Of a stretch of 32,199 nt of DNA, positions 1-32,199 are shown in pieces (position 1 is the stretch's first letter; each line of letters starts with the position of its first letter). The position numbers and the translations under genes were made by a program. The DNA is taken from NCBI GenBank assembly GCA_043786835.1, contig JAYVVR010000202.1, positions 1 through 32,199 of the forward strand, given 5' to 3'. Below the pieces are notes generated by a model. That model was given only the letters and a program-made list of their open reading frames with translations. It was not told the origin of the DNA and made no database searches. The stretch is from Armatimonadota bacterium. Its GTDB lineage: Bacteria > Armatimonadota > Armatimonadia > Armatimonadales > Capsulimonadaceae.

Positions 1-393
1 GCACTGCACCAATCAGACATCACTGAAAACCGGGCTGCGGTTGTCCAGTCGTTCTTGGAAGAGTTCAGCCGGGTTCCGATTGCCGGCGAGATTGACGAAG
101 ACGCCGAGTGCATTGTTCTCACCACCGGTGCGGCGGAAGACACTCCCGAAACGCCTGCCGAACTTGAGCTTTTGACCCAGGACGATGCGTTGCTCTGCTT
201 CACGAGCGAAGAAAAGATGCGCGTTTGGGACACCGCCGGACGCAACGCCGTTGTTCTGCCCGGCCCGATTATCGCCCAGTTGTCCGCCCAGGCCGAAGTC
301 ACCCAGCTTCTCATCAACAAAGGCAGTGCCGACCAGCGCCTGCTCAAAATTGACGGCGACCGCTTGGACGTTGCTAACTCTTTGCCCTTATAG
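1..393 (+). CDS. 3' portion of a hypothetical protein, open at the window edge; weak resemblance to SseB-type proteins
   Basis: Frame 1 has no stop from nt 1 to TAG 391-393, so the TTG at 55 in the ORF track is only the first in-window start. The segment 'LLCFTSEEKMRVW' resembles the aFTs.e.l..w pattern I associate with SseB-like proteins. The family call is weak. Confidence 0.5.
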   Translation, partial: ALHQSDITENRAAVVQSFLEEFSRVPIAGEIDEDAECIVLTTGAAEDTPETPAELELLTQDDALLCFTSEEKMRVWDTAGRNAVVLPGPIIAQLSAQAEVTQLLINKGSADQRLLKIDGDRLDVANSLPL

Positions 394-417
394 CGCGAAA
401 AACCCGCAGATTTACGA

Positions 418-447
418 TTGCGAGTTAAGCTGCCTCCTTCCTATAAT
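418..447 (+). promoter_or_regulatory. Candidate sigma70-type promoter (TTGCGA-N18-TATAAT) for the 485-787 ORF
   Basis: TTGCGA at 418-423 and TATAAT at 442-447 with an 18-nt spacer, 38 nt upstream of ATG 485. Sequence match only. Confidence 0.35.
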
Positions 448-484
448 AGACTCACTTATCATTTCTGAAAGTGGGTCTATTTTT

Positions 485-787
485 ATGCACTCTTATTCTT
501 TACACGACTGTACTCCCGAAAGCCGGATCACTGCTATCTGCCGTGGCCTTGAAGCTGCCGATGTCCAGCAGCAGCTTTCCGCCTACTTTTCCGACCGGGC
601 GGAAGCCGACGCCCTCTGGCTGTTCTGGGCCGAATGGCGAGCAGTTGGACGGGTCGCACTCAGCCGCGAAACCGAGCTGTCCCCGTGGGAGATAGCCGAC
701 CGTCTCCGCCGCCTGCGCGAAGCCGGTGTCCCGGTGTTGTCCTGGTCCGTCGAAACCGATTTGATTGCCCGCGGACGTTTTTACTGA
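485..787 (+). CDS. Hypothetical protein, 100 aa
   Basis: ATG 485 is in frame with the listed 185-787 ORF. The longer form would overlap the upstream gene. A promoter-like site lies upstream and a strong terminator downstream. No recognisable family. Confidence 0.5.
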   Translation: MHSYSLHDCTPESRITAICRGLEAADVQQQLSAYFSDRAEADALWLFWAEWRAVGRVALSRETELSPWEIADRLRRLREAGVPVLSWSVETDLIARGRFY

Positions 788-809
788 GATTGACTCATAA
801 CAGAAATAC

Positions 810-850
810 AAAAAAGCGGACGCCAAGTATGATACTTGGCGTCCGCTTTT
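810..850. terminator. Bidirectional intrinsic terminator between convergent genes
   Basis: Perfect 14-bp stem gcggacgccaagta (816-829) / tacttggcgtccgc (833-846) with a 3-nt loop. It is flanked by an A-run (810-815) and a T-run (847-850). Confidence 0.8.
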
Positions 851-868
851 ATTCGTTACGCGGTCAGC

Positions 869-1120
869 TTACTTCAGCAAGTGTGCCGGGAGCTGTTTCT
901 GGCCGGCGACAATCGCCAGGAAGTTCCGGGACGTCAGCATCCGGGCCGCCACTTTGATCTTCTTCTTGCCGTGCGCCGTTTGGATCGTCACGCTTTGAAG
1001 ATTAACTTCGAACCGCCGCGCCTTTTGCGGGGCACGATGCGCCCATGAGCCGGAGTGCGGATGCCGCGTCCAGCGTCCTGCCTGGGCTTTGCGCCCGCTA
1101 ATGTCACATACTTTTGCCAT
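869..1120 (-). CDS. rpmB: 50S ribosomal protein L28
   Basis: N-terminus 'MAKVCDISGRKAQAG', then 'RRFEVNLQ' and 'KKIKVAARML', match the L28 pattern (MxxVCxxxGK...RRFxPNLQ...). It has a longer-than-usual loop before RRF. Confidence 0.9.
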   Translation of the reverse strand: MAKVCDISGRKAQAGRWTRHPHSGSWAHRAPQKARRFEVNLQSVTIQTAHGKKKIKVAARMLTSRNFLAIVAGQKQLPAHLLK

Positions 1121-1185
1121 AATGAGTGTTACGCTCCCTGAAGTTATACTGGTACTTACTGATTTTCTTGGAAAGATGACCCAGA

Positions 1186-1215
1186 ATTATAGCACCAGGA
1201 CGCGCCGCCTGTCAA
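1186..1215 (-). promoter_or_regulatory. Consensus sigma70-type promoter for rpmB (TTGACA-N18-TATAAT on the minus strand)
   Basis: Plus-strand tgtcaa at 1210-1215 and attata at 1186-1191 read as TTGACA and TATAAT on the minus strand. The spacer is 18 nt, about 65 nt upstream of the rpmB ATG (1120). Confidence 0.55.
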
Positions 1216-1430
1216 CCCTGTCACTGCCGGGTGGAAACAATCTCTGCTGAATTTGGGTATATAAGAATACTGCTTTTCGCCGGGAGTTTGTTATTAAGTT
1301 CGTTACTAGAAAGACTTTTGCAGGGTTCGTTTACGGAGCGGCCCTCTTCGGAACCGCCGCCTTTGCCGCCCCGCAGCCCACGCCCGTCAACCCACACTTC
1401 TACGATTACGATGCATCCGCGCCGTTTCCC

Positions 1431-2558
1431 GTGACCCAGACCCCCGACAAGGAAGCAAAAGCGGAAGCTGGCGGGGATATTGAAGTCACGCGGGTTTCCT
1501 ACTTAAGCCCGGTTGTGACCCCCTACCCCCAGAACTGCACTGTCACGGCATTTCTATTTCTGCCGAAAACGCCCGGCCCATATCCAGTCATGCTGGTCGA
1601 ACACGAATGGCTGCCGGTGACGCTCACCAATGAGTTTGTGCTGTGCGCGACACTGGCCCGTTCCGGTGTCGCCGCATTTCTCGTCGTTCAGCCCTACAGC
1701 TACAACCGCCGTATTCTGCCGCGTGTCCCTGATGTCGAGTTGCTGTCGGGCAACTCGCGCCAGACCGTCGCCGCCGTTCGCCAAGCCGTTCTCGACAACC
1801 GCCGCGCTCTTGATTGGCTGCAAACTCGCCCAGACATTGATCCCACGCGCATGGGCGTCGTCGGTATCAGTCTTGGGGGCATTCTCGCGCCGCTGATTGC
1901 CGGCGTTGACCACCGAGCGAAAGTGCTGGTTACCATTGTCGGCGGGGCCGACGTGTCCGATTTGGTCTACGACAGCTTTATCACCTACGGCCTGCGCCCA
2001 AGCCTGCTGTATCACAGGGTGACGTTTGACTCTCTCAAGCGCGATTACGCCCCCATCGAGCCGACCAACTGGCTCGGAGGCTTCGATTCGAGAAACGCGC
2101 TATTGTTTAATGGCCGCTTCGACGTTTTCGTCAATCCAAAACAAGCCCGTCATCTGGCAAAGGCCCTCGGCGGCGCAAAAATTGTCTGGATTCCCACCGG
2201 CCATTACGGAACCGTGTTTGCCGAGAAGAGAATTGAGACCATCGGCACCCAATTTGTCCGCTCCCGCTTCGGCCTCGACACCGCCCCGTTTGCGCCGCCT
2301 GCCTCACTGGCCGCGCCGACAATCAAGCTGGGTCTGCTGTTTGGCGGCCAGGAAGGCGTCAGCCCGCTTATTGCATATCAGGCGATTACGGCAGGTCCCG
2401 GCGCACGGTATTCGGTCGACGGTCAGCTCACGCTCCATGGCCTCGCCGTCGCCCCGTCGTTCCGAATAGACGAAAGCAATTCTCTCGGTTTGGAACTTCC
2501 ACTGCTCCATGGTAAGCCAAAGCCCCGCCTCTTTTACTCATTCAGCTTCACCCTGTAG
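1431..2558 (+). CDS. Alpha/beta hydrolase (dienelactone hydrolase / prolyl oligopeptidase-like serine hydrolase), probably secreted
   Basis: Nucleophile elbow 'GISLGG' (GxSxG) in an alpha/beta-fold context. GTG 1431 is the first canonical start, but the frame stays open back to 1251 and encodes a signal peptide there. The true start is likely ATT 1293 (see findings). Confidence 0.8.
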   Translation: MTQTPDKEAKAEAGGDIEVTRVSYLSPVVTPYPQNCTVTAFLFLPKTPGPYPVMLVEHEWLPVTLTNEFVLCATLARSGVAAFLVVQPYSYNRRILPRVPDVELLSGNSRQTVAAVRQAVLDNRRALDWLQTRPDIDPTRMGVVGISLGGILAPLIAGVDHRAKVLVTIVGGADVSDLVYDSFITYGLRPSLLYHRVTFDSLKRDYAPIEPTNWLGGFDSRNALLFNGRFDVFVNPKQARHLAKALGGAKIVWIPTGHYGTVFAEKRIETIGTQFVRSRFGLDTAPFAPPASLAAPTIKLGLLFGGQEGVSPLIAYQAITAGPGARYSVDGQLTLHGLAVAPSFRIDESNSLGLELPLLHGKPKPRLFYSFSFTL

Positions 2559-2566
2559 CCGCGCCC

Positions 2567-2848
2567 TTAGTGCGTCAGTAGCAAATAAAAGCCCATGGCG
2601 ATAAACAGGGCATCAATCATTAGTGCCCGCTGCCTGCGGCCTTCAAACTGGCGCAGTGCTTTCGGCGTGTCCGGCAGCAGCTTCGCTCGCTGCTTGAAAT
2701 ACGCGAGGCTAATGGCCCGGAAAATAAAGCCAAGTGCGACTAAAACGCCGCCGATGATCTTGAAAGGATCCAAAAACTTGCCTAGCTTGCAGTAAGAAGC
2801 GAGGAAATAGGTTTCTCTCGCTCCAAAATAACGTTCTTCGGACGACAC
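2567..2848 (-). CDS. Small hypothetical membrane protein, 93 aa, two predicted TM helices
   Basis: GTG start at 2848. Hydrophobic stretches 'IIGGVLVALGFIFRAISLAYF' and 'ALMIDALFIAMGFYLLLT'. No family recognised. Confidence 0.45.
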   Translation of the reverse strand: MSSEERYFGARETYFLASYCKLGKFLDPFKIIGGVLVALGFIFRAISLAYFKQRAKLLPDTPKALRQFEGRRQRALMIDALFIAMGFYLLLTH

Positions 2849-2853
2849 ACTGC

Positions 2854-2887
2854 GTGTGTTCTTACTCTTTGTGTGTTCTTACTCTTT
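2854..2887. repeat. Perfect tandem duplication of a 17-nt unit (gtgtgttcttactcttt x2)
   Basis: Copy 1 is 2854-2870 and copy 2 is 2871-2887, identical. It lies 5 nt upstream (minus sense) of the GTG start at 2848 and downstream of yajQ. Confidence 0.9.
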
Positions 2888-2951
2888 CGTCCGAAGGACG
2901 ACCTATTCAGTGAGTGAAGTTTACTTCCTCGCTTTGGCCGCTGTCAAGAAG

Positions 2952-3446
2952 TCAGCGATAGTTCGTAAACTGGATTGGGGCGTCCAATTCGGCGGCTTTG
3001 ATGGCAGTCATGGCTTCCTGCAAGTCGTCCTTGTTTTTGCCCGTGACCCGTACCTGCTCATCTTGGATCAGCGTCGTGACTTTGATGCCCTTGTCTTTAA
3101 TGAGCTTTGTAATCTTCTTCGCGATCTCGGTCGGCAGGCCGCTTTTGACCGTGACAACCTGCCGGACGGTGCCTTTCGACGCCTGTTCCAGCTTGCCGTA
3201 ATCGAGAAACTTGGTATCTACGCCGCGCTTGATCATCTTGGACTGCAAAACGTCAATTAGTGCCGTCAGGCGGGTTTCGTCATCCGAGGTCAGCGTGATT
3301 TTGTCTTTGCCGTCGTGGTCAATCTCGCTGACGCTGCCTCGAAAATCGAAGCGCGTCTCGATTTCCCTTTGCGCCTGCTGGATCGCGTTCTTGACTTCCT
3401 GCGGGTCTGATTTCGAGACCGCATCAAAACTGTATTCCGTTGCCAT
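2952..3446 (-). CDS. yajQ: YajQ family nucleotide / cyclic-di-GMP-binding protein (UPF0234)
   Basis: 164 aa. 'SFDAVSK.D.QEV.NA..QA.REI.TRFDFRG' at the N-terminus and 'IQFTNYR' at the C-terminus match the YajQ family end to end. AGGAG lies 9 nt upstream of the ATG. Confidence 0.9.
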   Translation of the reverse strand: MATEYSFDAVSKSDPQEVKNAIQQAQREIETRFDFRGSVSEIDHDGKDKITLTSDDETRLTALIDVLQSKMIKRGVDTKFLDYGKLEQASKGTVRQVVTVKSGLPTEIAKKITKLIKDKGIKVTTLIQDEQVRVTGKNKDDLQEAMTAIKAAELDAPIQFTNYR

Positions 3447-3471
3447 TATGAGGTGTCTCCTGTGACGTAAG

Positions 3472-4437
3472 TTAGCTTTCCTCTATCATACCCGGACAAC
3501 GCCCAATCGCAGGCAGTTTTGCAGGCAATGGTGCGATGACACCTGGCTTCCGCCCGAGACCGATTACGGCGGCGATCAAAAGCGCCAAGCCGAGCCACTC
3601 TCCGGCAGTAACCGACTTATGCTGGACAAAAATGCTGATGACAAGTGCCGTCAAGGGGTAACATAACTCCGCCAGCGTCGCCGCCGACGCCGAGGTACCG
3701 CGCAGGCCGAAGTAGTAGAGTACCATGCCGGAAAGATCGGGCAGCAGGACAATCAGTAGCAAAAAAATCGCCGCAAAAGGGACCGCATGCGTCGGTGCCG
3801 ACGGCGCACCGTTCGGCACGAGTGTCAGCAAAAGCAGCGCCGGGACCGCCAGCGCGAACCGCGCCCCCGCCAAGCCGCCGGGCGGAAGCGCCGCAGACAA
3901 AGACCTGCCTGCCACCGTCGCCGCCCCCCACAACGCCGACGCGCCTAGCGCAAGAAGCGCCTGCTCCGCATGGACATCCAGCAGCGACGGCGGCGCTTTA
4001 AACCCAATCAGCAAATATGCCCCGGCAAACGCTGCGATGCCCCACACCCAGAACAACGGCTGACGCCGCTCTTTCAGCAAAACACCCGCCAGCAGAATCG
4101 CCACAATCGGCTGCGTTTTTTGCAGTAGAACGACTGTCAATGCATGAGAAAAGTCCAGCGTGAATGCCTTCGTGTACATCCATGTCGCCAGTGCCGATCC
4201 GCCCCAGGCCACAAACAGCAGTGCGCCCCATTGCGCCCGAGTGAGGGCTGACAGCTTTACGCGCTCCCGCCAAAGCACCGGCACAAACAGCAGACTTAGA
4301 AGCGCATGCTCGCTCAGCACAAGCCAGGCTGGGGACCATCCTGCGCTGAGCGCGCAGGGACGGAGGAGCAAATCACTGCCCCAGAGCATGGCGGCCAGAG
4401 CAATCAATAGCGGGGAGTAAACACGGGTCGGTATCAC
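3472..4437 (-). CDS. EamA/DMT family transporter
   Basis: 321 aa with about 10 hydrophobic helices in two repeated halves, which is typical drug/metabolite transporter architecture. Confidence 0.75.
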   Translation of the reverse strand: MIPTRVYSPLLIALAAMLWGSDLLLRPCALSAGWSPAWLVLSEHALLSLLFVPVLWRERVKLSALTRAQWGALLFVAWGGSALATWMYTKAFTLDFSHALTVVLLQKTQPIVAILLAGVLLKERRQPLFWVWGIAAFAGAYLLIGFKAPPSLLDVHAEQALLALGASALWGAATVAGRSLSAALPPGGLAGARFALAVPALLLLTLVPNGAPSAPTHAVPFAAIFLLLIVLLPDLSGMVLYYFGLRGTSASAATLAELCYPLTALVISIFVQHKSVTAGEWLGLALLIAAVIGLGRKPGVIAPLPAKLPAIGRCPGMIEES

Positions 4438-4493
4438 GCGCTAATGATACCCGGTCTTAGCCCCCCAAACCATAAGACATTTGTTCGCTTTTC

Positions 4494-4502
4494 TGTTATA
4501 AT
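4494..4502 (+). promoter_or_regulatory. Candidate extended -10 element (TGTTATAAT) upstream of ftsK
   Basis: TG at 4494-4495 and TATAAT at 4497-4502, 38 nt before ATG 4541. AGGAG at 4527-4531 serves as the SD. No good -35. Confidence 0.3.
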
Positions 4503-4540
4503 AAGGTCACAGATGAACACTTTTCAGGAGACCCCTTCGC

Positions 4541-6937
4541 ATGGCCGTTAAATCGTCCCCCGAACGCCCGGCGGCACGGCAGCCGCGCCCGTCCCAAGCG
4601 CCCAGCCGAACGACCCCGCCGCGTCCACCGCGTAACAATAGCCGCTTCGCCCATGATATGTCCGGACTTGCGCTGCTTGCACTCGGCCTCATTCTCGGCG
4701 TCAGCCTTGTGCTGTCCCGTCGGGGCCATGCCGGGCTGCTCGGGGACTGGCTGGTGGTTGGCCTGCGCTCGGTGGTCGGCATCGGGGCCTGGGTCTTCCC
4801 CGCGCTTCTGTGCGCCGTCGGCTTCATGCTCATTCAAGGCAGGCACCGGACAACCCGAACAAACTTTGCCGGCGGCGCGGCCCTGCTGTTTCTCGTCGGC
4901 ATTTCCTGGTGGCATCTTGCTCACACGACCCGCGCGACCGAATGGACGGACATCACCGAAGGCGGCTATCTCGGCGCAGCAGTGTCATCGGGGCTTCGGG
5001 CGCTTGTCGGCGACGTTTCCACTCACATTGCTTTGTTTTTGTTCTCCGTCGGTGCGGTCGTTTGGGCCACTGACATGCGCCTGCTGCATTTGTTCGACCA
5101 CGCAGTCGCCGGCGGAAAGCGTGTCGGGGCACCAATTGCTCAGGGCGCTGAGGCACTCAGGGAGCGGGCCGCCCAGCGGCGGATCTATACGCCGGAACCC
5201 ACCCCGCCTCGTCCCTCGGTCTCCCCTCCCCTCTTGCAGCGTCTTGCCTCAGAGACGGGAAGGGCTGGAGTTTTAGATGCGCCGACCATTCGTATCGCCA
5301 CGCCTGAACCACCCGCCCCTATCCGCGACACGTCTTTGTCCTCCCTAACAGGGAGGACCCCTGCGAGCGAAGCGAACAAGGAGGTGGGCTCTAACATATC
5401 GGGTTCCATCCCTATCCTTCTATCCGAAACACCGAAAGCGCCTGCAGGGCCGCTGATTATTCCCGAGGCGCTTGGCGATGACGGCACCAAGCACGAATAT
5501 ATCCTACCGCCGCTTGAGCTTTTGAACGAAGCGCCGCCGAAGCCTGTCCAGCATGAGTCGGCCATCCGCGAAAAGCAGGCGGTTCTCATGCAGACACTCA
5601 ACGACTTCAAGATCGGCGCGAATGTCTCCCAGGTCGCGATGGGGCCGACCGTCACCCGTTACGAAGTCCAGCTTGAGCCGGGCATTCTGGTCCGCAAAAT
5701 CGTTGCCCTCGCTGACAATCTTGCCATGTCGCTCGCCGCGATTGATGTCCGGGTCGAAGCCCCCATCCCCGGCAAGGCCGCCATCGGCATCGAAGTCCCG
5801 AACGATGTCACCCAGATGGTGTCTTTGCGTGAATGCCTCGCCACAAACGAGTTTATGAACGCTCCGTCGAAGCTGACATTTGCACTCGGCAAAGACGTTT
5901 CCGGCGAATACAAATATGCCGACCTGACCCGAATGCCGCACCTCTTAGTCGGTGGCAGCACGAACAGCGGCAAAAGCGTGTGTTTAAACGTCATTATCAG
6001 CTCGATCATCTACCGGGCGACCCCGCGCGAAGTCAAGTTCGTCATGATTGACCCGAAGCGCGTCGAGCTATCGCTGTATGACGGCATTCCGCACCTGCTC
6101 GCGCCGGTCATCAAAGATGTCAAGCAGGCCGCCGGCATCTTTCGGAGCGTCCTCAAAGAAATGGAAGAGCGCTACGACCGCTTTGCCCGGCTTGGCACCC
6201 GGAACATCGAAGGCTTCAATTCCCGTGTCCCGCCCGAAGAGCGCCTGCCGTTTATCGTGGTGGTCGTGGACGAACTTGCCGATCTCATGATGCAGCAGGG
6301 TCCCGAAGTCGAGACTTCTATCTGCAGGATCGCCCAATTAGCCCGCGCCACCGGCATCCATCTGGTGATTGCCACCCAGCGCCCGTCGGTGGACGTCATC
6401 ACCGGTACGATTAAAGCCAATATCTCATCGCGCATTGCCTTCGCCGTCGCCACGCAGATAGACAGCCGGACCATTATTGACATGCCCGGCGCGGACCGGC
6501 TGATTGGGCGCGGCGATATGCTCTATATGCCGATTGACGCCGCAAAGCCTCTTCGCGTCCAGGGCTGCTACGTCGGTGAGCGCGAGACCGAAGAACTCGT
6601 CAAATACTTACGCAATCAAGAAGAAGCCGTCTACACCATGATCCCCTCCGAGTCCAGTAGTGGCGGCTACGGCGCGGACGGCGGGGACGACGGCTCTTCC
6701 GACGAGCTGTTTGAACCCTGCGTTCGCTGGCTCGTCATGCAGGGCCAGTGTTCAACGTCCAGCTTGCAGCGCAAGTTCAAGATTGGCTACACCCGTGCCG
6801 CCCGCCTTGTAGAAGTCATGGAAGCCCGCCAGATCGTCGGCTCTCAAGACGGCGTCAAGCCCCGCGAGATCCTGCTGCGCTCCGAAAACCTAGAAACCTT
6901 CTTCGCTGGCACCCAGCAGGGCGATCTAGGACAGTGA
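4541..6937 (+). CDS. ftsK: DNA translocase FtsK/SpoIIIE
   Basis: 798 aa. N-terminal TM helices, a Pro/Ser-rich linker, a motor domain with Walker A 'GGSTNSGKS' and Walker B 'VVVVDELADLM', and a C-terminal gamma-like winged helix ('QRKFKIGYTRAARLVEVME'). Confidence 0.95.
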   Translation: MAVKSSPERPAARQPRPSQAPSRTTPPRPPRNNSRFAHDMSGLALLALGLILGVSLVLSRRGHAGLLGDWLVVGLRSVVGIGAWVFPALLCAVGFMLIQGRHRTTRTNFAGGAALLFLVGISWWHLAHTTRATEWTDITEGGYLGAAVSSGLRALVGDVSTHIALFLFSVGAVVWATDMRLLHLFDHAVAGGKRVGAPIAQGAEALRERAAQRRIYTPEPTPPRPSVSPPLLQRLASETGRAGVLDAPTIRIATPEPPAPIRDTSLSSLTGRTPASEANKEVGSNISGSIPILLSETPKAPAGPLIIPEALGDDGTKHEYILPPLELLNEAPPKPVQHESAIREKQAVLMQTLNDFKIGANVSQVAMGPTVTRYEVQLEPGILVRKIVALADNLAMSLAAIDVRVEAPIPGKAAIGIEVPNDVTQMVSLRECLATNEFMNAPSKLTFALGKDVSGEYKYADLTRMPHLLVGGSTNSGKSVCLNVIISSIIYRATPREVKFVMIDPKRVELSLYDGIPHLLAPVIKDVKQAAGIFRSVLKEMEERYDRFARLGTRNIEGFNSRVPPEERLPFIVVVVDELADLMMQQGPEVETSICRIAQLARATGIHLVIATQRPSVDVITGTIKANISSRIAFAVATQIDSRTIIDMPGADRLIGRGDMLYMPIDAAKPLRVQGCYVGERETEELVKYLRNQEEAVYTMIPSESSSGGYGADGGDDGSSDELFEPCVRWLVMQGQCSTSSLQRKFKIGYTRAARLVEVMEARQIVGSQDGVKPREILLRSENLETFFAGTQQGDLGQ
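5333..5390 (+). repeat. Copy A of the CCTCCC/GGGAGG hairpin repeat, embedded in frame in the ftsK linker
   Basis: 9-bp hairpin gtcctccct-aac-agggaggac (5338-5358). Its flanks match copy B at 9801-9864 (22 of 28 nt over the core, plus a shared caagNaggtggg block). Confidence 0.7.
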
Positions 6938-6973
6938 TTGGAATAAGAATGTTGTCCGCCCCGAAGTTATCCA

Positions 6974-7687
6974 ATGTTGTTTGCTAACCATCGCAGTGAG
7001 TGGGAGGAGCTAGATTCTTTAGGGGAGCCGACTGTCGGGAGAGCACTCCCCGTCGGCGGCTTTGTTTTCGGCAACTCTTTTGACGCACTTCTGCGGAATA
7101 TTTCAGCAGATTATCTGGGGGCAGTCTGGAAACGATTATCGGATGTACTGGAACAAAATCAGATGACCGTTCGGGACTTATCCTGGGGGTGGATGTATCC
7201 AGGCGAAACAGGGTTTGCCGACTCAAGTGGAGCGTCCGCAGGTCATTCCGCGCCAAGTGACTATTTTGGCTGGACAAGCTGTGAGCTTTCAGAAATTTGG
7301 CGCTCGAACCAACTGAGTCAACTAGACGAAATTCTTAAAGCAGGCGTGCCGCCACTCCGGTGTACGGCGACATGGCGCTCTTTAAAATGGCGGATTGCAC
7401 CCGATAATTTTCCACTTGCGCTGAACCTTGTCGAAGCCCTGTGCGTAGAGGACATCGTAGAGTGGAGTCCAAACGTCGTTCTGGCTGGTGTTACGGCCCC
7501 TCCGGAACTTTGGCGAACGGCAGCCTTGGCGATTCAGAACAACGACCAGGAGCATCTTGATCGTATTGTGAAAGAAGCACAAAAATCTTATACGACTTTG
7601 GGCTTCCGCATATTCGTTCTCGGTTATACGAAGTATTTAAACGGCGGTGGATACACAGGCGCACTCAGGGTACCGTCGATTGAATAA
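6974..7687 (+). CDS. Hypothetical protein, 237 aa
   Basis: Long ORF directly after ftsK with non-repetitive composition. No motif I can assign. Confidence 0.55.
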   Translation: MLFANHRSEWEELDSLGEPTVGRALPVGGFVFGNSFDALLRNISADYLGAVWKRLSDVLEQNQMTVRDLSWGWMYPGETGFADSSGASAGHSAPSDYFGWTSCELSEIWRSNQLSQLDEILKAGVPPLRCTATWRSLKWRIAPDNFPLALNLVEALCVEDIVEWSPNVVLAGVTAPPELWRTAALAIQNNDQEHLDRIVKEAQKSYTTLGFRIFVLGYTKYLNGGGYTGALRVPSIE

Positions 7688-7761
7688 TTTCTGATTTCTG
7701 TTTTGTGTTTCAGTGGATTGCCTTGCTTTTGCATAAAGCGTATTAGGGCGAACTATTCAGA

Positions 7762-7990
7762 ATGCGTCTTCATTATTATCAAGCCACAGACTCGCTTTAC
7801 ATTGACCTCAGCTGTGGTTTTTGACTACGATGAGGCAGGCCATGTTTGCGGGATTGATATTGACTATGCCAGCCAAAAGCGCGACCTAGCGCATCTTTCC
7901 GAAGGCTTGGAGACCTACCTTTTGAGCGAGTCAGCATTGGCAAAAGATTGGCTCAGCCCGGAAGAAGATGAAGCATGGAAAGATTTATAA
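7762..7990 (+). pseudogene. Disrupted DUF2283-like ORF (frameshift/deletion) with an antitoxin-like C-terminal tail
   Basis: ATG 7762 gives 'MRLHYYQATDSLYIDLSCGF' then TGA 7822-7824. A different frame (from GTG 7814) continues 'VVFDYDEAGHVCGIDIDYASQKRDL'. Together these are the two conserved halves of DUF2283 (ayY....D.lyI.l ... v.lDyd..G.vvGIei..as). The linking segment is missing and out of frame. Confidence 0.45.
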
Positions 7991-8003
7991 GAGAAGGGAT
8001 AGC

Positions 8004-8327
8004 ATGACAGTCAGATCACAAGCAAGACCAAAAGCGAAAGCGGAGAATGCTCACACTACTGCCACAGCAGGGCCGACCTTGCAGGACCGCATTGATGCCA
8101 TGATGACGACGGCCGTCAAGAACGCACCACCGTCTTTGTTCGTCGAAGAGCAGCGCAAAAAGAATCAGGCAGCAATTGAGATGCTTGATCAATGGGATGA
8201 AGAAGACAAAACCGATGTCCCCGAGGAGATGGCTCGGCGAGTGGCGGAGTGGCAGGAGTTTAAGAAAGGCATGAACGAAAACTCCTTGTCCGGGCGGATT
8301 ATCTACCCGGCTGAGGATTATCCATGA
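8004..8327 (+). CDS. Hypothetical small acidic protein, possibly an orphan antitoxin-like protein
   Basis: ATG 8004 has AAGGGA 5 nt upstream; the listed 7968 start would overlap the previous ORF. The C-terminus 'EWQEFKKGMNENSLSGRIIYP' resembles tails of small antitoxin-type proteins I recall next to PIN toxins. Weak call. Confidence 0.45.
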   Translation: MTVRSQARPKAKAENAHTTATAGPTLQDRIDAMMTTAVKNAPPSLFVEEQRKKNQAAIEMLDQWDEEDKTDVPEEMARRVAEWQEFKKGMNENSLSGRIIYPAEDYP

Positions 8328-8359
8328 CCTATGCGCTGTTTTTTGCTGGGATTTCTGTG
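8324..8359 (+). repeat. Diverged duplicate of the crtYc 5' end (direct repeat with 9083-9117), readable as a 17-codon remnant ORF 8324-8377
   Basis: ATGACCTATGCGCTGTTTTTTGCTGGGATTTCTGTG versus ATGACTTACGCCCTGTTTTTGCTGGTGTTTTTGTG gives 29 of 36 aligned positions by hand. The first six codons (MTYALF) are identical in protein, with three synonymous third-position changes. Confidence 0.75.
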
Positions 8360-8373
8360 AAAGGAGCATTGAA

Positions 8374-8646
8374 ATGACACTCATGCTGGAATTGGAACCG
8401 GAAGTCGAGACGCGGCTTCGCAGGAAGGCGGAGCGGGCGGGGCAGAGTCTCCCAGATTATCTCATTGCAGTGGCCGAGGCTGACGTGGAAGAAGCTGAAG
8501 ATGAGGATGCGAATGGCTCGGCGGCAGATCTTTTCGCAGGCCGAATTGGGTTATTTCAAAGCGGCGGCGACGGTGAATGGTCTCAGGATACTGGGCGTAA
8601 GTTCGCCGAAGGAATGGCGGAGAAGCGCCGGCAGGGGCATTTATGA
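8374..8646 (+). CDS. vapB: Type II antitoxin, ribbon-helix-helix-like (VapB-type partner of the PIN toxin)
   Basis: 90 aa. N-terminus 'LELEPEVETRLRRKAERAGQSLPDYLIAVAE' is RHH-like, followed by an acidic tail. AAAGGAG lies upstream, and the stop overlaps the PIN gene start (ATGA at 8643). Confidence 0.7.
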   Translation: MTLMLELEPEVETRLRRKAERAGQSLPDYLIAVAEADVEEAEDEDANGSAADLFAGRIGLFQSGGDGEWSQDTGRKFAEGMAEKRRQGHL

Positions 8647-9086
8647 GCAGGAAGCAGCGCGGAATGACGGCAAACGTAACTTTAACGGATACTGGGCCGC
8701 TTGTCGCTCTGTTCGACACGGACGACAAGCTTCATATTCAAGCGCGGCAGGCGCTTTCCGCGCTGCCGAAGACACCTCTGCTGATGACTTGGCCTTGCCT
8801 CACGGAGACGATGTATCTCCTGTACCAGTCCATCGGCTATGCCGCACAGGAAGAACTTTGGGGCTGGGTTGAGGATGGCTTGCTTCAGCTTCACATTCCG
8901 GGCAGCAGCGAGTGGCCCCGGATGCGTGAACTGATGGCGCAATACAAAGATGCGCCGATGGACATGGCAGATGCGTCTCTTGTTGCAGCGGCAGAAGAAC
9001 TTTCGCTGACGCGCGTTTTCACATTTGATCGGCACTTTTACGCTTACCGCCTGACGAACGGGGATGTACTGGAAGTCATTCAATGA
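8643..9086 (+). CDS. vapC: PIN-domain ribonuclease toxin VapC
   Basis: The PIN acidic residues are in their usual contexts: 'LTDTGPLVAL', 'LTETMYL', 'MDMADASLVAAAE' and 'TFDRHF'. 147 aa; an alternative ATG is at 8664. Confidence 0.85.
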   Translation: MSRKQRGMTANVTLTDTGPLVALFDTDDKLHIQARQALSALPKTPLLMTWPCLTETMYLLYQSIGYAAQEELWGWVEDGLLQLHIPGSSEWPRMRELMAQYKDAPMDMADASLVAAAEELSLTRVFTFDRHFYAYRLTNGDVLEVIQ

Positions 9087-9412
9087 CTTACGCCCTGTTT
9101 TTGCTGGTGTTTTTGTGTGTGCCGATTGCGGCCCTGCTGCTTGTCCTGCGCGGGAAGATCAACGCCCGGTATCTGGTCGCCTGCGCTCTAGTTTGCCTCT
9201 TAGCGTTTGTTTATACGTCGCCGTGGGATAATTATGCGGCGAAGACGAAGCTATGGACCTATGACCCGACGTTTGCGCCGCCGAGCCATTTTGTGCTGTA
9301 TCTGCCGTGGGAAGAATATGCATTTTATTTCGCGCAGGGCATTTTGATGTGTCTTTTGGTGGTCGTGCTGGCGAGGTATCTGCGCCCGAAAACAGGCCGG
9401 AGCGAACTGTGA
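9083..9412 (+). CDS. crtYc: Lycopene cyclase domain protein, heterodimeric CrtYc-type subunit
   Basis: 109 aa with three TM helices. Motifs 'SPWDNYAA...LWTY' and 'LPWEEYAFYF' are typical of the lycopene cyclase domain family. Confidence 0.75.
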   Translation: MTYALFLLVFLCVPIAALLLVLRGKINARYLVACALVCLLAFVYTSPWDNYAAKTKLWTYDPTFAPPSHFVLYLPWEEYAFYFAQGILMCLLVVVLARYLRPKTGRSEL

Positions 9413-9768
9413 AGCCGTGGACATATCTGAGTTATGAGCTGTGGTGGGCGCTGCCGGTGATTGCGCTGCAATGGGCGGCTGCCGGGCGGGAGCTATGGCG
9501 CTGGCGTCGACTGCTGGTCGTCTCGGTGGTGCTGGCAACAGCCTACTTAGGAGCCTGTGATGCGTTTGCGCTGGGTCACGGGATTTGGAGCGTTGATCCA
9601 AACCGCGTGGTCGGGGTGTACGCCGGGCCGCTGCCGCTGGAAGAGTTAGTCTTTTATTTTGTGACGAACATTATGGCCGCGCAGGGGTTTGTCCTGATCG
9701 CCGGGTTCTTACGGGAGCGGAGAACCCGCCCCACTGCAAGCAGCGACCCTCCCGAAACGGGAGGATGA
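9409..9768 (+). CDS. crtYd: Lycopene cyclase domain protein, heterodimeric CrtYd-type subunit
   Basis: GTG 9409 overlaps the crtYc stop (GTGA). 'CDAFALGHGIWS' and 'PLPLEELVFYFVTN' mirror the motifs of the first subunit. The listed 9307 start lies inside crtYc. Confidence 0.7.
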   Translation: MKPWTYLSYELWWALPVIALQWAAAGRELWRWRRLLVVSVVLATAYLGACDAFALGHGIWSVDPNRVVGVYAGPLPLEELVFYFVTNIMAAQGFVLIAGFLRERRTRPTASSDPPETGG

Positions 9769-9864
9769 AGAGTTTTAGGTCAGCATTGTAATTATTGAAC
9801 TCTTCGTCCTCCCATTTTGGGAGGACCCTTGCGGAACGAGGAACGAATGAAGCAAGAAGGTGGG
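9745..9864. repeat. Inverted pair of CCTCCC/GGGAGG hairpin repeats (copy E 9745-9774 reverse, copy B 9800-9864 forward); terminator/switch-like structure
   Basis: Local hairpins are cctcccg-aaa-cgggagg (9748-9764) and gtcctccca-ttt-tgggaggac (9806-9826). Alternatively, 9759-9774 pairs with 9798-9813 (16 bp, one G-U) and is followed by ATTTT. Confidence 0.75.
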
Positions 9865-10791
9865 TTTTTGGTACCATCAGCTATTGAAACGTCGCACCTG
9901 CGGAAAGACTACGGCGGGACACTGGGGCGCGGGGCGTTTACCGCCGTGCAGGACCTGTCATTTTCGGTGCCGCGCGGGCAAGTCTTCGGCTTTCTTGGGC
10001 CAAACGGAGCAGGCAAGACGACGACAATCAACATGCTGCTCGGCAATATCGCGCCGACATCGGGGTCGGCAACGCTGCTCGGACGACCGCTTGGCGATTT
10101 AGAGGCACGGGCGCGGCTCGGGTTCCTGCCGGAGAAGTTTCAGTTCCATGACTTTCTGACAGCGGAAGAGTTTTTGGACCTGCACGGGCGGCTTTACGGC
10201 ATGGGACCCAAAGCAAGGGCGAAGCGCATCCCCGAAGTCTTAGACCAGGTGAAGTTGTATGACCGGCGCAAAAGCAAGCTGTCAGAGTTCTCAAAGGGTA
10301 TGCAGCAGCGGGCGGGTCTGGCCCAGGCTATTCTCAACGACCCCGAGTTAGTGATCCTGGATGAGCCGACGTCTGCGCTTGACCCGCTTGGACGCCGGGA
10401 AGTGCGGGAGATTGTGGCAGGACTGAAAGAGCGCGGCAAGACGGTTCTCTTGAACTCGCATCTGCTGGGCGAGATTGAGATGACTTGCGATCAAGTGGCG
10501 ATTTTGAAGAAGGGTGAAGTCATCCGGGTTGGGGCGATGGACGATTTGTTAGCGGCCCCGGCGACTGTTGAAATGCGGGTGCAGAACATCTCCCCTGCCC
10601 TGCTTCGTGCGTTGGAAAGCTTGGCGCGGACCATAACCGTAGACGGCGAAGAGATTGCCATTGGCATCGGCGACGAAGCCATTATTCCCGAACTCGCCGC
10701 TGTGGTTGTTGGACATGGGGGACGCCTTCTATCGCTCATCCCGAAGCGCGAGTCGCTGGAGGATTTGTTTATCCGCGTAGTTGAGGCATAG
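9847..10791 (+). CDS. ABC transporter ATP-binding protein (ABC-2 exporter type)
   Basis: Walker A 'GPNGAGKTT', signature 'FSKGMQQRAGLA', Walker B 'LVILDEPTSALD' and H-loop 'NSH'. ATG 9847 has GAGGA 4 nt upstream and is preferred over the TTG at 9817, which lies inside the repeat hairpin. Confidence 0.9.
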   Translation: MKQEGGFLVPSAIETSHLRKDYGGTLGRGAFTAVQDLSFSVPRGQVFGFLGPNGAGKTTTINMLLGNIAPTSGSATLLGRPLGDLEARARLGFLPEKFQFHDFLTAEEFLDLHGRLYGMGPKARAKRIPEVLDQVKLYDRRKSKLSEFSKGMQQRAGLAQAILNDPELVILDEPTSALDPLGRREVREIVAGLKERGKTVLLNSHLLGEIEMTCDQVAILKKGEVIRVGAMDDLLAAPATVEMRVQNISPALLRALESLARTITVDGEEIAIGIGDEAIIPELAAVVVGHGGRLLSLIPKRESLEDLFIRVVEA

Positions 10792-10810
10792 GAACAAAGA
10801 AGGCGAACAC

Positions 10811-10849
10811 GATGAGAGAGGGCGAACCTTATGTTCGCCCTCTCTCATC
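10811..10849. repeat. Perfect 17-bp hairpin (copy D of the GGGCGAAC..GTTCGCCC palindromic element) between the ABC ATPase and permease genes
   Basis: gatgagagagggcgaac (10811-10827), loop cttat, gttcgccctctctcatc (10833-10849). There is no following T-run. The core recurs at 14887-14907. Confidence 0.85.
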
Positions 10850-10872
10850 TATAACGAGTTAGGTTACACATA

Positions 10873-11763
10873 TTGCTGAATGGAATTTGGGTGCTGGCTG
10901 GGCTGACCGTGCGGGAAGCCATTCGGCGGCGGGTGTTTCTTGCGGGGCTGGTAATCGCCGCACTCTATGTCGGCTTTTCGTTTCTGCCGCTTCATATCAA
11001 GCCCGGCTTCTTTATCGGCCTGGACATTGAGACGGCGAAAAACAACACGGGGCGCATCTTTGCCTGGCTTGGGTGCGGGACGATCAAGTTCTTCGGGGCA
11101 ATTTTGGCAGTGGCCCTATCTGCCGGGGCAATCACAGCAGAGGTAGATAGGGGTGTTCTGTCGGTGATTGTGCCGAAGCCGATTCCCCGCGTGGCTGTTT
11201 ATCTCGGAAAGTGGCTCGGGATTGTTTTCTTGCTGGCAGTGTGTGTTGCGGTCTGGGGGGGACTGCTAGTGCTCGGTATCTGGAAGCAGACGGGGACTTA
11301 TCACCCACGCATTTGGGAAGGCATTCTCGCGGCGGGCCTTTTTCCCCTCTTGTTCACGACGCTGACGCTGTGCTTTTCGACATTTGCCGGGTATGCCCTG
11401 TCGTCAAGCCTTGCGCTGATTGCCGCAGGCGTGGCGCTTGCGGAAGACCTTCTGCATAATCTTTCGCTGCCGACACGGCTGGACGTGCCGCTTCTGGACA
11501 CGCTGAGTAAAATTGCCGGCTATATCGTTCCGCTTGGTCGTATGAACCACTGGATTACGCATGGTCTCGCGGCCACCGGTTTCACCGGCCCGGCCCCACC
11601 GGAAAGCGCGGGGCTTGATCTCAGTTTGATTGCGGCCGCAGGAGACCCGACACAGGCAGCCGCCACTGCAGCGACTTCGCAGGGCGATCTCGTCTATATT
11701 CTCCTGTATATGGCGTTCTTCTTTGGCCTCGGTCTTCTTTTATTTCAGCGGCGCGACTTGTAA
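10873..11763 (+). CDS. ABC-2 type transporter permease
   Basis: 296 aa with six or so hydrophobic helices, immediately downstream of the ATPase. The TTG start at 10873 is uncertain. Confidence 0.7.
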   Translation: MLNGIWVLAGLTVREAIRRRVFLAGLVIAALYVGFSFLPLHIKPGFFIGLDIETAKNNTGRIFAWLGCGTIKFFGAILAVALSAGAITAEVDRGVLSVIVPKPIPRVAVYLGKWLGIVFLLAVCVAVWGGLLVLGIWKQTGTYHPRIWEGILAAGLFPLLFTTLTLCFSTFAGYALSSSLALIAAGVALAEDLLHNLSLPTRLDVPLLDTLSKIAGYIVPLGRMNHWITHGLAATGFTGPAPPESAGLDLSLIAAAGDPTQAAATAATSQGDLVYILLYMAFFFGLGLLLFQRRDL

Positions 11764-11765
11764 CA

Positions 11766-11798
11766 AAACCGCCCGGCACTTTCAGCGCCGGGCGGTTT
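11766..11798. terminator. Bidirectional intrinsic terminator
   Basis: Stem accgcccggc / gccgggcggt (10 bp GC-rich), extended by AAA on the left and TTT on the right. It lies directly after the permease stop (11761-11763). Confidence 0.8.
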
Positions 11799-11929
11799 AT
11801 CAAGAAGCTACTTTTTTGGCGGCGCGGCGGGTGCGGGCGTCAGGGAGACCGGCTTGTCGGTCTCTTTTTTCTTCTTTAGCGGCTTTCGTTTGTCACCCAT
11901 TTGACTTACTTTTCTTTCTGCCTCTTCGG

Positions 11930-12451
11930 CTAACTTGTCGCGAACTTATGCGACTTTGACTTTTCGGCAGTTGATTTCTCGATGAGCGAAAATACCGGAG
12001 CGCTCGGCTGCTTCGGCGGCAGGCGCTTTGCAGTCCCAAGGCCGAAGCGCTCTTCCAGTCCCAAACGGCACACAAGCGAAAAGACAGGACCATCTTCGGT
12101 AACCTGGAACGACACCGGGCGCTGCACAGACATCTCGCGCTGGATCTTCAGCAGGCGGGTCAAAAGAGCGTCATCCAAAGCACTGATCCCACGCAGGTCA
12201 AGCACCAAAGGGAGCAGTGACGAAGGCAATTCGCGCAGAGTAACGACCAGCCGCTCGGTGGCGGCAGGATCGAATGCACCATGGAGGACGAAACACTCGG
12301 ACGATGTAGTTCTCGCAGGGCGCTCGCGTACCAGTAAGGTAGAATGATCGCCGCTGTGTATGTCAAGGTGACTGACAAATGTCGTCCGAGCCAGGCGGCG
12401 CGAAGGGGACGGCGAAAACAGCGGCGAGGAGGAAGACACTAGTGGAGACAT
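11930..12451 (-). CDS. STAS-domain protein (anti-sigma-factor-antagonist-like)
   Basis: 'LVLDLRGISALDDALLTRLLKI' resembles the STAS core (lDLs.v.fiDssgl..L). A Ser/Pro-rich N-terminus is present. Moderate confidence in the family. Confidence 0.5.
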   Translation of the reverse strand: MSPLVSSSSPLFSPSPSRRLARTTFVSHLDIHSGDHSTLLVRERPARTTSSECFVLHGAFDPAATERLVVTLRELPSSLLPLVLDLRGISALDDALLTRLLKIQREMSVQRPVSFQVTEDGPVFSLVCRLGLEERFGLGTAKRLPPKQPSAPVFSLIEKSTAEKSKSHKFATS

Positions 12452-12572
12452 TAGTCAGCCAGCCTTTCTCGCGTACCCGGCTACGTAGAGTTTGATGGGA
12501 GGTGTCAGTCCGGGCAGACACCAGAGGCAGGCGTCGAAGAAACGGCGTTGCTAGGGTTCGATCTGCCCCTTT

Positions 12573-12581
12573 ATTATACCA
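12573..12581 (-). promoter_or_regulatory. Candidate extended -10 element (TGGTATAAT, minus strand) upstream of the STAS gene
   Basis: Plus-strand attatacca at 12573-12581 is the reverse complement of TGGTATAAT. It would give a leader of about 115 nt. Confidence 0.3.
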
Positions 12582-12605
12582 TAAACGACGCCGGATAAAC
12601 CCAGA

Positions 12606-14756
12606 CTAAAACGGATGCACGAGCTTCAAGGTGATTTTGCTGCGCGTTTTCGGCGAGTTCGGGTCCCCAAACAGCAAAAAGATATCCGTGCCGGCCCGGA
12701 CCTGCTGGCTGTACGAAAAATAAAGATCGGTGCCGACACCCACCCCCTGGTCCGCCCCACCCTGAGAAACTAGCCGCCCGCCGAGAGACTGGACATCACT
12801 GAGACGATACGTGCCAGTCAAAATCGTTTGATTGGACGAGATCGGACCGAGTTTCAGCAAGCTGTAGTTAAGCTGAAGCGTGAACGGACGAGACACGAAA
12901 AAGCTCTGCGCCAGCATTAGAAAATTGTAAGGCCGGCCGGCCTGACGTCCGAACACCCCTTCTAAATTGCCCTGCTGATACAGCGTTCTCTTGTTCCATC
13001 CAAATGAGAGATCGCCGATATGGTCGTGGAACTGATCCCGCTGGGACTGGTCTATCGACGCCGAAACCCGGTAGCCGGCCCGGCTCTGGACAAACGCAAA
13101 AACATTCAGATCGTTGTGAAAAAACCCGCCCGAGTGGTGCTGGTAGGCATTGGCACTCACCGAAACATCATAGCGCTCAATCGTGCCTTTGTCAAACTGA
13201 TTGTACTGGTTCAGGCTGAGATAAGAGCCGCGCAGATCGGTTTCCGGGACATAACCAAGCGAGCTGACAAAGCTGCCGCCGATGTCGCTGTACGCCATGT
13301 CGAGACTGGTCTTGCCGAACGGCACGTTGGTCGAAAACTCAAGCTGGTCGTCGCCGCCCGAAGGGCTGCCTTGAAGCGCCGACTGGGTGTGAAACCCGCT
13401 CAGCGTGTACCGGGTCAGGCCCCGGCGCAGGCCGTACGAGCCGAAGAGACGCCCGACCTGGTTTCCCGGCTGCCCTGGCACATGGTTGTCGGTAACGGCA
13501 ACGCCCGCCTGCGAGTACAGACCGATGTCCTTTGTCAAATTAAGTGCGAGACTATCCTGCGGGTTTGTGCCGCTGGTATTGCTGCCAAGGAGGCCGACGG
13601 CGAGATCCCCCTGCTTGCCGGCGGCTTTTATCCCCTGATCTACCGCCCCAATCCGGCGCGAGTAAAACAGATCGCTTGCCGGCAGGAAGCCCGCCCCTTC
13701 GGCAAAGAACGGCCGGTAATCGGTCAGCAGCTTCTCGTTGTACGAAAAGCTGATATTGGTCACGTCCTGCTGGATCGTCTGGAAATCCGGGTAGACCGTG
13801 CCGACACCCGTCAAAGTCGTTGACAGCGGATATTTGATGTCCAGCCCGACCCGCCCGGAGTTGCCTGCGCCACCGGTTACCAGCGTATACGGCAGAAAAG
13901 TCGGGCGCGGTGTGTAGAACGGCGGCGCGAAGCCCGTAAACTCATCCAAATACTGCGGCTCGGTGGAGTTGTCCACGCCTGCCGGCGGCATATACGGCCA
14001 GCCCTGCAAGTTCGTTTCCCGCCCAAGCTGACGATACAAAACCATGCCGAACGCGCTTGCGCCCCGCGAGTAACGCAGCAGGGCAAACGGGATCGCCATT
14101 TCGCAGTTCCAGCCGCGTTTAGTCCGACGAACTGCCGCTCTCCAGTCGCCGGCCCAGGTGATATTGTCGGCGGTTCCACCTTCAAGCTGCTCGGCCTGGG
14201 TGCCACGCGCACTGACAAAGAATGACGAAAAGCCGCGCCGGTTGTTCTGGCTGTCAATGTCGAGGCCGACATAATCATCATGGTAGATGTTGCCGTTGCG
14301 CCGGGTTTCCCCCGCTTTGATCAGCTCCGGGTGGTCGTCTAAACACCGAAATGCTAGATAGAGGTGCGTCTTGTCCGCACAGATCCACGCCTGGGTCTGC
14401 TCCGCCGGCGGGGCGGCATGACCGCCGCCGTAGCGGAAAAAGCCGGCGGCTTTGGTGGCCGTCTTCCAGCAGGGATCGTTTATTTTACCGTCCATTACAG
14501 GCGGCTGGGTGCAGGGGGCGACCGTGAAGCTCTGCCGGGACCAGGCTGCCGGGTCAGCCGGCACAAGAACCGGCGAGTCGCCAAATTCGTCTTCGGTCAG
14601 CGCCTGCGAAGCCCCCCCCTGCACGGCAGGCGAGGTCGTCGCCACCTGCGGCACAGGCTTTGTCGGAACCAGGTTCGCGGTCGGCACTGCCGCCGTTCCC
14701 GGCACAATCGCTGGAATGAACAAGAGCAGGAAAATCAGCAGAAAAAAACGGCGCAT
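12606..14756 (-). CDS. CBM9-like / DUF5916-like secreted protein, probable outer-membrane beta-barrel
   Basis: Start taken at ATG 14756 ('MRRFFLLIFLLLFIPAIVPGTAA' signal peptide) rather than 14984. 'MDGKINDPCWKTA...THLYLAFRCLD', 'HDDYVGLDID' and 'GWNCEMAIPFALLRY' match my memory of the CBM9-like N-domain of DUF5916 proteins. A long beta-rich region ends '...LKLVHPF'. Confidence 0.7.
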   Translation of the reverse strand: MRRFFLLIFLLLFIPAIVPGTAAVPTANLVPTKPVPQVATTSPAVQGGASQALTEDEFGDSPVLVPADPAAWSRQSFTVAPCTQPPVMDGKINDPCWKTATKAAGFFRYGGGHAAPPAEQTQAWICADKTHLYLAFRCLDDHPELIKAGETRRNGNIYHDDYVGLDIDSQNNRRGFSSFFVSARGTQAEQLEGGTADNITWAGDWRAAVRRTKRGWNCEMAIPFALLRYSRGASAFGMVLYRQLGRETNLQGWPYMPPAGVDNSTEPQYLDEFTGFAPPFYTPRPTFLPYTLVTGGAGNSGRVGLDIKYPLSTTLTGVGTVYPDFQTIQQDVTNISFSYNEKLLTDYRPFFAEGAGFLPASDLFYSRRIGAVDQGIKAAGKQGDLAVGLLGSNTSGTNPQDSLALNLTKDIGLYSQAGVAVTDNHVPGQPGNQVGRLFGSYGLRRGLTRYTLSGFHTQSALQGSPSGGDDQLEFSTNVPFGKTSLDMAYSDIGGSFVSSLGYVPETDLRGSYLSLNQYNQFDKGTIERYDVSVSANAYQHHSGGFFHNDLNVFAFVQSRAGYRVSASIDQSQRDQFHDHIGDLSFGWNKRTLYQQGNLEGVFGRQAGRPYNFLMLAQSFFVSRPFTLQLNYSLLKLGPISSNQTILTGTYRLSDVQSLGGRLVSQGGADQGVGVGTDLYFSYSQQVRAGTDIFLLFGDPNSPKTRSKITLKLVHPF

Positions 14757-14886
14757 CAATCGGCAGCAACCCTTCGCGAGACGAGCAAGGAGAAAAAATA
14801 GGGGGGGAAGCTTAAAGTCCCAATACAGTGTAGCATAGGACGGGGCAAAATGCGATGGAAATACACGAAGGCGATTGTCTGCAAAT

Positions 14887-14907
14887 GCGAACATGGGGGT
14901 TCGCCCC
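14887..14907. repeat. Copy F of the GGGCGAAC..GTTCGC palindromic element
   Basis: The minus strand reads ggggcgaacccccatgttcgc, versus copy D gggcgaaccttatgttcgccc. The 9+8 nt arms are identical with a variable loop. It is intergenic between the EpsI-like and DUF5916-like genes, in the same orientation relative to transcription as copy D. Confidence 0.65.
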
Positions 14908-14944
14908 GGCGGGGCAGCTGCCCTTCTTTGTCGTGCTCGCCCGT

Positions 14945-15586
14945 TTAGGCACCAGGCGCGATGCGTGACTTTAGCGAACGCCATAGCTCAGCGGTAAATG
15001 TCAGCAGGTGCGCTTTGCGGCGGCTCTCCGTAGCAGGGTCCTGACTCAGCGGCTCAATCAAGCGGAAAAAGTAAACCGGGGTACTTTGCCGGCCAAAAAG
15101 TGCATTTTCCATCATGGCGGCCCGGATGCGTGTGCTGCTGCTCAAAACCTGGTTGTCCACAACGTAAAAATAGGACACCGAGACGTCGGGCAGACCGGCG
15201 GTCGTACAGCCGGCATAAGTCTGCATCACAATCGGCGTTCCCGGTACGGCCAGCGTGTTCGGGTCGGACAGCCGGTAGCCGCTGAGGCACAGGCGCGGGT
15301 CGTGCAGCGCGACCCCCGCCGTGCCGCTCAGTAAGAGAAAGTCAATTGTATCAGGCCGGGTGCCGTAAGTGCGGAACAGCATTTTCGAGCCGGGCAGCGC
15401 ACCCATCAAGTAGTTGCCCGGCGCAATGTCGCCCGGCGACTTGTCCCCGGCAACCTGCTTTGGCACATCGGCGGACGCAACCCCAATGGGAAACGATTCC
15501 AGCGGCGGGTGCCAGAAATGAGCGGCTCCCGCCGCGCTGCACAAAGACAGCGTTAAAACAGCGGCAGCCCAGCGAAAGTGCGGCAT
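14945..15586 (-). CDS. epsI: Exosortase-associated EpsI family protein
   Basis: Signal/anchor 'AAAVLTLSLCSAAGAA'. 'HDPRLCLSGYRL' matches the EpsI signature (H.Pe.Cl.G.Gw). AAGGAGA lies 5 nt upstream of ATG 15586. It overlaps the exosortase gene by 34 nt. Confidence 0.7.
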   Translation of the reverse strand: MPHFRWAAAVLTLSLCSAAGAAHFWHPPLESFPIGVASADVPKQVAGDKSPGDIAPGNYLMGALPGSKMLFRTYGTRPDTIDFLLLSGTAGVALHDPRLCLSGYRLSDPNTLAVPGTPIVMQTYAGCTTAGLPDVSVSYFYVVDNQVLSSSTRIRAAMMENALFGRQSTPVYFFRLIEPLSQDPATESRRKAHLLTFTAELWRSLKSRIAPGA

Positions 15587-16455
15587 CCCAGTCTCCTTGC
15601 AATCCCAAATAAAACCAAGAGGCCCAGCCCAACCACGGCAAGGCCGCTCGGGTCATGGATCAAATGCTCGGCCCTTGCCCCGAAGCTGTCCCCAACGACG
15701 GCGAGCAGAGTCAAGCGAAAAACATTGTCGGCAACCGCGAGTGGCAGCGACAGCGCAAACAGCACGAGGCGCCGGGCTTGCGAGCCGTCGGCAAGCCAGG
15801 CGAACGCCGAGGAAATCACCAGCAGTGTCAGAAGCAGCATGAACCCAGAACATGGCTCTTCGACAAACAGTGAAAAGCTGTCAAGCGTAATCACGTTGCC
15901 ATGCAAATTTGTCGGGAACTGCAAAACATGGAGAAGCCGGTTCGTCAGCTCAGTCGAGAGCTGCTGGCTTCCAAAAGTCGCCTCGTGCAGCAGCGGGCCA
16001 GGCAGCGGGGACATCCAGACAAGAAACAGCAGCGGGAACCAGGCCGCACGGAAAAAGCGCCCGCCCAGCATCAGCCAGACGCCGCTCCAGACCGAACCTA
16101 GTACGCCCAGTGACGCCACCGCCAGCAGCTCATGTTTTACGCCGAGCAGCATCAGTCCAAGCGATGCGAGAAGCGCCGGCAGCGCGGCGTAAGAAGGCGT
16201 CAGCGGCACGGTTTTCAGTAGGTCTCGCCGGTGCCAGAGCATCAGCGCGACAAGCGCGGGAATCGCCGGGCCATAGACATAAAACGAGTTCGGCGCCAGA
16301 TACGCCGCAATCCACTGGGACACGACAACCCAGGAGACAAGCGCGAATAGGACGGCAGACACAGCCAGCAACGCAAGTGTCAGGGGGTCAGGCCGCGCCA
16401 GAAATGGCGGCGGTGGGGGTTCAGATGGTGCCGTAGTTTGTTCTTGAGTAATCAT
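15553..16455 (-). CDS. Exosortase family protein (EpsH/Xrt-type transpeptidase)
   Basis: 300 aa polytopic membrane protein. It has the conserved Cys motif 'EEPCSGFMLL', Arg motif 'ADNVFRL' and a downstream His ('AEHLIHDPSG'). Confidence 0.85.
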   Translation of the reverse strand: MITQEQTTAPSEPPPPPFLARPDPLTLALLAVSAVLFALVSWVVVSQWIAAYLAPNSFYVYGPAIPALVALMLWHRRDLLKTVPLTPSYAALPALLASLGLMLLGVKHELLAVASLGVLGSVWSGVWLMLGGRFFRAAWFPLLFLVWMSPLPGPLLHEATFGSQQLSTELTNRLLHVLQFPTNLHGNVITLDSFSLFVEEPCSGFMLLLTLLVISSAFAWLADGSQARRLVLFALSLPLAVADNVFRLTLLAVVGDSFGARAEHLIHDPSGLAVVGLGLLVLFGIARRLGCRTFAGLPLF

Positions 16456-16464
16456 AAAGCGTTC

Positions 16465-17676
16465 TTACCGAGCCGGCAGGCTGGCTGTCTTTGGCGCGGC
16501 GGCTTTGGCGGCGACGGCGGCATCCAAATCGCCCAAATACGGCTGGTAATTGGTCATGTCGAAGACGGGCTTGTTTGCGGCATACAGTGCCAGCAGCTCT
16601 GCGGCGGCGGACGGGGCTTTTTGCAGGCGTAGCTCGCGGGCGACCAGATCATGCACCTGCACCAGCGGCGGCAGTGTGCCTGCAACATGAGAATTGGCCT
16701 TGACAATCAGCGCCACGCCCTGGTTCGGCCCGGTGGCATGCGCGGAATAGACCTGCACCGCGCCGTCTTTTTGGGCGAGGATCGCCTGACGCAGTGCCGG
16801 CGACAGCGCCCCGGCGGGCAGACCGAAGCCGTTGATGCCGTCCACCCGCAGGCCAGGAATGGCGGCGATGCCCGCCGGGGACATACCCGTTCCAAGCAGA
16901 TGCACCGCCTGCGCCGTCTTTTCGGCGTTCGGCGCAATCACTAATGTCGCCTGCATCTGGGCCGGCAGCGTGTATTTCGCGGCGTGTTTAGCATACTCGC
17001 CTGCAATCTCGGCGTTGCTGACCACAATGCCCTGCATCCGCAAGTTTTCGAGTGCGATGTCCTGACCAATGGCTGTCCGCAGCTCGGCCGGCGGCAGGTT
17101 CGGCAGTGCGCCCGAGCGGCGCAGAAGAGCAATCCGGGCATCAGTGTCGGCGTTTGTCGGGGTCGCTTTCGCCCGCGCGGCGGCCTGTTTAATAACTTCA
17201 GCGACGACCATGCGGGTCAGGACCGGCTTGCCGGCGGCGGCGTCTAAGTTCGCTTCATACTCACGCTTCGAGACCGCATGGTTGCCGATTGTCAGGAGGG
17301 CGCGGCTTGGCGACCAGCGCACAAACAGCACGACGTTCGCCAGCAGGGACACGGCAGCGAGAACATAAACCGTGCGCGACAGGAACCGGCGCAGCTTGGG
17401 CTTGCCCGCCCCACCGCCGAAACTCCGGCCGGTTTCGCGCAGGGTATCGAGGCGAAGGGCGTTCGCGACGGCGGCCCTGCGCTCGGCGGCATTGCGTCGC
17501 AGGCTTTGGAAGAAGTGCGCCCGCTGCTTGGCGGCCTTTTGACCGTCGGCGGCTTTAAAAACTTCGCCCTGACGACGGGCGTACTCTTTTTGCGTTTTCT
17601 GGTGCGCGACGCGCCGCCGGCGCACCTCTAAGCGGTGCTGAAAATCCTGGATGAGCTTCGATAAAGGGTTGGGCAT
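16465..17676 (-). CDS. Membrane-anchored SurA/PpiC-like periplasmic chaperone (degenerate parvulin-type)
   Basis: About 100-aa basic N-terminal region, one TM ('VYVLAAVSLLANVVLFV'), then a region resembling a SurA N-terminal domain plus a parvulin-like fold ('TIGNHAVSKREYE...', 'ATLVIAPNAEKTAQ'). The family call is tentative. Confidence 0.45.
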   Translation of the reverse strand: MPNPLSKLIQDFQHRLEVRRRRVAHQKTQKEYARRQGEVFKAADGQKAAKQRAHFFQSLRRNAAERRAAVANALRLDTLRETGRSFGGGAGKPKLRRFLSRTVYVLAAVSLLANVVLFVRWSPSRALLTIGNHAVSKREYEANLDAAAGKPVLTRMVVAEVIKQAAARAKATPTNADTDARIALLRRSGALPNLPPAELRTAIGQDIALENLRMQGIVVSNAEIAGEYAKHAAKYTLPAQMQATLVIAPNAEKTAQAVHLLGTGMSPAGIAAIPGLRVDGINGFGLPAGALSPALRQAILAQKDGAVQVYSAHATGPNQGVALIVKANSHVAGTLPPLVQVHDLVARELRLQKAPSAAAELLALYAANKPVFDMTNYQPYLGDLDAAVAAKAAAPKTASLPAR

Positions 17677-17782
17677 AAAACTATCCTAAGTATGAGGGTC
17701 TTTCTGCTGGTAAGTAAATGCATAAACTATGCCAAAGTAGGCAAGGCATCCCATCCTGCCGCCGTCGCAGAATAAATAAGGG

Positions 17783-17788
17783 TATAAT
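17783..17788 (+). promoter_or_regulatory. TATAAT -10 hexamer 6 nt upstream of the GH15 ATG (possible leaderless transcript)
   Basis: TATAAT at 17783-17788 and ATG at 17795. No convincing -35 and no well-spaced SD. Confidence 0.3.
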
Positions 17789-17794
17789 AGCACC

Positions 17795-19831
17795 ATGCCA
17801 CGAGACATCCCCATCGGCAACGGCAATCTGCTGCTGACTTTCGATTCCCGCTACACCCTGCGCGATATTTACTATCCTTTTGTCGGTCAGGCGAACCACA
17901 CGCGCGGGCAGGCATGCCGCTTCGGGGTCTGGGTAGACGGCCAGATGTCCTGGATTTCCGAGACGGCCTGGCAGAAAAATTTGCGTTACGAGAGCGAAAC
18001 CCTGGTCACAGAAGTCACGGCAGTCCACTGGGACCTCGGCCTGCGCCTGATCTGCCGGGACTGCGTGGACTTCGACCGCGACTTGTACGTCCGAAAAGTC
18101 GAGATCGAAAACTTGCGGCCGATGACCCGCGACGTGCGTCTGTTCTGGCACCACGATTTCAACTTAAACGAGTCCTCGGAGGGCAACACGGCGTACTACG
18201 CGCCTAATCTCAAAGCTTTAATTCACTACAAAGGCAAAACCTGGATGCTGGCAAGTGTCAGTGTCGAAAACGGCGGCCAAACCGACTTCGGCGTCCATCG
18301 CTACGCCATCGGCGTTTCCCATGCCCACGGCGCGGAAGGAACGTGGCGTGATGCTGAAGATGGTATTTTGGGCATGAACACTGTCGCTCAGGGTGCGGTA
18401 GACAGCACCATTGCGGCCCATGTCATGCTCGACCGGACGGCAACGATCTACTACTGGCTGGCGGCGGGCGAGGATTACGCCGCCGTGAAGCTCATTCACA
18501 ACCTCGTTCAGCACCGTGGCCCCGAGTTCTTTCAGCACCGGGCGCGGATCTATTGGAACCGCTGGGTCAACAAAGACGACATTCCCTATGGCGACCTGCC
18601 GGATGCGTTAGTTACATTATACAAGCAATCTCTCTTAATTCTACGCACTCAGATAGATAATCGCGGCGCAATCATCGCGGCAAACGACTCCGATTATTTG
18701 ACGTTCAACAATGACACTTATTCGTATATGTGGCCGCGCGACGGCGCATTAGTCGCCTATGCGCTGGATTTAGCCGGTCAGCCGGAAGTGGCGCGGAACT
18801 TCTACGAGTTCTGCAAAGACGTTTTGCTCCCTGAGGGCTACCTGCTGCACAAGTACAACCCCGACAAGTCCCTGGGATCGTCGTGGCACCCGTGGGCCGA
18901 CGGCGAAGGTCATACTCAGCTTCCTATTCAGGAAGACGAGACCTCGTTGGTTATCTGGGCCTTATGGGAGCATTACGCCCGCTACAAAGACGTTGAGTTC
19001 ATTCGGGGTTTGTACGCCCCCTTGATTCGCCGGGCCGGCGAGTTTATGACCGAGTACCGGGAGCCGCGCACGGGCCTGCCCGGCGCGTCCTATGATCTCT
19101 GGGAAGAGCGTCACGGCATCCACTTGTTTACAGTTGCGGCGGTATGGGCCGGGCTGAACGCCGCTGCGCTTTTCGCGGAGACATTCGGCGACGAGGAACA
19201 CGCGGCCTCGTTTCGGACCGCTCAAGACGAAATCAAAGCGGCTGCTCTCGTGCATCTGTGGGACCCGGAGCGCAATCGTTTTGTTCGGCGCATCACCGTG
19301 GACCGGTCAACCGGCGCAATTGATGCCGATCTCACCATTGACGCCAGCCTCTACGGCGTCTTCCAGTTCGGCATGCTGCCCGCCGACCACCCGATGGTGG
19401 TATCTACGATGGAGCAGATCGAAGAGCGGCTCTGGTGCAAAACCGACATCGGCGGCGTCGCTCGCTACGAGAACGACTACTACCACCAGATTAGCCAGGA
19501 CATCGGCGCGGTTCCCGGCAACCCGTGGATTATCTGCACCCTCTGGCTCGCCGAATGGTATATCGCCAAGGCTCAAACGCTGCCTGACCTGACCCGCGCT
19601 TTAGACATTCTCGAATGGGTCCGCAAGCATACGCTCGAGTCCGGCGTCTTGGCCGAGCAGATTCACCCGTACAACGGCGACCCGATTTCCGTCTCGCCCT
19701 TAACGTGGTCCCACGCCACCGTCGTGATGACCGTCCGCGAATACTTAGCCAAGCTCGACCAGCTCTGCGAGTCCGACTCCAAGAACGCCCTACTCTCCGG
19801 CAGCATGGACTTGTACGAGATGGCGGATTAG
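17795..19831 (+). CDS. Glycoside hydrolase family 15 (glucoamylase/trehalase-like)
   Basis: 678 aa: an N-terminal beta-sandwich region plus an (alpha/alpha)6 catalytic region. Motifs are 'YSYMWPRDGALVAYAL' and 'DLWEERHGIHLFTVAAVWAGL'. Confidence 0.9.
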   Translation: MPRDIPIGNGNLLLTFDSRYTLRDIYYPFVGQANHTRGQACRFGVWVDGQMSWISETAWQKNLRYESETLVTEVTAVHWDLGLRLICRDCVDFDRDLYVRKVEIENLRPMTRDVRLFWHHDFNLNESSEGNTAYYAPNLKALIHYKGKTWMLASVSVENGGQTDFGVHRYAIGVSHAHGAEGTWRDAEDGILGMNTVAQGAVDSTIAAHVMLDRTATIYYWLAAGEDYAAVKLIHNLVQHRGPEFFQHRARIYWNRWVNKDDIPYGDLPDALVTLYKQSLLILRTQIDNRGAIIAANDSDYLTFNNDTYSYMWPRDGALVAYALDLAGQPEVARNFYEFCKDVLLPEGYLLHKYNPDKSLGSSWHPWADGEGHTQLPIQEDETSLVIWALWEHYARYKDVEFIRGLYAPLIRRAGEFMTEYREPRTGLPGASYDLWEERHGIHLFTVAAVWAGLNAAALFAETFGDEEHAASFRTAQDEIKAAALVHLWDPERNRFVRRITVDRSTGAIDADLTIDASLYGVFQFGMLPADHPMVVSTMEQIEERLWCKTDIGGVARYENDYYHQISQDIGAVPGNPWIICTLWLAEWYIAKAQTLPDLTRALDILEWVRKHTLESGVLAEQIHPYNGDPISVSPLTWSHATVVMTVREYLAKLDQLCESDSKNALLSGSMDLYEMAD

Positions 19832-19858
19832 GCACCGCCGCGAACTTAGGGGCAATTA

Positions 19859-20176
19859 ATGATGAATAATGGCTGGTTTCTCGGACTTGAGGTCAGTTTG
19901 GCTGTCAGCATATTTACCGCCATTGTTCGGCGAGTTTGGCCGATGTCTGACCCCAATGCAAGACGCCTTGCTTACCTAGAGCGCAGGGTCAGTGAGATGT
20001 CGAAGCAATTAGGGATCGAGGAAGCCCCGCCGATTGGGGTGCAGGAGCTAATCGTGCAAGGGCGCAAAATACATGCCATCAAGTTATACAGGGAACAGAC
20101 CGGAATGGGTTTAACGGCCTCCAAAGAAGCGGTAGACGTGATGGAAGCACAGATGAAGACGGCAGGTTTGGCATAG
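19859..20176 (+). CDS. Small protein with a ribosomal L7/L12 C-terminal-like domain and an N-terminal hydrophobic segment
   Basis: 'RKIHAIKLYREQTGMGLTASKEAVDVME' matches the L7/L12 CTD motif (KI.aIK.vRe.TGlGLkEAK..Ve). N-terminal 'WFLGLEVSLAVSIFTAIV'. An alternative start is at 19943. Confidence 0.55.
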   Translation: MMNNGWFLGLEVSLAVSIFTAIVRRVWPMSDPNARRLAYLERRVSEMSKQLGIEEAPPIGVQELIVQGRKIHAIKLYREQTGMGLTASKEAVDVMEAQMKTAGLA

Positions 20177-20204
20177 GCGACACTTCGCATCTCAGGAGAT
20201 ATTC

Positions 20205-20507
20205 ATGGCGTTGACACTTGAAATTTCGCCGGACATGGAAACTCTGCTGCGGCTCAAAGCAGCGCAAAGCAACCAAGACATTACGGCTTATCTGCTGAAA
20301 CTCGTCGAGAGCGACCTAAACATTGATCTTTCCGAGCACAAGGGATCGGAAGATTATGCGTCGGCAGTTGCCGGCATTCAGGCAGGCATTGAGGACTTCA
20401 ATACCGGCAACAGCATTTCCTTTGAAGAATGGTGCGCTCGGGAAGCGGAACGAAAACAAGAGCGGCATCAGCCTGGTACTCGCAGCCTTGAAAAAGCTGC
20501 CGGATGA
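20205..20507 (+). CDS. Type II antitoxin, RHH-like N-domain with a ParD/RelB-type C-terminal region
   Basis: N-terminus 'LEISPDMETLLRLKAAQSNQDITAYLLKLVESD' is paralogous to the vapB N-terminus at 8374. 'AGIEDFNTGNSISFEEW' is typical of antitoxins paired with ParE/RelE toxins. The stop overlaps the next ORF (ATGA). Confidence 0.65.
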   Translation: MALTLEISPDMETLLRLKAAQSNQDITAYLLKLVESDLNIDLSEHKGSEDYASAVAGIQAGIEDFNTGNSISFEEWCAREAERKQERHQPGTRSLEKAAG

Positions 20508-20859
20508 ACAATCCTAAAGAAAATGGATTTGAGGAAGAGCCGTCAACAAGATGGGCTATACGAATTTCCAAACGGGCCGACACGGAAATCACGGCGGCCC
20601 GGCAGCATTTTACGCGCACGGCGGGCGAAAATATTGCAGAAGAATGGCAGGAAGGGCTGCAACAAGAGATTGCGAAACTGGCTCAGTTTCCGGCACGTCT
20701 TCCGGTCGCACCCGAGCGCGCGGCCCAGCCTATCGCCTCTTTTTCTTTTTGAGAGATGACGGGCAAGATGCCCCCACAGTAGCAATCGTGCATGTCCGGC
20801 ACTCGGCACAAAAGACAATGACACGCAAAGAAGCGAAAGAAATTACAGCGGCTGAATGA
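20504..20859 (+). pseudogene. ParE/RelE-family toxin interrupted by a frameshift
   Basis: The first frame (20504-20752) gives 'WAIRISKRADTEITAARQHF...EIAKLAQFPARLPV'. The next frame continues 'YRLFFFLRDDGQDAPTVAIVHVRHSAQ' to TGA 20857-20859. Together these form a complete ParE-like fold pattern. The shift must lie near 20715-20731. Confidence 0.65.
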
Positions 20860-21455
20860 GCATAAAAGCCGTGATTTTTGATGCCGATGGGGTATTAATC
20901 TTCCCGTGGCTCTTTGCAGAGCATCTGGACGGCGAGTTTCAGATTACGCGGGAGGCGACACGGGCATTTTTTGAGGGCAAGTTCACCGAATGTCTGTTGG
21001 GGCGGGCAGATCTCTCGGAAGTCCTGCCGCCGTATCTCGACGAGTGGGGCTGGACAGGGTCGGTGGCCGAGTTTATGCGGCTCTGGTTTTCAGTGGAGGA
21101 CGCGGTGGACGCTCGGATGCTGGGTGCAGTGCAAAGTCTGCGTGGGGACGGCATTTTGTGCTATTTGGCAAGCAACCAAGAGAAGCACCGGTCGGAATAC
21201 ATGCGGACAGTCATGGGGTTTGATGCTGACTTTGACCGGCTGTTTTTCTCGTGCGAGATCGGCGCAAAAAAACCCGATGCGCGGTTTTATGAAGCTATCG
21301 AGGGGGCGATTGGCCTGGATGGCGGCCAGATTGCATTTTGGGATGACTCGCCGTCCCACGTAAACGCCGCGAGTCTGCGGGGATGGCAGGCGAAATTGTA
21401 CACGAGCTACGAAGACTTTGAGTGCCAAATGATGGAGATAAAAACAGTAATTTGA
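20856..21455 (+). CDS. HAD-superfamily hydrolase
   Basis: Motif I 'VIFDADGVLI' (DxDG) sits at the N-terminus, followed by later S/T, K and DD-type motifs ('FWDDSPSHV'). Confidence 0.85.
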   Translation: MSIKAVIFDADGVLIFPWLFAEHLDGEFQITREATRAFFEGKFTECLLGRADLSEVLPPYLDEWGWTGSVAEFMRLWFSVEDAVDARMLGAVQSLRGDGILCYLASNQEKHRSEYMRTVMGFDADFDRLFFSCEIGAKKPDARFYEAIEGAIGLDGGQIAFWDDSPSHVNAASLRGWQAKLYTSYEDFECQMMEIKTVI

Positions 21456-22261
21456 CAGGATGGCGCAAACAACCAATCGGCGATCTGCCGCTGTATCAGG
21501 CGCAAACAATGGCCTGGCTGCCGCGTATCACGCAGGGCTTTACGACCAGAAAGGGCGGAGTCAGTGTCGCGCCGTATGATTCGCTGAATCTCGGGGCACA
21601 TATTGGCGATGACCTGGCGCAGGTGATGGCAAATCGGCGGCGAGTGTGGCATGACTTAGGGGTCGCTGAAGAGAATGTGGTGCTGGCGGAGCAGGTGCAT
21701 GGCGATAAAATCGCGGTTGTCACGGCAGGGGCGGGGTTAGCGCCGATGGCCGGGGTAGACGCTTTAGTCACAAACACGCCGGGCCTACTATTGATGCTGT
21801 TTTTCGCCGACTGCGTTCCTGTCTACCTGGTGGACCCAATCAAAAAAGTCATCGGCCTCGCTCATGCTGGGTGGCGCGGGACGGCGGCAGATATTGCCGG
21901 CAAGACGCTCCAGACGATGATACAGGAATATGGCTGTGTCCCATCGGTGTGTTTTGCCGCTCTCGGGCCATCTATCGGCGAGGGCAGCTATGAAGTCGGG
22001 CCGGAAGTTGCAGACAGGTTTCGGTCCCTGCCGGGGGCGCGGGCAGCGAATGTCGTGACCCCACGCTCGGATCTCGGTGGCACTTACAATCTGAACTTGC
22101 GGACGGTCATTTTCGGACAGCTGCTCGCGGCGGGAGTGCCGGCAGGGGCGATTGCAGTCTGCGACGAAGACACGTTCCGCAACAAGCGCGACTTCTTCTC
22201 GTATCGCCGCGACGGGGCCGCAACCGGGCGTATGGCCGCTTTTTTAGGAATTCAAGGTTAG
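21422..22261 (+). CDS. pgeF: Peptidoglycan editing factor PgeF / YfiH (DUF152, polyphenol-oxidase-like)
   Basis: 'GFTTRKGGVSVAPYDSLNLGAHIGDD', 'QVHG', 'FADCVPV' and 'HAGWRGT' are the family hallmarks. The start is uncertain: ATG 21422 overlaps the HAD gene by 34 nt; alternatives are TTG 21452 (TTGA overlap) and ATG 21509. Confidence 0.85.
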   Translation: MPNDGDKNSNLTGWRKQPIGDLPLYQAQTMAWLPRITQGFTTRKGGVSVAPYDSLNLGAHIGDDLAQVMANRRRVWHDLGVAEENVVLAEQVHGDKIAVVTAGAGLAPMAGVDALVTNTPGLLLMLFFADCVPVYLVDPIKKVIGLAHAGWRGTAADIAGKTLQTMIQEYGCVPSVCFAALGPSIGEGSYEVGPEVADRFRSLPGARAANVVTPRSDLGGTYNLNLRTVIFGQLLAAGVPAGAIAVCDEDTFRNKRDFFSYRRDGAATGRMAAFLGIQG

Positions 22262-22280
22262 GACTCAAAGGAGGGGCGGG

Positions 22281-22778
22281 ATGAACCGTTTATTTGTCGG
22301 ATTCGCGCTAGCTGTCTTGATTGTGGCGCTTGTCTTTATCAATCAGGGCGTCAAAAAGTCGGGGACACCAGACCATGACGAGGATGCACCGCCGCGGACT
22401 GCGGCGGCGGCCCAAAAACCTGCCGTCAAAGTGCCGGGGATGGCGACCACCGCAACCGATTTGCCTGCCGAGCAGACGGTCGGGGACCCGGCGTCGGCTA
22501 AACACAAAATCGTCGTCGGATGGTCTTACAACGAAGTTAACCAGCAGAAGCCGGAAACGCTTGCTGCGCCCCTAAAAGCCATTAGAAACTATGCCCAGAA
22601 GACCGGCAGCAGTGTGGTGATTGTCAACACCGATGTTCCCGTCTCCGATCGCTCCCCTGCCGCTCGAAGCATCACCAAAAATGGCGTCTTCGTAGACGGC
22701 AAGCCAGTCGTCAGCGGCGACCTGTCTGCAAAGCCCGCTCAGGAAGTCGTCGGTGCAGTGCAGGCGGCGGCTAAGTAG
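22281..22778 (+). CDS. Hypothetical membrane-anchored protein
   Basis: AAAGGAGGGG SD lies upstream. N-terminal TM 'LFVGFALAVLIVALVFI'. No family recognised. Confidence 0.55.
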   Translation: MNRLFVGFALAVLIVALVFINQGVKKSGTPDHDEDAPPRTAAAAQKPAVKVPGMATTATDLPAEQTVGDPASAKHKIVVGWSYNEVNQQKPETLAAPLKAIRNYAQKTGSSVVIVNTDVPVSDRSPAARSITKNGVFVDGKPVVSGDLSAKPAQEVVGAVQAAAK

Positions 22779-22779
22779 C

Positions 22780-23187
22780 CTATTTTTCGGCGCGTTGACG
22801 GGTCCCGACCTGAGACAGCTTCAGGGCGACTTTAAATACGTTTGAGAGATTAGAGGCATACGAAAGTGCCGGCTTCATTTCTCCCGGATGAATTGACTGG
22901 ACCGCGTCTTTGATATGAGATGCCGCATCTTTCACAGCTAAGACGGCGACCTTAGCCGAGGTGCCGATATGTTTGCCGCGCACGGTTTCCTGCTGGGCGA
23001 TGCCCTTGACAGTGATCGTCAGGTTCCTGCCTGCTGCTAAAGGCCGCTTATAAAGCCGCCCGGCGTTATCTATCACCGAAGTTTTCAGCTTCAGAGCGGT
23101 TGAGGCAAGAAAGATCAAAACGCCGATAAGGCCAGCCAGCGCAAGAATGCAAAAGGCCGTGCCAACCAGGAACAAAATACTAGACAT
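22780..23187 (-). CDS. Hypothetical membrane protein, 135 aa
   Basis: Start taken at ATG 23187 ('MSSILFLVGTAFCILALAGLIGVLIFL'). The listed 23337 start would run across the divergent gene at 23240. Confidence 0.45.
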   Translation of the reverse strand: MSSILFLVGTAFCILALAGLIGVLIFLASTALKLKTSVIDNAGRLYKRPLAAGRNLTITVKGIAQQETVRGKHIGTSAKVAVLAVKDAASHIKDAVQSIHPGEMKPALSYASNLSNVFKVALKLSQVGTRQRAEK

Positions 23188-23239
23188 CGTGATTTTCCTA
23201 TCAAGTTTACGTGAATAAAAGACAAGGAGAGATTGCCCC

Positions 23240-23692
23240 ATGGCACAATCAGCAGCACTCACGACAGCCCCGAAGCCGCTCGCCGAGGGCGACCCGGTGC
23301 GCCTCGCCGACCGCGAAACGACTGCCCCCGATACCAAGTCAGGGTTGTTCTACCCATATTACCGGGGATTGACCGGCACTATCGCAAAACTCTACAGCGA
23401 CAGCACGGCTGCTGTGGCCGTTGACCCCGAAAGCCTGCCCGACGACATCCGCAAGCGCCACCAGACCGGCACCGACGCCATGCGCCAGAAATGGCTCGAC
23501 GGCCTGTCCGAAGAAGGCCGCAACAAGCTGTCCGCCGCCGAGAAAAAGTTCTCGCTCCGCTACAGCCTCCTTGTAAGCGTGTCCGATCTCTCGCCGGGAG
23601 ACGCGCCCGAGCCGGTCCGCAAGAGCCTCTCAGAAATCGAGGAAGCCGAAGCCGCTCATCTTGCTGAAGTGGCGAAAAGGAAGAAGAGCTAG
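23240..23692 (+). CDS. Hypothetical protein, 150 aa
   Basis: AAGGAGAG SD lies upstream of ATG 23240. No family recognised. Confidence 0.55.
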   Translation: MAQSAALTTAPKPLAEGDPVRLADRETTAPDTKSGLFYPYYRGLTGTIAKLYSDSTAAVAVDPESLPDDIRKRHQTGTDAMRQKWLDGLSEEGRNKLSAAEKKFSLRYSLLVSVSDLSPGDAPEPVRKSLSEIEEAEAAHLAEVAKRKKS

Positions 23693-24144
23693 GTTCCTAC
23701 CGACAGCACGGCGAGATGCCCGAACTCGCCGTGCAGCCAGGCCAAATCAGCTGCCGTGCCGCGTACGGCGGCTTCGACCGCCTGCTCATAGGTGACAAAG
23801 TCCAAATCCGATGCCCCGCTTTCGTAGTCTGCTGCGATTGCCTGCGCGGCAGCGGGGAGCATGACTTCAAACTGAACAGGACCGGGGCCGGCTTCCTGCC
23901 AGACACGGCCTATTAGGGCGGCACGTGTATGACTCAGCGGGATGGCTTCAAGAAATGGATACCCCCACCTCAGCGGCTTGTTGAGGGCGGTCGCGAAAAA
24001 GAGCAGCTCTGTCTGCTGAGTCTGTGGACTGGATTCGCCCCGGACAAATGCGCCATCGGCCAAAGCGTCCGGTCCTGCCAATGCCCTGCTCACGACCGCC
24101 TCCCACTGCGCGACGCTGAGGTTCCAATTCGGGGTCTCTGCCAT
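23689..24144 (-). CDS. Hypothetical protein, 151 aa
   Basis: Start taken at ATG 24144 ('MAETPNWNLSVAQWE'). Its stop shares the tetranucleotide CTAG (23689-23692) with the convergent gene's stop. Confidence 0.45.
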   Translation of the reverse strand: MAETPNWNLSVAQWEAVVSRALAGPDALADGAFVRGESSPQTQQTELLFFATALNKPLRWGYPFLEAIPLSHTRAALIGRVWQEAGPGPVQFEVMLPAAAQAIAADYESGASDLDFVTYEQAVEAAVRGTAADLAWLHGEFGHLAVLSVGT

Positions 24145-24196
24145 ACCGGACAGTGTACCCGAGAATGCACGGAAGAGTGAAAGCGGCGCCGAAGGA

Positions 24197-25156
24197 TTGA
24201 AAACTATGCCGGACCCGACAGAACAATTGACGCCTCCATCGCCGACACCCGGCAAACGTACTTCTTTGCCGCGCTCCTACTTGTGGGCATTGCTGGTCGC
24301 CGGGCTGGTCGCCGCCGGGCTCGCCGCTCTGCTTCACTTTTCTCCGGCAGCTCCGGCTCCACATTCCCCAGCAGCGGTTCTGCCGGTCACGATGCCGGAG
24401 ATAAATCCGTCCGCAGTTCCCATCAATATCACCAAAAAACCGGCGCAGACTTCAGAAACGCCGCTCATGGTAACGCTCTCCAGCGGCGCCGCCGGGAAAC
24501 CTGTGCGCGTGGGAAAACCCGTGATGATCTTGGCTTACGCAGAACTGCCGCCGGGCGCAAGCGCGACGCTTGCAGTCTCATACAGCCGAAACCATGGACC
24601 ACAGACCCTGCTGGCGCTGGTGCAGGGCAGCCTTGCGACTATTGCCTGGACCCCGATCCTGCCGGGGCAGTACGACTTTACAGCTTCCGCGATGGATGCC
24701 CGCAAAAACAGTGCGCTCTCGCATCATCTTTTGATTGCCGCCGACGCCGCCCCAGTCCTTCCCATGCCCGTGTTCGTCCCTGCCCCATCGCTGCCAGTGC
24801 AGGTCGCCGTAACGGAGCCGAGCAGGAGCGTCCAGCGAGTGCGTCCACGACGACCGGTGCAGAAACGGAGCAAATCCGCGCAAAGACCGAATTCACCCGA
24901 ACTTGCCGCCGGGCAGCCAGCAGTTTTACACGCCTACCATGTCGCCGCCGGGGCATTTATCGTTCGCCCTGTCGCCGAAACACTGGCCGGGGCGTTGCGG
25001 CGGCACGGCTTTCATGCGTCCGTTCGTCTCGGCCCTATCCTATATCACAAACAGAGCTACGTTGTCGAGACCGGGGCTTACTTGCGGCCGGCAGACGCAA
25101 ACCGGCAGCGCGATACGCTGAAGCGCAGCGGCTATCCCGCCTATATTTTTCAGTAG
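24197..25156 (+). CDS. SPOR-domain (peptidoglycan-binding) membrane-anchored protein
   Basis: N-terminal TM 'LWALLVAGLVAAGLAALL'. The C-terminal ~75 aa 'YHVAAGAFIVRPVAETLAGALRRHGFHASV...YVVETGAYLRPADANRQRDTLKRSGYPAYI' has the SPOR beta-alpha-beta repeat pattern. Confidence 0.65.
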   Translation: MKTMPDPTEQLTPPSPTPGKRTSLPRSYLWALLVAGLVAAGLAALLHFSPAAPAPHSPAAVLPVTMPEINPSAVPINITKKPAQTSETPLMVTLSSGAAGKPVRVGKPVMILAYAELPPGASATLAVSYSRNHGPQTLLALVQGSLATIAWTPILPGQYDFTASAMDARKNSALSHHLLIAADAAPVLPMPVFVPAPSLPVQVAVTEPSRSVQRVRPRRPVQKRSKSAQRPNSPELAAGQPAVLHAYHVAAGAFIVRPVAETLAGALRRHGFHASVRLGPILYHKQSYVVETGAYLRPADANRQRDTLKRSGYPAYIFQ

Positions 25157-25215
25157 CCGTAACGCGCCGGAACTTTTGGGTGGTCCTGTGCCTTTTTCTT
25201 TTACTAGTGTTGTTA

Positions 25216-25224
25216 TGGTAAAAT
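25216..25224 (+). promoter_or_regulatory. Candidate extended -10 element (TGGTAAAAT) 7 nt upstream of the cysD ATG (possible leaderless transcript)
   Basis: TG at 25216-25217, TAAAAT at 25219-25224 and ATG at 25232. Confidence 0.3.
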
Positions 25225-25231
25225 AAAGGCT

Positions 25232-26155
25232 ATGACCGTTATGCTGAATTCTGAACTGACCCAAGTCTCACATTTGTCGGAACTCGAAGCCGAGTCCATC
25301 TTTATCCTCCGCGAAGTCGCCGCTCAGTTTGAGCGGTCTGCGCTGCTGTTTTCCGGCGGCAAAGACTCGATTATTCTCAGCCACCTTGCCCGTAAAGCAT
25401 TCTGGCCGGCAAAAATCCCGTTTCCGCTGCTTCATATTGACACCGGGCACAACTTCCCCGAAACGCTGTCCTACCGCGATGATTGGATGGAAGTCATCGG
25501 CGCGAAGCTAATCGTTCGATCTGTTCAAGACTCAATCAATCAAGGCCGGGCCGTTGAAGAGAAAGGCTACAATGCCAGCCGAAACTTACTGCAAACCGTG
25601 ACGCTTCTCGATGCCCTCGAAGAGCTGAAAATAGACGCGGCGATGGGCGGGGCCAGGCGGGACGAAGAAAAAGCCCGCGCCAAGGAGCGTTTCTTCTCGC
25701 ACCGGGACGAGTTCGGCCAGTGGGACCCCAAAAACCAGCGTCCTGAACTGTGGAACCTGTTTAACGGCCACAAGCATCTTGGCGAGCATTTCCGGGTCTT
25801 CCCCATTTCCAACTGGACGGAAATGGATGTCTGGCAATATATTTTACAGGAGCAGATCGCCCTGCCGAGCATTTATTTCACGCATGAGCGCGAAGTGATT
25901 GTCCGCGACGGCAATCTGCTCGCCGCCTCCGAGTATCTAAATACGCGCCCGACCGAAACGCCCGAAGTTCGGCAGGTGCGTTTCCGAACTATTGGCGACA
26001 TGACCTGCACCGGCGCGGTTCTTTCTCCCGCCAACAGTTTGGAAGAGATTATCCAGGAAGTCGCCGCAAGCCGCCAAACCGAGCGCGGCACCCGCGCCGA
26101 CGACAAACGCTCCGAAGCCGCGATGGAAGACCGCAAAAAAGAAGGCTACTTTTGA
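25232..26155 (+). CDS. cysD: Sulfate adenylyltransferase subunit 2
   Basis: 307 aa. 'LSELEAESIFILREV', PP-loop 'LFSGGKDS', 'RRDEEKARAKERFFS' and 'FRVFPISNWTEMDVWQYI' match CysD throughout. Confidence 0.95.
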   Translation: MTVMLNSELTQVSHLSELEAESIFILREVAAQFERSALLFSGGKDSIILSHLARKAFWPAKIPFPLLHIDTGHNFPETLSYRDDWMEVIGAKLIVRSVQDSINQGRAVEEKGYNASRNLLQTVTLLDALEELKIDAAMGGARRDEEKARAKERFFSHRDEFGQWDPKNQRPELWNLFNGHKHLGEHFRVFPISNWTEMDVWQYILQEQIALPSIYFTHEREVIVRDGNLLAASEYLNTRPTETPEVRQVRFRTIGDMTCTGAVLSPANSLEEIIQEVAASRQTERGTRADDKRSEAAMEDRKKEGYF

Positions 26156-26712
26156 TGTCAGCAAGTCTTGAACTTGAAGTCCCATACCCATTGAGCGACT
26201 GCCTTCAGCACAGCGAGACGATCTGCGTTCGTGAATGCTGCGGCATTGACGCGATCTCCGATGATCCAGAATTGGTCGCGCAATGGGGCCGGACTGTCGG
26301 GTACGGGACAGTTCAGCAGGCGCTGATACAAGTCCGAGAACTTATTGCACAGGTTGAGGACCTTTCTCAGAAAGTATGTATCTCGTTCCTCAATGCTTGC
26401 GTCATCGGCGAGATTACACGCGAGAAACCACTGTCGTTCTTGCAGGCTTTTGAGGCCGCATTAAGGTGTCGCCTAATGAATGAAGTTCTGACACGCGCTG
26501 AAATGGAAGTGCAGTTCGATGGCGAATGGGTCTTGGTTTCGGACCCAGAATTGGATAAAAATATGGAAGTCGTTAAAGGGCTGGTGGTCAGTCACGGCAA
26601 AGACCCGGAGGCTGTCTATCAGGCCGCGATTGACCTGGGCGTGACCCATTCAGCCTCTCTTTACTTCGGACCGATCCCGGAGATGTCCATTTTGCTGAAT
26701 ATTTGGCTATGA
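26155..26712 (+). CDS. Hypothetical two-part protein: Cys-rich N-domain fused to a DUF5678-like C-terminal domain
   Basis: ATG 26155 overlaps the cysD TGA by 1 nt. N-part 'DCLQHSETICVRECCGIDA' (C-x8-C-x3-CC). C-part 'FDGEWVLVSDPELDKNMEVVKGLVVSHGKDPEAVYQAAIDLG' resembles the small DUF5678-type proteins I recall next to retropepsin-like proteases. Confidence 0.5.
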   Translation: MSASLELEVPYPLSDCLQHSETICVRECCGIDAISDDPELVAQWGRTVGYGTVQQALIQVRELIAQVEDLSQKVCISFLNACVIGEITREKPLSFLQAFEAALRCRLMNEVLTRAEMEVQFDGEWVLVSDPELDKNMEVVKGLVVSHGKDPEAVYQAAIDLGVTHSASLYFGPIPEMSILLNIWL

Positions 26713-27095
26713 GTGTCGCCTTCAACCCTATACAGGGATTAGTTCTTTTTCCGGCGACCTTGTCCGGCCCGTCAGGAACCCATGTTGCCCAGATTGCGCT
26801 TGACACGGCAGCAACGGAAACAACTTTGAGTAAACGCCTGCTCAGGCTAATTGGCTGTTATTCCAACGGCATTTCCTATCCGACGGCCTGGGTGACCGTG
26901 GGTAATGGCGTAGTGGCAGTGCCGCAAGTCACGGTGAACATGCTGGAAACTCTAGGACAGCAAAACTCCGATTTTGTCGTTCAGGCGCACACCCTGCCGC
27001 CAGGACTACCGATGGATGGGCTGCTCGGCCTTGACTTCATCCGCCAGTATCGTCTCGGCGTTGATTTTCGGACCGGCTTTATGGTCTTGGAATAA
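26709..27095 (+). CDS. Retropepsin-like (clan AA) aspartic protease homolog with a D-T-A active-site variant
   Basis: ATG 26709 overlaps the upstream stop (ATGA). 'IALDTAATETTLS' aligns with the DTGA active-site loop, and 'GLLGLDFIRQY...VDFRTGFMVLE' matches the C-terminal family pattern. Confidence 0.65.
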   Translation: MSVAFNPIQGLVLFPATLSGPSGTHVAQIALDTAATETTLSKRLLRLIGCYSNGISYPTAWVTVGNGVVAVPQVTVNMLETLGQQNSDFVVQAHTLPPGLPMDGLLGLDFIRQYRLGVDFRTGFMVLE

Positions 27096-27108
27096 GTGAG
27101 GAGCATTG

Positions 27109-27696
27109 ATGAGCTTACGCCTTGACCAGCAAATCGGCTTTATTCTCGAACTCGACACACTCAAAAGCGTCCTGCGCCGAAGCTATCTGCTCAATAATAC
27201 GCAGCGCGAGAACTCGGCGGAGCATTCGTGGCATTTGTCGGCGATGGCCCTCGTGCTGGCAGAACACGCAAACGCAGACATTGACCAGTTTCGGGTTCTC
27301 AAAATGCTTTTGGTGCATGACATTGTCGAAATTGACTCCGGCGACACCTATATCTACGACACCGCCGGGAACGACACCAAAGCCGTCCGTGAACAGGAAG
27401 CCGCCCAGCGCATTTTTGGCCTGCTGCCCGACGACCAAAAGTTGGAGCTAACGCAGTTATGGCAGGAGTTCGAGGCGCGGGAAACGCCGGAAGCGAAGTT
27501 CGCCGCCGCGCTCGATAGACTCATGCCGCTGCTGCATAACTACCACACGGAAGGCCGAAGCTGGCGGGAACATGGGATTACGAAACAGCAGGTGCTGAAC
27601 TTGAACCGGCACATCGCCGACGGCTCGCAGTCGCTCTGGGAATACGCCGAATCGCTGATTGACGACGCGGCGGCGAAGGGGTATTTGGTGGGCTGA
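27109..27696 (+). CDS. HD-domain phosphohydrolase (YfbR-like 5'-deoxynucleotidase family)
   Basis: GAGGAG lies 5 nt upstream of ATG 27109. 'RENSAEHSWH' and 'LLVHDIVEIDSGD' give the H...HD...D metal ligands in the YfbR/HD_3 arrangement. Confidence 0.8.
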   Translation: MSLRLDQQIGFILELDTLKSVLRRSYLLNNTQRENSAEHSWHLSAMALVLAEHANADIDQFRVLKMLLVHDIVEIDSGDTYIYDTAGNDTKAVREQEAAQRIFGLLPDDQKLELTQLWQEFEARETPEAKFAAALDRLMPLLHNYHTEGRSWREHGITKQQVLNLNRHIADGSQSLWEYAESLIDDAAAKGYLVG

Positions 27697-27705
27697 AAAG
27701 AGGAA

Positions 27706-27784
27706 GAACCTCACCCGGCCTCGTTCCTCGTCCACCCTCTCCTTGAGAAAGGAGAGGGTCGGAACGGAGTTCCGGCGTGAGGTT
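27706..27784. repeat. 79-nt imperfect palindrome (copy C, related to the CCTCCC/GGGAGG repeat family); possible intrinsic terminator
   Basis: Nested arms: aacctcac..ccgg / ccgg..gtgaggtt, ctcgttcc / ggaacggag, and an 11-bp core accctctcctt-gaga-aaggagagggt (27734-27760). A T-run follows at 27783-27786. Confidence 0.7.
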
Positions 27785-27874
27785 TTCCCAGTGCCGCGAA
27801 GCGGTACTTCGCAGCGTCTGCGCTGTGTAGCTGTGCAATTTATTGCATGGCTCGAAGATACTACTGGGGACACT

Positions 27875-28324
27875 ATGATTGACGCCGACACTGGAAACAT
27901 CCATCTGCCAAACGGCTACGTTATCACGCCCGCGCTGACGCTGGACAAGTTTCGGCAGGCGTGGTCTGGGCGGCTTGGCTGGAGGTCCCAGATGAACGGG
28001 GGGCTAGTTAAGACATTCCTGCTCGAAGTAAACATACATTTTGACGCACAGAGGCTGGCAAGAGTGTCTCTTGTGGCTGACCTATCCCACGTTACGAAGG
28101 ATGATCGGCAACATTGGATTGACACAAAGGCCTTCCATGACGCGCTAATTAGAAACGACTTAGGTGAGCCGGACGCTTTTACCGACACTTACGGTATGGA
28201 CGCTCCTGAACTCGGCAAAGCGCCGAACTATCTGCGGGCCTGGGGAAAAGCAGTTTCCGAGTTCGATTACGGCGGCGGCGATGCCTACATTTCGGTTGAA
28301 TATAAAAACGACAAAGCATTATGA
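27875..28324 (+). CDS. Hypothetical protein, 149 aa
   Basis: ATG 27875 is in frame with the listed 27659 ORF, whose 5' part overlaps the HD gene and the palindrome. The stop overlaps the cysN start (ATGA at 28321). No family recognised. Confidence 0.5.
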   Translation: MIDADTGNIHLPNGYVITPALTLDKFRQAWSGRLGWRSQMNGGLVKTFLLEVNIHFDAQRLARVSLVADLSHVTKDDRQHWIDTKAFHDALIRNDLGEPDAFTDTYGMDAPELGKAPNYLRAWGKAVSEFDYGGGDAYISVEYKNDKAL

Positions 28325-29613
28325 ATGAAACACTGACGACGGATGATTTTTCGACGACGGGCTATCTCGGCATGGATCTGCTGCGGTTTACGACGGCGGG
28401 GAGCGTGGATGATGGCAAAAGTACGCTAATTGGCCGGCTTCTCTACGACAGCAAGGCGATCTTTGATGACCAGTATGAGGCTATTAAAGAGACGACGGAG
28501 CGGCGGGGGGAGGAAGGGGTTAATCTCGCCCTGCTGACCGATGGACTTCGAGCAGAACGGGAGCAGGGCATCACGATTGATGTTGCTTACCGCTACTTTG
28601 CGACCCCAAAACGCAAGTTTATTATCGCGGACACGCCCGGTCATATCCAGTATACACGCAACATGGTCACAGGAGCGTCTACGGCCAATCTCGCGATTAT
28701 CTTGGTAGACGCCCGCAAAGGGGTCATCGAGCAGACCCGGCGGCATACGATTATCGCGTCGCTGCTAGGTATCCCCCACATCGCTGTCTGCGTCAATAAA
28801 ATGGATTTGGTAGACTATAGCCAGACCATCTTCGATGCTATTAAACGCGAATTTGAAGCGTTCGCGGCTGGACTGAACGTCGGCGATGTGTATTTTATTC
28901 CGATTAGCGCACTGAATGGGGACAATGTCGTGGATGCGTCTGCCAATATGGATTGGTACCCTGGCCCGGCACTGCTGCCATTGCTGGAGACCGTGCCGAT
29001 TGAAACCGATATTAACCATACCGACGCCCGGTTTCCGGTGCAGTATGTCATTCGCCCGCAGTCTGCCGAGTTCCCAGACTACCGGGGTTATGCAGGGCGA
29101 ATTGCCGGGGGCGTCTTTCGGCCCGGCGACGCGGTTCAAGTCCTGCCGTCAGGATTTACATCGAAAGTGCTGTCTGTGGACATGATGGAGAAAAGTTTGA
29201 CGGAAGCGACCGCGCCGCTATCAGTGACGCTGACGCTTGAAGACGAGATAGACATCAGCCGGGGCGATATGATTGTGGCCCAGGACAATCCGCCTACGGT
29301 CTCCCAAGACGTTGAAATTATGGTCTGCTGGCTCGGCGAGAAAAGCCTGATGATTGGCGGCAAGTATACACTCAAACACACGACCCGCGAGGTCAGGGCG
29401 ATTGTGAAATCGGTGGACTATAAGCTTGATATCAGTACTTTGGACAAGAATACCGAAAGCAAAAGCGTCAGCCTGAACGAAATCGCCCGGCTGACACTGC
29501 GGACGACCCAGCCGCTGTTTTTTGACCCGTACAAGCGCAACCGGACCACCGGGAGCGTGATTTTGATTGACGAAGCGACCAATGAAACGGTCGGGGCAGG
29601 CATGATTCAATGA
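28321..29613 (+). CDS. cysN: Sulfate adenylyltransferase subunit 1 (GTPase subunit, no fused APS-kinase domain)
   Basis: 430 aa. G1 'GSVDDGKST', G3 'DTPGH' and G4 'NKMD', plus EF-Tu-like domains II/III. 'LRFTTAGSVDDGKSTLIGRLL' is the classic CysN N-terminus. Confidence 0.95.
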   Translation: MNETLTTDDFSTTGYLGMDLLRFTTAGSVDDGKSTLIGRLLYDSKAIFDDQYEAIKETTERRGEEGVNLALLTDGLRAEREQGITIDVAYRYFATPKRKFIIADTPGHIQYTRNMVTGASTANLAIILVDARKGVIEQTRRHTIIASLLGIPHIAVCVNKMDLVDYSQTIFDAIKREFEAFAAGLNVGDVYFIPISALNGDNVVDASANMDWYPGPALLPLLETVPIETDINHTDARFPVQYVIRPQSAEFPDYRGYAGRIAGGVFRPGDAVQVLPSGFTSKVLSVDMMEKSLTEATAPLSVTLTLEDEIDISRGDMIVAQDNPPTVSQDVEIMVCWLGEKSLMIGGKYTLKHTTREVRAIVKSVDYKLDISTLDKNTESKSVSLNEIARLTLRTTQPLFFDPYKRNRTTGSVILIDEATNETVGAGMIQ

Positions 29614-30209
29614 ACCCAGCACGAATTCTGATTCTTGCAGGCGCGGCCCTGCTTCTCAGCGGCTGCGGCGACGACAAGCCCTACAGCGGGCCGGACCCGG
29701 TCCCGCAGGCCGCCAGCTATTCCGCACCTGCGCCGGAAGTCGCCGACAATACCCCGGATCCCTCATTGCCGCCCGACCCCCTGACTTCGGGCATCCATGC
29801 AAGTACCACGCCCGACAACCCTCTGCTCGAACCCAATTCGTTCGCGCCGCGTGACCCACTTGCCGATACCGACCCGCTGGCGGGCCGCAAAATGCCGACC
29901 AACCACTCGCACTGGCTTCGAGGCCAGGTACAGGGTGCGCGGCTGACTATTTTGCTGAACAGCATCCCCGACGGCGAGTATCGGGGGTTCGTTGACAAAG
30001 ACATTACAATGAAGCTGCGGGCAGGCATCAATACGGTCTCGTTTGTGTACACGCCGCAAAACCCAGACGCCTCCGCGCGGATGGACCTTTTGGAAGGCGA
30101 GCATCACCCACCGATTGCCCCGCTGGCAACGTTCCAGAGCCTGCCCCAGCCGCGCAAGGCCACCAAATTCAAAGAAACGACCCAGCGGTTTACGTTTTTT
30201 GCCCATTAA
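29610..30209 (+). CDS. Hypothetical lipoprotein
   Basis: Signal peptide with lipobox 'LLLSGC'. ATG 29610 overlaps the cysN stop (ATGA). A Pro-rich linker precedes a ~100-aa C-terminal domain. Confidence 0.6.
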   Translation: MNPARILILAGAALLLSGCGDDKPYSGPDPVPQAASYSAPAPEVADNTPDPSLPPDPLTSGIHASTTPDNPLLEPNSFAPRDPLADTDPLAGRKMPTNHSHWLRGQVQGARLTILLNSIPDGEYRGFVDKDITMKLRAGINTVSFVYTPQNPDASARMDLLEGEHHPPIAPLATFQSLPQPRKATKFKETTQRFTFFAH

Positions 30210-30225
30210 TTATTTCACTTAATTC

Positions 30226-30750
30226 TCACTCCTTTGGGACAAGCGGCATCGGCCAGCTTTTGTCGCGGCTTTCTTCGGTAATCAGCGCAATCTGGTCATA
30301 AGTGACATGGAACTGGTTGCAGAAACGCGCGTGGTACTTTTCCAGCAAATAGGCGTTAAATGACGCCTGCTGCTCTGCGCTATCCCGCGACTTTGACTTG
30401 GACAGGTAACCAGGGCTGCCGATGTCCGGCACGGGGTAGGCCTTCGCGGCCTGCTGGTGGGCATGAATATCTATCTCGGCCAGCATCCAGGCCAGCTCCT
30501 GGCGCTGAGGCAGGACGATCTTTCTGCTGACGGCAGCATAGGGATCGGGCGGACTGGCGGAGGACGGGTCTGGCTGATACAAAATCGTGCCGCGCGTATC
30601 CCCACCGGAGTTTGCCGTGACACCGACCGGCTTCGGGTCTGCCGTGGGTGCTTTCTGCGGCGGTGTCAGTACCGAATGGGTGCAGCCGGCGAAACACAGC
30701 AGGACCAGCCCGAATAAAAGCAGCTTTGTGCATGAAGCAATCATACGCAT
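30226..30750 (-). CDS. Hypothetical lipoprotein
   Basis: Start taken at ATG 30750 ('MRMIASCTKLLLFGLVLLCFAGC', lipobox FAGC). The listed 30789 start would overlap the divergent kinase gene. Confidence 0.55.
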   Translation of the reverse strand: MRMIASCTKLLLFGLVLLCFAGCTHSVLTPPQKAPTADPKPVGVTANSGGDTRGTILYQPDPSSASPPDPYAAVSRKIVLPQRQELAWMLAEIDIHAHQQAAKAYPVPDIGSPGYLSKSKSRDSAEQQASFNAYLLEKYHARFCNQFHVTYDQIALITEESRDKSWPMPLVPKE

Positions 30751-30776
30751 TTTTATACCCGACTTAGCACGAAAAC

Positions 30777-32199
30777 ATGAAAAAAGCACTGATACTCACG
30801 CTCGACATGGGGACCTCGTCTGTCCGGGCCATGCTGTTTGATACGCGTGGACGGGCGCTCCCGAACGCCGAAGTCCAAAGCGCCTACGCCCAAAATACAA
30901 CGGCTGACGGCGGGGTGCAGACCGACCCGGAAGCCCTCTTAGCGCTAACGGTGAGCTGTCTTAAACAGCTCATTCGCAAAACTGACAACAAGACGCGCGG
31001 ACGCATCGCTGGGGTCGGCGTATCCTGCTTCTGGCATTCTTTGGTCGGTGTCGGCGAAGAGGGACGCGCTGTAACACCGCTGTTCTCGTGGGCGGACTCG
31101 CGGGCGATGGCTCAGGCCGACAAACTCAAAGCCGAAATGGACAGCCTCGCGTACCATCAGCGGACAGGCTGCGTTCTGCATCCCAACTACTGGCCTGCCA
31201 AGCTGCGCTGGCTTCAGGAAACTCAGCCGGAGGGGTTCGGCAAAGCGCGGCTTTGGATGTCGTTCGGCGAGTATCTTCAAATGCGCCTCTTCGGCACCGC
31301 GACCTGCTCTTTGTCCATGGCGTCGGGAACCGGGCTGCTGAATCAAAACACGAAAGAGTGGGACCCGCAAACCCTCTCCGAGATGCCGATTGCCCTGCGC
31401 CAGCTCAGCGCGCTGAGCGCTCAAGACGCGCCCGTCACCGGCCTGGCCCCTGAATATGCGTCCGCACTAGGCCTGCTGAGAGACCTGCCCTGGTTCCCAG
31501 CATCCGGCGACGGCGCATGTTCCAATGTCGGTTCCGGGGCTGTTGACGCAGGCCGTATTGCCATCAATGTCGGCACATCGGGGGCCATACGCGTCGCCGT
31601 CAAAGCCGGCCAAATCGCCATCCCCGAAAAGCTCTTCTGCTACCGGGTGGATGACGAACGGTTCCTCGTCGGCGGCGCCTTCGCAAACGGCGGCAACGTC
31701 TATGCGTGGGCCGAGAAGACCCTCCAGATTGGCGACCGCAGGACCGCCGCGAAAGCCGCTGCCATGTTGACACCAGACGGCCACGGGCTGACGATTTTGC
31801 CCTTCTGGGCCGGAGAGCGTTCGCCGGGCTGGCACACCGGAGCGCGGGCTGCGATTGTCGGCATGAACCTCCACACCACCCCCGCCGAGATTTTGCGGGC
31901 GTCGCTGGAAGCCGTCGCCTTCCAGTTCGCAAACGTTTATGACATTCTCATTCAGCAGTTCCCGTCGGCAACCCAAATCGTCGCGTCCGGCGGGGCTTTA
32001 GTCGGCGACCCGGCGTGGGCGCAGATTATGGCCGATGCGATGGGCGCACCGATCACCGCCAGCCGCGTCGGTGAGGCTACCAGCCGAGGCGCGGCTCTCT
32101 TGGCGTTCAAGTCTCTCGGTCAAATCGCCGACCTGTCCGAAGTCCCCGCGTTTCTTGGGAAAACTTACACACCCGACCCCAAAACACACGAGATTTACC
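30777..32199 (+). CDS. FGGY-family carbohydrate kinase (gluconokinase/xylulokinase-like), 3' end beyond the window
   Basis: Not in the ORF track because no stop is reached. My own translation from ATG 30777 is open to the window end (474 codons): 'MKKALILTLDMGTSSVRAMLFD', 'GDGACSNVGSG', 'FWAGERSPGW', 'ASGGAL' and 'ATSRGAALLA' are FGGY hallmarks. The minus-strand ORFs listed here are shadows. Confidence 0.85.
   Translation, partial: MKKALILTLDMGTSSVRAMLFDTRGRALPNAEVQSAYAQNTTADGGVQTDPEALLALTVSCLKQLIRKTDNKTRGRIAGVGVSCFWHSLVGVGEEGRAVTPLFSWADSRAMAQADKLKAEMDSLAYHQRTGCVLHPNYWPAKLRWLQETQPEGFGKARLWMSFGEYLQMRLFGTATCSLSMASGTGLLNQNTKEWDPQTLSEMPIALRQLSALSAQDAPVTGLAPEYASALGLLRDLPWFPASGDGACSNVGSGAVDAGRIAINVGTSGAIRVAVKAGQIAIPEKLFCYRVDDERFLVGGAFANGGNVYAWAEKTLQIGDRRTAAKAAAMLTPDGHGLTILPFWAGERSPGWHTGARAAIVGMNLHTTPAEILRASLEAVAFQFANVYDILIQQFPSATQIVASGGALVGDPAWAQIMADAMGAPITASRVGEATSRGAALLAFKSLGQIADLSEVPAFLGKTYTPDPKTHEIY

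What the first reader, a model, noticed from the sequence alone, without database searches (positions are those of the whole stretch)
26152..28324. cysD and cysN are split by a 2.2-kb four-gene cargo that is translationally coupled at both junctions
Seen in the sequence: the cysD stop (TGA 26153-26155) overlaps the ATG (26155) of an unrelated ORF. After four ORFs and a 79-nt palindrome, the last cargo ORF's stop overlaps the cysN ATG (ATGA at 28321). The cargo comprises a Cys-rich/DUF5678-like protein, a retropepsin-like protease homolog, an HD (YfbR-like) phosphohydrolase and a 149-aa unknown. Established knowledge: CysD and CysN are the two subunits of one enzyme (ATP sulfurylase) and are normally adjacent and often overlapping; none of the cargo families has a known role in sulfate activation. 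Inference: either a selfish or defence-like module has lodged inside an operon where polar disruption would be costly, or these proteins form an undescribed accessory or regulatory layer on sulfate assimilation. An HD nucleotidase acting on APS/PAPS-like nucleotides is conceivable. This is my best candidate for an undescribed system in the window.
Basis: partly seen in the sequence, partly recalled or inferred. Interest (0 to 1): 0.72.

Follow-up and report, generated by a model that had tools for sequence, protein, structure and literature searches.

The report
Toxin-antitoxin-type gene islet splitting cysD-cysN
In one family of Armatimonadota bacteria, the two genes of the sulfate-activating enzyme are always separated by a nucleotide-phosphatase gene and a changing set of small, selfish toxin-antitoxin-type genes that are read through with the operon; this is a curious, long-lived gene hotspot rather than a new sulfur-metabolism system.

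Summary
cysD (25232-26155) and cysN (28321-29613) are bona fide ATP-sulfurylase genes. They are split by four same-strand ORFs and a structured 178-nt spacer, with stop/start overlaps at both junctions.

It is not one four-gene cargo and not a recent insertion. All 20 distinct related loci (Capsulimonadaceae-like Armatimonadota, CysD 82-100% identical) carry an island at this site.
- **Fixed gene:** the HD_3 phosphohydrolase is present in every locus and evolves in step with cysD/cysN.
- **Variable slots on both sides:** VapBC-type, MazEF-type and RHH-PIN pairs, ATPase genes, and one to three copies of a DUF5678-like (75 aa) plus retropepsin-like (127 aa) pair.
- **The pair elsewhere:** it recurs with a 4-nt overlap in three unrelated genomes outside any cys context. 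The retropepsin gene never occurs without the small gene, while the small gene occurs alone.
- **In the window:** the small gene is fused to DUF6331 (ORF1), and the protease motif reads DTAA.
- **ORF4:** a clade-restricted family that always abuts cysN.

HD_3 homologues from other taxa are never near cysDN, so a sulfur role is unsupported. In other phyla, 13 of 76 cysD-cysN junctions also carry small selfish genes.

Verdict: a new variant of a toxin-antitoxin/defence hotspot, of moderate interest.

The parts
25232..26155 (+). cysD (sulfate adenylyltransferase small subunit, 307 aa). Its last codons (AAAGAAGGCTACTTT-TGA) carry a GAAGG Shine-Dalgarno-like box that serves whichever gene follows.
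   Evidence: NCBIfam NF003587 451 bits, TIGR02039 418 bits. Pfam PAPS_reduct 9e-45. Junction sequences across 18 loci.
26155..26712 (+). ORF1 (185 aa), a fusion of a Cys-rich DUF6331 domain (26155-26463) with a DUF5678-like 80-residue domain (26467-26709). The second domain begins at an internal Met, 'MNEVLT', which is the start of the stand-alone 75-aa gene in other genomes. Proposed to be the neutralising partner (antitoxin-like) of ORF2.
   Evidence: DUF6331 8.9e-17. DUF5678 is sub-threshold at 17 bits. 37-41% identity to 75-aa genes that precede retropepsin-like genes in unrelated genomes. 361 representative clusters carry the domain. AlphaFold2 model pLDDT 75.7 with no PDB fold match.
26709..27095 (+). 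ORF2 (128 aa from ATG 26709, which overlaps the ORF1 stop as ATGA). A retropepsin-like aspartic-protease homologue whose signature reads DTAA instead of DTGA. Proposed to be the toxin or effector half of the two-gene module.
   Evidence: Pfam gag-asp_proteas 33.4 bits (cut-off 28.2) and Asp_protease_2 26.8 bits. PADLOC PDC-M08B 3e-8. 325 homologues, mostly 127 aa. Always preceded by the 75-aa gene. Motif survey.
27109..27696 (+). ORF3 (195 aa from ATG 27109). An HD_3-family metal-dependent phosphohydrolase (YfbR/HDDC2-type, with the H...HD...D motif intact). It is the one fixed gene of the island.
   Evidence: Pfam HD_3 2e-56. PDB 3KH1 3.7e-67 and human HDDC2 5e-18. Present in 20 of 20 clade loci. 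dN/dS 0.11-0.18 with dS close to that of cysD/cysN.
27697..27874 (.). Structured spacer. It holds a REP-like imperfect palindrome (27706-27784; core CCCTCTCCTT-GAGA-AAGGAGAGGG, outer arms CCTCACCC/GGGTGAGG-like) and three smaller hairpins. It occupies the slot where most relatives carry an RHH-PIN gene pair.
   Evidence: Fold of 27690-27880: -87.8 kcal/mol, z = -5.3. The same palindrome type occurs in L002 at 9516-9538 and 5397-5420. No Rfam family. Not called as a terminator. Slot comparison.
27875..28324 (+). ORF4 (149 aa). A clade-restricted family of unknown function, and in every case examined the last island gene. Its stop overlaps the cysN ATG (ATGA). It has a mixed alpha/beta fold with weak resemblance to DUF4309 and Rhs-immunity proteins.
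   Evidence: No Pfam, NCBIfam, PADLOC or PHROG match. 27 homologues. Same position in L081, L085, L090, L091 and L175. AlphaFold2 pLDDT 87.3. Foldseek best hits 4ygt (E 6e-3) and 6xtd_B (TM 0.56, E 0.09). dN/dS 0.42.
28321..29613 (+). cysN (sulfate adenylyltransferase large GTPase subunit, 430 aa, with no APS-kinase domain).
   Evidence: TIGR02034 580 bits, NF003478 596 bits. Pfam GTP_EFTU and GTP-eEF1A_C.
29610..30209 (+). Downstream 199-aa lipoprotein-like ORF. Its ATG overlaps the cysN stop (ATGA). It is conserved after cysN in all related loci and extends the translationally coupled string.
   Evidence: ORF list. No Pfam match. Equivalent 204-230-aa genes occur after cysN in L081, L082, L085 and L175.

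Best explanation
The 2.2-kb stretch is the local state of an old, vertically inherited islet embedded in the cysD-cysN operon of a Capsulimonadaceae-like clade of Armatimonadota. It has three layers.

1. **A fixed HD_3 gene.** An ordinary HD_3 phosphohydrolase gene (YfbR/HDDC2-type; presumably a nucleotide monophosphatase) became fixed between cysD and cysN in the clade's ancestor.
2. **Variable slots on both sides of it.** Here small addiction-type cassettes and defence-like genes are gained, duplicated, exchanged between strains and lost.
3. **Read-through expression (inferred).** The whole string is transcribed from the cysD side and translated by stop/start coupling, so cysN is still made. 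The SD-like box at the end of cysD serves whichever gene comes first, and whichever gene comes last overlaps the cysN ATG.

In the window:
- The upstream slot holds one cassette, a DUF5678-like protein (here fused to DUF6331) plus a retropepsin-like protease homologue. I propose this is a toxin-antitoxin-like pair in which the small protein neutralises the protease-fold protein.
- The downstream slot holds a REP-like palindrome and ORF4.

Shown: the anatomy, the conservation, the turnover and the pairing rules. Inferred: co-transcription, the toxin/antitoxin roles and the HD_3 substrate.
For: **Identity of the flanking genes.** Both are full-length ATP-sulfurylase genes.

**Ancestral state.** The genes are adjacent in most genomes. 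Of 76 cysD loci from other lineages, 59 have gaps under 250 nt, including the Armatimonadetes locus L005 with 45 nt.

**Island in every clade member.**
- All 20 distinct clade loci carry HD_3 next to cysD and/or cysN. Thirteen show both genes on one contig.
- HD_3 has dS of 0.8-1.1 against 0.6-1.1 for cysD/cysN, with dN/dS of 0.11-0.18.

**Turnover around HD_3.**
- VapB-PIN, RHH-PIN, RHH-PemK/MazF, RHH-ATPase (PDC-M28C) and a three-gene ATPase set.
- Up to three full tandem DUF5678-like/retropepsin pairs in L092, plus an extra DUF6331 fragment.
- Decayed copies in L090, although that contig is a 2x-coverage assembly in which cysD and cysN are also split, so some of these breaks may be assembly errors.

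**The pair is an independent module.**
- In three unrelated genomes, a 75-aa gene overlaps a 127-aa retropepsin-like gene by 4 nt. The neighbours there are transposases, a type ISP restriction enzyme or housekeeping genes.
- All 15 or so complete retropepsin copies in clade loci follow a DUF5678-like gene.
- Five loci keep the small gene alone: L002, L088, L091, L095 and L175.
- Cassette similarity is discordant with host similarity. Against L085, RP is 82% identical and cysD 89%; against L081, RP is 57% and cysD 94%.

**Coupling.**
- In L085, 15 consecutive same-strand genes have gaps of 30 nt or less.
- ATGA overlaps at cysN occur with two unrelated upstream families, ORF4 and u126.
- Starts lie 0-3 nt after the cysD stop in 8 of 18 loci with three different following genes, and at 7-21 nt in most of the rest.

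**The site is a hotspot elsewhere.** 13 of 76 junctions in Bacteroidota and Verrucomicrobiota carry gene-sized inserts. Ten sampled proteins from eight of them are PDDEXK_3, 23S_rRNA_IVP, AbiEi/AbiEii or PIN_2 genes.
Against: - **No experiment.** Nothing shows toxicity, neutralisation or defence for the DUF5678-like/retropepsin pair.
- **The small protein is uncharacterised.** It has no recognisable DNA-binding or known antitoxin fold.
- **The PADLOC match is weak.** Only the B component of PDC-M08 matches.
- **The window's protease may be impaired.** It reads DTAA, not DTGA, so it may be catalytically impaired or domesticated.
- **No link to known mobile elements.** Neither gene is found on sequenced plasmids, phages or viral contigs.
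- **Fixation of HD_3 is unexplained.** Why HD_3, and nearly always a DUF5678-like gene, is fixed at exactly this site has no explanation. That leaves room for a functional tie.
- **The hairpin could block read-through.** The strong hairpin at 27706-27784 with a U4 tail could terminate or attenuate transcription. ORF4-cysN would then need its own promoter, and none was found by a sigma-70 scan that may not suit this phylum.
- **Hotspot enrichment is untested.** Insertions at cysD-cysN were not compared with other operon junctions.
- **Saturated dS.** dS for the cassette genes is saturated, so their dN/dS values are unreliable.
Confidence: 0.6

Rival explanations
1. Accessory function in sulfate activation. 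HD_3, perhaps with the DUF5678-like protein, is a third functional component of the CysDN system in this clade. It might hydrolyse APS, PAPS or PAP, or a nucleotide by-product, and is co-translated with the enzyme.
For: - HD_3 is at this exact position in 20 of 20 clade loci and is under purifying selection.
- The minimal island is just cysD, DUF6331::DUF5678-like, HD_3, cysN (L088).
- A DUF5678-like gene overlaps HD_3 by 4 nt in L175.
- HD-domain enzymes of this type are nucleotide phosphohydrolases (PMC8475336).
Against: - The linkage traces to a single ancestral event.
- The 69 HD_3 homologues from other taxa (55-68% identity) show no cysD or cysN in the stored flanks (up to 6 kb; 35 loci longer than 6 kb). 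They also share no conserved neighbour.
- None of 78 other cysD loci has HD_3 within 8 kb.
- The protein is about 60% identical to a generic proteobacterial orthologue, PDB 3KH1.
- No other cys genes lie in the 32-kb window.
- A housekeeping gene would be retained wherever it sits.
Confidence: 0.12
2. A single integrated defence system. The four ORFs act together as one anti-phage or stress system that happens to sit in the operon.
For: - The retropepsin-like protein matches the PADLOC candidate PDC-M08B.
- HD domains and protease folds occur in defence systems.
- Relatives carry defence-candidate ATPases at the site.
Against: - The four genes do not co-vary. ORF4 is present in 6 of the clade loci, the retropepsin gene is absent in at least 5, and DUF6331 is replaced by a small HAD-like gene or a 100-aa gene in others.
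- HD_3 and ORF4 have no PADLOC match.
- The HD_3 phylogeny follows the host while the cassette phylogeny does not.
Confidence: 0.08
3. A recent insertion of a mobile element, or an assembly artefact, specific to this genome.
For: - GC of the cysD-cysN block (0.50-0.58) is below that of the flanks (0.60-0.65).
- In L085 a 105-bp direct repeat of the cysD 3' end flanks a vapBC insert, which shows that cassettes do enter here.
Against: - The low GC applies to cysD and cysN as much as to the cargo.
- The window has no integrase, transposase, tRNA or flanking direct repeats.
- The same arrangement is found in about 20 independently assembled loci from ENA, JGI and NCBI.
Confidence: 0.03

Closest known systems
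Chromosomal type II toxin-antitoxin hotspots and small defence islets
   Same: - Small co-directional two-gene cassettes with overlapping stop and start codons.
- Several unrelated families stacked at one site: VapBC-type, MazEF-type and RHH-PIN pairs.
- Strain-to-strain turnover, tandem paralogues, decayed copies and orphan 'antitoxin' genes.
   Different: - The site lies inside the operon of a two-subunit enzyme, between the subunit genes, and is translationally chained to them.
- It is fixed across a whole clade.
- It is anchored by a housekeeping-type HD_3 gene.
- No integrase, integron attC sites or tRNA target were found.
PADLOC phage-defence candidate PDC-M08 (component B)
   Same: The retropepsin-like proteins of the island match three PDC-M08B models over nearly their full length (E 3e-8 to 2e-9).
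   Different: - The partner (DUF5678-like) protein matches no PDC-M08A or any other PADLOC model, even at E of 5.
- The candidate is itself uncharacterised, and no paper mentioning it was found.
Small selfish genes in inter-gene spacers of Bacteroidota (23S rRNA intervening-sequence four-helix-bundle proteins, PDDEXK_3/GxxExxY proteins) and free-standing homing-endonuclease genes between phage genes
   Same: - A single small gene or gene pair is wedged between two conserved, co-transcribed genes.
- This is seen at the very same cysD-cysN junction in 13 of 76 loci of other phyla.
   Different: - Those inserts are sporadic single genes.
- Here the insert is a multi-gene, clade-fixed array with different families.
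E. coli YfbR / human HDDC2 / PDB 3KH1 HD-domain phosphohydrolases
   Same: - ORF3 is a full-length HD_3 member with the metal-binding H...HD...D residues.
- It matches 3KH1 at 3.7e-67 and HDDC2 at 5e-18.
- YfbR is a dNMP-specific 5'-nucleotidase (PMC8475336).
   Different: - The substrate of the 3KH1 subgroup is not established.
- The position inside cysDN is unique to this clade.
Retropepsin-like (clan AA) bacterial aspartic proteases, and Ddi1
   Same: - Pfam gag-asp_proteas and Asp_protease_2 score above their cut-offs.
- The C-terminal GLLGLDFIR block aligns with Ddi1.
   Different: - The window copy has DTAA in place of the catalytic DTG(A/S) signature.
- It is a single 128-aa domain, always paired with a 75-aa partner gene.

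Membership tests
ATP sulfurylase CysD/CysN pair | Small subunit matches the CysD equivalog or subfamily models over its full length | tested here: met
   NF003587 451 bits (cut-off 195), NF009214 436 bits (cut-off 413), TIGR02039 418 bits (cut-off 397).
ATP sulfurylase CysD/CysN pair | Large subunit is a CysN-type GTPase | tested here: met
   NF003478 596 bits (cut-off 590), TIGR02034 580 bits (cut-off 336). At 430 aa it has no APS-kinase domain.
HD_3 / YfbR-like HD-domain phosphohydrolase | Pfam HD_3 above the gathering score, with the H...HD...D metal ligands present | tested here: met
   HD_3 190.9 bits (cut-off 22.5). The sequence shows AEHSWH, LLVHDIVEID and ALDRL. 3KH1 matches at 3.7e-67.
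HD_3 / YfbR-like HD-domain phosphohydrolase | 5'-(deoxy)nucleotidase activity | not testable with these tools
   Needs an enzyme assay. NCBIfam 5'-deoxynucleotidase PRK03826 scores only 30 bits against a cut-off of 122, so ORF3 is not a YfbR equivalog.
Retropepsin-like (clan AA) aspartic protease | Pfam family match above the gathering score | tested here: met
   gag-asp_proteas 33.4 bits (cut-off 28.2), Asp_protease_2 26.8 bits (cut-off 24.3).
Retropepsin-like (clan AA) aspartic protease | Catalytic D-(T/S)-G signature | tested here: not met
   The window copy reads LDTAATET. Of the retropepsin copies surveyed, 7 have DTAA and 14 have DTGA or DTGS. The catalytic Asp is kept, but activity is uncertain.
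Pfam DUF5678 | Match at or above the gathering score (23.2 bits) | tested here: not met
   17.1-19 bits. 12 of 50 relatives match at E of 0.01 or better (best 4.4e-6), so this is a distant relative, 'DUF5678-like'.
Pfam DUF6331 | Match at or above the gathering score (25 bits) | tested here: met
   61.6 bits over residues 6-103 of ORF1. The conserved C16, C24, C28 and C29 are seen in the alignment.
Type II toxin-antitoxin module (for ORF1-ORF2) | Two small adjacent co-directional genes, usually overlapping, that move as a unit and have a patchy distribution | tested here: met
   4-nt overlaps in the window and in L171, L173 and L174. Variable copy number and discordant phylogeny.
Type II toxin-antitoxin module (for ORF1-ORF2) | The toxin never occurs without its antitoxin, while orphan antitoxins are tolerated | tested here: met
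   All complete retropepsin-like copies follow a DUF5678-like gene. Five loci have the small gene alone. The sample is about 20 loci.
Type II toxin-antitoxin module (for ORF1-ORF2) | The toxin arrests growth and the antitoxin neutralises it by binding; the antitoxin autoregulates | not testable with these tools
No DNA-binding fold was recognised in the small protein.
PADLOC PDC-M08 candidate system | Both components A and B present | tested here: not met
   Only B matches (3e-8). No model matches the partner even at E of 5.
Integron cassette array / CALIN | attC-type imperfect palindromes after each cassette, with or without an integron integrase | tested here: not met
   There is only one long palindrome in the island. 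Cassette genes overlap one another without spacers, and no integrase is present in the window.
Integrative mobile element | Recombinase gene and flanking att direct repeats | tested here: not met
   The window has no recombinase and no flanking repeats. Only L085 shows a 105-bp repeat of the cysD tail around a vapBC insert.

The most novel reading that the evidence does not exclude
The DUF5678-like/retropepsin-like pair is a new toxin-antitoxin (or abortive-infection) family whose effector has an aspartic-protease fold. The cysD-cysN junction of this clade is an 'operon-parasitised' safe harbour. There, a stack of such modules is expressed only through translational coupling to a sulfur-starvation-controlled operon, which ties growth-arrest or defence modules to sulfur status.
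Probability: 0.25. Interest if true: 0.65.

Novelty: new variant of a known kind. Interest (0 to 1): 0.45.

Why it matters
- **A tolerated split operon.** It shows that the operon of an obligate two-subunit enzyme can tolerate, for a long evolutionary time, up to about twelve foreign genes between its two cistrons, provided stop/start coupling is preserved. It also shows that such a junction can become a lineage-specific hotspot for addiction and defence cassettes.
- **A candidate for testing.** It singles out a widespread two-gene module with no published characterisation that I could find: a 75-aa DUF5678-like gene plus a 127-aa retropepsin-like gene. The small-protein domain alone has 361 representative clusters. 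Its genomic behaviour is toxin-antitoxin-like.
- **A caution for annotation.** Conservation of HD_3 inside cysDN is one ancestral event, not evidence of a sulfur role.

Tried and rejected
- **Integron/attC reading of the palindrome.** Only one copy exists in 32 kb, the cassettes overlap without spacers, and there is no integrase. Rejected.
- **Intrinsic terminator or known RNA.** The terminator scan does not call the hairpin, and there is no Rfam hit or tRNA in the window.
- **Sequence conservation of the palindrome in relatives.** Only the motif type recurs, in L002; there is no positional conservation.
- **Plasmid, phage and viral-contig searches with the retropepsin-like protein.** No match.
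- **PADLOC and PHROG scans of ORF1, HD_3 and ORF4.** Nothing useful.
- **Fold search of the ORF1 model against the PDB.** No hit better than E = 0.2.
- **Profile searches of the DUF5678-like and ORF4 families against PDB sequences.** Only chance nanobody hits, or none.
- **Conserved neighbours of HD_3 in other taxa.** None; at most 8 of 35 loci share an RRM protein.
- **Literature.** No paper on DUF6331, PDC-M08, or a retropepsin-like protein combined with toxin-antitoxin. The single DUF5678 hit is an unrelated plant paper.
- **Two apparent giant multi-repeat DUF5678-like proteins (P0164, P0249).** These turned out to be spurious repeat matches.

Full report
**1. The observation**

The + strand carries cysD at 25232-26155 and cysN at 28321-29613. 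CysD matches the NCBIfam CysD models over its full length (451, 436 and 418 bits, all above cut-off). CysN matches the CysN models (596 and 580 bits) and has no APS-kinase domain.

Four same-strand ORFs and a 178-nt spacer lie between them:
- The cysD TGA (26153-26155) shares its A with the ORF1 ATG (TGATG).
- The ORF1 stop overlaps the ATG at 26709 of ORF2 (ATGA).
- ORF3 starts at ATG 27109, behind a GAGGAG box.
- The ORF4 stop overlaps the cysN ATG at 28321 (ATGA).
- The cysN stop in turn overlaps the ATG of a 199-aa lipoprotein-like ORF (29610).

The palindrome at 27706-27784 is real. It is the largest of four hairpins in the spacer. A 191-nt segment (27690-27880) containing the spacer folds at -87.8 kcal/mol, z = -5.3. 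The terminator scan does not call it, and it matches no Rfam family.

**2. What the four ORFs are**

- **ORF1** is a fusion. Residues 6-103 are Pfam DUF6331 (61.6 bits) with four conserved cysteines. Residues of about 105-185 begin at an internal 'MNEVLT' and are a distant relative of DUF5678. The domain scores 17 bits against a cut-off of 23.2, and 12 of 50 family members reach E of 0.01 or better.
- **ORF2** is a retropepsin-like protein (gag-asp_proteas 33.4 bits). It also matches the PADLOC candidate PDC-M08B (3e-8).
- **ORF3** is a full-length HD_3 phosphohydrolase (2e-56). It matches the structural-genomics protein 3KH1 at 3.7e-67 and is related to human HDDC2. The characterised relative YfbR is a dNMP-specific 5'-nucleotidase (PMC8475336).
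- **ORF4** has no family in Pfam, NCBIfam, PADLOC or PHROGs. It has 27 homologues. A confident AlphaFold2 model (pLDDT 87) gives only weak structural matches: DUF4309 (4ygt, E 6e-3) and an Rhs immunity protein (6xtd_B, TM 0.56).

**3. Organism and relatives**

The closest CysD matches are Armatimonadota: an 'Armatimonadales' MAG at 93% and a Capsulimonadaceae chromosome at 89%. I collected 20 distinct loci of this clade (CysD 82-100% identical) from:
- the genome scan;
- look-ups of ORF1 and ORF4 homologues;
- a metagenome scan with HD_3.

In every one, HD_3 sits next to cysD and/or cysN. In the 13 loci where the contig is long enough, it lies between them.

HD_3 evolves like its neighbours. 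Its dS is 0.8-1.1, against 0.6-1.1 for cysD/cysN, and its dN/dS is 0.11-0.18. The arrangement is therefore old and vertically inherited. It is not a recent insertion in this genome.

Outside the clade the two genes are normally adjacent. Of 76 loci, 59 have gaps under 250 nt, including another Armatimonadetes MAG with a 45-nt gap.

**4. The island is a mosaic, not a system**

Mapping 21 reference protein families onto the clade loci shows two variable slots around the fixed HD_3.

Upstream of HD_3:
- VapB-like plus PIN;
- a small HAD-like gene plus a DUF5678-like gene, with or without a retropepsin-like gene;
- DUF6331::DUF5678-like plus a retropepsin-like gene;
- a 100-aa gene plus a DUF5678-like gene.

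Downstream of HD_3:
- RHH plus a PIN-like gene (9 loci; the Pfam PIN assignment for this 149-aa family is only a weak precomputed hit, and the representative tested gave no Pfam match);
- RHH plus an ATPase that hits PDC-M28C (L001);
- an RHH/NikA-like gene plus a PemK/MazF toxin (L097, L100);
- a 68-aa plus 126-aa pair;
- three larger genes including an ORC/Cdc6-like ATPase (L095);
- ORF4 (6 loci).

Some extremes:
- L085 has twelve genes (4.6 kb) between cysD and cysN. Fifteen consecutive same-strand genes there have gaps of 30 nt or less.
- L092 has three full tandem DUF5678-like/retropepsin pairs plus an extra DUF6331 fragment.
- L090 has apparently decayed copies. That contig is a 2x-coverage assembly in which cysD and cysN are also split, so some breaks may be assembly errors.
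- L088 is minimal: cysD, DUF6331::DUF5678-like, HD_3, cysN.

The window is a reduced version. Its spacer with the palindrome lies where most relatives have the RHH-PIN pair.

**5. The DUF5678-like/retropepsin pair**

The 127-aa retropepsin-like protein has hundreds of homologues at 43-50% identity. The three that carry NCBI names come from Planctomycetota, Acidobacteria/Terriglobia and Rokubacteria. In all three unrelated genomes I examined, it is preceded by a 75-aa gene with a 4-nt overlap. The surroundings there were transposases, a type ISP restriction enzyme or plain housekeeping genes. Those 75-aa proteins are 37-41% identical to the C-terminal domain of ORF1.

The domain has 361 representative clusters. 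Most are stand-alone proteins of 75-100 aa; a few are tandem or fused.

Within the clade:
- every complete retropepsin copy follows a DUF5678-like gene;
- five loci keep the small gene alone;
- cassette similarity is discordant with host similarity. The window's pair is closest to L085 (82-86% identity, where cysD is 89%). It is far from L081 (57-78%, where cysD is 94%).

These are the genomic habits of type II toxin-antitoxin modules. On that basis I propose a protease-fold effector neutralised by the small partner. This is inference; nothing here tests toxicity.

The window copy, and six others, read DTAA instead of DTGA at the catalytic signature. It may therefore be impaired.

**6. Coupling**

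- **At the cysD end.** cysD ends in AAAGAAGG(C/A/G)TA(C/T)TT(C/T)-stop. The next gene starts 0-3 nt after the stop in 8 of 18 loci, whether it is DUF6331, VapB or the HAD-like gene. In most of the rest it starts at 7-21 nt.
- **At the cysN end.** Two unrelated families, ORF4 and the 126-aa protein, end in an ATGA overlap with cysN.
- **In L085.** A vapBC insert is flanked by a 105-bp, 95%-identical duplicate of the cysD tail. The duplicate forms a 42-codon ORF ending just before ORF1.

Together these suggest that the original cysD-to-cysN coupling signals have been taken over and preserved by the inserted genes. Co-transcription itself is inferred from spacing only.

**7. Is HD_3 a sulfur enzyme?**

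- The 69 HD_3 homologues from other taxa recovered in the metagenome scan (55-68% identity) show no cysD or cysN in the stored flanks (up to 6 kb; 35 loci longer than 6 kb). They also share no conserved neighbour.
- None of the 78 cysD loci from other lineages has HD_3 within 8 kb.
- The window contains no other sulfate-assimilation gene.

The linkage is thus one ancestral event. A dedicated role is not excluded, but it has no comparative support. I give it about 0.12.

**8. The junction elsewhere**

In Bacteroidota and Verrucomicrobiota, 13 of 76 cysD-cysN junctions carry inserts of 0.5-1.9 kb. Ten sampled proteins from eight of them are:
- PDDEXK_3 (GxxExxY) proteins;
- 23S_rRNA_IVP four-helix-bundle proteins;
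- an AbiEi/AbiEii pair;
- a PIN_2 gene.

The junction is therefore recurrently colonised by small selfish genes. I could not test whether this happens more often here than at other operon junctions.

**9. Verdict**

This is a selfish or defence-type hotspot inside an operon, but an old, clade-fixed mosaic anchored by a housekeeping-type HD_3 gene. It is neither a four-gene system nor a sulfur-assimilation accessory.

The novelty is that of a new variant of a known kind, a toxin-antitoxin/defence islet. It has an unusual location and coupling, and it contains an uncharacterised, widespread two-gene module that deserves a toxicity test. Interest 0.45.

Noticed in passing
L085:5030-5140 and 5889-5999 (same in L093, L086, L087): A 105-bp direct repeat (95% identical) of the cysD 3' end flanks an inserted VapB-PIN pair. 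The downstream copy forms a 42-codon ORF (…QEVAASRQTERGTRADDKRSEAAMEDRKKEGYF*) that ends 1 nt before the DUF6331 gene. It looks like a footprint of cassette entry that also preserves the coupling signal.
   Followed up: partly
window 29610-30209: A 199-aa ORF with a lipoprotein-type N-terminus (MNPARILILAGAALLLSGC) overlaps the cysN stop by ATGA. It has no Pfam match. An equivalent 204-230-aa gene follows cysN in all related loci, so cysN is itself coupled to an unknown conserved gene.
   Followed up: partly
window 25000-29650 versus flanks: The whole cysD-to-cysN block has GC of 0.50-0.58, while the flanks have 0.60-0.65. The best CysD matches outside the clade are Bacteroidota (77-80% identity) rather than other Armatimonadota. 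The operon may have been acquired horizontally long ago.
   Followed up: no
window 27706-27784; L002:9516-9538 and L002:5397-5420: The palindrome belongs to a dispersed REP-like type (outer arms CCTCACCC/GGGTGAGG, core CCCTCTCC…GGAGAGGG). The type recurs at other positions in a related Capsulimonadaceae chromosome. There is only one copy in this 32-kb window.
   Followed up: partly
L003, L016, L023, L024, L032, L039, L042, L049, L051, L056, L057, L072, L079 (cysD-cysN spacers): 13 of 76 cysD-cysN junctions in Bacteroidota and Verrucomicrobiota carry inserts of 0.5-1.9 kb. Sampled proteins from eight of them are PDDEXK_3, 23S_rRNA_IVP, AbiEi/AbiEii or PIN_2 genes. Two spacers (L027, L079) contain short tandem repeats instead.
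   Followed up: partly
L095:6855-10089: One relative carries three larger genes (263, 378 and 451 aa; the last is an ORC/Cdc6-like AAA ATPase) between the RHH gene and cysN. None matches PADLOC. This may be an undescribed defence-type trio.
   Followed up: partly
window 26709-27095 and homologues: The retropepsin-like proteins split into DTGA/DTGS (14 copies) and DTAA (7 copies, including the window) at the catalytic signature. The DTAA copies include one apparently decayed gene in L090.
   Followed up: partly
P0165, P0167, P0252: The DUF5678-like domain also occurs as tandem doubles (172-207 aa). In P0252 it is fused to the C-terminus of an unrelated 255-aa domain. Together with the DUF6331 fusion in the window, this suggests a modular partner-binding domain.
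   Followed up: no
window 26471-26492 and 28316-28337: The internal 'ATGAATGAAGTTCTGAC' (MNEVLT, the start of the DUF5678-like domain) resembles the cysN start 'ATGAATGAAACACTGAC' (MNETLT). They are 77% identical over 22 nt. This is probably chance, but it sits at two junction points.
   Followed up: no
L081:298-642, L082:1050-1684: Related loci carry ParE-toxin-type pairs a few kilobases upstream of cysD, so the surrounding chromosome region is also rich in toxin-antitoxin genes.
   Followed up: no
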